Assembly: GCA_026026165.1 (NCBI GenBank)
Contig: JAPEUD010000016.1
Location: forward strand, 310,001-374,000
Source: Sarea resinae
Lineage: Eukaryota
Length of the DNA stretch: 64,000 bases
Reading direction: 5' to 3'
Shown one piece after another: positions 1 through 64,000 of this stretch; position 1 is the stretch's first letter; every line of letters begins with the position of its first letter. The position numbers were made by a program, and so were the translations under genes. Below the pieces are notes generated by a model. The model saw only the letters and a program-made list of their open reading frames with translations, was not told the DNA's origin and searched no databases.

Positions 1-407
1 CGATTACCAGAGATCTTACCTATGTAACCCCTACGAAGCAATTGTTTTCTGCTGCGAAGATACCCACGGGTACCTATTGGAGTAGTGGCTTATGTAAAGA
101 AGATGTGTGGCCGATTCGAGTTTTGGACGTTTATCGTCGAACGTCTCATGGTTTGTTTACTCCGGCTACGTCCTTCCCGAAGTAGTAGTCGGCGGAGGAC
201 ATTAACGCTCCTGAACTAAAGAAAGTTTCCTGTTCGGGCAGCCTTTTCTTGAATCACAACCAGAATCTGTCTGCTGTAGGAGACAAGAATGGGCTAGAGG
301 AGCTCTTGAGAATTCATCAAATAATGAGCGAGCCAAATCTGAGCCCAACAATGCCTTTCGATCAACAGCCAACGTGTTATTCCTCGCTGATCCCATCCCC
401 AGGCTAT

Positions 408-3400
408 TCATCTCGCACCTGAACTAAAACCAGCCCTTCCAATCCCACTTTTCTCACACATTTTCCTAAAGACGCCACCCGCCTCCCACAATTCCTTTGG
501 CGTGCCTTGCTCCCCAACCTTGCCCTCCTCAATAACGATGACTCGGTCATAGCCCACGATAGTCCGCAATCGATGCGCAATGACAATCAGAGTGTTATCT
601 CTGAAAGCTGTAGCCATGGTCCGTTGGATGACGAGGTCGGTATCCATATCTACAGAGGAGGTGGCCTCGTCGGCGACGATGATGCGGGTGTTGCGGATGA
701 GGGCGCGGGCAAGTGCTAGGAGTTGGCGCTGGCCAAGGGAGAAATTAAGGCCTTCCTCTGATACAGGAGTCTCGAGGTGGATACGCTGGGTGGGAGAAGA
801 TTGCGAAGAAGATGCGAGTGTATTGTTGGAATCGGAGTCCGAAGGGTTACCTCCATCAGCGGGTAGAAGATTTGCTTTTCTCAAAGCATTCCAGAGCTCA
901 AGGTCGGTATGTTGGTTGAAAGGGTCAAGGTTCGAGCGAATGGTCCCCTTAAAGAGGGTGGGGTCTTGTGGGATGATGGTAAGGCGTTCACGCAGGTCCG
1001 AGAGGGGAATCGTGCTTATATCAATGTCGTCAATCGTTATTGTTCCTGCGGCAGGTTCGATGAGCCGGAAGAGCGCAGACATAATTGTGGATTTGCCTGC
1101 CCCTGTGCGGCCGACAACGCCGACGTGTTCCCCGGGGCGAACGTTCAGGGTCAAATCACGAAGAATGAGCGGAAGTCCATCTCGATAGCGCATTTGAACC
1201 TTATTGAAAGCGATCGCCCCTTCTTCTGGCCAGGAGGATGGTGGAGCTTTGATCGGTTCCCTAGGAGAGTCTTCCGCTTCTGCTCCGACTCCTGTCCCTT
1301 CTTCTTCCAAGGTCGTGTAGTAGTAATGAAGCCGCTCGGTTGCATTCATTGAATTCTCGACTTCAGCGAATTGCCGGACAGTTGCTTGCATGAGTTGGAC
1401 AACGGGTAAGACAGAGGACAGAATGACTCCCGCGATGCTAGGTGAGACGTTAATTTTGGATGTGGCGACTAGGATACCCGTCACGAAGACAAGAAGATTG
1501 CCAACACAATCAAGTCGGAATGTAAGCCATCTTTGATTCGCGACTGTCAGGTAATAGGCACTGTTCATGCTATCAATAGCTTCTTCGAGTTCCTTGACAA
1601 AAGCGTGCTGGACATTATATGCTCGGATGCATGCCACCCCAGCCAATGCCTCTCCAAATCGAGCAAACATATTGGAACGTTGGACGGCTTCGTGGCGCTT
1701 CATCTCTCGAGCAGATGCCCGGTAGTAGCCAGAGACGAAGACAAAGATCATGATCGAGGGTACAATCGCAATGGCGAAGTAGTAGTAGAAGACAATGGTG
1801 AGGATGAAGACTGCAACGATGCCAACTATGGTCATGAAGAATATACGCATAGAGTCCACAAGATTGTTATCCATGGTATCGACATCTTTTGCAAAGCGAT
1901 TCAGAATCCGGCCCATAGGCGTAGTCTCGAAAAATGACATGGGCGCATGGAGAACACGGTTTATCGCGCGAACATAGAACGCTTTGCTCGCTCGTGTGCC
2001 AGCTATCGAGATGCCGAACCCGAAAGCAAAGTACGCGAAAAGTTGAAACATGGCAAGGCCCACATAGACGCCAATATATTGATTCATCGAAAGATCAAAG
2101 TCTCCTGACGTCCAGACAGAAAGCCAAAGATTTGTTGCGAGCTGGGCACATTGAGCCACCACTAAAATGATAATCAAGAAAGGGGCGTTAAGTATACTGC
2201 CAGACGCCAATATGTAGTCTTTATATACCTTCCATGGTATGGCCTTTACTGCACGCTCTTCTAGGCGCATCAGGCCTGCGGTAGGTTCCACTGGAGACTT
2301 CTCGCCATCTTGCTGCTTCTCATTTGCCTTGGCCGGAGCTTTCTCCTCTTCGTCTTCTTGTACCGTACTGGTCATCAGTTTGGCAAATCCTTTGTTGTTG
2401 GCCAGAAGTCTCTCGTATGTATCCAATGCCTGGATTCGTCCATCTTGCAGCCATAGAACGCGGTCACAGCGGCTTAAAACGTGGACTTGATGGGTAGCCA
2501 GAATCCTGCTTTTCCCTCTCAAGAGCCCCATGATAGCTTGGTCAAAGATATGACGGCCAACGTGAGCATCCACAGCAGAAAGAGGGTCGTCCATGAGGAT
2601 AATGTCAGCACCGGAATATATAGCCCTAGCGACGTTAAGACGCTGCTTCTGTCCACCTGAAATGGTTATACCCCGCTCACCAATCTCTGTCAAGTCACCA
2701 TGAGGAAAGATGTCAAGGTCTGCTTGCAGCGCACATGCATCGATGACGTTTCGATAATGCTCGGGGTCGAATGTCTTGCCAAAGAGAATGTTATCTCGAA
2801 CGGTTGCATTCTGGAGCCAAGGATACTGGGGACATAAGGCCCGTGAAGCGCCGATCAAGGCTTCCCCGGCAGTCTTTCGCATGTCACCAGCCAAAGCTGC
2901 TAGCAATGAGCTTTTACCACAACCAACTGTTCCTATGACAGCCAGTAACTCCGCTCGTCCGACCAAGAAATCCATGTCTAGAAGTTTGAAGGAATGCCCC
3001 GCTTTCTCTGCAAAATAATCTGCATTGGTAGACCTTTTCCGTATCGTCTCGACATCGGATGTGTTTTGGCTGCTTTCCTCTCCGGTGTAACCTTTGTGCG
3101 GCTCGCCGGTGTTTTTCTCGTCGACGATCTTCTCCTGCTGTGAGACCATCTTTGCAGCCGCTCCAGCGCCAGCATCATTGCTCTCCCAAGTGAAAGATGC
3201 GTGCCTTATATCGACTAGATTTGTCATCTTCTCGTCGATCGCGACATCATTTGCTCTTTCCTCGGAGTTCAAATACTCCTGGATCCGTCCAATGGAAGAC
3301 CAGGCGTCTAAGACCCTGCTTATAGCAATAGGAAGCTGGGTGAGCTGGTTGCGAAGACAATTGAATAGAGCAAGGGATGAGAAGACCCGCGAAGCGTGTA

Positions 3401-4689
3401 GAGAATGCGACGTCAAAGCGTATGTAATGAACGAAAGCATTGAAGCGAACATAGGTAAAGATAGAGCGCAAGTATGAACGGTGACACGGGTGGTCAAAAG
3501 GCGCTGGAGTCCAGCAACTTCCTGCTTTCTGACATTTCCCAGCCGAGCTAGAAAACTCTGTTCCCATCCGAAGTATTTTACAAACTTGATAGCCTGCAAG
3601 ATCTCCTGGGTCAATGAGATTCGTTGATCTGTGATCTTGTTGATAGATTTTCTTCGGCGAAGGAGAGCTTTCAACGCTCGCGTGATGAGTGGTAGGGCTA
3701 GAAAGACGAGCCCAAATCCAGCAAGAGCGCTATACGTGATGTTGACGATAAGAAGCGCGAGAGTGAGGAGTACGGCAATAGGTGCGGTCCACATCTGGTG
3801 AAAATTTCCGCAAGCTTGGTCGATTCGATAAGAATCTGTAGACATCAGATTCATTATGCGGCCATTGCCCCAGCCCAATCCAGCATCTTTTGCGTGATTG
3901 AGCTGGTGCCTTCTAGCTCGCCGTCCCGAGCCGTTCCTTTTTGGAATTAGCTGGGAATTGATAACCCCGCCAGCTTTAGCTCTGCCTGATATCCTGAATG
4001 ACTTCTCGAAAATGACGCTGATCAGGACCGCTCGGGACTGTGCGCCAACCATCATGCTTCTGTACGTATAGTGATTGGTTCCCAAACTTTGAACGATCAA
4101 CATTAACGTGATACCGATTGCAAGTCCTACCCCCTTACCAATAGCCGGGGGCGTTTGCTGATCTTTATGAGCATTATATGTAGTCGTTGCGAATTGAATT
4201 AGATATCGAAGAGTAAAGGGGGCCAAGACTGAAAGGATGTCGGAAAATAGTCGACAGATCCCACCAATCCAGAATTCTCGCATGAAGATATCATGAAACG
4301 CCCATACCAACGGGTATCTGTCCCCGCGTTGAACACGGGCTGTAAAGCTTTTTTTGAAGCGACTGCTCATTGGCGATGCACAACGTTTGGGATTGACCAA
4401 CGGTATATCATTCCACTCGAGCGGTCGGTTATAGCCGACCTGCCAATCTGTAGTTTCAGCAAGGCTGGGTGTTGATGTCTCGAAGGGAAAGATCACTTAC
4501 AGCCATGATCGGCGTCAACCAATCGAATGTCAGCTTGCTGAAGAACCCGGCATCTTGCTCTTTCGACTTTTCCCTCCCCTCTGGCACAGCCGGTACTATC
4601 TGCCATTTGAGCGGATTGAGCCTCCCCAGCCCACGTCTGCCTTTCGTTCCGCCCCTAGATCCAGCTTCCTTATCACACTCGGTTGCCAT
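408..4689 (-). CDS. YOR1: ABCC/MRP-family full-length ABC transporter (YOR1-like); 2 exons, intron 4440-4500
   Basis: TMD-NBD-TMD-NBD layout with Walker A GTVGCGKS and GRTGAGKS and signatures ISGGQKQ and FSLGQRQ. Exon 1 MATECDKE...FFSKLTFDWLTPIMA joins VGYNRPLE in frame through a 61-nt GTAAGT..CAG intron. The start could lie further upstream. Confidence 0.9.
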
Positions 4690-5754
4690 CCTATGCAGTT
4701 CTACTTGATCTCTCCGCAAGGTTTCGAGGGAAGGTTTTTGACAACCGCAAACGGACTCGAGAAAAAGATTGGATCAGTTGACCTGAAAAAGAGGGCATTC
4801 TGCGAATAAAGAAACGAACTCAGAAGGTTCAAGTTGACAGGCAAATGGCCCGATGCAATGTGAAGCATCGCGGCTCCGATGCCCCTGATGGATCCCACTC
4901 GGCTTGCCATCGAATTGCAACCGGGGCAAATTGCAGCATCCCGCCCACGATTGCCATTCTCGGCATCCAGACAGTGAATCTGACACGCATAATGGCCGGC
5001 AACAACTGGATGACTTGATCCCTTATGATATTACTGCTGCCGGTAAGTGCATCGTGCGGTGCAAATGAGACCAGGTCGGGCCGACATGGCCGCTGCCTGC
5101 TGCCTGTTGCATACGCGAGTGGATTCAATGCCCGATACCCAAATCCCGGCCCGCTCCCGCCGGTAGACACTGGTACTTCGTACCTTCAAGGTTCCGATAT
5201 AGACGCCTGAGAGAAAAAGGACAGGTCGACGGCCTTTCATGTTTTCTATCATATGAGAGGCGCAAGCAAAGCCGAGAGCGTGGCCACTGGAATCAATGGA
5301 ATCAGTGAAAATTGTAAAGGTAGAATGAGACGCTCGATTTGCGTCTTCTACTAATATACCGAGATAATCGCAGTCTCTGATGAACAATCCAATCCAAGTC
5401 AATCTTACAAGTGTCTCCTGCCCAGATAAAATGCAAGAAATGGCAATTAAGGGGTTTACACGTTGCGTGCGCACCACCACTGCATTTAGTAGTATCACTC
5501 CATTCATCACAGCCAACGTCTCAGCCAGCTCTTTCTCTCGTGGTCTGCCAAGAATGCCCCGACTACGCCGATCACCCTTTGGCCTAGCTCTACTCCACAG
5601 TATCTACTCCGGAGTACACGAGCCGGCCCTTGGCAGCGATAGACCATGCTAAGGAGAAAGGGTGCTCCATAGTATTTGCCAGACTCTGCACCGGTATGTC
5701 CTCCGAGGTTCATATACGGCTATTTTCCATCCCGAACATCCAAGCAAGACAATT

Positions 5755-5848
5755 GGTCTTATGGCGCAATTGGCTAGCGCGTCCGGCTGTTAAGTTCTTA
5801 AGAACCTAGCGTACCGGGAGGTTGGAAGTTCGAGCCTTCCTAGGACCG
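5755..5848 (+). tRNA. tRNA-Asn(GTT) with a 20-nt intron (5793-5812)
   Basis: Acceptor stem GGTCTTA/TAGGACC, A-box TGGCGCAATTGG, anticodon stem TCCGG/CCGGG around CT-GTT-A, B-box GTTCGAGCC and a downstream T5 run. Confidence 0.95.
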
Positions 5849-6230
5849 TATGTTTTTGCTTCCGCTCTCCGCATTTCGTTTTGTCATTGCTACCCTCTGG
5901 GTGTGCCCATCAAGCTTTTTCTCGATTGAGAGAAAAGCAAAGTGGAGGAGCTCAATTGGTGTTGCCGATGGTCACGTCCCTCCGTGAATGGATCGAAACT
6001 TTTTTGGGCTTCTGTGTTCCTGGGAAGCGATCAAACAGTAAAATATAAGTCACTCAAGTTACTCAACGAGTCAAAGTCCAAAATGATCGGCAACGGGAGT
6101 CAAGTCAGTCATGTAAATGAATATATTTGCACTTTCAGCTGCCAGCAATCAATCAAGATGAGAGGGCTCGATTGGGATAAAAAAATGATCTCTTTTTCTG
6201 ATAAAAAAGAAAAACATATAGTCAAAATAT

Positions 6231-6324
6231 CGGTCCTAGGAAGGCTCGAACTTCCAACCTCCCGGTGCGCTAGGTTCTCAAGAACTTAACAGCCGGACGC
6301 GCTAGCCAATTGCGCCATAAGACC
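6231..6324 (-). tRNA. tRNA-Asn(GTT) with a 20-nt intron (about 6267-6286); second, inverted copy
   Basis: Reverse complement of 5755-5848 apart from two intron substitutions; T-runs follow on the minus strand. Confidence 0.95.
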
Positions 6325-6839
6325 TTTTTGATGAAAGAATCAGGCCTTGACAAATCTATATACTGCCGTTCTATTATCAAAGACAATCTGCAGCAAAAAA
6401 GACGGAGCACATGGACTTTTTCATGGGTCTAATAAACCACTGTCATATCGTTTCTAAGCTTGGAAGATATAATCGACAGTGAGACCATCAGAGTATCGGG
6501 GTTCCAAAGCAGGAATGAATTTTTAGAGAAGACCTTCACGCGGAGAAAGAAATTGTGAAATGTTAGGAGGCATCATTCGGCTCAAGGACAGCCAATATTG
6601 AAGTCGATCCCGTAACGTAGGAGAGCGTATTTGATTATGTTTTCAAGAAGTTTAGTCATCACTATCCATCCTAGATTTGAAAAAGCCACTCAATATCATG
6701 AGTGCCTAAGGATATCGCTTGAAATTTGTTCCCTTTGCCTTATCTATGGCCACCCATTCGCCAACCCAGACTCCCCTCAGCTGTCCGGCTTCCAAACTCC
6801 AGATGCACCAGTAATCAAAATCATATGCACATATACGCT

Positions 6840-7572
6840 TCATTCCTGCGGCCCGTGGTTATACTTGTCGGTTGCTGACTTAAAAAGTTCCTGTTGCTGC
6901 CTCAAAAGTTCCTCCTCGGACAGCCCGCTCTGCTCCATTTTTGACTGCTTCTTCTCCCTTGTCTGTAACGCAAAACATGCATCAGTATCAATCAGTATGA
7001 ATGATGCAATGAACATATGATAGTGCCTACCTTCTGCTGCTCTCGATGGTCGTTTGCGACAGCCAAAACTTCCTGGACGTAATCCTCAAACCCCAGCTCC
7101 TCGAGTGCTTTGGTGACGTGTTCGCATGCGATAGTCTTCTTTGCTTCTTTCTCGGCCAGATCGTTCGCTTCAGAGGAGATTAAAGTGATGAACTCGACGC
7201 AGCATTCGATGAGGAGGTCTCGCGCATCTTTCGCAAATGTGAGACCTGATGATGACGGGAGGATTTCGGTTATGATTTTTTGGACAGTTGCTGCTCCAGA
7301 TTAGACATGCGGTGTAAAAGCGTCACTTTAGATCGGGCAAGCAGGGTATGGAAGATGACTCGACGCTGTGGGAACTTACCCTTTGGTAAAGACAGATCCT
7401 CGTTGCCTAGAGTATCGATAGTTAGCCTTGACTACGCAGGCGCATCAGCCTGCTATGGGACCTCGAAGAGTTCAATGCCAAGGCGAGATGAGCAGTTTAT
7501 CTTCTTGTGAATGGTCTGAAGCAGGGATCCAGCAAGATTGCCGTACATACCTCCAAATTCACGGTCTGACAT
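6840..7572 (-). CDS. NCB2: Negative cofactor 2 beta subunit (Dr1/Ncb2, histone fold); 4 exons
   Basis: Spliced translation MSDREFG-GNEDLSLPK-ATVQKIITEILP...FAKDARDLLIECCVEFITLISSEANDLAEKEAKKTIACEHVTKALEELGF...TREKKQSKMEQSGLSEEELLRQQQELF; GT-AG introns. Absent from the ORF track. Confidence 0.93.
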
Positions 7573-7950
7573 TGTGGTGATAAAGTGGCTAGCGACGTCG
7601 GGAGGGTCCCAGGCCTCCAATGTGTACTGCGAAATAAACCGTCAAGGACAGTAAACTGGGGGATTCAAGTGAGAGGGATTGGGGCAGCAACGGAGCGCAG
7701 TCGCTTTCCTTTATGCTGCGCTTCAATTATTTCTTGATTCATACTGTATGTCAAAGCCCAGGCCAAGGTGGATGCGGAAGAAGCCGAGGCGAGCCGCAGT
7801 AGCGTGTCTCTCTACCGAAAACTTCATTTCATTCAAGTCTCGAATTCTTTTCCTCCGACTCCTTCTTCCAAACATCAACAACAATGTAAGTTCATCAGTC
7901 TCTCCCATCACCTCAAGCTTCTGCTTCGTTATTTGCCTTTTCCCCAACAT

Positions 7951-8047
7951 TCGATGATGAACATTCGTGTCGCCCCTAACAGACCATTGAGCCTTGTGCT
8001 CTCGTGGTGACCAACACTGTCCTAGCCAAACGGACTATCTGAACCGA
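7951..8047 (+). ncRNA. Box C/D snoRNA 1 (snR60/U80-like guide for LSU Gm908)
   Basis: C box ATGATGA 7954-7960, guide TCGCCCCTA 7970-7978 before D' CAGA 7980-7983, C' GTGGTGA 8004-8010, D box CTGA 8039-8042. The guide is antisense to conserved LSU UAGGGGCGA. Confidence 0.75.
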
Positions 8048-8286
8048 TCCTCTCAATCATTCATCTTTAGCCATGCGGACATCAGATTGAATTTGGCTAA
8101 CGTGGCTTCTCAATATATAGGGCAGCATGTCTTGACGAAGTATCTTGATGAGACACTATTCTAGCTACATGGTTCATTGTGATGGCTATAACATCCCTTG
8201 GGTTACTTATGAGGAGATGATTTTTCCTGTCGCTAAGTAGGTATGTGGACTTTCCCCTAACACCTCGAAAGTTCTTTTGTACACTT

Positions 8287-8368
8287 TGTATGATGAGCAC
8301 TCTTTTTAAGTACTATCAAATGCTGAAAAACTCATGTTGAGCATTTACTGGTTCGATTACCTGATACA
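8287..8368 (+). ncRNA. Box C/D snoRNA 2 (two guides: SSU AUUUGAUAGUAC and LSU UAAUCGAACCA)
   Basis: Terminal stem TGTA/TACA, C box ATGATGA 8290-8296, guide GTACTATCAAAT 8310-8321 before D' CTGA 8323-8326, C' ATGTTGA 8334-8340, guide TGGTTCGATTA 8349-8359 before D box CTGA 8361-8364. Confidence 0.88.
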
Positions 8369-8665
8369 TTGTCACCATCTTCCATCTGCTCGCTTTTTCC
8401 TTTCTTGGATAACAAGCTGACTTATGTGAAGTTGTAGAGGACTAATCACCCACGACTGCTTTCGTCTTGCATCGATCTCACGCCAATCTTTCTTCAAACA
8501 TGTGCTAAGATCGGCTAAGATCCCGCTGTGACTTGGATGACTGGGCTATCCAGTATACACGGTATATGCTTCACTAATGTTATTCAAGTACTATCTCTAT
8601 CAAGAATCCTCTACCCATTCGGTATGTATATGCCAATTTTTTCAATCAATCATTCTGTTACCCTT

Positions 8666-8758
8666 GGCTTATGATGTAACAAACTCCATGCTAATGCTGA
8701 TGACGTTTTGAACGTCAGATGCTGAAAAATCAAGACTTTTCATCTTTCAACTGAAGCC
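8666..8758 (+). ncRNA. Box C/D snoRNA 3 (snR53-like SSU Am796 guide plus an LSU GAAAGAUGAAAAG guide)
   Basis: Terminal stem GGCT/AGCC, C box ATGATGT 8671-8677, guide TCCATGCTAAT 8685-8695 before D' CTGA 8697-8700, hairpin TGACGTT/AACGTCA, C' ATGCTGA 8719-8725, guide CTTTTCATCTTTC 8736-8748 before D box CTGA 8751-8754. Confidence 0.88.
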
Positions 8759-8880
8759 CCATTCCTCGTCTTTGCTCTTTCAAGCCAGTGCCTGAAAATA
8801 TGCTGACGATAGTCTTTCAGCTTAATGATTCATGGATGCCTTGATGATGCAAGGAGGTTGAAACTGTCAAAGCTTATCAA

Positions 8881-10162
8881 TTATCCTGATATGCAGCCAG
8901 TTCTTTATCATTCCAACTATATATATTAGCTTTGATACAGAAAATGACAATTTACATACTTGAAATATTGTCCACTGAGTTCTCGGGGTCCGTCAAGTGC
9001 CAATTTTGCCTGCTAGGATTAGCTTCGGCGCCACTCAGTCCGTTGGTCTGTCAAGAGATACCATTACATGACCAGGCTGTTCCGGCTTCAAGAGCCCGCC
9101 ATTTTTCTTCAAGTTCAAGAACTTCTCGGCATCCTTGGGACCCATGTTTTTGGAATGGATGTCTCTCAATTCAGTCTGCATTTGTGTGTCCACGATGCCA
9201 GGCCGGATAGAAATAGTGGTAACATTGGGCTCTTCAGTCCCCAACGTCCGGCCCAGATGATTCAAGGCTGCTTTGGAAGAGCCATAGGAACCCCAGCCCT
9301 GGTAAGAGGAGAAGGCGGCTCCTGATGAGGTGAAGATGATTCGACCATGAGATTCTCGGAGAGCTGGTAATGCTGCTTTCACCTATTGTGCCGTCTGTCA
9401 GAATGATATCTGCCAATCCAGAACATGGAGCTGCTGAAAATCCCAAACGGTCATATCCCGCGCCTACAGTGGCGGGCGCGATAGCGGTCATTCCGCATGA
9501 CCAGGTAACGTGAAGGATGGGACACGCAGGCTACTTCTGCACAGGCTTCTTGGCCATCTGCAGTGCATGTACCAATGCAAGTCCCAAACCTTCTCTAGGA
9601 TTTGGGGGGCGGCTGGAGACTCACGAAGGCCAGGGCGCCAAAGAAGTTGATATCGAACGCCTTTCTCCACTGCTCGACGTCACAATCGGCCACTTTCGTG
9701 ACGGGCTCCAAGACACCGTGGTTGACTATGAGGCCATCTAGCTTGCCCCAGGTCTCGAGTGCGAGGTGAACGGCCTGGTCGCCGATCGAGAAGTCGGTCA
9801 GGTCCCCTGCGATGACCTTGACCTGGCCTGGATACTGCGAGGCGAGCTGGTCGAGGGCCGCTTTGCTGCGGGCGAGGACGACCAAGTTGGTGGATTGCGG
9901 GGCGCGCAGGAGATAGTGGGCGACGGCGAGGCCGATGCCTGGGACGCGAGGTATATCAAATGGTCAGATCAAGTCAGGTCGGATCAATTACTCTTTCCAG
10001 ATTGATATGGATGGGGATCAAAAGGAAGTAAAGGCAGCATTGGGTGCGGGAGTGCGGCGACGAAGCGGCATGCTGGGCATTTGCGGGCATCAGAGCGAGG
10101 CAGGTGGGGAATTGAGTGTTACCTCTGGACGCGCCAGTCAGGATGACGGTCTTTGGTGGCAT
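8881..10162 (-). CDS. Short-chain dehydrogenase/reductase (sepiapterin/benzil reductase-like, YIR035C/IRC24 type); about 5 exons
   Basis: MPPKTVILTGASR|GIG (TGxxxGIG), LIVNHG, TSSGAA, catalytic YGSSK and IRPGIVDTQMQ; last exon WNDKELAAYQD*. Confidence 0.88.
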
Positions 10163-11640
10163 TGCTGCTATGGGTTTGCTGGTAATCTGAGTAAGATTGA
10201 TGGCTGCGTCGTTGCTTGTCTGGACGGGCTGTTGTTGCTCTGACGGCTGAGATGTTGTTATTGTGGGCTCATAATATCTCGATGTTGTGACGCCTCGAGT
10301 CTATGATGCTTGCCGTGCATGGGCTATGAGCATGGATCAAGAGCCTTCTGGGACGGGGACGGGGACGGACGGAGTACGAATACTTCTTGCGTCGGCGAAC
10401 TGGCAGGCGGATGACTGGTATTTCTACAACAGATGCTCTGAGGCATGCAGGACGGCTTACTCGTAGCTTTGCCCTGCTTCCATCCATGCTGCTTCTTGGC
10501 TTCTTGTCACTACTCCAACCCAGGTATCGACCTTCTAATAATAATGACAATGATAATGATACTCGAGTATGGTGTCCACTGTTTGTGCATCCCGTCAGGC
10601 GTACCGGCGTACCGAACATTCAGGCATTATGATTCAGCAGGACTGTCATTCCGTTCAGAGCCAATGCGGGTGACAGTACATAGTACTCAGAGTACGGAGT
10701 AGGTCGGTCCATCCATGGATGTTTTGGCGATCAGATCGGATCATTTTGACGTGGAACAGTATCGTCTACCTGGTCGACTTGGCCCTTGGCCGTCTACCCT
10801 AGCGGGCTACCTTACTCATAGGAGGTACCTGTACCTTGGGTAGGGCGTCCATCCGGTGGTATCCTCTCGGCCTGCCGTGTGTAGTTTCGGTACTTGAAGG
10901 TTTCGACGCTGTGCCGTGTCTGCAACTTTGCCCCTCTATCGAGGCGTGACCGAGGTCCCGGTCCGAGGGTGCCCCGGCCGTGCTGGGTACCTCTGGTCCA
11001 GATCATGCTACTTTCGATCGCACCCCATGGAAGCCGCGGGTTCGGGTCACTGCGGCCTGGATCCCATGTAGAGGTGGGGCTCCAAACCAGAAGACCGGAC
11101 AGAAGACACATCTTCCTCCTGGTGGTCGCGCGTGTTGGGGTGCGTCCTGGCTGCGTCCTGGGTGCGTCCTAGGTGCATTGTTTGGCCAACATGCCATGGA
11201 TCCCAGGGACCCCGTGGATGCATCCATCCTGGCCCGGACGGGGGCCATTGGGGGAGCCCGACAGAGCACCGCTGAAGGCAGAAAATCAGACGAGCAGCGC
11301 GAGTGGACGGCAAGTCAAAAAGGGTCGGTGACTATTCGGTTGCACTAAGTCGCGATACGGCGATACGGCGATACAGCTCAGGGCACGAACCGTCTCGGGG
11401 AGAAAAGATCAGGCGAGTTTGATGAAGATTTGGCCACTACCAGCCAACTACCAGCGACTACCAGCGACGACCAGCGAGCTACTTGGCCGTTGCCCCTCAA
11501 TCTGCTCCATCTCCGTTGCCCGGAAAAGCTTAACACGTCTGAACACGTCTGAACTCGGCCCCTCTGACCCCCATCTCGTGCGGTGTCCGTCCAACGAGGA
11601 GTCAGGGAATGGCTATGACTAGGTATGATGCCATGGGCTA

Positions 11641-11664
11641 CTGGCACTGGCACTGGCACTGGCA
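11641..11664. repeat. (CTGGCA)4 tandem repeat
   Basis: Read directly from the sequence. Confidence 0.9.
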
Positions 11665-12048
11665 TTTCCATGGTAAGGCCGCAGACACTGCTGCTTTCCA
11701 CCTTGCACCGTACGCCGTGAGGTAAGTCTCGTCTACTTGTGTTCCGATGGCCAAGGCCGAGGCGCACCAAGTCACTCTACCTATCGTACCTATACCCATC
11801 GCGATCCCGAGTAGAGCCTTTCCCCGGAACGCGCCAGAAGAGCTGAACTGACCTGATTTCCCTGGGCTACTTCTCACTACCTCTGGACCATGACCAAAGA
11901 GGTATATACTCTACCTCACTGACTCACGAGTCGGAGCTGCGAGTCTGTCTCCCCGTCTGCTCTCTTCCTGTTGCTGTCGAGTGCCCACGGCCAGACGAGA
12001 CAGGCGAGAAGGACTCCGCGCAATGCCAGTGATGCCATGCCCAATTCA

Positions 12049-12078
12049 ATGCCATTCAATGCCATTCAATGCCATTCA
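12049..12078. repeat. (ATGCCATTCA)3 tandem repeat
   Basis: Read directly from the sequence. Confidence 0.9.
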
Positions 12079-12324
12079 GTGCCACTCGTGAGCAGTAGAG
12101 TATACTCTGTAGTATCATTGTTCTTCCCATCTGGGCCATCTGGGCGACTGACTCCCTGTGGTATTGCATTATTGCACAAGGGAGCCTGGCCGACCACTGC
12201 CACTACCACTGCCGCCCTACCGTCATTGCCATCGCGCGTCCACGGTGTGTGCCTGTATCGGAGTATTACATCCCTCATACATACTGTAGTATGAGCTCGT
12301 GCTTGTACTTTGCTTGTATCCGTA

Positions 12325-12450
12325 GCCACCACCACTACCACCACCACCACCACCACCACACATCTACTCGTACTTCGTGCCCTACGGCGGTATTACTTTT
12401 TCCATACTTCTCCTTCCTCTCTCCTGGCTTTTTCCTTTCTTTTGCTTGCG

Positions 12451-12485
<35 letters not shown>

Positions 12486-12496
12486 TCCCTCTCTCT
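12325..12496. repeat. Microsatellite cluster: imperfect (CAC)n at about 12325-12358 and (CT)14 at 12453-12480 with an imperfect extension
   Basis: Read directly; pyrimidine-rich tract just upstream of the oxidoreductase gene. Confidence 0.9.
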
Positions 12497-12600
12497 GCTC
12501 GACTCTCTTTGCCTCCCCCCGCCCCCTCCCCCCCCCCACCCCGGTCCCATAGGATAATGTGCCGTTGCTGCTAGATACCTTCTCGTATCATTCGATCCCC

Positions 12601-14024
12601 ATGGCTGCCCATATGAATCCCGACGTGAACCTGCCCAAGTTCCAGGCATTGTCTCTGGAAGATCAGCCGAAGAGCCAGTCTTCTTCTCCCGGCCTGAACG
12701 GGACCAAATCTCCCAGTCCTGAGCCCACCATGTCGAATATCGTCATCCTCGGTGCCGGCATCATCGGTGTCTCGACCGCCTACTATCTGTCCGAATCCGG
12801 CCGCACCCCGCCCTCCTCGATTCACATCGTCGAGCCGTCACCAGAGCTTTTCGCCTCGGCCTCGGGCTACGCGGGCGGTTTCTTGGCCCGGGATTGGTTT
12901 GCCCCATCGACGGTCTCGCTGGGGAGGTTGTCCTTCGACCTTCACCAGAGTCTGGCCCACAAGCACAATGGACGACAGCGTTGGGGATTCAGCCCAAGCA
13001 CGGGATCCAGTTTGGCACACGAGGGGTGGGAAATCGGTGCCGCCAAGGGCGAGGACTGGCTGAAGGAAGGAAACAGTCGAGCGCAGGCCGCCGAGAAGAT
13101 GGACGTTGACGTCGACACTGAGGGTCCAACGTGGCTGACGAGACGAAATGGGGCACGCGTGGAGGTGATCAGCGAGGGCAACGTGACGGCGCAGTGGTGA
13201 GTGTACATCTATGCGCTGGACCAGAACTGTTCCTAACCTCCAACCCAAGTGATCCATTGAAGCTCTCGCAGTTCCTCTTGGATGAATGTCTCAAACGCGG
13301 AGTCCAGCTCCACCAGCCCGCCGAAGCCATCTCCGTGTCCAAGGACAGCCAAGGCGAGCTCTCCAGCGTCCGCATTGCCGACGCCTCCGCAAAGACGGAG
13401 ACCGACCTCCCCTGCCATCGTGTCATCATCACTGCCGGTGCCTGGACCCACAAGGCCTTTGCGAAGCTCTTCCCCACCGCCACCATCAAAATCCCCGTCT
13501 CACAGTTAGCTGGCTATTCCATCATTGTCAAGTCTCCGCGCTGGAAAGAGGAGGACGAGCAGAAAGGCTGCCACGCCGTCTTCGCCACGGCATCCCTCGG
13601 CTTCAGCCCGGAATTGCTATCCCGTCTCGGCGGCGAGATCTACGTCGCCGGCCTCAACTCCGCCACGATTCCTTTGCCCAACCTGCCCACCGAAACCGTC
13701 ATCGACCCTGAGATGATTGAACAACTTCGCACCACCTCGGCGCGCCTCCTCGCCATCCCAGGCGTGCCCAACGATCTCGAGATTCTCAAGGAGGGTCTCT
13801 GCTTCCGTCCCGTGACGCCGAATGGACGGCCACTTCTCACCCGAGTCCCCGATTCGCGATTGGGCGATATCTCGACGCGCGGTGGGGGTGAGGGCGGCGT
13901 GTTCGTGTGTGCAGGGCATGGCCCTTGGGGCATCAGCTTGAGTTTGGGGAGCGGGAAAGTGTTGGCTGAGATGGTAGAGGGGCTTCCGACCACGTCGGCT
14001 AATGTGCGAGCTTTGGCGCTGTGA
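12601..14024 (+). CDS. FAD-dependent oxidoreductase, DAO family (YHR009C/TDA3-like); intron 13197-13249; alternative start at 12730
   Basis: IVILGAGIIG dinucleotide motif, ASGYAGGFLARDW, CFRPVTPNGRP and CAGHGPWGISLSLGSG. A GTGAGT..CTAAC..AAG intron joins AQC|DP in frame. Confidence 0.88.
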
Positions 14025-15290
14025 TTATGGATCCTCGGTTTGGGATGATGTGGTGATGCGTTGTGTCCGTTGGGTATGTGGAGGCAGCATTTTCTCTCAC
14101 TGCTACGCATGGGATTCTGCTCTCGCCATCTCAGGGACCGACATTACCCTGTCTTGGCTATCTGGAGTACGGAAAGCTCGGCGGTCGGCCATCGGAGGCC
14201 CTTTCTCATCGCATACGACTGGGATCCAGAGTGCTGGAGAGGAGAGAGGCGTTTTCCCATCAGCCTTTTCCACTCTGGCTTCAATTCAGCCAGCCAGCGT
14301 CACAGTCTGTGCTGGCGCGCTTTCTTTCCCTCCACCATAGATCCGCCTCCTGCTTTCCTCGTTCTTCCACTTCCTTTCTCCGCTTAATTTTCTGTTTTCG
14401 TTTGGATGTGTTTTTTTCTTTCCTTTTTCGGCTTTGGGTGCGAAAGCGTGCCTTAGATTGGATGATCTGCTACGATTTACTTCTTTACTTTGATCGGACT
14501 CGGTCTGGGTTGAAATACAATGGGGTGGTTGGACCGAAGGAACATGATGGGATGGATGTCTGCGTCAGTGGTGAGCGGGTGGCTTCGTGTGATCCGAGCA
14601 GAAAGTGTGATCGCGGGCTTTGGGGATGAGTGGGGTGGGGGGCAGCTGTCCCATATATAGATGAGATGGATGAATAAAAGGACGGGCAGGAAAGGAATTC
14701 ACCAGGCCGGTTCCAGAGAACGTGGACGGAAGAAAGGAAGGGCCGGGTGGAGGCACTGGGGGGTGATCTGGGGCCGGGCCGAGCCAGAGAGGCGGAAAAT
14801 CATATAAGTCGTTCTGGCGACTCCCACCAGCGAGCGGTGTGGAGATGACGTTGTCTGTTCGTTTTGAGTTCTATGCGTGTAGGAGAGGGCAGAGCGACGA
14901 TAGATCTGAATGGATGTATCGTATCGTATCATATCATGTCATATCGTTGTCGTACAGTGCTGTCGTTGTGGTGGCGATGTACGAGACTGGAATCCTGACC
15001 CTCTAGAAAAGAAAGACAGGGCGAGAGACCCGCAGGTCGACGTGTCTGTGAGTCGTCAAGGGAAGAAGGTTCCTGTGTCATTTGGTTCGCGCTCTTCTCT
15101 TGCGTATGATCATGGCGGTCATGGTATCTGAATGATTTGGAGGGGTTGGAGACGGTGAGGAAGATGGGTGGGGGGCGGGGAAGACGGACATGGACACAGA
15201 CACTGACCGAGACATGGACCGAGACAGAAAAACACAGAGGTATGTTCATTTCTTCTTTTTCGGTGATGGTCCTCGACTAGAGCCCCTGCC

Positions 15291-15320
15291 TCTTCTTCTT
15301 CTTCTTCTTCTTCTTCTTCT
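15291..15320. repeat. (TCT)10 microsatellite
   Basis: Read directly from the sequence. Confidence 0.9.
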
Positions 15321-16064
15321 CAAATGGCAAACACCGCAGACTAAAGTCAAGTACGATAAAATAAAATAAATAGCCTATCATCGAACACACATGCTGTCCT
15401 ATCTGAGATATATCTATCTTGTCCGTCATAGCCGCCAGGGCCGCCAGAGTGAGGAGAGAGATGTGAAGACCAGGGGATAAGACCGGGGGATAAGAATCGG
15501 TAGGATAAGAAAGGGTGGAAAAAGGAGGGAGTAGATATGATCAACAGTGAGACAGACGGTTGAGAGATTGGGGTGTTGATGTTGATGTCGATGTCGATGT
15601 TTATGGATGGTAAGGGAGATCAAGGCATGTTGTTGATGATGCTGATGTTGTCTGTCTTGTCATTTAGGGTTGGAATCGGCCGTCTCCTTTTTCTTTCTTT
15701 TCGGGTTTCGGGTTGCTGGGTTTCTGGTTGCTGGTCTTCTGGATTGTTGTCTTTTTCGTTTGCTTTTTATGGTATCAAGTTGGTTTGGGAGTTTGTTTTA
15801 GTTTGTTCATGTTATGTTATGTTTTGTTGTCTTCTCTTTTTCTTGTCTTTGAGTGCTCGGGTGTGAGGTGCGCTGCCATATAGTAGGCAGATAGGCATAG
15901 GCCGGACGAGCCGGGTTATAGTCGTCTTTTTGGATGGCGCACGTGGGAACGGGTTTGCCTATTTACTGGTCCTTACATTAGTTTAGTTTTTTATGTTTTC
16001 TCTTGTCTTTTTGTGCTCAGGAGATAGGTTGGTATTAGAGTATAGAAGGGGTTTTGTTTTGAGT

Positions 16065-16088
16065 GGGGGGGGGGGGGGGGGGGGGGGG
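16065..16088 (+). repeat. G24 homopolymer
   Basis: Read directly from the sequence. Confidence 0.9.
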
Positions 16089-16434
16089 TTATTGCTTGTT
16101 AAGGATTGGATGTTTGAAGAAATCAGAGAAAGGAAAGAGGAGGGGAGAGAGAGAGAGAGAGAGGAGCATTCTTTATTTACAGACTTTTCTTCTTCCTTCT
16201 TCTCCTTTCCTTTCTACTTCTGACTATATATTTGACTTTTACGGCTTCTCTTCTCTATGGTGAGATTCTGCGAGGAATGTATCTCTCTGTACAGTTCTAG
16301 ATCAACAACGTTGTAGAGTCTCATCCCATTGCCACAGCGTCTGGATATTCCCTACTCTCTCGCCACTCTGTATAGCTCGAATTTCCCTTCTACCACACAT
16401 GTCGCCACCCACCCGTCCAGCCTGACATGCCCAC

Positions 16435-18142
16435 CTACTTCCTCACCACCTCCTCCGCAGCGGCAATGAGAACATCAAAAGCGCGCCGCACATAGGTCTC
16501 CTGCGCCAAGGGGTTCGCACTGACGACTCGAATGGCATAGACGCCGCCGACCATGGAGCTGGTCAGGAACAGCTCGCCGCCGCCATTGACGCGCTCGTAG
16601 ACTGCCTTGGTGACCTCGTTCGCGTCCATGCCGCCGCGCGAGCCGGCGTCGGGCGTGAAGTCGTTCGTGTACGCCTCGTGCGCCGGGTTGGGCTTGCCGG
16701 CCGCCGTCAGCACCGGCGATGTAGGCCGCGGCACCACCTGCAGCGTGGTGAGCGCGAAGTCGGGCCCCGTGAGCACGGCGAAGAGGTCGGGCCGCGACGC
16801 GACGAGCGAGTGGAACATCTCGCCCAGCTGGATGTGATGGCGGATGTGGGCCTGTAGGCCGCTGACGCCGTAGGTGCGGAGGACGAACCAGATCTTGAGG
16901 GCGCGGAAGCGGCGGCCGAGCGGAATCTGCCAGTCGCGGTAGTCGGTGACGAGGCCTGCGTCCGAGAGGGGGTTGCGGAGGTAGGAGGGCGTGATGGATA
17001 GGGCTGAGATCAGGTGGCGGCGGGCCTTGACAAAGAGGCAGCTGGCGTCGAAGTTGGTCAGGAGCCATTTGTGCATGTTCATGTCAAAGCTGTCGAAGGC
17101 GGAGAAGTACGCGGCGTGGTATTGGTATTCGGGACAGCAGAGGGCGGCGCCAGCGTAGGCGGCATCGACGTGCACCCAGACCTTCCCCCGCCACGAGTCC
17201 TTTGTGACGACCTCCTTGATCTCCTCGAACCGATCAACCGCGCATGTGGCTGTGGTGCCCATCGTCGTGGTCAGGTAAAAAGGGTGCAGACCCTCGCGCT
17301 TGCATTCTTCTAGCGCACTTTGTAATTCTTGCCCCGTAAGCGCGAATGCGTTCTCTCGCCGCACGGGGATGGAACGATATCGGACGCCGGCAATCATGGC
17401 GGCTTTCTGGGTACTGCTATGGCTCATCTCGCTGCCCAGGGCTACCAACTTCCCCCTCAGGTGTGCGGTCCTGTCTTCCAGCTCGTTCCCCTCCAGGCCC
17501 GCCGTTGCTTCTCGAAGATATCGATCTCGCGCGGCGACCATGACTGTGACGACGGCTTCCGAGGCGGACCCCTGGATGACGCCGCCGCCTTCGCCCGATG
17601 AGAGGTAGCAGGAAGGAAGATTGAGGATCTGGGCCAGCCAGTCCAGGACGATGGTTTCGAGTTCGGTGACGGCGGGTGAGCAGAGCCAGTTGAAGGCTGG
17701 GGCGGTGAAGGCGGCCGAGTAGAGCTCGCCAAGCATGGCAGGGTATGTGCTGGAGGCGGGGAAGAAAGCCATGAAATGAGGTGACTGCCTTGACGGTTGG
17801 CATTTGTAAGTATGTAATGCATCGATCAAGAGCGACGAGTAGAGGCATACCAGTGCGTCAGTCCGGGCATGATCTTCGCCTCGATGTCCGCCTGGATGGC
17901 ACTCCATGGCTCGCCGGTTTGCGGGGCACTCGACGGTAAGAGTTTCTGAAGATAGCCTGGCTCGACATCTGAAAGGACTCTTCGCTCGGGGAGGGTGTCA
18001 TAGTAGTTGATGACTGTTGTGGTCGGTCAATTGGGGTTGTCAAAGGGGGAAGAAAAGGGCAAGAGAGGGGTAGTGGGGTCGAAATATACATACTTTCGTC
18101 CACGGCAGCGTGGGCTGCTACTCGAAATTGGTCGGAGTTCAT
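16435..18142 (-). CDS. Aromatic L-amino-acid decarboxylase (group II PLP-dependent); 3 exons
   Basis: MNSDQFRVAAHAAVDE|IINYY...VEPGYL...IMPGLTHW|QSPHFMAFFP; HVDAAYAG; PLP lysine in NMHKW; PSYLRN loop tyrosine; DWQIPLGRRFRALK. Intron 2 is 17789-17850. Confidence 0.93.
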
Positions 18143-18535
18143 GTTGGAGAGAGGGAGAGATGGATATGGTTCTATCTGTGTCCAACAGAACAAGAAGCTG
18201 AATATCAATGATACTGGCGCGCGTCTATATACATGAAGTGAAGAGTCCGTAGGGCGTGTAATGTGGGATCCTTAGGGCGTAAGACGAAGGCCTGCTTGAC
18301 TATTCGCGGATGACGGAAAAGTTCCGCCATGAAAGATGCCTTAATATTGCTCACCGCCCGCTCGTAGCGTCGTCTATCGTTGGATCGCGTCTCCCAGCGC
18401 GCGCGCGTGCGAGTGTCACCTCTGAAGCTCACCAAATACAGCATCATTCTCACTTCCAAAGATTCTTCATCTCACGATTCTTCAGCCTCTGGCTGCCACA
18501 CTTTCAGCCACTCTCGATCTTCCGTCGTAGAAATC

Positions 18536-19776
18536 ATGTCCGAAGATGGCTACTCGCAGTACTCGGACGCCAACCGCGCATTCCTCCAAGCCTTCCTTGC
18601 GCGCTCCACCCTGACCTTCAAAGAAGCAAAACCCATCCTCGCCGCCATTTTCACCGCCCACGGTATCCACCCCCCCACCTCCTCCCTGATCTCCAATCTT
18701 CTTCTCTCAGAGAGACTGACATCTGAATGTGATGATGGACAACAGAGGACCGAGCAACGCTCACAGAAGACGTCACCGAATCCGACTTCAACTCGTTCGT
18801 CATCGCAGCCAACTCGGCCCTCTCCCCCTTCGACCTCGAAATCCGCTCCACCTTCCCCCAAGACACGTCGCCCTCGCGCGCCCGCATCTACGCCCTGGTA
18901 AATACCACTTCGGACCCGATCATGCAGCTCAGCACTACGCATAGCGCGGATGAGATCTCGTTCGTCAAGCGCCTGCTCGACGCCATGTTTGAGACGTACA
19001 ACACACCACGGCAGGAGATCATGGCCATCACGTCGATGCAGGCGGTACGGCTGCACAAGGCCCCTGCTGCGGGGGCGCAGGGGAGGGGGGAAACGCAGGG
19101 GGGGTCGACGACGCAGGGCAGTAGCGGGGCGGGCCTGACAATGAGCCAGGCGGAGAAGACAATCAAGAGTCTTGTAGAAGAGGGATGGCTGGAGAAGAGT
19201 CGGGCGGGGTTCTACTCTTTGAGTCCGCGGGCGCTGATGGAGTTGCGGGCCTGGTTATACGAGACGTATAACGACTTAGGAGGAGACGACGAGGACGACG
19301 ACGAAGAAGAGCCCAGAGTTGATAAGATCAAAGTGTGCTGGGCGTGCAAGGAGATCGTCACTGTGGTATGCCTACTAACTCACCTAGCTGGCTTTTGTTT
19401 TTCGAAGAGGTGTACACTTGCATTGGTATCGATGCTGACAGGAATCTTACAGGGCCAACGCTGCTCCAACCGCACCTGCCCTTGTCGCATCCACGATTTC
19501 TGCGCCACCAACTTCTTTCGCGCCCAGCGAAATGAGAAATGCCCGATCTGCAAAAAGGAGTGGAGCGGGAATGACTTCGTAGGCGAAAGGGCGGTGACGA
19601 CGACAGAAAAGTGGCTGCAAGGGAGGAGAAGGAGTGGCGGAGGTGGCGGCGCATCTACGGGGGAAAGAAGAAGTACTCAGAGTAGAGTCGAAGTCGAGGA
19701 GGAAGAAGAAGGGGAGGAAGCCGAGGAAGAAGACGAAGAAGGAGGAGCAGAAGAAGAGGAAGAAGAGGAAGAATAA
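18536..19776 (+). CDS. NSE1: Smc5/6 complex subunit Nse1 (winged helix plus RING-like domain, acidic tail); 3 exons
   Basis: YSDANRAFLQAFLAR...; YALVNTTSDPIMQLST; LVEEGWLEKSRAGFYSLSPRALMEL; CWACKEIV|GQRC..C.C.IHDFC...CPIC. Intron 2 is 19366-19452. Confidence 0.92.
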
Positions 19777-20852
19777 TGAATGGGTGCAACAGGCCTCTTC
19801 TTCTATGAACTATCATCACGGCGTTACCCTTCCAAGGAGCAGTGGAAGGCGGCGGGCGTTACAGGCGTTGCACTAGGACCTATCTATCCCATCTACCTTA
19901 ACGGCTTGGAAAGATATATCAATCACATATATACGTATCAGATAACCTAGACCACCTATGCTCTCACATTCCCCCTCGTCCTCTGACTCTTTACTTTTTC
20001 GCATCCACCCCTCATCTCCGTCGTCCAACCCCTTTCTTCTCTTTCTCTGCGCCCGTCTCCGATGCAGATCCTCAAAAAAATCCGATGATAATTTCGGTCG
20101 AGCTCAGAGGCTCAGCGGCTCAGCGAGACGCCAAAGAAGGGCAATCAACAATACACCACACCTAGAAGAGCAATCCCAAGTCACGACAGCGATGGCAATG
20201 GCGACAGCCATAGCATCAGCGAAACTTCTCACTTTTCACAGATCAGAGATAAGAGCAGAGACACAGAGGACCACAGCAATATATGTGAGAGCAGCCGATC
20301 GAGCAAATTCACATCAGCTCAACTCTATTCAGTCCAGCTCGATCCAGTTCAATTCACATTCCATATCAACTCCGCACAGTCACACCGTGTCACATCAATG
20401 CGCGAGAGGATGGTTACCTCATAAGAGTGACAGTTTCTCAAAACATCATTCATATCCGCATAGCGATGCATTGGCATGGCACCGTGGCCGGCCGGCCTGC
20501 TGGCTGGCTGGCTACAAAACAACCCTAGTGATCCATCGTGTCCATCCTTATCCCCATTCTCATCCGCCTCCAACCCTCACCATAATCCCTTTCTCTACCG
20601 CGCATAATCCGTACAAGCTATTTCGTAGATTTCAAGTCTCAAAGTACGTACGTACGCTGTGCCGAACAAAGTCGAAAAACAGAATGGAACGAGAAGGAAA
20701 TAAGGTCAAAGAGAGAAAAAGGAGTACTCGACAAGCAACGATCAAGAAGGAAACCGCTTTATTTGCTTTATTTGCTTGTCACCCACCCACCATACATCCA
20801 TGGACCGACCGATCATCAAGAATAAACAGCCTCTCAGAGACCATACACAGAA

Positions 20853-22888
<2,036 letters not shown>

Positions 22889-25422
22889 AATGTGATGGTG
22901 TTAAGCAGGTCGCAGAGCGGCCAACAGAGAGCGCAGATCTTTGCGACAGCGGAGAGCGTGGTGACGGAGATGTGAAACTGACCACTCAGCGCGCGTTGGT
23001 GAAGCCGGCACGTTGTACGACAACACAAGTGACGAGAGGGCCGGCGGCAAGCGGGAGACAGGGTTTTGTTGGGGTCAGGGTGAGAAAGTTATAGAGTGAC
23101 GATCCGACCGGCGGGCTTTGCATCCAGTCTATTGGAAATTGATTCTGACGTGTCTGTCTGAGGATCCAGAGTGGGAGCGGGAGCGGGATTTTGGGAGTGG
23201 AAGTGCGAGCAAAAGTGGGAGGGATGTCTGGCAGAGTCTCGATGGCGGACTCCAGTAGTCGTAGTAGAGCAGAGTGAGTGTGTGGAGCTGATTTCTGGGT
23301 TGTTGCTGTGGTAGGTGGGCATGGGCAGCAAGCTACTCCAGCGATGGTACTCTGTACATTGGCGATGTATGAAGTAGAGAGCTGATGATGACGAGTGGTG
23401 AGCGATAAAGGGTGGTGAGAAGACGAAGACGAAGATGAAGAGGAGGATGGAAATGAAGATGGAGACGGAGCAACTGACACGTCTACTACACAAGGGCGGA
23501 AGGCAAGAAGAAGATGAAGCTTCTCAATTGAGGTGAATGATAAGTAGCAGCTATGGTGATCATCGAAGGAGGGAGAACATAAGAATGATGAGAAGAGAAG
23601 CAGGTAAATAATTGATGGGAAAGAGAAGAGTACTTCGAGTACCATGTCCAGTCGTGAAGCAGAAGTAGCAGGTACCAGTCGAGTCGAGTGTTGATCCAGA
23701 CCGGAGAGCTCTCCCACACTCCAATGGTACCCGTGGAACGTGCGAAGAGAACGAACCGGATACCTCTCTGGCGGTGTCTGACTGTGTACTGCTGGTCTGC
23801 TGGTGCACGGGCGAGGTATCGACTACGACCCGTCAAGTCGCTCTCGTCAGGCTCGAGTGCATCGCAGACGGAAAGGGTACTTTGCATCAAGTATAGAGGG
23901 GCTTTTTGGTGATGGCTTGCCTGTGATCAGGTAATCAAACCAGGGCGATTCGAAACGTCAAGTACCTGAGGTACCTCTGCTCCCACGCAGTAGCAGTACC
24001 GCGTCCAGTGCTCGAGTACCCATCGAGTATGGGCAACAATGCCATTGATGGCAAACTCATGGTCACCAGCTACGAAAGTACCTGAGGTAGGGAGTGGGAG
24101 TACTCGACCTTGGCGACGGAAGGGGTCTCCTCCTCAACAGGGGCCGCCCGACGAAGGAGTGCGCATATCTTCATCTTGGAGCCCAGAAGGAAAGGCAACG
24201 GCTTCCAGAGAACGAGACGGCCTGGATGAGAGAACACACGCAAAGAGAATCCGATGCCAAACGAAGCAGAGACACAACGATGACGCCAAAGATGTCGAGT
24301 GCCCTACTACCTATGTAATACTACCTACTCTAGAGACTAAGAGTACTCTACTCATAGGGTAGTCGGCAGGCGAAGCCCCCTGTTCGCCTATCGAAGATCA
24401 TCAACAGAACCTCCCTAGTCCGCCGTAACCGTCGCGGCGTCGCCCAGAATCCATCAATCAATCCCCATCACCTGGCCGACCAGCTAAATCGACTGGTGTG
24501 GAGCACCTGTAAGTTACCTCGTGGAGTAACCACGACAGGTAAAACCCCCTTGCCCCTTCCCTCTTTCCCTCTTCTTCCCTCCCGTAAAGGTAGTTCCATG
24601 CCCCCCCGCCCCCCCTCGCCCCCCCCTCCCCTGGCCAACTCACTCACTACCCAAGGTACTTTGTACCCACCTAGTGACTTGCATCATATCATTATCCATC
24701 GTCATCGTGGGGGAGGGGCAGTGCGACATGTGCTGGACTGCTACTATGTTTGGAGTAGTCGTGGTAAAACGCACGGGAACAGAAATCCAAAACAAAAGTG
24801 ATAATTGACAGAGACGCGACTGCGCAATGGAATGGAATTGCATACGTCAACTGGAAGGAGCCGGGATGGAGATTAATTGTCTTGTCTCCTCCGCTTTCCC
24901 AGCGACTTCCATTCCTTCGAGTAAGGAAGGTAAGTGAAGTCTCGGTTATTGAAGCGTGACTCTCGTTCGCGAATCGCCAAATGGTTGCAGCCAGCAGCTT
25001 CGTCTCCGACACGGCCACCGACACACTTCCAACAGCTGTCCGTGGGCTGATTTGGGAGGCATTTAGTGATTAGTCAGTCGCCCGCCACTCGTGATGGCAG
25101 TGCACCCGGACACAAGGTTGGCTGATCGCAAGCCATGCGAGGCGTCATTACGGACGGGCTATCTTCTCGCGTTTGCTTCATCTTGGCGCGATCATATTGC
25201 TGGGAGTACCGCCTGTTTGTGAAATGTTGGCTTTACTGTGTATGCGAAATTGCTACTGGTCTACCCATGAGATTATTGCTATGAATATAAGTCTCGCTCG
25301 ACTACAAGTACAAATCTAATTACAAGGGACGAATGCTGGCGCTCAGCGTCCAGACTGTCTGTTTGAAGAACCTCGACTCCATGATGGGCTAAGCATCATG
25401 AGTATGCCATGCCATCAAACAT

Positions 25423-28400
25423 TCACTTTGTTGTGATTGCCGTCATCCACTTCTGTTCGTCTTTCCTGTAGAAGCCATTAGAGAAAACTCGAAGAAGAAC
25501 AAAATCGTCGGCGGTGTATACCTGTCAAAGTGCAGCAGCATTCCCAAGACGGGAATAAGTTGCATCTGATGCTTTTTATCCTTTTGCTCCAAGAATTGCA
25601 ACAGAACATTCTTTAGGTACACATAGTCTATTGACCCACTGCCCACTCTGGCGTTTGCATCGTTCGTTGGCGTTAAGCCCCTGGATCTTGAGATAGGAGA
25701 CGTTATGCCAGAGCGCGAAGGAGAGGACTCGAGAGAGGATCGAATCGATTGAGCTTCAGAATCCCTACCCCTGGCCTTGGCGGCGTTGAAAGACTTTAAT
25801 TCCTCTCCCATAGCCTAAAGAGCTTAGTATCGCAATATAAGTGGAAGAAAACGCGGAGAGCAAATACCTTATTTGACTTCTGGAGTTTTTCGAGACGCTG
25901 TTGAGTCTCTTCCACTGAGCGACGTAGCTCGGCCTTTTGCTTTTCCAGCTCTCTAGCATGCTTTTCGCTCTCATCAAGGACATCCCGCAAATCGCTCATG
26001 GCTTGCCTGACCTCGCTGACTTCCTTGACCGACTGCTCCGCACGTGTCTCTAAGTCCTCTCGCCGCTTGCGCAAATCCTTCTGCGCAGCCTCCCAGTCTT
26101 CCTTTTCTTCCTCGGCCCTCTTCAGCGCTCTCTCAGCTTCACGGACTTTGCTCTTCAGGTCTTCGATTTCCCTTGCTCGTCTTCTTCCGATCGTGCTAGC
26201 CTCATCTTCAGCACGATCTCGTTCTTCAATCGCAACTTCCATCCGCTCCCTCATCTCCCGGACCTTCAAGTCGGCACGGCTCTCAACGTCGCTCAGGAGC
26301 CTTCGCATGGTTTCGCTCTCGCGACTGCGTTCACTCAACAACCGATGAGCATCCGCAAGTTCTTCCTCGAGACTCTCGCACCGTTCCGTGGCTTCCTTCA
26401 TTTGCATTGCGATTTCTGCGGTCTGATCCCTCATGCTGCCCATCAAACTCTGGGCGCTGGCATGCTGAGCGGTCTTCAACTCGATCTCCTCTCGAAGACC
26501 ATCAGCATCTCGACTCAACTTTGATAATTGCTCCTCTAGCTCTCGGACGCGTTCGCGTGAGCGGCTGGATTCTGCTGTCGCTTTAACAAGGTCTTTGTTC
26601 ATTGCCTCCTTTGCTTCTGCAAGCTGAACCCTTTCAGATTCAACCTTTTGAAGGTCGGCTTGAGCAGTGCGATTGCCTTCTTCCGCTTTCTGACGGCTGC
26701 CAAATTCTTGATTGACCCTCTCCTTCAACGCTTTGACTTCTTTCTCGCGAGATGTTATCCGCTCTCTCAATTCCCTAAGCTCGGAAGACAAGTCTCCCTG
26801 TTTCGACTCGAGGGTCCTGAGTTGCGCATCCTTGCGGCCGAGTTCTTCTTTGGCCAACCTGAGATTGGCTACTTCGCTCCGAAGGGAGATCAGTTCGGGC
26901 TGGGCCCTCTGGAGGATTTCTCGCAGATCGGTGAGATCTTTAAATCTGGACGCGGCAAGCTGTTGAGCCGCTGATAGGTCTGTTTGTAGTGCTGTCGCCT
27001 TGACCTTAAGATCATCAAACTCCGCACTAAGGTCTCTGTGCATTTGCTCCGAATCGGCAGTGCTGGAAGCGTGGGACGATCTAAGATCGACGATCTCCTT
27101 TTCCAATGCCTGAACGCTCTCTTCTAGAGCAGATTTCTCAGCCTGCAGAGTTTTGATATTGTCTTTAGCTTCTATATGATCTTGTCCAACGTTGATAAGA
27201 TCGTCCCTGAGACTCTCAATCTCCTCCCGTAACTCTTCTTCGTTCTTTGCCTTGGTAAGTAATCTATCAATAGAGGCATCCTTCTCCACGAGCTGCATGC
27301 GAAGCGCCCGGAGTTCTTCCCGAAGCTCCGTGACAACCCGATTAGTATCCAGAGAGGGTTCGAGTTCAGGTTCGGTTTTTCCGCTCGCCGGCGAAGCCTC
27401 TCGCTTCTCTACTTCCACAGCTATCTCACTAGTGCTTGGAGCCCCTTTCCCCCCCTTCTTCTTCTTTCTGTTCTTTTTCTTCCCTGCCGCTGCTGCTCCT
27501 TGCGGAACCTGGGATGCTGCTGGTGTTTCTTGCAGTGACGTGTTGGCAACTTGTGCAGGATCGTCAAGCTTTGGCGCATTTTGGGCGTCTTCCTTCAAGC
27601 GATCCTCTAACTGCTGCAATTGATTCTGTCTTTCGCCTAATTGCTGTGTCTTTGCCGTCAAGTCAGAGGAGAGCTGCTTTTTTGAAGCTTCGGCTTCATT
27701 CAGTTGATCTCTGAGCTCGTCAGTGATTCCAATGAGCGTATCAACCCGCTTCGAGCTTTCTGCTTTTGCCACTTCAAGCTTTGCTATCTCCGCTTCCAAT
27801 TCCTCTACTTTCACTCTCTGGCTACTCTCTGCATCCTCCAGAGCTTTGCTATGTTGTGCCCGCAGAGCTTCAAGCTCCTGTTCGGCCTGAGTGAGTGCCG
27901 ATTGAATTTTATTTCTTTCCTCTTTCGACGTTTCTGATTTCTCAAGCTCTTGGGAATAGTCTCTCTCCGCAGCTGCGAGCTTCTCCTTCAGCTCATTGGC
28001 GGCCTTTGTCTCCGATTTGAGCTGATCCTGAAGCTCACCTTCTCGCCGCTCCTTCGTTTCTCGTAGCTGACTCAATTCTCTTGTAGCACTTTCTAGAGTG
28101 GAAACCATGCTCTCGGTCGATTCTTGGGCAACGGCCAAGTTACCCTTGAGCGTTTCAACTTCGGCCTTTAAGCTATCGACTTCCGCTTCGCGATCCTTGA
28201 GCTCAGAGTTCAAGCGGGGAATTTCGTCATCATATGAGAAGAACTCCGTGCTCGTGCTCTCTGCCTTCTCTTCTAACTTCGGTTTCGCGGAGAAAAATGA
28301 CCTGCCAAATATGGATGAGGTTGGTGATTTAAGCGGCGGTGAAGGCAAAGCCTTTGCTGAATCAGTCGGGGGGATGACCTTCAAATCCTTGGGAGCCTTA

Positions 28401-29352
28401 GCACGTCCGTTTTCTGAGCTCTCGGCAGCCATGGAATCAGTAGCCGTAGATGGCGCAGTTGTAGAAGGTGCTGCCGTAGAAGGCGCGGTCGTAGAAGGAG
28501 TGTCTGGTAGAGCCCCCTTTTCTTTGTCCCTTCGTAATCCGCTGACCTCGTCCCAAGCATCCTTAGCGCTCTTTTCGGCTTCTTCTAGCTTCTTCTTGAA
28601 ACTATCTCGCTCGCCAGATACCCGCTTAAGCTCCTCCATCACCATATCCCCTCGCAAATTGAGTTGATTCAGATATTCAACGAGGGCACTAGGATCATTT
28701 ATTGAGGCGAGTGGAGTATTCTCTCGTAGAGTAGTTTCAAACGGTTCGATGGAGAGAACCCTAGAATGAGCAATACGGTATGATCGGAGTAGTTCTAGTC
28801 GGTGTGAGCAGGATGTTATTATCGTTGGGAACCACGACCACCCCACCTTGATACTTTGACTCAAGCTTATCCAGTTTCCGTAGCTTCACCCGAACGTCCG
28901 TAGGCAGCTCTGCGAGGTTTGGAGACTGGGGGGTGCTTGCAGGAGGGCTCTTGAAATCCCTCCCATCCTCCGCCGGACGTTTCTCCTTTCCCGCAGTATC
29001 ATTCTCCATTGCGGCAGACCCTTCCTTGGCTGGCCGCGGCGTACCACTCCTACTCAGGACATCATCGTCATCAATGACAAATTCTGGCTCGAACTCGGAC
29101 GGATCAGGGCCTTTGGCTGCTGAATCTTTCTCCCCATTCTCACCCGGTCTCCGCGTCGGAGAAAGGGGCCGCGAATACGATCGTCCGCCTAGAGATGCGG
29201 ATCGTGAAGGTGGCTGCGAAGCTCGTTGACGGGCTTGCTCTTCCGCGATCCTAGAATCTATAGCGCCTTTCAGACGCTTTGTAACCAATCAATGCATATC
29301 AGTCGAGGACGATCACCAACTCGCAAGTGAATGGTAGCCGTACCTGGAACAT
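25423..29352 (-). CDS. IMH1: GRIP-domain coiled-coil golgin (Imh1-like); about 5 exons
   Basis: 9-nt first exon MFQ then RLKGAIDSRIAEEQARQ; very long heptad-rich coiled coil; C-terminal GRIP DYVYLKNVLLQFLEQKDKKHQMQLIPVLGMLLHFD; final exon ending KWMTAITTK*. Confidence 0.88.
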
Positions 29353-29756
29353 ATTGACCGTCTAGCGGCCAATAGCAGCATCTGAAGAACAACGTATAAA
29401 TTATCAATGAAGCTATTGAAATGGATGCATGGCGAGGGCGGATTCACTTCGTGCGCACAAGAATAACGATGGGGAGATGAATGCTGATGTTGATGTGCTT
29501 TCAAGAGCTCTGGCAGCTCGAGCTTCAGTGTCCCAAAGCTGAGATGGCTTAGTCATCACGTGCGCATCACCAAGCCACGCGGTGACTATGACAACAACGT
29601 CAGGGCGGGCAGGGTAATCCTGCTCGAGTCCAGGGCATCCGCTATTCATCAAATACATGATCATCTGCTACAGTCGAAACCCTCTTGCTTTTTCCTCAGA
29701 TTTGGAAGATCATGTGCTCCTAGAAGACTGGTCTGGATTACCTTCATAGTACGAAG

Positions 29757-31129
29757 ATGGTGTCCTTCTGGCCATGGCGAGTCAGTAGAAGCACTTCCAA
29801 ATCGAGTACTATTCGACGCATAACGCTGATATACCAGTAATATTGCAGGGTGCCGACAATTCTCCAGCTTCCTTTGAGAAGTCCCTCTCCACTCTTTCCA
29901 CCAAGATCTCAGCAGCGTCAAGCCGACTGGACGTTTTCCGTCAACGATCGAGACGAATCAAAGCTCTCTGGACTTTGTACACGAGTTTCGCATATATTCT
30001 CTACTCCATTATCCTTGGGCTGGTGGTTGGATGGCGAAATTGGGGCGCCATAGAGTTCACAGCAGTCGCAGGCGGACCGGTAGTGTGAGTCCCCATGCTA
30101 TTAGTATCCAAAAGCATACTTGTTGATTAAGCATACAGGATATATGTAGTGCGACTCGCCCTGGCGACATACTATGAGTACCGGATTTCCAGAGTCGAGA
30201 GCCAGGTCGAAGAACTCCAGAAACAGAGGGAAACAACAATAGAGAAGCTGAAAACAGCGACAAAGTACAACTCTACGCAGCAACTGCTTGAGAAATACGG
30301 CGCTTCACCGCCACAACCTCGGACCCCGCCCAGCGGTCCATCCAGACGGAAGTCCGGAGCCACTCCAGGCTCTAACAGCACCCCCAGAGGAGGTAGAACA
30401 GGCGTTCCGCCCCCACCAACAGCAAACATCCAGCGCAGCCCTCTATCACTACCCGGCACACCACAAGAGAAACCCCTCCCCCGCATCCCACAGAACACGG
30501 GCACTCCTAGTCCCATAATCCGCCGACTTCCCGATGCACTACAGCCAGGAGAGCCTGAATTCGCACCGAACGCCTTCCCCGCGCCGCCACAGTATTCCGC
30601 ATTCCGCAGCGGTACCGAGGAGCCAAAATGGTACGACCGCATTATGGACGTGCTGCTTGGAGAAGATGAGACATTGCCTAAGAATCGTTTGGCTCTCCTA
30701 TGCGAGCATTGCAAACTTGTCAATGGCCAGGCACCACCTGGGGTCAAGCGCGTAGCGGACATAGGGAAATGGAGATGTGGCGGCTGTGGAGCATGGAACG
30801 GCGAAGAGAAGGACGCGAAGAAATTGGTGGCCGAGATTCGCGAACAGGCAGAAGAGATAGCGGGAGTGGGAGCAGTGGAGGATCCAGACGCGCGTATACC
30901 TCGACGATCATCTTTTCTGGAAAAAAGTGAACCGGAAGATGAGGACACTATTGTGCTTGATGTACCGCATCCAGAGGGCGTTGGTGAGACTCCTAGCGAT
31001 ATCGCCGCTACAGAGAAAACATCTGCAAGCTCGGCGAGTGAGGACGAGAGTGAAGGTGAACCAGAACCGGTACCGGCACCCAAACCAAAGCGTGGGAGAC
31101 CAAAGGGCGGCTCCAATAAGAGAAGCTAG
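29757..31129 (+). CDS. LNP1: Lunapark ER junction protein; 3 exons
   Basis: MVSFWPWR|GADNSPASFEKSLS; two transmembrane segments; LKTATKYNSTQQLLEKY; WYDRIMDVLLGEDE; zinc ribbon CEHC...NG...WRCGGC. Confidence 0.92.
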
Positions 31130-31582
31130 CGAGTGATTTGAATCAAGCCTCTTCTATTCTCAACCTACAAAATGCTCTGGCGCTAATAGCAATTATGCTT
31201 TGGGCTGTATCGAAGCCCGGCTACAGCTTCAAGAAACTTCAGTGAAACGTAAAGCACGATGCGTTGAAAAGTTCAAAGATCGATGCATGTGCACAAGTGC
31301 GGCAAAACACACCAAACGCATAAATCAATGAAGACGGAACGACATTATCACCCTGATAGTATTGCTGTTGCCTGATATTCTATCCTATCATAAGTTCAGA
31401 CCCACGCTAGCTGCTATTGTATTGTGCCGTCTAAGACGCACGCACCTAATCAAGATAACAGGAGTCTTTAAAGGCCTTCAGTCCGTAGACAAAAGCCATT
31501 ACACAGCTAAAAAAAACCAGAACGGATAGAGCAATGCCCAACGCCCAGACCCAATATCCGCGCACAATTTTAGACAAATTCC

Positions 31583-32936
31583 CTATCGATAGGTAAGCCG
31601 ATTCCGCGGAGTCTGCAGACCTCCAAGCGCAGGCATGCTGCTCGGTCCAGGCCCATTCTCATACCGGCTCTGGTAGGGCGTATAGAACTGATCTGGCTGG
31701 TAATGATGATGCGAGGGAGTTTGGGGCATGAAGGGCGTGGAGGGAGTCTGGGAATGAGCTTTGTTGCGGAAGAAGCCGAAAGCAAAGTTCGAGATGGCAA
31801 CACAGCCAAAGACAAGAACGAGCGAGAAGATCATAGCTTTATAGGAGATGGGCTCGATAAAAGAGTTGAATATTTCGGCGAACGTATGAGCGGAGACACG
31901 GGCACGGCCGACCATATTTGGGTCCTTGTTCATGCACTTCTCCCAGTTGTCGCAGACGGTTTCCATGGCAGGAACGCGGCTTGAGTGTTCGCATCTGTTA
32001 TCGACGTAATTGCGAGCACAGACGGCCATCTCGGCCAGGGTCTCAGCCGCTACTTCTTCGCTTCTCTTATCAACGTCTGAGCGGATTGTAGACCAGAAGG
32101 AGTAGACGATGTAGATGAAGAAGAAGACGAGGAAGACATTGAGCAGGAGTTGCGCGTAGAAGGAAAGGACGTGAGGGAGATTTGGATGTGTCTCGATGAA
32201 CCCGAATATGGATGAGAGAAATCCGCCATTCTGCGTATTCGGCGGTCCATTTCCCTCACTGCTATTGGGTCGCGATCTTTGGTCATCTTCAGAATCGGAT
32301 TCGAAGCTTGACCGACGGCTGGCAATCCGGTATTCCTTCTCTGCATCCCTTCTGCGTCTCTTATGGATTTTGCGAGCAATCACGTTAGTATATCGTCCAC
32401 GAGGTACCTCCCCTCGTCCCGGGCTTGCGCCAAATTTTCCAAATAACGGCGGCTTCTTCTCCTTGTTCTCGACGAAGCGAGTGAGTGTGGTCGAATCCCC
32501 CGTAGTCCTAGCCTGCTCCGGGGTGTCTTCATTGTCGGCATTTTCTGGAGAGGATGGATTCTCTGCACCAGATGAGAACATGTCTGTGTCGAATTTGCGG
32601 GGAGTGGTGAAAGAAGGATTACGGAAAGCGGGCGCTGGTTTGCTGGTTGGGGTCTGGGAAAAGAGATAGGAATGCGAGGCGGGCTCACGGAGAGCGGGAG
32701 CAGAAGACTTGGATGGCGAATCAAAAATGCTGTGTTGCCCTGCATGAGTGAACTTGTATTAGGTTGTTACTGATTACAGATGGTTGAGGATAGGTAGTCT
32801 TACGTTTCTTTGCTTGGCTTTCATCCTGGCTTTTGCGATGGCTCATGGCAAGCTTGTAGAACGGGGAGCTTTCATCAGCAGGCCCATGGGTCTGCCATTC
32901 AAAGTCCATCGGGCTTTCGTGAGAGCGGATGTCCAT
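31583..32936 (-). CDS. BRR6: Brr6/Brl1 nuclear envelope protein; 2 exons
   Basis: N-terminal ESPMDFEWQ; transmembrane segment, then four-cysteine lumenal domain (CARNYVDNRC...VPAMETVCDNWEKCM), SAHTFAEIFNSFIEPISYK and a second transmembrane segment. Confidence 0.9.
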
Positions 32937-34345
32937 GTCTTTTGCGATTTGATTGAGGTTCGAAGTATGGGAGAAGGTGAGAGCAAAATGCTTGTGGATA
33001 GCATGTAAGGCAGTGGAGGAAGAAGGTGGTAGGTAGGTGTAAACAAAAGCGCATCCGGTCGCACGGTTGTTGCAGCTCTCCTCGCTAAGGATCACCACAG
33101 ATAGCAACGCAGGGTAACGAGTCGGTATTAGCTTTCCGCACAAACCAAATGCTCTGAATTATCTGTATTCTCTACACTCAACACCATTCGCTTCTATTGC
33201 TGTAATCATCTCTTCATCCCTTACCTAGTTCTAGTGACCAAGGAAACTTCAATTTACCTAAATGCATATGCTTTCTTTCGAAGTGGAATTCTGCGCTTGC
33301 AACTTTTGCTTTGTAACATTTCTCTGATTCGAAAGCGTTGCGATCCGAGCCTTCATCTCATGTTGTTGAAGGTGCCTATTTACAGCTATCCGGATGAGTG
33401 CTGAAAGCCAGGTTCGTATTGCCTCACGGCGATCTCGACGGCCGGATTGATCATTCCGGCAAGCCGTTCATCTAGAAGCAGAAAGCCATGCACGACAGCA
33501 TCTTGGTACGATAACTTTAGGAGAGGGTCTTCCAGAAAGTGGACATGAAGTACGGATGGAAATTTACATTATTCGAGTTGGCGCCTAGTAGCATGCAAGG
33601 ACCATTCTCTGGACCCAAATGAAGGATTTCGTTGCGTCTGTAGATGCTGCTTGATGTCTCGAACTTGTACGAGCTTATAGCTAACGGCATTGTTTATTGA
33701 CACGAAGAGAACATGAAGGAGCATTCCTAGTCCCAGCGACAAATAGGAACAAGGAGTCTATGCCTCCGTCGGCCACGTCTCTATTTGCATGCGGTACCAC
33801 AGTCGACAGATCAAAACTCGCAGATCCTTTAAGGGCAGGGAATCACTCATGAGAGCAAAGTCGGAAATGCCAGATTCGAAGGGTCTCACTAATAAACTCT
33901 TCCGACTGTTGATACTCAGCATCAAGCCGACGCCTTCGAGCATGCTTTACCCAGTGGCATATCACGTATAGAATTCGTTCTCAGTACCGCTACCAATCAC
34001 TCTCCTAATTGGACCGGCGCTGCCTCCAATTTATAGTTGATTCCTAGTCCTATGCTAACAGCCTGACAACACATACGCTCACGGTTCGTCCGTTCATGGT
34101 ATACTAATGCATCGCAAATAGCAAGCGTCCATCGCAAAGCAGAAAACGCAAGAACAAGAAATCAAGTCCTCGAGCGCCAGCATCCTCGCTCCAAGCTCGT
34201 GTGAGCTAATGTGTCCAAACCCGATTATACAATGTCGCATCCCATGAAGCTCATAAAATTGGCCAGTTAAGAGCATCTCAACGCAGTCCTGTCATCCTGC
34301 ATTAGAGCCAGTTCGAGGCTGAGGTTCACGGGCCTCTCGAAGACT

Positions 34346-34989
34346 TCAAATCAACTCGAATCCATCGTCGGTGTCCGGCACGGATCTATGCTTCTGGCGG
34401 CGATCTGTCTCGTCCTCGGGACGCACGACCTCATACTCCTCTTTAACCAAACGCTCCGTCTCCTTCACCTCATATCGTTCAACAGCCTTGGCGAGGGCCA
34501 AACTCAGGATCTGGCTACCTTGGCCTGGGCCACGAGGAGCGTCATAGGAGTATGTGATCTCCGCGTCAGGTTCAGGTGCAGCAGATGCCTCGACGATATC
34601 ATCATCAGAAGAATCCGTGATGTTTCGCTCGTCCAGAACATCGTATTTACGAGCCATGTTAGCCCGATGCTCTACTTGGGCGATGGACTTGCCATTGCAA
34701 CGGCGAACAGCGGCATTGACCCTAGTTTAGACGGTCAGTTCAAATCCTACACGTGTGATGGGGGCACGTTTGCAAGAGCGGTGCATCTCTAGCAGGGACC
34801 TTGCAGAGAGTCAACATACTTCTGTTGCGGATGCAATGGCCGGCGAAGTCCCTCTGGACGAGACGGGGATCCTCGGGCGACGGACCAGACCTCGCCCGCG
34901 GCCCACTTGTGCTTCTGATCGCTGTCTCGCTGATAGTCCACAGCAGCACTGCGGAGGTCTCCAGTAGAGAATGATTGCTCTGAAGCCAT
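34346..34989 (-). CDS. Small hypothetical protein (about 181 aa); intron 34722-34819
   Basis: ORF 34789-34989 (MASEQSF...HPQQK) splices via GTATGT..ACTGAC..TAG in frame into VNAAVRRCNGK...MARKYD...DGFELI*. Confidence 0.7.
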
Positions 34990-37011
34990 GATCGGACAAG
35001 ATTGCGCTTGGTTGGATTTAGAGATGCTGCGATAGACGATCGGATGCTCGAGGGTCGAAACGATGACGGATAGCTGGACGAGCGCTTAAGGATGCGAGTG
35101 CTGGTCGATCGAACTGCTTGAGGATCGGAGCCGACCACGGGAGATGTGGCGAGATTAGGAGTTGAGTTTGGTATACAGGAGTTGTTTGAGGAAGCTTGAT
35201 ATTGAAGATCAAATAAGAAGATGAGGTTGAGAGAATGGAGGATTATCGATATGAAGGGGTTTTGTAGTCACAAGGGAAGCAGCCAGGTGAGTGAGAGAGC
35301 TGGATGACGCGCGCAGACGAGGTCGGCTTGAGTCACAAGCGAAATGGCTGAACAGGGACCGTCGTTTCCGGAAAAGGGCAAGAGTGGCCGAGTCAATAAG
35401 AACAATACAAAGAAGTTGGACACGAGAGATCCTTTGTGAGTCGTAACGACTCTACCGTATATTATCGGAGTCAAAGCTGGTGATAGTAATATGGTGGAAG
35501 GAGGGGAGGATCGAGGATAGAGAGGATAGCAACTACCCTAAAGTAGTAGTAGAAAGGAGATACTAGGTAAGGTATGTACGTAGTAGAGGCGGCAGTACCT
35601 GTAGATAGCGAACAGGACGAGAGGGCCTTGCTCGGTTTCTCAGAGCTCCCATATTGCAGGCAAGTTGATGTATTCACCAGTAGTAAAACAGTAATAACGC
35701 TACATTACTAATACCTCCCGTCGTTGATGCATGACGGACTCCAGCTCTCAGTCGAGGTAGTAGTCATCGCCATCCCGTCGTCATCAGCATCGTTCGCATC
35801 GCCTTGCCTCGCCTCGCCCCAACAGGGGCGGGCAGCTGTTCTTGGAGGGGGAGCTTCTTCCAGGGCTACCCCCAGGGCCAGTACGGAAGTGGTACTCAGA
35901 GATACTAGAGTAAGACGGATATCCAGGCACGTGAACGCCGAAATGGTATGTGAATACATCGGGGCGTTTGGTATGCTCAAGTACTCATTACGTACCCAAG
36001 GTACTCCTGTCCTGATCAGCGGGCGGAGAGTCAGATGCCCCGCGCTAGGGATAACAGCAGCACCTGCAATCTCCAGCCGGATGCGATACGTACCGATAAG
36101 AGATGGCCATTTGGAGCGTCAACAAGAGCTCCAGCTTCAGCCCATCGTTTCCATATCCGGCATCATCTCGGCTTCCCACTTCCCACTTCCATCCTGCTGT
36201 GGGGGCAAGGCGCTTCGAGCGGAGAAAGATGGAGATGAGCCAGATACCTAGTAGGTACCTTAATTATGGTCGTGGATGATTGAATTCGATGGTGATCAAC
36301 GTCATCTCCCGTGATTTCTATTCCTGACTTTGACCTTGCTTGCTTGCCGGGCTGCTCTTGTCCTACTCTACTCGTACCGCAGCTTCATGTCCTCATAGAG
36401 TACGAAGTACTGCTTACTCCTCGTACCTGCTTGTCCGGAAAGGTATGTCTGTCGCTTTTCGGCTTGGATGCTCCCTCCCCCCCCCCAAAGTTTACTCCGA
36501 CATTCGTGCTGTTTACGGTCGAGCGTCCCCCATCTCCCCTTGCACAGTGACGTCCTTCCCCAGCCCGTGCCACGGACACTCCCCGAACTCCGTAAGCTTA
36601 CAGCTGAAAGTTTCCACACATTTGATCAGATTGCCATTGCTCCGTCGATGATTCTTGAAAGGGCGTGAGCGTCTCCAAGCCAACGAGAGACGCTAGCGGC
36701 CTTATCCGAGCTGGATCTTATCTTCGTCAGACAACAAGATCTGGCAACCTTCTATCTGACCTTGGAGTCAGGACGACTCTATGATCAGTTCTATCATGAT
36801 TAAGCCCTCTCTTTTTGAATTGTTCCTTGACAATAGAGCTTTTGATTTACGGATGCTCTTGATGAAGCCAATGAGGGTGTTAGCCAATTTGACATCTCGT
36901 TTAGTGCTCAGGACAATACATTACCTTTGCCTTTGATATTGTTTACGAATATATCACTGTCCTTGAGCAGAATATCTGGACATAGAGTGCGCGAAGTCTA
37001 TGCCTTGAACC

Positions 37012-38971
37012 ATGCGCTATCTCTTTTCCTTGCATTTCAATCGTTTTGTCCTTCCTTCAGTCGCCCCACTACCTCACCGAAGTCCACAGCTTGTCGCTCT
37101 TCCTCAAGCTCGTAGCATCCATCAGACAACGCTGCATCATATGTCCATGAAGTTCAACTCCCAGTATGATGAGTTCTACCGCTATACTAGTGGACGCTGG
37201 ATCTGGGACGAAGAGCAACAGCTTCACGATAGGTTCAGAAGATTCAACGTGCCAGAACTCCAGCGTGTCGCCGCCAGAAGCATCGGAGCGAGAATGTGCA
37301 CTGGTATCACTAAGTTGGCCGAAGGCTCATTCAACAAAGTATTTCGGCTCACTATGGACGACGGAAAGATTGTTATTGCCCGAATACCGAACCCCAATGC
37401 TGGACCTAGGTATTATACAACCGCCTCGGAAGTTGCGACAATGGATTTCGTATGAAAGCCAAGACCTCAGGCTGATCTATGACGATGGCCTTGTACATAC
37501 AGAAACTCTGCTAACACAGGGTATAGGTTCGGACGATACTCAAAATTCCCGCCCCAGAAGTTTACGCTTGGAGTGCGAGCACCGATGATCCAGTCGGTGC
37601 AGAATACATCATCATGGAAGAAGCCGCAGGGAGACAGGCGGTAGACACTTGGGATACATTGGAGCTCGAGAGCAAAGTTGCAATTATGAAGGAATTGATC
37701 TCAATCGAAAAGAAGCTGCTCTCAGTATGCCTCACCAGGTATTAGATAAGTTCTAGGTATCAGTCATATGGAAGATCGTTAACAGATGAATAGCTATGGC
37801 AACATATACTATAAATCCGACGCAATAGAAGGCTCTGTGGCCGCTGAAGTCATAGGCGACGCCTCGCCTCAGATCAAACGGGAGGTATCTGAGCGCTTTA
37901 CTGTCGGCCCTTCGGTTGAAAGGGACTTCTGGAGTAAAGAACGATCAGAAATGGAAATTGACCGTGGCCCATGTATGCTCATGATTCCTCGATGAGGATT
38001 CCCTCGCTCACAAGAATAGGGAACCACCCGCTGGCCTACATTTCTGCCATCGCACATCGAGATATCGCATGGATAAAGCGGTATGCCGTGCCCAGAGCGG
38101 CTGATGACCCACTCGCGACATCTTCTGCGCAAAATTCACCAAATGAGCACATTTCCATCCTGGAAAAATACCTTGCGGTTGCTCCATATCTTCTGCCAGC
38201 AGATCCAGAGCTTGCTAACTCCAATCTATGGCATAAGGACCTGCATTCGAGGAACATCTTCATCGAAAACGATTGTATCACAAGCATCATCGACTGGCAG
38301 AGCGTCTGGGCTGGTCCGTTGTTTCTGCAAGCTCGGCATCCAAAGCTTGTGGATCATCGGGGTGAAGTGATTTTGAAGCTTCCAACTAACTTTAAAGATC
38401 TCAAAGATGGCAAGAAAGCAGAGCTGAGAAGGCAAGTTGCCAGTTCTATCATCCTTCATCTATATAAGCTCTATACTGCGAAAATCAATCCTCGCTTGAA
38501 TAAAGTATATCGCGTTGAGCACGGGCGGACAAGGGGTGAAGCTATCTCTTTTGCTGGTGATACTTGGGATGACGACATCTTACCTTTTAGAGAGTCATTA
38601 GTCAGAATAGAAAAGTAGGCTCACCCCCTCCCTAACGTGAGCCCTTAGGAGAGATCCATTCTGGGATTGCTGACTGAGCAAAACATAGGTACTGGGATGA
38701 GTTGGGCACTAATGTTCCCTGCCCCATCCATTTTCCCGAGGAAGAACTGCGATCCCACTCAAATGATGCGGAAGGGTGGAACGAAGTTCAAGATTTCTGG
38801 GAATCTATTGCGGGACTTGTGACCCGAGATGGTTGGACTCCTTCTGACAGATACAGTGACGCTGTTGCTCTTTTCGCCGAGCTCAGAGAGAATGGCTTGA
38901 AGGCTATGAAAGGGAAGGAGAGAGAATCCTTTGAGAAAGAAACTCATTGGGCTAGCAAACCCATCGAATAA
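37012..38971 (+). CDS. APH/choline-kinase-like phosphotransferase (AIM9-like); 5 exons
   Basis: FYRYTSGRW, KLAEGSFNKVF, ARIPNPNAGP..TTASEVATMDF, VGAEYIIMEEAAG, catalytic HKDLHSRN and IIDWQ. All four introns restore the frame. Confidence 0.88.
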
Positions 38972-39369
38972 TCTCAGACGGGTTCACAATGTTGAGCATC
39001 TGTTTTATGAATTTTCGACTCACCCTGTAGGCTCTTAGGGGTATTAACAGGAGTTCGTGGCTTGCTTCGATGATCCCCCCCACCTCAGAGTGTGTTGGAA
39101 TCACTGTCGTTCGATACCTCACATCATTGATCGTAGTCCCCTGCAGATAACACTGGGCTATCAATGGATATGCCAACCTCTCAACCAGCAGACAATTAGA
39201 TCTTATAACTATACAGTGGAGAGGATGGCTCCACCTTTTAAGGTATTTGCGAGTTGGCCGCCTTGCTTTTTTAATTGCAGAGATCATCTATATGAGAAGT
39301 CAATGTATAGAACCAGAGGAGATATAGAATCCTTTATGAGGTTTTCACTCATGATAACAAATGTCTATA

Positions 39370-40044
39370 CTAAAATCGATCCTCATCATTCTGATTATCC
39401 GGTTCCGAGTCACTTGTCACAGCCTCCTCGCTGGGCAACAGACTCGGAAACCACCCGTAAACACCAAAATCCACGGTCAATTCTCCCAGGGAGCCGCGGC
39501 CGACATTTACCCCTTCCTGCCGTAACGCACCCGCTTGACGAGTCGCACCGGAAGGTCCACTCAATTCTGATAAGCAAGGGCTTGAATGACACTCGTCTTT
39601 CCAACAGCCACTCACCGTGGAGAAATGATGCCTTTGGCGTTGATCACACGCTGCCACGGCACGTTGTCGTGATTGAAATGCAAGCTGGGGTCTGACGGGA
39701 GGTGCTTGAGGCAAATGCCTACTTGTCTATCACCACGAGAGGCGGGGGGGTGTTAATCTAACACGCTATGACATTTTGGGGGCAACATGCTAATGCTGAC
39801 CTTGGGCACTGCGCTGTAGTAAGGGGTGAGATAGAGTCAGTGACTTGATTCCCGAGGAGCATCGATTCCCGCTGGAATCGATCCGACATACAGAGACGCC
39901 GTCTTCTCGATAGATTGGGTTGACCTTACGCCGTCCGAGCAATCGAGCAATGTGCCCGTAGGATGTGACTCTGCCGTATGGAATCTCCTGCACAGCGCCA
40001 TAGACGGCAGCGAACCACCAGTCGGCCTCGTCGGTCCGTGCCAT
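39370..40044 (-). CDS. ATL1: Alkyltransferase-like protein (O6-alkylguanine binding, MGMT family); 4 exons including a 13-nt microexon 39801-39813
   Basis: VYGAVQEIPYGRVTSYGHIARLLGR|PQCPR|QVGICLKHLP...VPWQRVINAKGIISPR; Trp replaces the catalytic Cys. Confidence 0.9.
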
Positions 40045-40286
40045 GACGGCGCCTCGGGGCTTTAAAGCTGCAAGAGGAAGAGCTCTCTGCTGTTGTTGTT
40101 TGTTGGTTTGTCGAAGGCGTCTCGTCGTCAGTGCACCTGGCAGATACAAGAGACATGTATAGTACAAAGTACCTCGTACCTCAGACCCGTGAAGTCAGCA
40201 AGCTTCCAGAAACGCCATCCAAACGGTAAAATCTACGATCAAGAAGACAGCTAGTTTACACCAACAATCCAAAAAAACCCCCAAAC

Positions 40287-41436
40287 ATGTCTCTGGCAGA
40301 TTATCTCGCAAAGAATTATCTCACCGCCGACACACCCCAAGAGAAGAAGACAAAAAAGCGCAAGCGGAAGGGCACGGCGGCGCCGACGGCGACGGCCAAC
40401 AACACCTCCAGTGGCCTCATCATCGCCGATGATGATGCAGGCTGGGGATCAAACCCCACCGTCAACGACGACGAAGACGGTCCCGCGATAGGTAGGTCTC
40501 TCCTTTATAGCGAGGCCACTGGCATCCAGACCTTCTTCTTACGTAGATTTTACACAAGCATTTTTCTACCCATTGCGCGGCGGCTTACCACTACTGAAAA
40601 GGCATAACTAACCTCACTGAATCAACACAGTCTCGGGCTCTTCGGCCGAATTCCGCAAGCGCAAAACATCCTCGTGGCGCACCGTCGGCGCCCCAGCACC
40701 CAGCAATAGCGACCAGGCCGCGGCCGATGCGATCCTCGCTGCCACGGCCGCCGAGACCTCGCACAACAACAATAATAATGGCGCCGGCGACCCAGACGAC
40801 GAAGCCCCGCAGGTCGAAGACGCCGACAACGTGCTCCAGATGGAATCGGGCGCGCACGCGGGGCTGCAAAGCGCCGACCAAGTGACGGCGGCGTTGAAAA
40901 AGCGCCAAGCGGAAGAGCGAAGGCGGTTCGAGGCCGAGGGCGCCGAGAAGAGCGGTCGGGGACAGGAGACCATCTACCGAGACGCGAGCGGGCGCATCAT
41001 CAACGTGGCGATGAAAAGAGCAGAGGCGCGGCGGAAGATGGAGGAGGAGGAGGCCAAGAAGGCGGCCGAGTTGGAGGCCCAAAAGGGCGATGTGCAGCGC
41101 GCTGCGCGTGAGAAGCGAACAAAGGAGCTCAAGGATGCGAAATATCTAGGCGTGAGTCGGTATGCGGACGACGCGGAGCTGAATGAGGAACTACGGGAGC
41201 AGGACCGGTGGAACGACCCCGCGGCGCAGTTTCTGAGCGCGAAGAAGAAGGGGAAGAGTATTACGGGGAAGCCGCTGTATCAGGGAGCTGCGCCGCCGAA
41301 TCGGTACGGAATTCGTCCTGGGTACAGATGGGATGGGGTAGATCGGAGTAACGCGTTTGAAAAGGAGTATTTCGCGGCGCAAAACCGGAGGCGCAACCTC
41401 AAGGAGCTGGACTATGCATGGCAGATGGACGAATGA
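40287..41436 (+). CDS. BUD13: RES-complex splicing factor Bud13/Cwc26; intron about 40492-40630
   Basis: [66 protein letters not shown]. Confidence 0.93.
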
Positions 41437-41585
41437 TAAGCGCTTATTTTTTTTCATCATTGCTAGCACTCAGCTCCCGTTTACACCAGAACAGAGAAAG
41501 GACATTGGAAAAAGGCATTTAAGCTAGCCGTCATTTCAACTATGGCAAATCTCGTCAAGCTTTGTTCAATTGAAGCAAGGTCCGA

Positions 41586-44072
41586 CTACTGTTGCTTCTT
41601 GCCCTCGACAGGCGAAGAGGCCCCATCAACAATCAAGGATGCTATCTTCGCAGACTCCTCCCAGCTTCGCTGCCTTCTCCAGAAATGGTCCTCGGGTCGA
41701 GAGGTGTTCAGGCTCGCCTGTCTAGCATCCTCCTCCAACGATGCTCTGTCGAACTTCTCAGGCGCCCGACTTCCCGCGAGGGTCCCCGGACCCTGGTCGT
41801 CTTGGATATCCTCTCCCGAAGACTCCTCTAGATACCTCTTACGGATTATGTAGCGTTCGCGGTGCTCCTTCTGCAAGCCTGGCGACTCGATCTTGGAGAC
41901 GGCAACCCTGACGGCCAGCCTGACTAGGAAATAGACATGCTCTGAAAAGATAATGGTCAGAAGGAGAGCCCATCCCTTGATGCTTTTAGGGGTGCCATCT
42001 GGTCCAAGACCATCATTACTGAATAGGTACACCAACGCAGCGGTAGAGATACTGCCGAGCCAGGTGAGAAATCCGAGGCTATCAAGCCATGGGCCGATGG
42101 AATCGGCCCGCCATGGCGTTGGCCGTTGCATCTCCACGCATATCTTGATGGCATCAGACCTAAGCTCCACCCAATTATTGATGATAAAGGAGACCGGCGT
42201 CAAGGGAAAGACAACGGAGAAGAGCGTTAGATATCCAAACTGCAGAGAATTAGCCTTGGTTGAAACCAAACAGGCTTAGATTGAACGAACCTGAATGCAC
42301 ATTTCTCGAAGATCCTCTGTGACATCGTACTCTGCGAGCTCAGCCTCATTCCTGACTCTTGTCAAAAATTCGACTTCCTCTTTAGGATCCTCAATGACCG
42401 CATTCGACTTGGCTCCATTGCTTTTTGCCGCACGCTCGCGCTTGATGTCCTTGTACTTGCGGAAGCCTTGACGCATGATGTAGGGAACTATATTCTCCAT
42501 CGCAAAATTCACGATCTGTGCCGTTACCGTAAAGTAAATAACTTGCTTTTTCAAACGAGCAGGATCGATCATGAACCCCGCTTGGGGAGCTTGCATTTGC
42601 TTCTCATTCTCCGCAAATGGTCGCACAGTTAGACTGAACAGATCCAGGTAAGGAACGATTAGACTGCCAAAGGGAACGTAGACGAAAGCTGTGAGGAAGA
42701 TTGGCAAGTACGAGGTAATGACGTTCAAAACAAAGACCTTCTGGGTCATGGCCTTTTCATATTTATCATCAGTCTCGTAATTCTCGAAATCTGTCAAGCG
42801 AGTAGCGACTCCGGTCAACAAGCTCAGTATTGTTGGCTGAAGAGTACTGATGAGAACTGTGGGAAGGAAGGTCTAAATGTGGTCAGTAGCTGGCTCCTGC
42901 GGTAGGTCTCGACAGCACCTACCAAATAGCTCTTTAGGGGTCCATTATAGATTTCGCTGATAAAAATCTCGATTGCAAAGCAGGTTGCAATGATAGTACC
43001 CAGGGCCAAGGCAGCCACGAGGGCGAAGGGGATTTGGAGCAATTGCCTGGCGAGGCGTTTCGTTGCCGGGTACGTCGGTACGACCTCACCAGTCACAGGA
43101 TCTTTAGCCTCCTTCTCAGGCTTGAAGTCCTGGCGCGTGGTCTGGACGGCAGAAACACCACGGACTTCCCATCTCACTCCAAGGTCCACCTCCTGGCGTT
43201 TCCAGTATTCAACAAAGACTACCCCCCAGAGACCATTGATAATAGCATAGACGGGTGAATAGTGTCCAAGGAGTACCCAAGAGGAGAATCCGATGAGTGC
43301 TGGGAAGATGAGGAACCGGAAATAGGTTTGAAGGAATGCGAAATAGTAAGCAACCTGCAACGGCACTTATTAGTTTGGAAAGGCCACGTAGTGGATAATC
43401 ATGTTGTACGAAACCTTTTCACCAAAATGGTCCCTGATCTGATCCAGGTCTTCCAGGGTAAGGAAATATGATGTGCTCCATTTCTTGATCCATTTCTTGT
43501 TGAACTCATGGTCATGGAGGGCAAAGACAGACTCTACCATTTTCCATTGCCCCTTTTTGGGCGTGATGCCTGCCCCTCCTTCATTGGTGGGGTTAGTGAC
43601 TAGCAAGTAGACGATGCGCAAGCGCTCAGCGGGAGTTGTTGGGGAGTCTGCCAGAGACTCTTGGGTGTGCTTGTCGGGTGCAGCTGGACGGAACCCAAAT
43701 AGCCAGTCCTTTACTCTGGTTCGTATCTCGTCAGCGACAGGCTGCCCGCACATAGAGCATCCGAATCCACACACCTCGACCTGTAGAGCTCCACCGAGAG
43801 CCGCTTCTCTGATTGAATCTTCACGAGTATCAAAACGTAACCATCGTTCCCGGCCCTGACTTCGGTCATAAGTCCGACGGAACCTAGGGCCTTCAACAGC
43901 TTCTCTATTTCAGCTCGAGCTTTTGCTTTGTCTAAGAATTTTGGATTAGCTACAAAGTGTAATCAATACGGCGAAGTAGAAAGCTACCGATGTCTGCAAA
44001 GCGGTAGCTAATGACCCAGTCGACATCGAAATTAACGTGCGGAGCATTGTCCTTGGCCTCTGGGGATGCCAT
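41586..44072 (-). CDS. IST2: TMEM16/anoctamin family scramblase/channel (Ist2-like); about 6 exons
   Basis: IRDHFGEK|VAYYFAFLQTY; FVEYWKRQE; LTDFENYET; DLREMCIQ|FGYLTLFSVVFPL; NNWVELRSDAIK; QRPTPWRADSIGPWL. Confidence 0.92.
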
Positions 44073-44724
44073 GATACAATAGACGCCCCACACGGGATTG
44101 AAGGACGACAATGTGAAGATTGAGGAAGATGATGATGGGAAGAGAGAGAGGGAGAGGGAGAGGGAGGGGGGAGGTAACAAAGTATTCAGCACGTCCAAGA
44201 AGCGTTTACAGCAAACATGATCGTATCCATGGAAGGTAAGGTAGAGGGGCCTGTGGCTTGACAACACGATCCAGAACTTGGCACAGAGGGGAGGCAGTGT
44301 TCAGGTCGGCCGGGCAAGTACGGTCAAGGTACATAGCCGTACTTCATACTTGGTAAGTAAGGTATGCGGTCATCGTCCGCCAGACAGACGAGGCGGGAGC
44401 GAAAGCACAGACCACCTTTGTCTTTGATCGGGAGCTCCAGTCCTGGTGCAACGCATGGATCCATGGATGGATTCGCATGGTGCATGTAAGTACTATGGTA
44501 GGTATACTTGGGGGTGAGATACTCGAGAGGCCCAGCTTCATCCGCACTCTTGGAGGCTCAGGACCACTCGACCTTCCCAACCAGACTTACGCTATCTACT
44601 CCGTACCTGGTCGCTGGTATGGCTCACCACTAGAGTTGACTGAAGCCATCTCTATCACCCTAAACAGCAGCTCAGGGTTACCTACCTTAGTAGGTAGGGA
44701 AGGTAGGTAATATCTTCGACCGTC

Positions 44725-45702
44725 ATGCCTCTCTTCTACCCTCGGCGGCGCCCACGCATCACCTCCCCCTGGGATCCTCCCTCACAATTCGACCTCTTCC
44801 TCATCTCCCCGCTGAAGTACATCGCGCAGCAGCTCTACGTCCTTCTGCTATTCCTCCGTGGTCCTCCCCGCCGTATCTCACCCAGTCACAAGCCCATCCG
44901 GATCGTCTGCATCTCCGACACCCACAACAGAACCATACCCGTCCCCGACGGCCATCTCCTCATCCATGCAGGCGATCTGAGTGATCATGGCTCCGTTGCT
45001 GAAATCCAAGCACAGATCGACTGGCTCAAAGGACTGCCGCACGCCCAAAAGGTCGTCATTGCCGGGAACCATGACAGTTACTTTGACGAGTCGACGAGGA
45101 AACAGGATGACAAGGACAAGGAGCTCAATTGGGGATCTATACACTACCTACAGCACTCATCCGTCTCTCTGAACTTTCCGACGCACGACAGCAGACGCCT
45201 GAATATCTACGGCGCTCCACACATCCCGAATTGTGGTGGCTCCAGCTTCGCATTCCAGTACATGCGTGGTGACGATGCCTGGTCCAACACCATCCCGGAC
45301 GAGACCGATGTCCTAGTAACGCATACACCGCCCAAGTATCATCTGGACTTGCCTGCCGCCTTGGGTTGTCAGTGGTTGCTGAAGGAGGTCTGGAGGGTGA
45401 GGCCCACCGTGCATGTCTGTGGCCACATACATGCCGGACGGGGACAGCAGTCCATCTTCTGGGACGAGGGACAGAGGGCTTATGAGAGGATCTGCGCACG
45501 AAGACAGCCGAGCATGTTTGGAGATTTTTTCTCGCCGTCTCTATGGATCGATGCGTTCAAGGTACTCTACTATGGCATTGTGGGCCTCTTATGGAGTAGG
45601 ATTTGGGGGGGTTCTGATTTCGGGGGCCATCTGGTCAATGCGGCTGCGATGAATCAGAGCACAGGCCAACCAAACCATGAAGTGATAGTCGTGGAAGTCT
45701 AA
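44725..45702 (+). CDS. Calcineurin-like metallophosphoesterase (MPPED/239FB-like); intronless
   Basis: Metal-binding motifs ISDTH, HAGDL, IAGNHD, VTHTPP and CGHIH. Confidence 0.9.
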   Translation: MPLFYPRRRPRITSPWDPPSQFDLFLISPLKYIAQQLYVLLLFLRGPPRRISPSHKPIRIVCISDTHNRTIPVPDGHLLIHAGDLSDHGSVAEIQAQIDWLKGLPHAQKVVIAGNHDSYFDESTRKQDDKDKELNWGSIHYLQHSSVSLNFPTHDSRRLNIYGAPHIPNCGGSSFAFQYMRGDDAWSNTIPDETDVLVTHTPPKYHLDLPAALGCQWLLKEVWRVRPTVHVCGHIHAGRGQQSIFWDEGQRAYERICARRQPSMFGDFFSPSLWIDAFKVLYYGIVGLLWSRIWGGSDFGGHLVNAAAMNQSTGQPNHEVIVVEV

Positions 45703-45899
45703 GGTCTTAGGCCATGAATTTGCAAGCTGGTATATCTGAAAACGATCCAAACTCCTGATCCCCACTCCAATTCGTTGCTCATGCTTATGCCTCGCCATGC
45801 TTGCCCTATTAGCACCCCTTATCCAACGCCTGAGAACATCTGTCATCGCTCGAGTGGCTAGAAGAGAGTGCATCATGCCCTGTTGGATGCACCCAGAAA

Positions 45900-46832
45900 T
45901 CAGCAACATTTGCCCTTGGTGCGGACACCATCGGCTTCGGCTTCGGCTTCGGCTTCCACTTCATCGCCAGTATTTAGTCCCGTAGGAAATCCCAGCCAAC
46001 TTCTCCTCTTGTCGCCGTGTCCGACGCGAAAGCTACCATGTCCGTCCATGCCTGTGCCGTCAAAGTAGCTTCCTGGTCCACCGTCCACTCCGGGTGTCCA
46101 CCCTGCTTCGGCCGCGATTTCTCTCAGCAACCGTCGATTCCTCTGCTCAACTAGTTTGCGAGTAATGACACGAAAAACCTCATCGATACCCTCTCCATCT
46201 TTCGCACTGATTTCGTGGCAGCAATCCCATCCGACCTCCTGGCCCCAGAAGCCTGAACTCCGCTTGCTATCGGGAACGTGCGAGCCAGCTGCCATGAGTG
46301 ATGGCGTGGACGCCTCCGCCGGATACAGATGTTCGGCGACATATGCGATACACTTCTCGAACGGGACCTTCCTTCGACTTGGATCTTCGGAAACAACATC
46401 GCTCTTGGTCCCCACGACATGAAGAACGACGTCATCGCCTAGATTCTTCTTGAGCTCCAGTAGCCATTTGCCCATCTCCACAAAGCTTTGCTCGTCGGTG
46501 ATGTCGTAGCATAATACACCAGCGTCGGCGCCGCGATAATAGAGTTTCGAGATCGAGCGGAATCTTTCTTGACCGGCGGTGTCCCAAAGTTGGAGGCGAA
46601 CGGTGGTGTCGGAGCTGCTGTCAAGGACTCGTTTGGTCAGGAAAGAAGCACCGATGGTGGAGGCTGTGGATGAGGGGTTGAAACTGTTCCTGACGAAGCG
46701 ATGGACAAGGGAGGTTTTGCCTACGCCTTGAGCACAGGTCAGCCAGTAGCCTTGGGTAAAGAAACATCTGGATTCTCTACCTTGGGCGCCGAGGACCACG
46801 ATCTTTGCTTCGAGGCTATTACTGCTGCTCAT
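45900..46832 (-). CDS. Rab-family GTPase (Rab24/Rab5-group-like); 54-nt intron 46727-46780
   Basis: GAQ|GVGKT P-loop after splicing, TIGASF, WDTAGQE, GTKSD, EISAK and a C-terminal CC prenylation motif. Confidence 0.88.
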   Translation of the reverse strand: MSSSNSLEAKIVVLGAQGRESRCFFTQGYWLTCAQGVGKTSLVHRFVRNSFNPSSTASTIGASFLTKRVLDSSSDTTVRLQLWDTAGQERFRSISKLYYRGADAGVLCYDITDEQSFVEMGKWLLELKKNLGDDVVLHVVGTKSDVVSEDPSRRKVPFEKCIAYVAEHLYPAEASTPSLMAAGSHVPDSKRSSGFWGQEVGWDCCHEISAKDGEGIDEVFRVITRKLVEQRNRRLLREIAAEAGWTPGVDGGPGSYFDGTGMDGHGSFRVGHGDKRRSWLGFPTGLNTGDEVEAEAEAEADGVRTKGKCC

Positions 46833-48024
46833 GGCTGTGTGTATACCTTACAGGATGCAAGATATATCTCCTGCTGGAAGTAAGCGGTGTAAGGTGAGTC
46901 GCGGCAGCTCCTAGAGCGCAGGCGTCATTGAGATCGGCCAATGCCGGACCACGACCTCGAGACCTCGAGACGGCGAGACTCAATCTTCGAACAATGTAGC
47001 TCAGTAGAAGATGCAGCGCCGCGTTGAGGTGACGATTAGTAGTAAAGGCATTGTCAGGCACAGGAGTAGTGGTCGTAGACACGCAAAAGGCCGTGGAGTG
47101 AATGAGTTGATGGTAGAGGAACAGATGGGAAGCCTTTTGGGATCTGTATATGGTCAAATCTCCATGGTCAACTCAATACCTAATAAGGGTCGAGGCGGGC
47201 GGGCCGCAATGTTTTCGGACCTGCCCAATCAAGCACGGAACCACGCGATCACGAGTCGGGTACTTCGTACTTGTACTCTGAGTATGCCGCAGTATTTCAA
47301 GTAGGGAGGCATAGGGTAACCTTGTGTGATGGTGGGGTGGCGACGCCGCCGTACTGCGTAAGGTATGAAGGTCACCTCAAGCATCATGCTACGGAGAACT
47401 CCCCCCCGATGGAATACCCGAGGCACCCGTGGACCTCAGGGATAGTCAGTCCTCGCGAACTTGCTTGTGAGTCCACTGCAGCGAGCGACGACCGTCTTGG
47501 GCAATGTAGGCGTCCGATGGCAATCCATTGCATCCACTGATGCATCAATTAATTCCTACTCGAGTAGGAAGAGTCAGCAGTGCAGTGGAGATAAGTCGCA
47601 TCCGCGATCGGATAAAGTGCCGTGGAGCTGCCGTAGTGGCGTCGGTTAGGCGGGGATCCCCACACTCACACGGGCAATTCGGGGCGCTGCCAGTGCAAAG
47701 AGGCACGTCACAGCGTCAGGTCTAGGCTAGCCCTGGAGGTACCTCGCCCACGCCGTCTTACGAAGGGGAGAGCCATCCAATGAATCCGAACGGAATGCTA
47801 TTACTACTAGGGCATTTGGAAGATCGAAGCTCCATAATGGTTCATTATTGATATCAATCCGCTTAGCTCTAGACGCCACCTTCACCTCTCCCTCTCCGCC
47901 TCCAGGAATCGAGGACTACTCCATCTTCCTCTTTTTGCTCAGTCAGGCCACAGCAGACTGAGAGATCTCGTCGTTTGTCCGTCTTCAACCTAATATCCTA
48001 TATTCCCGTTGTTGCCCTGCCAAG

Positions 48025-49714
48025 ATGAACCACGACGATCAAAATCAGGCCCAAAAACTCAATGGCGAGGAAGTCAAAAAGCATAATTCGAGGGACGACT
48101 GCTGGGTGATAGTCCACGGCCGAGCCTACGATGTCACCGAATTCTTACCCGAGCATCCTGGAGGCCCCAAGATCATCCTCAAGTATGCCGGCAAAGACGC
48201 CACCGAGGAGTTCGATCCAATTCATCCGCCAGATACGCTCGACAAGTATCTGGACAAGTCTAAGCATTTGGGAGAAGTGGACATGAACACGGTTGAAGTG
48301 GAGGAGAAGGAGCAAGACCCAGAAGAAGAGGCTAGGCTAGAGCGGGTCAAGAAGATGCCAATATTGGAGCAATGCTTCAATTTGCTAGACTTCGAAGCCG
48401 TAGCGCGCAAGGTGATGAAGAAGACCGCATGGGCTTATTACTCTAGTGGGGCGGACGATGAGATTGTAAGACCCTCTGTCTGAGATTAAGCTCTTACTGC
48501 TTTTCATCCGATGTCGCCGGCTGTATCCGTGGCTGACTTTGTTATTCTAGACGATGCGAGAAAACCACTCTGCGTTTCATAAGGTCTGGTTCAGACCTCG
48601 GATACTGGTAGATGTTGAGAACATCGATCTTTCGACCACCATGTTAGGAACCAAAGTCGACATTCCGTTCTATGTCACCGCTACCGCTCTTGGAAAGCTT
48701 GGGCATCCGGAAGGAGAGGTCGTGCTCACGAGGGCTGCTAAGAGGCACAATGTAGTACAAATGATACCTACTTTGGCTAGTTGTTCTTTCGACGAAATTG
48801 TTGATGCTTCTGAGGGAGATCAAGTGCAGTGGCTCCAACTCTACGTAGGCGTTCCTCTGCAGCGATATCGTCGATCACGGCGGCTCTTTCAATCTTTTCC
48901 CGCGCTTCGATGGCTAATGTGCTTATTATAGGTCAACAAAGATCGGAATATTACAAAGCGAATTGTTCAGCATGCCGAGAAAAGGGGGTGTAAGGCTCTC
49001 TTCATTACCGTCGATGCCCCACAACTCGGTCGCCGCGAAAAGGACATGCGTAGCAAGTTCTCCGACGTAGGCTCAAACGTTCAGAGCAGTGGTGGAAGTG
49101 AGGTCGACCGCTCGCAAGGAGCTGCGCGCGCAATCTCCTCGTTTATTGATCCTGCCCTCAGTTGGAACGACATTCCCTGGTTCCTGAGCATCACGAAGAT
49201 GCCCATCATACTGAAAGGTGTTCAAAGGGTAGAAGACGTCATCCGCGCCATTGAGTCAGGCGTACATGGTGTGGTCTTGTCCAACCATGGCGGCCGCCAA
49301 CTGGATTTTGCACGCTCAGGCCTCGAAGTTTTAGCAGAAGTCATGCCGGTGCTCCGCGAGCGTGGATGGGAGAACCGCATCGAGATCTATATTGATGGAG
49401 GCGTTCGACGAGCTACCGACATCATCAAAGCTTTGTGTCTTGGGGCCAAGGGTGTGGGCATTGGCCGACCGTTCTTGTACGCCATGAGCGCCTACGGTCT
49501 GCCGGGAGTGGACCGCGCCATGCAGTTACTCAAGGACGAGATGGAGATGAATATGCGGTTGATCGGGTGCTCGAGTGTAGATCAGCTGAACCCCACCATG
49601 GTTGATACGAGAGGCCTTAGTCTGCATTCTACGACCGTCCCTTCGGATACCTTGGGCCTGACCGTCTACGACCCGCTCGTGACTCCCAAGGACAAGGTCC
49701 TTTCGAAGTTATAA
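48025..49714 (+). CDS. CYB2: Flavocytochrome b2-like protein (cytochrome b5 heme domain plus FMN alpha-hydroxy-acid dehydrogenase) ending in SKL; 3 exons
   Basis: HPGG heme motif, YYSSGADDE, QWLQLY, ITVDAPQLGRRE, VLSNHGGRQLD, DGGVRRATD and GRPFLY; introns about 48466-48550 and 48845-48931. Confidence 0.92.
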
Positions 49715-50011
49715 GAAATAACGGTCGGCGTTGTTATTATTATCGTGAATGGTTTGGAACCTATCTCAATTTCATAGTCTACATATTAGGCCAGCGCAAT
49801 GTTGTAAGCAGATGAGAACTGCCTTTCCAATGTATGCTTAATTAGGTGAACTCGGAAACATTATGCACAATGCTATTCGGGCTGGGTAATTGCTGACGGA
49901 GAAGTGTATCGTCCTCCGGCGCATCGAAAAAGAATCCTGGTGTAGAAGCCCCTCTCCTGGATTGAATTGGTGAAAAGAAATCCGTAACGCTTAGTAAACG
50001 CATAAACAACA

Positions 50012-50897
50012 TCACATAAGCACGCAGCATGAGTTCGTTTTCTTGGCCTATCAACGGCAAATTTCAGTCAGTCATTCCCTATTACGGACTGGGAATGATG
50101 TAGGATCTGTCCAAGCTCACCTGCTTCACAAACATCTTACTCTGAGCGCTCAAGTTCTCACTCTTGTCCATCAACGTGTCGATCTTCTCGCCTCTCTCGA
50201 GCACGCTCTCAATCGTCTTATGCAGCACGATCTTCGTCTCGTCCAATTCCCGCTGGATCTTCATGATGCTGTCCGCTTGCTGCGGGTCCTGATATTTTGT
50301 GATATATTCGTTGAGCTCTGGGAACGTAAGTTTGGGGCTTGACGTCTCAAACGTTGCCACGGGGAACTTTGTTAGGAATTCATCAAGGACCTTGGAGAGA
50401 AGTTGGTGGGCGACCATGGCGGGGTACTCGAAATCGCTGACGATGATGCCAGCAACACCCTCTGTGCGAGCGTAGGCGTGGACGATGTAGGCTATAGATA
50501 TCGTCAGTTTCGTCTCTTTCGCGGTTTGAAAAAAGCTAGCTTGAATGCATCCATACATTGCTGTTCAACATCTTGTCGCTTCCCAGGGTTTGTCCGCTCA
50601 GCAATCATCTTGCTGAAGGCGGTCAAGACTTCGTCGACACTGTCCGTGAGCAGCCGCCGAGGTCAGTTTCCTCCGTATATCTTAATCTGGAATAGGGAGG
50701 TGATCATACTTGGAGCGAACGAAGCGCGAGAAACTGCTGAGGTCCTTGGCAGAGCACAGCTCATGCGCGGGTCTCTCTGAGTTCTTCAGCACCTGCGCCC
50801 CAGAAACATACAGTAATTAGCGACTCTTGCATGACCCCGGAAAAGGCCTCTGGCAAGTTCAAAGTTTCCGACTTACACCAATATAGTAGAGCTTCAT
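50012..50897 (-). CDS. YKT6: R-SNARE Ykt6; about 5 exons
   Basis: MKLYYIG|VLKN...DLSSFSRF; longin domain; YQDPQQADSIMKIQRELDETKIVLHKTIESVLERGEKID; C-terminal NSCCVLM lipidation motif. Confidence 0.95.
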
Positions 50898-50995
50898 AAT
50901 TGCGATTTAGATTTTGTTGTTCAGGTAGGGTGCAGGTGGTTATCAATAGGTCCGTTACGAGGGGAGGCGAGCATGAGGCCTTGGTGGTTTGTATG

Positions 50996-51187
50996 GTACG
51001 AAGTACTGTATGTATGCTATCGTCCTCAGATGTCCTCCTGCCCAAGAAAGTACTACTCTATTGTTGCCTATCGATAGTACGGGTAGGTACCTAGAATCGT
51101 CTGATAGACGTTGGAGAGCGGGGTACAGAAATGTACATACACTTTACTCAGGCAGGTTCATATGTATAGAGTACTTCGTACACGTAC
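50996..51187. promoter_or_regulatory. GTAC-rich cluster with two GTAC-N3-GTAC elements in the YKT6/SLH1 divergent promoter
   Basis: 10 GTAC in 192 bp by manual count; GTACGAAGTAC at 50996-51006 and GTACTTCGTAC at 51171-51181. A regulatory role is inferred from position only. Confidence 0.5.
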
Positions 51188-51472
51188 CTGTGGTCGATTA
51201 TGGGCGAATGATTCCCCGCCAAACCATTACATCCCTCAGTTTCAACCTAGCCCGTGCCTTATGTCCTCACTCACGCTTACGATTCGAGAAGGTAAATGCA
51301 AAAACGAGAAGTAGGAAGAGGGAATCCCTCAATGTGCTCGAGATATATTGTCTTCTCTCGCTCCATGGTCTGCGGATTAGATCAATCATTGTTCTTCACT
51401 TGACTTTGGTCTAGAGTCTTTGTAAAACTACCCCAAGAGCGCTTGATCTTCGGCAAACGTTTTTCAGGAATC

Positions 51473-54400
51473 ATGTCGCCTGCAATTGAGGTGGCTGAGT
51501 CGCAATGGCTCTCGCAGCTGAATGACATGCGGGCAGCTCTCGCTGATCTCAAATTACCCTCGCAGAACGATTACGTCGAGGAATATGGACGAGACATCGA
51601 AGTAGATGAAGATACATCAGAAACTACAAGTGGCGATGACATCTGGGATCTCATCGATGAAGAGGAAGAAGATGAATATATATCAGATTCTTTGAACGGA
51701 GATGCCTGGTCTTGTGCGGATGATGGCTTAAAGGGCACTGACTATAGCCAACACTGGCTGAGTTCCCGGTGCACGGAAATATCCTTCCAGAGAATGGGAC
51801 TTGATGCACACGATCTGCAGCAACAAATTCTGGCCCTCCTGGCTTCAGATAGTAAGGGTACATCTGTCTTCGGGTCTTTCAAAGGGCCATTCTGACTTGG
51901 GTCTACAGATGAGGAGCTTCAGATGACTCTCGTGGAAATCATTGGCTTTGAAGATTTAGATTTTGTCATTGAACTCATTGGTCATAGGTCAGAAATCATT
52001 GAACGCTCTACGCAACAGCAAAAGGCAGATGGTAGCGTTTTGAGTCGGCTTCAGACGAAGCAGGAACGGGAAGAGGCTCTGCAACAGCAAGATTATGAAC
52101 ATAAGCACTCAGCACTTGCGCCTCACACGGATCGTGAAGGGCCGCGCTATCCTCATGTCTACAGAGCCCACAATGCCGGAAACACTCTTGATGCTAGTGG
52201 GCGAAAATATGGACTACCCTTCGGAAGCGAGAGGAAAGAATATGAGGTGAGTATCTGGTTCTCTGTTTAGCTTGTCTAGAGTTTAATAATTGTAGAAATA
52301 CGACGAGTATTCGATCCCCGCTGCCAAAGTTGGTACGCTCGGCAGAGGACGAAAGCTGGTCGAGATTTCAGAGATGGATGCATTATGCAGAGGCACTTTC
52401 AGAGGCTACAAGACTCTGAACCGCATGCAAAGCCTTGTCTATCCTGTTGCTTATAGAACAAATGAAAACATGCTGATCTGCGCGCCCACTGGAGCTGTAA
52501 GATCATCTCTTTCCTTGAGTTTCAGCGCTGTCGACGTGCCCTCAGGGAACGATCACTTATTGTCATTCATAGGGTAAAACCGATGCGGCCATGTTGACTA
52601 TCCTGAATGCCATCGCCAAGAATACTGTACCAAGCCCCCTGGAGACGTCAGAAGCAACCGATTTTACTGTATCAACTGAGGACTTCAAAGTCGTCTATGT
52701 GGCTCCCATGAAAGCGCTTGCTGCCGAAATCACCGAAAAACTTGGAAAGCGTTTGGCTTGGCTGGGGGTCCAAGTTCGTGAGCTTACAGGGGATATGCAC
52801 TTGACGAAGTCGGAAATAGTGCAGACCCAGATCATTGTGACGACACCAGAGAAATGGGATGTCGTAACCCGGAAGAGCACCGGTGACACTGAGCTTGTTC
52901 AGAAGGTTCGCCTTCTCATCATCGATGAGGTTCATATGTTGCATGATGAGCGAGGAGCAGTGATTGAATCTCTCGTTGCGCGTACTGAACGACAGGTTGA
53001 GAGCACTCAGTCTTTAATCCGCATTGTTGGACTGTCTGCTACATTGCCGAACTACGTTGACGTTGCCGCTTTTCTCAAAGTCAATCTCATGGCCGGTCTT
53101 TTTTACTTTGATGCATCCTTCCGACCAGTTCCACTGGAGCAGCATTTCATCGGTGTCAAGGGCAAGTCCGGCTCTAAGACTTCGAAAGAAAACCTGGAGA
53201 ACACGGCTTTTGAGAAAGTCAAGGACATGCTTGAGCTCGGTCATCAAGTTATGGTCTTCGTACATTCTCGAAAGGATACAGTCAACACCGCAAGAAATCT
53301 ATACCAAATGGCTATCGATCAGCAGTGCGCAGATCTGTTCGACCCAAGTGAGCATCCAAGGTATGAATCAGCTGTAAAGGACATGAGAATGTCCAAAGGG
53401 CGAGAACTGCGAGAACTACTGCCAAAAGGCATTGGCACCCATCATGCTGGCATGGCGAGATCAGATCGTAACCTCATAGAGCGTCTGTTTGCCGAGGGCG
53501 TGCTCAAGGTGCTCTGCTGCACAGCAACACTTGCATGGGGAGTCAACCTACCAGCGGCCGCTGTCATTATCAAGGGGACTCAGCTGTACAGTGCACAAGA
53601 GGGCAAGTTCGTCGACCTCGGCATTCTGGATGTTTTGCAGATTTTTGGCCGTGCGGGCCGGCCTCAGTTTCAGGACACCGGTATTGGCTTCATATGTACC
53701 ACGCATGACAAGGTTAATCATTATCTCGCCGCCGTAACCCAACAGCTCCCGATAGAGTCAAGGTTCTCGGCAAAGCTCGTCGATAATCTCAATGCAGAGG
53801 TATCTCTGGGCACGGTCACTTCTGTAGCTGAGGCTGTTCAGTGGGTGGGCTATTCTTACCTCTTCGTTCGCATGCGAAAGAATCCAATGGCATATGGTAT
53901 CTCCTGGGCCGAAATCCGCGATGATCCACAGCTTGTTCAAAAGCGACGAGATCTTATAATCAAAGCAGCACGGGTCCTACAGAAAAGCCAAATGATCATT
54001 TTCAACGAAACAACGGAAGACCTCAAGGCCAAAGATGTTGGTCGAATCGCCAGCCAGTACTATGTTCTCCAGACCAGTATAGAGATTTTCAATACTATGA
54101 TGCGACCTCGAGCTACCGAAGCGGATGTATTGAAGATGATCAGCATGAGTGGGGAATTTGACAACATTCAGTCTCGAGACAGCGAGTCCAAGGAGCTTTC
54201 GCGACTCAAAGAGGAGCACGTGAAATGCCAAGTTGAGGGCGGCATTGATCAAGCGCATGCAAAGACAAATATTCTATTGCAATCCTACATATCGCGAGCA
54301 CGTCTTGATGATTTTGCTCTAGTTTCGGACTCGAACTATGTTGCTCAAAATGCTGCACGAATATGTCGCGCATTATTCATGATTGCACTGAATAGGAAAT

Positions 54401-57400
54401 GGGGCTATCAGTGTCTGGTCCTGCTGTCGTTGTGCAAGTCCATCGAAAAGCAGATCTGGCCTTTCGAGCATCCTTTCCACCAGTTCGACCTTCCCCAGCC
54501 GGTATTACGAAACCTTGACGAGAAAGATTCCGTATCTTCTATTGAGGCTCTAAGGGACATGGATCCTGCGGAGATTGGTCAAGTGGTTCACAACAATCGC
54601 ATGGGCCACCTAATTTCAAAGCTACTGAATAATTTCCCTACTCTCAGCGTAGACACCGAGATTGCCCCCTTGAATCGGGACGTGTTGCGTGTTCGGCTTT
54701 ATATCACTCCAGACTTCCAGTGGAACGATCGACACCATGGAACATCGGAGTCCTATTGGATTTGGGTTGAAAATTCGGAGACCTCAGAGATTTATCATCA
54801 TGAGTACTTCCTTCTCAGTAGGAAGAAGCTATATGATGAACACGAACTGAATTTCACGATTCCACTCTCGGATCCATTACCTTCGCAGATATATGTTCGA
54901 GCTGTGTCCGATAGATGGCTCGGAGCTGAAACAGTCTCTCCCGTATCGTTTCAGCATCTGATCCGACCTGACACTGAGAGCGTCTACACTGATCTTCTGA
55001 ATCTCCAGCCCTTGCCCGTCTCCTCTCTTCAGAATACAATTCTCGAACAGGTTTACGGTCAACGATTTCAATATTTCAATCCTATGCAGACACAGATCTT
55101 CCATACTCTCTACCATACAGCTGCTAACGTGCTTCTGGGCTCACCAACAGGAAGTGGAAAAACGGTGGCGGCTGAGTTGGCTATGTGGTGGGCCTTTCGG
55201 GAGAAGCCCGGTTCTAAAGTCGTGTATATCGCTCCGATGAAAGCCCTCGTGCGCGAACGTGTCGAAGACTGGCGACGGCGTTTGACACAGCCAATGGGCC
55301 TGAAGCTTGTCGAACTGACTGGTGACAATACTCCGGATACTCGAACCATCCGAAATGCTGATATCATTATCACCACGCCCGAGAAGTGGGACGGTATCAG
55401 TCGTAGCTGGCAGACGAGAGGCTATGTCCGTCAAGTCAGCCTTGTCATCATTGACGAGATTCACCTGCTCGGTGGCGATAGAGGTCCTATCCTGGAGATC
55501 ATCGTGTCGAGGATGAATTACATTGCGTCCCAGAAGAAAGGTTCCGTACGAATTGTGGGCATGTCTACTGCCTGCGCTAATGCCATGGACCTTGGAAATT
55601 GGCTAGGAGTGAAAGAAGGTCTGTTCAACTTTCGCCATTCTGTAAGACCTGTGCCCTTGGAAATCTTTATCGACGGTTTTCCCGAGCAGCGTGGATTTAG
55701 CCCTCTGATGCAAAGCATGAATCGCCCGACCTTCTTGGCTATTAAAGCTCATTCGCCCGACAAGCCTGTGATTGTCTTTGTCGCCTCTCGGCGACAGACA
55801 CGTCTTACGGCGAGAGATCTAATCAATTTCTGTGGAATGGAAGATAACCCCCGGCGTTTCCTCAAAATGCCAGAAGACGATCTCCAGCTCAATCTCGCCC
55901 GCGTCAAGGATGAAGCTCTGAAGGAATCTTTAAGTTTCGGCATCGGTCTTCACCATGCTGGCTTGGTTGAATCTGACAGATTGTTGGCCGAAGAGCTCTT
56001 CGCGAACAATAAGATCCAAATCCTTGTCGCAACGAGCACATTGGCATGGGGTGTCAATCTACCAGCTCATCTAGTAATCGTCAAAGGTACTCAGTTCTTC
56101 GATGCCAAACTCGAAGGGTACAAGGATATGGATCTTACGGACGTACTCCAGATGCTGGGCCGAGCCGGGCGTCCACAATTTGACTCATCCGGCATAGCCA
56201 GAATCTTCACACAAGATGCCAAGAAGGCTTTCTATAAGCACTTTTTGCATACTGGATTTCCAGTGGAGTCTTCCTTGCACAAATTTCTTGACAATCATTT
56301 GGGTGCAGAGGTTTCGGCTGGAACAATCAACACCAAGCAAGATGCCTTGGATTATTTGACGTGGACGTTCTTCTTCCGTCGACTCCACAAGAATCCGTCA
56401 TATTATGGTCTAGAGATCTCGGCAGAAGAGCATAACACCATTGCAGCTCAAGATTTAGCTAATGACTTCATGATTGAACTTGTGGACAAATCTCTCAACG
56501 ACCTTGCAGAATCTGGCTGCATCCAGGTTCACTCTAACGGCGACGTTGACTCGACACCACATGGCAAGATCATGAGCTACTACTATCTCTCACATAAGAC
56601 GATCTCCCACCTACTTCGCCACGCTAAACGAAATGCTTCTTTTGGAGACGTTCTCTCGTGGGTTTGTTCTGCGACTGAGTTTGACGATCTGCCTGTTCGG
56701 CATAATGAGGATCTTATCAATGCTGAGCTCTCCAAGAATCTTCCACTGGAGGCAGAATTCTTTGGTTTGCCTATGTGGGATCCTCATGTAAAGGCCTTCT
56801 TGCTATTACAAGCGTTCATGTCCCGCATCGATCTTCCAATATCGGACTACGTCGGCGACCAGAATTCTGTGCTCGACCAAAGCATTCGTATAATTCAGGC
56901 TTCGATTGACGTCTTGACAGAATTGGGTCATCTTTCGAGCTGCCTAATGATGATCAATCTTCTACAGTGCATCAAATGCGCTCGCTGGCCTGACGATGGA
57001 CCCTTGACCATTCTGCCAGGCGTAGAAGTGGAAAGAGAACAGCTACGACTCGCGAAGTCGCAAGCTTCACCAAAGGGTCTGCTTGACATTGCCGGGACTG
57101 AGGCAAGAAGCCTCGACACGATTTGCAAACAGCTCGAGATCCCATCCGCCTTAAGGGGCCAATTTATCCGTGCGGCCAATATATTACCGCGTCTGAGGTT
57201 GAATATCATCAACGTCACAGCTCTGAGCATGACGGTTGGCATAGCTCGTCTCAACCCAGTCACGCAAGCGGGACATCGGATATGGGCTCCCAAATTCCCG
57301 AAACCGCAGTCGGAGGGCTTCTTCATCGTCGTGGCTGATTCGGCTAAGGATGAGATCATAGCACTAAAGAGAGCAAACTGGCCGCCTGAGGAGAAAATGA

Positions 57401-57579
57401 GGAATGGCTCGAGCGCTCGACCGACATCAAGGAGTGTAATCAAGTTGCCCGAGAGTAATGTGGAAAGGAAGCTGGATGTTTTGGTTGTGAGTGATGGTTA
57501 TCTGAAGATGGTGTGGAAGGTTGAAAATGTAGATGTCCCGTCGCCACCTACGGTTTCGGACGACGGCGATAAGAAATGA
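51473..57579 (+). CDS. SLH1: Ski2-like dual-cassette helicase Slh1/Rqt2 (ASCC3 ortholog); 4 exons
   Basis: Two helicase cassettes (APTGA|GKT...DEVH and SPTGSGKT...DEIH), each followed by a Sec63-like region. I assign Slh1 rather than Brr2 because the second cassette keeps DEIH and the N-terminus is not Brr2-like. Confidence 0.9.
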
Positions 57580-57880
57580 TTTATCTGGCGGCAGGCTTGG
57601 AAGTATCTCGTCATAGCCTTGCAGAGGCTTCAAGACGTATTGTAAATATTAGAATACGTGAATAGGTTATAGAAAAAAGACGACAGGAACGTGAGCATAT
57701 ACTACCAGAGTATCTTTAAAGCTTGCACGCCCCTCTAAACACTTGCTCAACTAGCCGCACTCCGACCAATGATGCCTGCAAAACCCAAACTTTGTAATAG
57801 TACGCTTCCAGCAAACGCCACCAAAAAATATGATGTTCCAAGAATTTAACCGCCATAAGCGCCAAGAACCGTTCCTCCTT

Positions 57881-59834
57881 CTATAACGTTCCTTCAATAT
57901 CCACCGTCTGAGACTTACGTGACCAGCCTCTCTCAAGCTCGACCACGACAGGGGTCAATGGTTTTCGGTCGACCAGCCGCTCCGATTTGGGTACAACGGG
58001 CAACAAAAGCTGACGCCGTGATACGGATATCTGCCGCGCAATCGAGACTTCGGCCGACTTGATGAGTGCTTCAGCTATTTTGGAGCCAGTCGTCAATAAG
58101 CAGTGCTTACGGGATTAGACAGTGAAATAAGTAAGTCGCTCACCTTCTTCGCTTGCGTTACATGGGGAACGTGGCAGCGCTTTATTTTGGTCTGCTGGCG
58201 GACTGCTTTTTCCGGTCGGCCTTGATAAAGCCGTTGGATGCAGAGCTAGAGGTCCGGGCACAGGCGAGGAGACTGCATGGCCAGCCTTTGGATTGCCGAT
58301 GTTCTCATGTAATGCCTCCTCGCGATCTCGTTTAATAGGCTTTTCCTTACCAGGCTCCTTCAAATTAGGAATTTTGGCCTTCGCGGTAGCGGACTGTCCT
58401 TTCTTGGGTCTAGGAACGTGGTGACTCGATGCTTGCTGAGATCGTGTACGTCCTCCCTGGGGCCTTGAGGACGTTGAAGGGGAAACTGAGTGATGTTTCG
58501 TGTTTGTCTTGGATTTTTCATGCTTCTGATTCAAGGAATGAACCTCAGGTGCAGTCAAGGATCTCGGGCGCGAATTGGGCCGTTCCGGCAAAGGAGTCAC
58601 TGCTCTCTCTTCTTTTGTAGCAGAGGGGAAAAGTGAGAGAGAAGGCGATTGTAGGTACGAAGGTGAAGTAGCCCGCCGTTGTGGCTTTACAATGCTTATC
58701 TCTTCCGTCTGCGGGGGCGAAAGCATGAGCGAGCTAGATTGGGAAGTCTAATAGAGAAGGGAGCAGTCTCACCTGCTCTTCGGCACCATTTACTGAATTT
58801 AGCTTGCCCAGCGTGGCCTGCCTTCTTGCCAATAGTGAAGACGACGATCGATTAGATGCGATCAGGCTCCCAAACATGACACTGTATCGTTCCATTTGCA
58901 CGTTGGGAATATCCACGTTCAGCATCGGTCCGGCTTCGAGCCGAAGTTTTGGGGTAGGCTTGGTTACCTTCGTAGATTTTGGGGGCGGCGGCGGTGGCGG
59001 AGGCAGTGATAGCGGGTTGACCTCCGACCGTTTCAGTGGCGCAGAATAAGCTCTCTTAAAATCCGGCTTAGTCCATTCCCTTCTGTCATCCTCTTTGACG
59101 GTCCGGCTTCGCTCGACAGCTGCACGTTTGCCGTCTCTAGCCACGGCAGAATTGTGGCGTTGAGGAACTTTAATGTCTGCATCCGTGGAGCGCGATTCAG
59201 TAGATGCTGGACGGGATACTTGCAACTGGTAGAAGGGGTCTTGTGATGGCGAGCCTTGGACTTTTCTCCCGAAAATACTATGAAGCATTTTCCATTTACC
59301 GGTCTTTTGGCGAGAAAGTTCATGATCGTTTCTTTGTGGGGCGGGGTCGTGTGTAAGATCGGAATTGGGACTGGTAGCTGTTGACCGTGAATCATTTGAG
59401 CCAGTCCCCTGGAGCTGACGAGGTGGATGAGGTGCCCATCCATATCTTTGGCTAGGACTGCCCAGTGCCCTGCCAATGCCTAGTTCCTCTGGAGACAACG
59501 GATGCATTACTTCCCATGATGCTGGCGCTTGGAAGTCATTTGGGTGCTGTCGCGCGGCTGCTACCGTAGAGGTGGTAGTCTGAATGTCCAATCTCTGCTC
59601 GGCATCAGACAAGCCATTTGCTGTCTTTTGACGCTCAAAGACTGCAGGTGATCTATGTGCTGTTCGCCTCAGAGCTTCCGGGTTTGTCCATGCAATATCC
59701 AGAGCGCGAAGATCGTTTCGTGGTTCAGCATCTGTTGCGACGAGGATTGGATTTGATATGAGATCCTCTTTCAGAGGGTTTGCATTCTTGGATTGAGATC
59801 GGAGAGATTTTGACCGCGTCAATCTCCTCGCCAT
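57881..59834 (-). CDS. Hypothetical, largely disordered Ser/Pro-rich protein; about 3 exons
   Basis: Three consecutive minus-strand ORFs separated by intron-like gaps; ordered-looking blocks LNVDIPNVQMERYSVMFGSL...SLLARRQ and EVSIARQISVSRRQ. Exon joins were not fully verified. Confidence 0.65.
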
Positions 59835-61035
59835 ACTATCTGGTCGAGGCCAGAAGCTCTTATTGATAGATGATGATTGCGCTATCTGAGAAAAGAAAAC
59901 TCGCGCTGGAGTGTGTTAAATTGGTCGCAGACCTGAGTACCTGACTTAGAAAAAAGGCTCTGCCAGGAACGTTCAAGAAGAGAAATGCAAAAGCGGGATG
60001 GGTCGCACAAATGAGAAAGAAGGGAGAATAAAGAGACGCAGAGAACGAAATCAGATTCCTTCTATTATCAGGCTACTCTAGGAGAATACGCCTTCTGCCA
60101 TGGCGGGTTGTTAGAGGTAGATTGTCAGGCTGATAGGCGGCATCATGCCGTGAGCTGTGCCGGGCAGGAGTTACAGGGGGGGCTTATTTCAGGCATGAGC
60201 TCCCTTCGCTCAACTGCTGCAGGGCCAATTGATCCTGTTTCTAGTCTTATTCTCTTCATATTCTTTCCAAGGTTTATCGATGGTGGAACAGCGGCCGTTT
60301 ACTGTGATGCAAAGCCAAAACGTGCCATCCTAGTTGATCTTGAAACGAAAGGGCGAGAGCGTGAGCTGCTCCCCTCAGACCCTGCGAAGAAATACGACAC
60401 CAGCAAGTTATAAGACAGCGGGACAAACTGATACCCGTGACCTTTCCTAATTAGCAATGAATCTTCTCACGATCAGCCTAGACCGGCTAAGTCCCGATTC
60501 CTACCACGAGAAGACAATGATACATCCTATACGCAAATCCTCCACGATGCGTTGCAGCAGTAATCGATTGATTTGAGCGCGGATTCGAAGGCTGTACCCT
60601 GTGGCACAGACAAGCATCCGATCGCGATCCTCTAACATTTCCGCTGGCGTTATCTTTAGCTCATCACATCACTAACAATGTTGTTCATAACAACTTTATG
60701 GAAACCCTCGTTCTAAAGGGCCAGCTAAGTCTGCAAAGGGGGATGAAATGCTGCTGATTCTAACCGATCTGTACTCCGATACGCGCGCAAACCTCCGGGG
60801 GTCGATTGGATCCGGGCTACGTGTCGACGGGAATCTTGATCTCGCCAAATGCACGCCATCTACTCTATCATGTACGGTCCGACGGTTCCTGATATAAGTC
60901 TGAGAGCACATCGAAGTTCGGTCCATCCCAGAGTGAATCCCGAACACTTAGATAGACGAGGATTTGCTTTCGACCTGATCAGAAGATGCATCCATCGATG
61001 AGCACAACTCGACCGCCCGCGCATCTGATGATAGA

Positions 61036-61357
61036 GTACGGAGTACAACGCAGAGTTGAAAGCCCTGCGAGATGTAAGGTAGGCGAGGTACGAAGTACTT
61101 CGTACAAAGTCTTTCCTCATGCTTCGGGCATGCAGTAGTAGAGTCAGGTGTGGGCTTCAACCAGCTAGAGGGGAGAATGGATACAGTTGCGGGAGTCCCG
61201 GGACTACGCAGTACAGCAGTACGCATTATTCTTGGGCGGTCGCTCTATTCTACCATGAATCGGTCGTCAAGAGACCACCACTGCTCCACTGGCAAGAACG
61301 GTGACGGCGCGCTAGCCTCCAATGCTGGAAGGGCGGTGTCTGGTATGTACTTCGTAC
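61036..61357. promoter_or_regulatory. GTAC-N3-GTAC element cluster including the 18-bp palindrome GTACGAAGTACTTCGTAC (61088-61105)
   Basis: Read directly; lies in the divergent region between the hypothetical gene and profilin. Confidence 0.5.
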
Positions 61358-62192
61358 ACTCTACAGAGTGCAGGTATGATATGATTGCGTGATGGCACCC
61401 AACCTTCACCAAAATACTCTCCGCATTATGAGGCTGGAAAATGATAACAACGTTGACATTGACAAATGGAAAGAACATATATTGTCGGGGTTCTGTGATA
61501 CTGATGTATCTATAGAATAAGGTACTATCTATACGATCAAGTGTAGGTAAGGTAGTTGGGGTCAGGTAAAAAGGCTGCAAGACGTCCATGCCCAGTAATA
61601 CATACGGTACCTGCTAGTACCTACCTACCCAGCTCAGGTTGCCCCTAGGTGATAGGTAACGTAAGGTATTCATGACGTCTCAGTCTGGCGACTCACAGAC
61701 TTACAAGCTTGACGGCAGCCATGGATGGCTAAGGTCCGTATTGACGAAGATAATGATACTGACTCCGGTAGCTTTACTAAGAGTAAGGACGATACCAAGT
61801 AAACTATTACCTGGACGGACTGCTTTGCCTGGCTTCTTCTGTACCGTAGGCCCGCTAAAACGTGGTTGTAGAGACTAATGGTGGTCTTCCTTTTGGTGTT
61901 GTTTTTGGCGGGGTCACAGTTTACAATACGACCTCCTGTACACACACCCCACCTGTACTGCACCACTCGGCACTCTCTCTCTCTCTACGTACTACCACTA
62001 CCAAGTCAATCTTGCTCGTTGCGGGCCAAAGCCTTTTCGTGCCCTCTAAGCTGATCCTCTCCAATATTTTATTCACATACTTCCCTTCGCACTACTCTAT
62101 CTAGCTCTACCCTTCATATCCCGTTCCTACCTTGACCGCGGCACTTCCTCAAATCGCATTCTCAGAAACCCTAATACGATATCATTCGGGCC

Positions 62193-62915
62193 ATGTCGTG
62201 GCAAGGTAAGTACTCGGCCTCAAGCTTCCATTACCCATCCTCCTTATCCGCTAACTCTTATGGTCTCATAGCATATATCGATCAGAGGTATGATCGCGCA
62301 CAGTTACGTTCTAGCTTTCTTTTATCAGCCTGACGTTTCTCAATAGCCTCGTTGGCACCGGCAACGTCGACAAAGCCGCCATCTATGACTCGACCGGCAA
62401 AAGCGTATGGGCTACTTCCTCCAACTTCTCCGTATGTATACTCTGTCTTTGCACTTTGTTATGCTTCTCCACCCACCTGGAGACTAGGAGAGCATTTCCT
62501 CTGCTGCCTTTTCGATATTTTATTGAAGGTATGATGAGGCTAGTGAAGGATGCTAATGTGAGGCCAGATTTCACCAGCCGAGATGGATGAGGTGGTCAGC
62601 GCATTCAAGGACAAGGGAGATGAAAATGGAATAAAACAGGTTCAGAGCACTGGTTTGCATGTTGCCGGGGAGAAGTATATCGTCCTTCTGGCAGAAGAGG
62701 ACAAGCGTATAATTGGCAAAAAGGTAATCTTTCTGGCAATCTGTTATGCCCATCTTAGTCCAGGTTCTAATTCCTTCCAGGGCAAGGAGGGTGTCGTTAT
62801 TGTCAAGACGACACAAACCATCATCATCACGCATTATCCCGAGACCGTACAGCCTGGCGCCGCTACCAACACCGTCGAGCAGCTGGGCGAATACTTGGTC
62901 AGCGTGGGCTATTAG
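62193..62915 (+). CDS. PFY1: Profilin; 5 exons
   Basis: MSWQ|AYIDQ|SLVGTGNVDKAAIYDSTGKSVWATS...GLHVAGEKY...GKEGVVIVKTTQTIIITHY...VEQLGEYLVSVGY*. Confidence 0.95.
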
Positions 62916-63265
62916 ACGCCCGGTCCATTTCCTTTCATAAGCCTTTGAATACTGTTCCATGATCCTGTACCCTACGAGAGCGGATCTCAACGAATAGAGG
63001 CGAAGTAATCGCAATCAAACAAGAGTCTTTCAAATATTTTCATTTCCCTTGAATCCTGCGGAATTATCGGAGCCCAATCGACTCTGAGCAAGCCTTGCTA
63101 TGAAGGCTCTCATCCGATGATAAGATGTTGTTATTACTAGAAGCCAATGCCCGCTGTCGCTTGCCGCAGCTGAGCTGCATGCCTCCTAGACTAAGAGCAC
63201 TGATGTCTTAAATCTTCGCAACAGTCATGGTTGATTTCCTTGCCTTGTAGAATTTATATGACCTT

Positions 63266-63944
63266 TCAGACCGGCAGTTCCGCATTCCTCCTGCCTCCCC
63301 CTAATCTGTTGAGTAGCTCTGCAATGTAAGGCCCGACGACTGGTACGTTGCCTGCGAACCCCGCGATTGTTGCGAAGAAGTCGCCAAATAGAATGAAAAT
63401 TCCGTATGATTCTACGAGAAAACCCAGAAAAGGCCAACGAAAGAGGATCAATAGAATCCCCCCACTGAATGCGGCTGTACCCTTGAGCTTCTGGCGCCGC
63501 GCGAAGAAAATGGCAGTCTTTTGTGGTCCAATTATGAGTGTAAGGCCGAGGATGAAGAGAATCTAGTATTTTGATTGAGGCGTTAGGAGAGGTTGGATTC
63601 GGGGACCTTGGGAGTGATTCACGTTTCCCATCGCAAGCCTGATCATCTGCGTTAGTAGAGCGCATTTGTATGTAAGAGGTCACAGCTTCTCACATTGCTC
63701 TATCAAAGAACATCATCATGCCTCCAATTAAGAAAAGGCCTCCTTTGCTTGAGAATCAGGTACTCTGTATTTTGCCTATGTCATGATGGTGGATATACCT
63801 ACCGCCGCAACAGAAGCCTACCCCGATCTCTAATCAACGCAATCAGTCTTCGATGATCTCGATGAAATGCAGTATCAGTTATCATGGGAGCTTGATCTCC
63901 CAGTGTGACTTACTTTGGGAATCTGAAAGCCACATAGTGGGCAT
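63266..63944 (-). CDS. GOT1: Got1 Golgi/ER vesicle transport membrane protein; 5 exons
   Basis: MPTMWLSDSQK|IGVGFCCG|GGLFLIGGMMMFFDRAM|LAMGN|ILFILGLTLIIGPQKT...GFLVESYGIFILFGDF; all introns restore the frame. Confidence 0.93.
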
Positions 63945-64000
63945 GTCGCCGAGTCGTGCGCACAGAGCCCAGCTCAGGATGGGTTCCGTGAAAAGATTGG

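Follow-up and report, generated by a model that had tools for sequence, protein, structure and literature searches.

Release of intronic snoRNAs by splicing, debranching and trimming is an established pathway. The vertebrate UHG and GAS5 genes are spliced, have little coding potential and hold a single box C/D snoRNA in each intron, and fungal hosts have been compared with them (Liu et al.; Luo et al.). Non-coding intronic snoRNA clusters have been surveyed across fungi (Luo et al.), and in Neurospora five of six C/D clusters are conserved with yeast and have UHG-like hosts, verified by RT-PCR (Liu et al.). In these Neurospora hosts each intron contains one snoRNA, the splice signals are canonical and the ORFs are short (159–267 bp); the spacing to the splice sites is reported to matter for snoRNA processing (Liu et al.). 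The budding-yeast polycistrons include snR67-snR53. The family-by-family survey of Canzler et al. (2018) does not, in its accessible part, describe the host gene analyzed here.

We analyzed a 64,000-nt stretch of Sarea resinae DNA (the window), in which a plus-strand region extending from roughly 7800 to 8916 or beyond is very probably a snoRNA host gene that is spliced and encodes no protein. It belongs to the UHG/GAS5 type, being similar to UHG and GAS5 in organization and without sequence relation to them. Its snoRNAs are termed U1, U2 and U3 after the introns that contain them. We read the gene as the Pezizomycotina counterpart of the budding-yeast snR67-snR53 polycistron: as in yeast, both families occur in identical 5′-to-3′ order on one transcript, whereas here the snoRNAs lie in separate introns of a spliced host, with an extra snoRNA, U2, between them. 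The order and linkage of snR67 then snR53 are present in the window, and in a more distant organism (organism B, see below) a single contig carries both U2 and U3. Neurospora CD26 and CD11, which share guide blocks with U1 and U3, are both intronic on chromosome I. Since the yeast snR67-snR53 polycistron and the Neurospora UHG-like hosts have been described, the gene is of an already known kind. The original prediction had cited non-coding snoRNA hosts in filamentous fungi, in agreement with the Neurospora RT-PCR data (Liu et al.) and the fungal survey (Luo et al.); its suggestion that the combination of guides may be undescribed was mostly wrong, as U1 corresponds to CD26/snR67, U3 to CD11/snR53, and the yeast polycistron is known.

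Architecture and Splicing of the Host Gene

Within 7886–8820 the plus strand has three introns with GT..AG ends (script-checked coordinates; Table 1), and every intron contains a single box C/D unit. Introns 2 and 3 are confirmed because RNA contigs join 8240 to 8432 and 8621 to 8821. The contigs are from a wood-decay environmental metatranscriptome, and those bearing junctions (97–99% identity to the window) derive from a close relative. The intron 2 junction is contained in a 311-nt contig, which omits 191 nt with GT..AG ends; the intron 3 joint (8620/8621 to 8820/8821) omits 199 nt, also with GT..AG ends, and its shorter side is 29 nt. As metatranscriptome assemblies, these contigs reveal neither strand and levels nor mature RNAs of 80–97 nt and their ends, and may include DNA carry-over. 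The contigs start at 8116 and reach 8916, with none across 7400–8115 or beyond 8916, gaps that carry no weight as evidence. The intron 1 junction is a prediction.

Table 1. Features of the snoRNA host gene (positions within the window)
Feature	Position	Strand	Basis
Exon 1, putative	7800..7885	+	Bounded 3′ by GTAAGT at 7886
Intron 1, 235 nt, predicted	7886..8120	+	GTAAGT .. CTAAC 8097-8101 (branch A 8100) .. AG 8119-8120
U1 snoRNA, snR67 / Neurospora CD26 family	7951..8047	+	Boxes, CD26 blocks, conserved core
U1 boxes	C ATGATGA 7954-7960; D′ CAGA 7980-7983; C′ TGGTGA 8005-8010; D CTGA 8039-8042	+	
U1 D′ guide	7964-7979	+	
U1 antisense element, putatively accessory	8017-8031, core AGCCAAAC at 8024-8031	+	
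Exon 2, 120 nt	8121..8240	+	RNA contig over 8116-8238/8240, joined to 8432
Intron 2, 191 nt	8241..8431	+	GTATGT; CTGAC 8417-8421 (branch A 8420); RNA junction
U2 snoRNA, box C/D	8287..8368	+	Boxes, 4-bp stem, guides, conserved core
U2 boxes	C ATGATGA 8290-8296; D′ 8323-8326; C′ TGTTGA 8335-8340; D CTGA 8361-8364	+	
U2 guides	D′ guide 8310-8322; D guide 8349-8359	+	
U2 terminal stem, 4 bp	8287-8290 / 8365-8368	+	
Exon 3, 190 nt	8432..8621	+	8430/8432-8621 within same RNA contig as exon 2
Intron 3, 199 nt	8622..8820	+	GTATGT .. CTGAC 8803-8807 (branch A 8806) .. AG; RNA junction
U3 snoRNA, snR53 / Neurospora CD11 family	8666..8758	+	Boxes, stem, CD11 guides, conserved core
U3 boxes	C ATGATGT 8671-8677; D′ 8697-8700; degenerate C′ near 8717-8725; D CTGA 8751-8754	+	
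U3 guides and hairpin	D′ guide 8685-8696; D guide 8736-8748; internal hairpin 8702-8716	+	
U3 terminal stem, 4 bp	8666-8669 / 8755-8758	+	Also in Rfam structure line
Exon 4	8821..8916, at least	+	RNA contig over 8820-8916

Two of the three junctions for which spliced RNA had been proposed as a check were thus seen in the metatranscriptome, and introns 2 and 3 of the three predicted introns are borne out; the 3′ end of intron 2 lies at 8431, six bases from the predicted 8437. The prediction of one C..D′..C′..D unit per intron also holds, whereas the distance to the branch point, given as 50–55 nt, measures 52–58 nt (58 nt for U1, 56 nt for U2 and 52 nt for U3, counted between the D-box end and branch A). 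Long introns had further been contrasted with local introns of 50–90 nt. This contrast is weak: by our own reading of the sequence, introns of the neighboring genes are 89, 144 and 242 nt long. Rfam was also searched with the 242-nt intron, located in a neighboring dehydrogenase gene, and gave no match at E values up to 5.

The observed splicing bears on how the snoRNAs are released. In a yeast-style route, an unspliced polycistron would be cut by an RNase III (Rnt1-like), or the snoRNAs would have promoters of their own, with splicing incidental. There are precedents for this, as snR67-snR53 in yeast is an unspliced polycistron, the clusters of S. cerevisiae and of species closely related to it arise from unspliced transcripts (Luo et al.), and putative promoters are reported upstream of single snoRNAs in one Neurospora cluster (Liu et al.). 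Unspliced RNA contigs were also found here (8592–8763 and 8734–8849, spanning both ends of intron 3), but these are expected anyway, either from precursor RNA or from DNA carry-over. We consider the yeast-style route improbable: two junctions were observed spliced, each unit is positioned within a canonical intron 52–58 nt from branch A, and the Euascomycetes clusters surveyed by Luo et al. are all intronic.

The claim that the gap contains no credible ORF was confirmed, with short stop-to-stop frames throughout and a longest ATG ORF of 34 aa in the spliced product (the next are 30 and 29 aa); splicing of the predicted intron 1 would in addition create a junction-spanning ATG that opens a 9-codon ORF. 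These small ORFs are what might recommend the spliced RNA as the functional product, either an mRNA for a micropeptide or a lncRNA with a regulatory role, with the snoRNAs as passengers. We regard this as very unlikely, given that no ORF exceeds 34 aa, that the host RNAs of fungal clusters have been characterized as weakly conserved and of low coding potential (Luo et al.; Liu et al.), and that in two more distant organisms (B and C) the three snoRNA cores alone align at ≥80% identity, whereas the exons do not. In B and C, the snoRNA cores are thus the only parts conserved, the opposite of the pattern named originally as grounds for rejection. The core of the original prediction, a spliced transcript from the plus strand that encodes no protein and has a single snoRNA in every intron, is supported by two of the three junctions, the lack of any ORF longer than 34 aa, and core conservation.

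The host gene is flanked on either side by genes on the minus strand. Upstream, a divergent histone-fold gene (ATG at 7572) matches Pfam CBFD_NFYB_HMF and, judging from similarity, is presumably NCB2/NC2-beta; the promoter proposed originally to be shared between it and the host gene is conjectural. The next gene beyond exon 4 is the short-chain dehydrogenase gene, with its start at 9038. No shared snoRNA/RP motif was reported in N. crassa or A. fumigatus (Diao et al., 2014).

Encoded snoRNAs and Their Predicted Targets

Toward the 3′ end, all three units have the canonical D box, CUGA. Toward the 5′ end, U1 and U2 have a canonical C box, RUGAUGA, and the U3 C box, ATGATGT, has one deviation from the consensus. 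At gathering thresholds, no Rfam family was found across the region; the weaker matches agree with the assignments made below (snR67 for U1 and snoR53Y for U3). Among the differences listed for contigs of other organisms, with contig ends left out, all changes in U1 (7995–8016) and in U3 (8701–8732) lie in the interval that separates the D′ box from the 3′ antisense element.

Guide targets were tested on stand-in environmental rDNA and not on the organism's own rRNA: one metagenome scan yielded 110 mixed eukaryotic rDNA loci, in which the rRNA genes were delimited using Rfam. A search of viral contigs for rDNA, employing the ITS4-complement primer, gave no match. On the stand-in rDNA, four of the six guide positions form 11, 12, 12 and 13 Watson-Crick pairs in the D/D′+5 register, whereas random pseudo-guides from the window (n = 1500) reach ≥11 pairs in 2.3%, ≥12 in 1.0% and ≥13 in 0.27% of cases. 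The exact target strings are found in 8/17, 20/43, 8/19 and 49/67 of the environmental loci that span the respective sites. Five of six guides had been predicted to be antisense to rRNA; as judged from the stand-in rDNA, four of these duplexes are 11–13 bp long and the fifth, that of the U1 D′ guide, 9–10 bp. A chance origin, from ATGATGA/CTGA strings and rRNA-like words in ordinary long introns or intergenic DNA, is close to refuted and hardly credible, for although CTGA and TGATGA are both short and no Rfam family reaches its gathering score, four guides of 11–13 bp in the correct register contrast with 2.3% of random pseudo-guides, guide blocks are identical to those of cloned Neurospora snoRNAs, and the cores alone are conserved in B and C and recur in other metatranscriptome fungi.

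Sequence comparison indicates that U3 is a member of the snR53/CD11 family. CD11 is its top match among 55 published Neurospora C/D snoRNAs (alignment score 34), and both guides are common to the two, including TCCATGCTA and CTTTTCATCTTTC. Rfam snoR53Y matches U3 at 25.9 bits (E = 0.044), under the gathering score of 43 (snR53/CD_11: RF00338, RF01279). The U3 D′ guide forms a 12-bp duplex with 18S and the D guide a 13-bp duplex with 25S of the environmental rDNA. The predicted D′ target is the 18S A equivalent to yeast A796, implying retention in U3 of the yeast snR53-type guide, and U6 A47, as judged against the Neurospora U6 string, is probably a further D′ target. The predicted D target is 25S A356 in Neurospora numbering (359 in Canzler et al.), for which yeast snR53 has no guide. 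Canzler et al. (2018) equate CD_11 with snR53 and list 18S-796, U6, and a Pezizomycotina-wide 25S site (Neurospora 359) as its targets. Organisms B and C retain the U3 core, as do other metatranscriptome fungi.

On similar grounds U1 is assigned to the snR67/CD26 family. Among the 55 Neurospora C/D snoRNAs its top match is CD26 (alignment score 35), with which it has the blocks ATTCGTGTCGCCCCTA (16/16) and AGCCAAACG (9/9) in common; TGTCGCCCC of the U1 D′ antisense block is identical to the Rfam snR67 consensus. The Rfam snR67 model (RF01177) scores 19.1 bits on U1 (E = 0.46), under its gathering score of 55. Organisms B and C also retain the U1 core (7965–8042). For a terminal stem, the U1 ends have only an offset 3-bp match. 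The literature differs on the family: a table of Liu et al. links snR67 to CD49 and not to CD26, whereas Canzler et al. (2018) treat CD_26 and snR67 as one family and count Nc_CD_26 among its members.

The predicted target of the U1 D′ guide is a 25S G, at either the yeast G2619-type or the G908-type site. The guide forms 10 bp (one G:U), from guide position 4, with the G2619-type sequence GGGGCGGCAC in three of four long LSU loci, or alternatively a 9-bp duplex at the 25S G908-type site; nine Watson-Crick pairs, as in these short duplexes, are reached by 17.8% of random pseudo-guides. A search for longer D′ duplexes with one mismatch gave just single-locus, G:U-rich matches. A D′ guide to a 25S G is also given for CD_26 by Canzler et al. 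(2018) and fits U1, while Neurospora CD26 was assigned to U2 snRNA G183 (Liu et al.). For the CD26-type guide we favor 25S over U2 snRNA G183.

Unlike yeast snR67, U1 is missing the D guide to 25S U2724, and the element found in its place pairs next to the G2619-type site. In the +5 register, the U1 D-box guide forms no consistent rRNA duplex of ≥9 bp on the environmental rDNA. Directly 5′ of GGGGCGGCAC, in three of the four loci that reach this part of 25S, lies the 8-nt GTTTGGCT. As the second antisense element of U1 falls outside the +5 rule and pairs over 8 nt beside the G2619-type site, we read it as accessory base-pairing that may aid methylation there. Accessory elements have been described for single-guide snoRNAs, where they occupy the second guide region (van Nues et al., 2011). 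Judged by sequence, the U1 element is likewise conserved, lies in the second guide region and would adjoin the methylation duplex; snR67 is not among the yeast snoRNAs named for extra pairing in the accessible part of that paper. The G2619-type target is reported as lost in Dothideomycetes, Eurotiomycetes and Leotiomycetes (Canzler et al., 2018), whereas U1 still pairs there, with 10 bp plus 8 adjacent bp. The accessory-pairing reading thus departs both from this reported loss and from the U2 snRNA assignment of Liu et al.

U2 is without counterpart in the sets compared: no convincing match was found among the 55 published Neurospora C/D snoRNAs (top alignment score 24) and no family in Rfam, where the top match is snR61 (19.5 bits, E = 4). 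An identity with snR61 was rejected, because this match covers the boxes only and the guides differ. The U2 D′ guide forms a 13-bp duplex (one G:U) with an 18S site and the D guide an 11-bp duplex with a 25S site of the environmental rDNA. The targets predicted from these duplexes are a U at about position 121 of 18S and, in 25S, a U located 14 nt 3′ of the G908 equivalent. The latter position also led us to reject an identity with snR40, whose target, U898, lies 10 nt 5′ of G908. The U2 core (8308–8366) is kept in B and C, in B on the same contig as U3. By comparison with the Neurospora set and Rfam, what could be undescribed is limited to U2 and the two targets predicted for it, both of them putative rRNA methylation sites absent from the yeast and Neurospora lists. 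A literature search for RiboMeth-seq on filamentous fungi found no study.

Implications for snoRNA Expression and Ribosome Modification

We propose that a single precursor would be transcribed by Pol II and that its splicing would release three lariats. The debranched introns would then be trimmed by exonucleases back to the box C/D snoRNP, protected by the core proteins fibrillarin/Nop1, Nop56, Nop58 and Snu13, and the host exons would yield no product of their own.

In principle, there is little new in this arrangement: filamentous fungi are known to have intronic clusters in non-coding hosts, and of the three snoRNAs two fall into families already catalogued. What is modestly new is the presence of U2 between two known units, and that the sixth, "orphan" guide, in U1, looks like accessory pairing. 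Taken together, the proposal that U2 represents an uncatalogued Pezizomycotina family between snR67 and snR53, and that the second U1 element is accessory and abuts the G2619-type target, is tentative, and we rate it as possible though on balance doubtful.

Protein-centered pipelines leave this gene blank, with three ribosome-modification guides inside it. As it carries these three guides, annotation of the locus should comprise an ncRNA host together with its three snoRNAs. The 8-nt element of U1 is a candidate explanation both for a conserved "orphan" guide and for the conflicting target assignments of CD26. If the tentative proposal is correct, the ancient snR67/U31-type methylation would not have been lost in the Pezizomycotina lineages reported to lack it but would be held by a split, two-segment duplex, and U2 would direct two rRNA 2′-O-methylations that are absent from the yeast and Neurospora maps.

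The Host Gene and Its Splicing

The gap between the divergent histone-fold gene, which we take from its similarity to be NC2-beta/NCB2, and a short-chain dehydrogenase gene lacks a credible ORF. The original prediction held as much for this 1-kb interval, and the longest ATG ORF in the spliced host RNA is 34 aa. Removal of intron 1 would form an ATG at the 7884–7886/8121 junction (exon 1 end AT plus exon 2 G), which opens just a 9-codon ORF. The splice signals of all three plus-strand introns in the gap are of the canonical fungal type, and each intron contains one box C/D snoRNA unit (U1, U2, and U3 in introns 1, 2, and 3). Terminal stems are of 4 bp in U2 and U3, U1 being without a clean one, and the end of the D box lies 58 (U1), 56 (U2), and 52 nt (U3) from the branch A.

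Coordinates and features of the host locus, with predicted guide pairings on stand-in rDNA (L023, L029: environmental rDNA loci)
Feature	Position or pairing	Strand	Basis or predicted target
Histone-fold gene	ATG 7572	-	Pfam CBFD_NFYB_HMF match
Intron 1	5' site GTAAGT 7886; branch CTAAC 8097–8101; AG 8119–8120	+	sequence signals, predicted
U1	C 7954–7960; D' CAGA 7980–7983; C' TGGTGA 8005–8010; D 8039–8042	+	box motifs
Intron 2	5' site GTATGT 8241; branch CTGAC 8417–8421; AG 8430–8431	+	signals and RNA contig
U2	C 8290–8296; D' 8323–8326; C' TGTTGA 8335–8340; D 8361–8364	+	box motifs
Intron 3	5' site GTATGT 8622; branch CTGAC 8803–8807; AG 8819–8820	+	signals and RNA contig
U3	C ATGATGT 8671–8677; D' 8697–8700; C' degenerate, near 8717–8725; D 8751–8754	+	box motifs
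Short-chain dehydrogenase gene	start 9038	-	adh_short match
U2 D' guide	13 bp, one G:U, with TATTTGATAGTAC (18S)		U, position 121 of L023 SSU
U2 D guide	11 bp with TAATCGAACCA (25S)		U lying 14 nt 3' of the G opposite U1 D'
U3 D' guide	12 bp with CATTAGCATGGA (18S)		A794 in L023 = yeast A796, Neurospora A793
U3 D guide	13 bp with GAAAGATGAAAAG (25S)		A362 in L029 = Neurospora A356/359

Contigs from a wood-decay metatranscriptome, the sole RNA run to contain part of this stretch, were placed on positions 7400–9300. A 311-nt contig spans exons 2 and 3 and omits 191 nt with GT..AG ends (joint 8240|8432), and a second joint, 8621|8821, omits 199 nt, its shorter side measuring 29 nt. The contigs with these joints derive from a close relative or strain, since a few of their positions differ from the window. 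Spliced RNA, proposed as a check at three junctions, was therefore found at two of them; contig coverage of the host gene reaches 8916, with exon 1 and the intron 1 junction outside it. Intron 3 is exactly as originally predicted, and the RNA contig moves the end of intron 2 from 8437 to 8431. Two AGs lie 6 nt apart here (8430–8431 and 8436–8437), the RNA contig using the first; the second could be a minor 3' splice site, alternative 3' splice sites being reported for one Neurospora snoRNA host (Liu et al.). We infer intron 1, the transcription start, and a promoter common with the histone-fold gene. Contigs without splicing span each end of intron 3 as well; set beside the two spliced joints, release in the yeast manner, whether through an unspliced precursor or through a promoter for each snoRNA, appears highly improbable.

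In the established snoRNA pathway, Pol II transcription and co-transcriptional snoRNP assembly are accompanied by splicing, debranching, and exonucleolytic trimming, and fibrillarin methylates whichever target nucleotide pairs with guide position 5. The host RNA would likewise be a Pol II transcript with snoRNPs assembled during its synthesis, its snoRNAs would be released from the introns by the same three steps, and fibrillarin would methylate each target opposite guide position 5.

The contrast in intron length is weak: the gap introns had been set against introns of 50–90 nt, and those of the neighbouring genes are 89, 144, and 242 nt long on our own reading. The 242-nt intron, in the dehydrogenase gene (9383–9624, minus strand; GTGAGT .. 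CTGAC .. AG, also our reading), is on a par in length with the snoRNA introns; no box C/D motifs are visible in it, and Rfam returned nothing for it with the E cutoff relaxed to 5. Elsewhere in the window, two inverted tRNA genes (5755–5848, plus strand; 6231–6324, minus strand) lie ~380 nt apart, with Rfam scores of 51.3 bits each, identical aligned sequences, and a 21-nt anticodon-loop insertion (intron) in both.

Conservation of the snoRNA Cores

Two more distant organisms, B and C, have DNA runs in the study that produced the source assembly; these runs align at a threshold of 80% identity only at 7965–8042, 8308–8366, and 8667–8757, i.e. the three snoRNA cores. The flanking sequence is unlike; immediately upstream of the aligned parts, C boxes can be seen among the unaligned letters. 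Neither the host exons nor the flanking protein-coding exons within 7400–9300 gave an alignment of at least 80% identity in B or C. A functional micropeptide or lncRNA would place the function in the spliced RNA itself, which does exist; given its short ORFs and the confinement of alignment to the cores, we consider this very unlikely. In organism B, U2 and U3 occupy a single 296-nt contig, 160 nt apart, indicating that their linkage is conserved. Among the differences listed (contig ends left out), all are in spacers (U1 7995–8016, U3 8701–8732), which is only suggestive of variation concentrated in these spacers.

The metatranscriptome also contains RNAs from other fungi that resemble U2 and U3: at least two more of the U3-like kind and one of the U2-like kind come from other organisms. 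The short snoRNA-core contigs of organism B have a word depth of ~380–430; a second U3-like copy lies on a 1765-nt contig of depth 20. The depth contrast and the extra sequences point to several copies or several organisms.

Predicted Guide Targets of U2 and U3

Targets were sought in environmental rDNA obtained from the ITS4-complement primer (110 loci from mixed eukaryotes, standing in for the organism's own rRNA), rRNA genes being delimited by Rfam in two of the loci. Counted in the D/D'+5 register (target paired to guide position 5), four of the six guide positions form duplexes of 11–13 bp, far beyond chance: among 1500 random pseudo-guides from the window, at least 11 Watson-Crick pairs occurred in 2.3%, at least 12 in 1.0%, and at least 13 in 0.27%. 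Such pairs do arise at random at these low rates, and that the motifs as a whole are accidental is the least probable explanation and extremely unlikely. We infer the individual rRNA target sites from these pairings. The target strings are exact in 8 of 17 (U2 D'), 20 of 43 (U2 D), 8 of 19 (U3 D'), and 49 of 67 (U3 D) loci spanning the respective sites, the partial occurrence reflecting the taxonomic mixture. In L029, positions 1717–9118 carry a group I intron in 18S (Rfam Intron_gpI, 79.7 bits), a feature unrelated to the host gene; the LSU of this environmental locus spans 4341 nt versus a 3401-position model, probably owing to further insertions.

Neither predicted U2 target appears in the Neurospora table (Liu et al.) or in the compared portion of the yeast modification table, where 18S lacks any 2'-O-methylation between Am100 and Cm414, and 25S lacks any after Gm908 as far as Ψ1124, where that portion ends.

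Proposed Accessory Pairing by U1

The U1 D' element can pair either with TAGGGGCGA over 9 bp (guide positions 2–10; yeast G908-type site) or with GGGGCGGCAC over 10 bp, one G:U (guide positions 4–13; yeast snR67 G2619-type site). The former is the target predicted by Canzler et al. (2018) for the CD_26 family in three Pezizomycotina classes. The element upstream of the U1 D box forms no +5 duplex in the stand-in rDNA and is the one position left out of the original count of five rRNA guides in six; on this rDNA the count stands for U2, U3, and, with the shorter duplexes, U1 D'. Yet AGCCAAAC (8024–8031) is complementary to GTTTGGCT of 25S. GTTTGGCT lies directly 5' of GGGGCGGCAC in three of the four loci reaching that part of 25S, and with G:U pairs allowed the complementarity grows to 15 bp (8017–8031), then overlapping the D' target. 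Neurospora CD26 shares the AGCCAAACG block of U1, and the snR67 consensus of Rfam contains CCAAAC. In the compared portion of van Nues et al., conserved elements are described that add base-pairing beside the methylation site and that often occupy the second guide region where a snoRNA has a single guide; U1 8024–8031 fits this description, and snR67 is not in their lists as far as that portion extends. Because the putative accessory pairing adjoins GGGGCGGCAC and fits this precedent, the 25S G2619-type site is favoured as the putative U1 target. This reading departs from Liu et al., who assign CD26 to U2 snRNA G183, and partly from Canzler et al. (2018), as far as compared.

Relation to the snR67-snR53 Unit

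Compared with the 55 C/D snoRNAs of Neurospora, some cloned and some predicted (Liu et al., Additional file 1), U1 is closest to CD26 (alignment score 35; identical blocks of 16/16 and 9/9 nt) and U3 to CD11 (score 34), with which it has both guides in common, a dual 18S/U6 D' guide and a 26S A356 guide. U2 has no match in this set (top score 24 versus 35 and 34). According to Canzler et al. (2018), CD_26 is snR67 and CD_11 is snR53, both widespread in fungi; the table of Liu et al. links snR67 to CD49, not CD26. The Rfam comparison suggested at the outset gave only sub-threshold matches, which agree with the assignment of U1 (snR67, 19.1 bits) and U3 (snoR53Y, 25.9 bits, E = 0.044). An identification of U2 as snR61 was rejected, this best Rfam match (19.5 bits, E = 4) aligning the boxes alone.

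Five polycistronic snoRNA units, snR67-snR53 among them, are reported for budding yeast in the methods of a bioRxiv preprint. Of six C/D clusters in Neurospora, five have conserved counterparts in yeast; they carry one snoRNA per intron and were verified by RT-PCR, and their hosts have ORFs of only 159–267 bp, "like gas5" (Liu et al.). Three other such clusters are intronic throughout Euascomycetes, their spliced non-coding hosts being poorly conserved (Luo et al.).

The snoRNA host is real and, small coordinate corrections aside, was well read from the sequence. The suggestion that its guide combination might be undescribed goes too far: published work already covers the gene architecture and two of its three snoRNAs. 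U2 itself was not found in the Neurospora list (Liu et al.), Rfam, the compared passages of Canzler et al. (2018), or one literature search; it may already be listed in the supplement to Canzler et al. or among A. fumigatus sequences. The likeliest reading of the locus is the snR67-snR53 unit in its Pezizomycotina form, differing from that of yeast by an extra snoRNA, U2, in the middle. U2, together with the two sites predicted for it, may be new in a modest way, as may the idea that U1 makes an accessory pairing.
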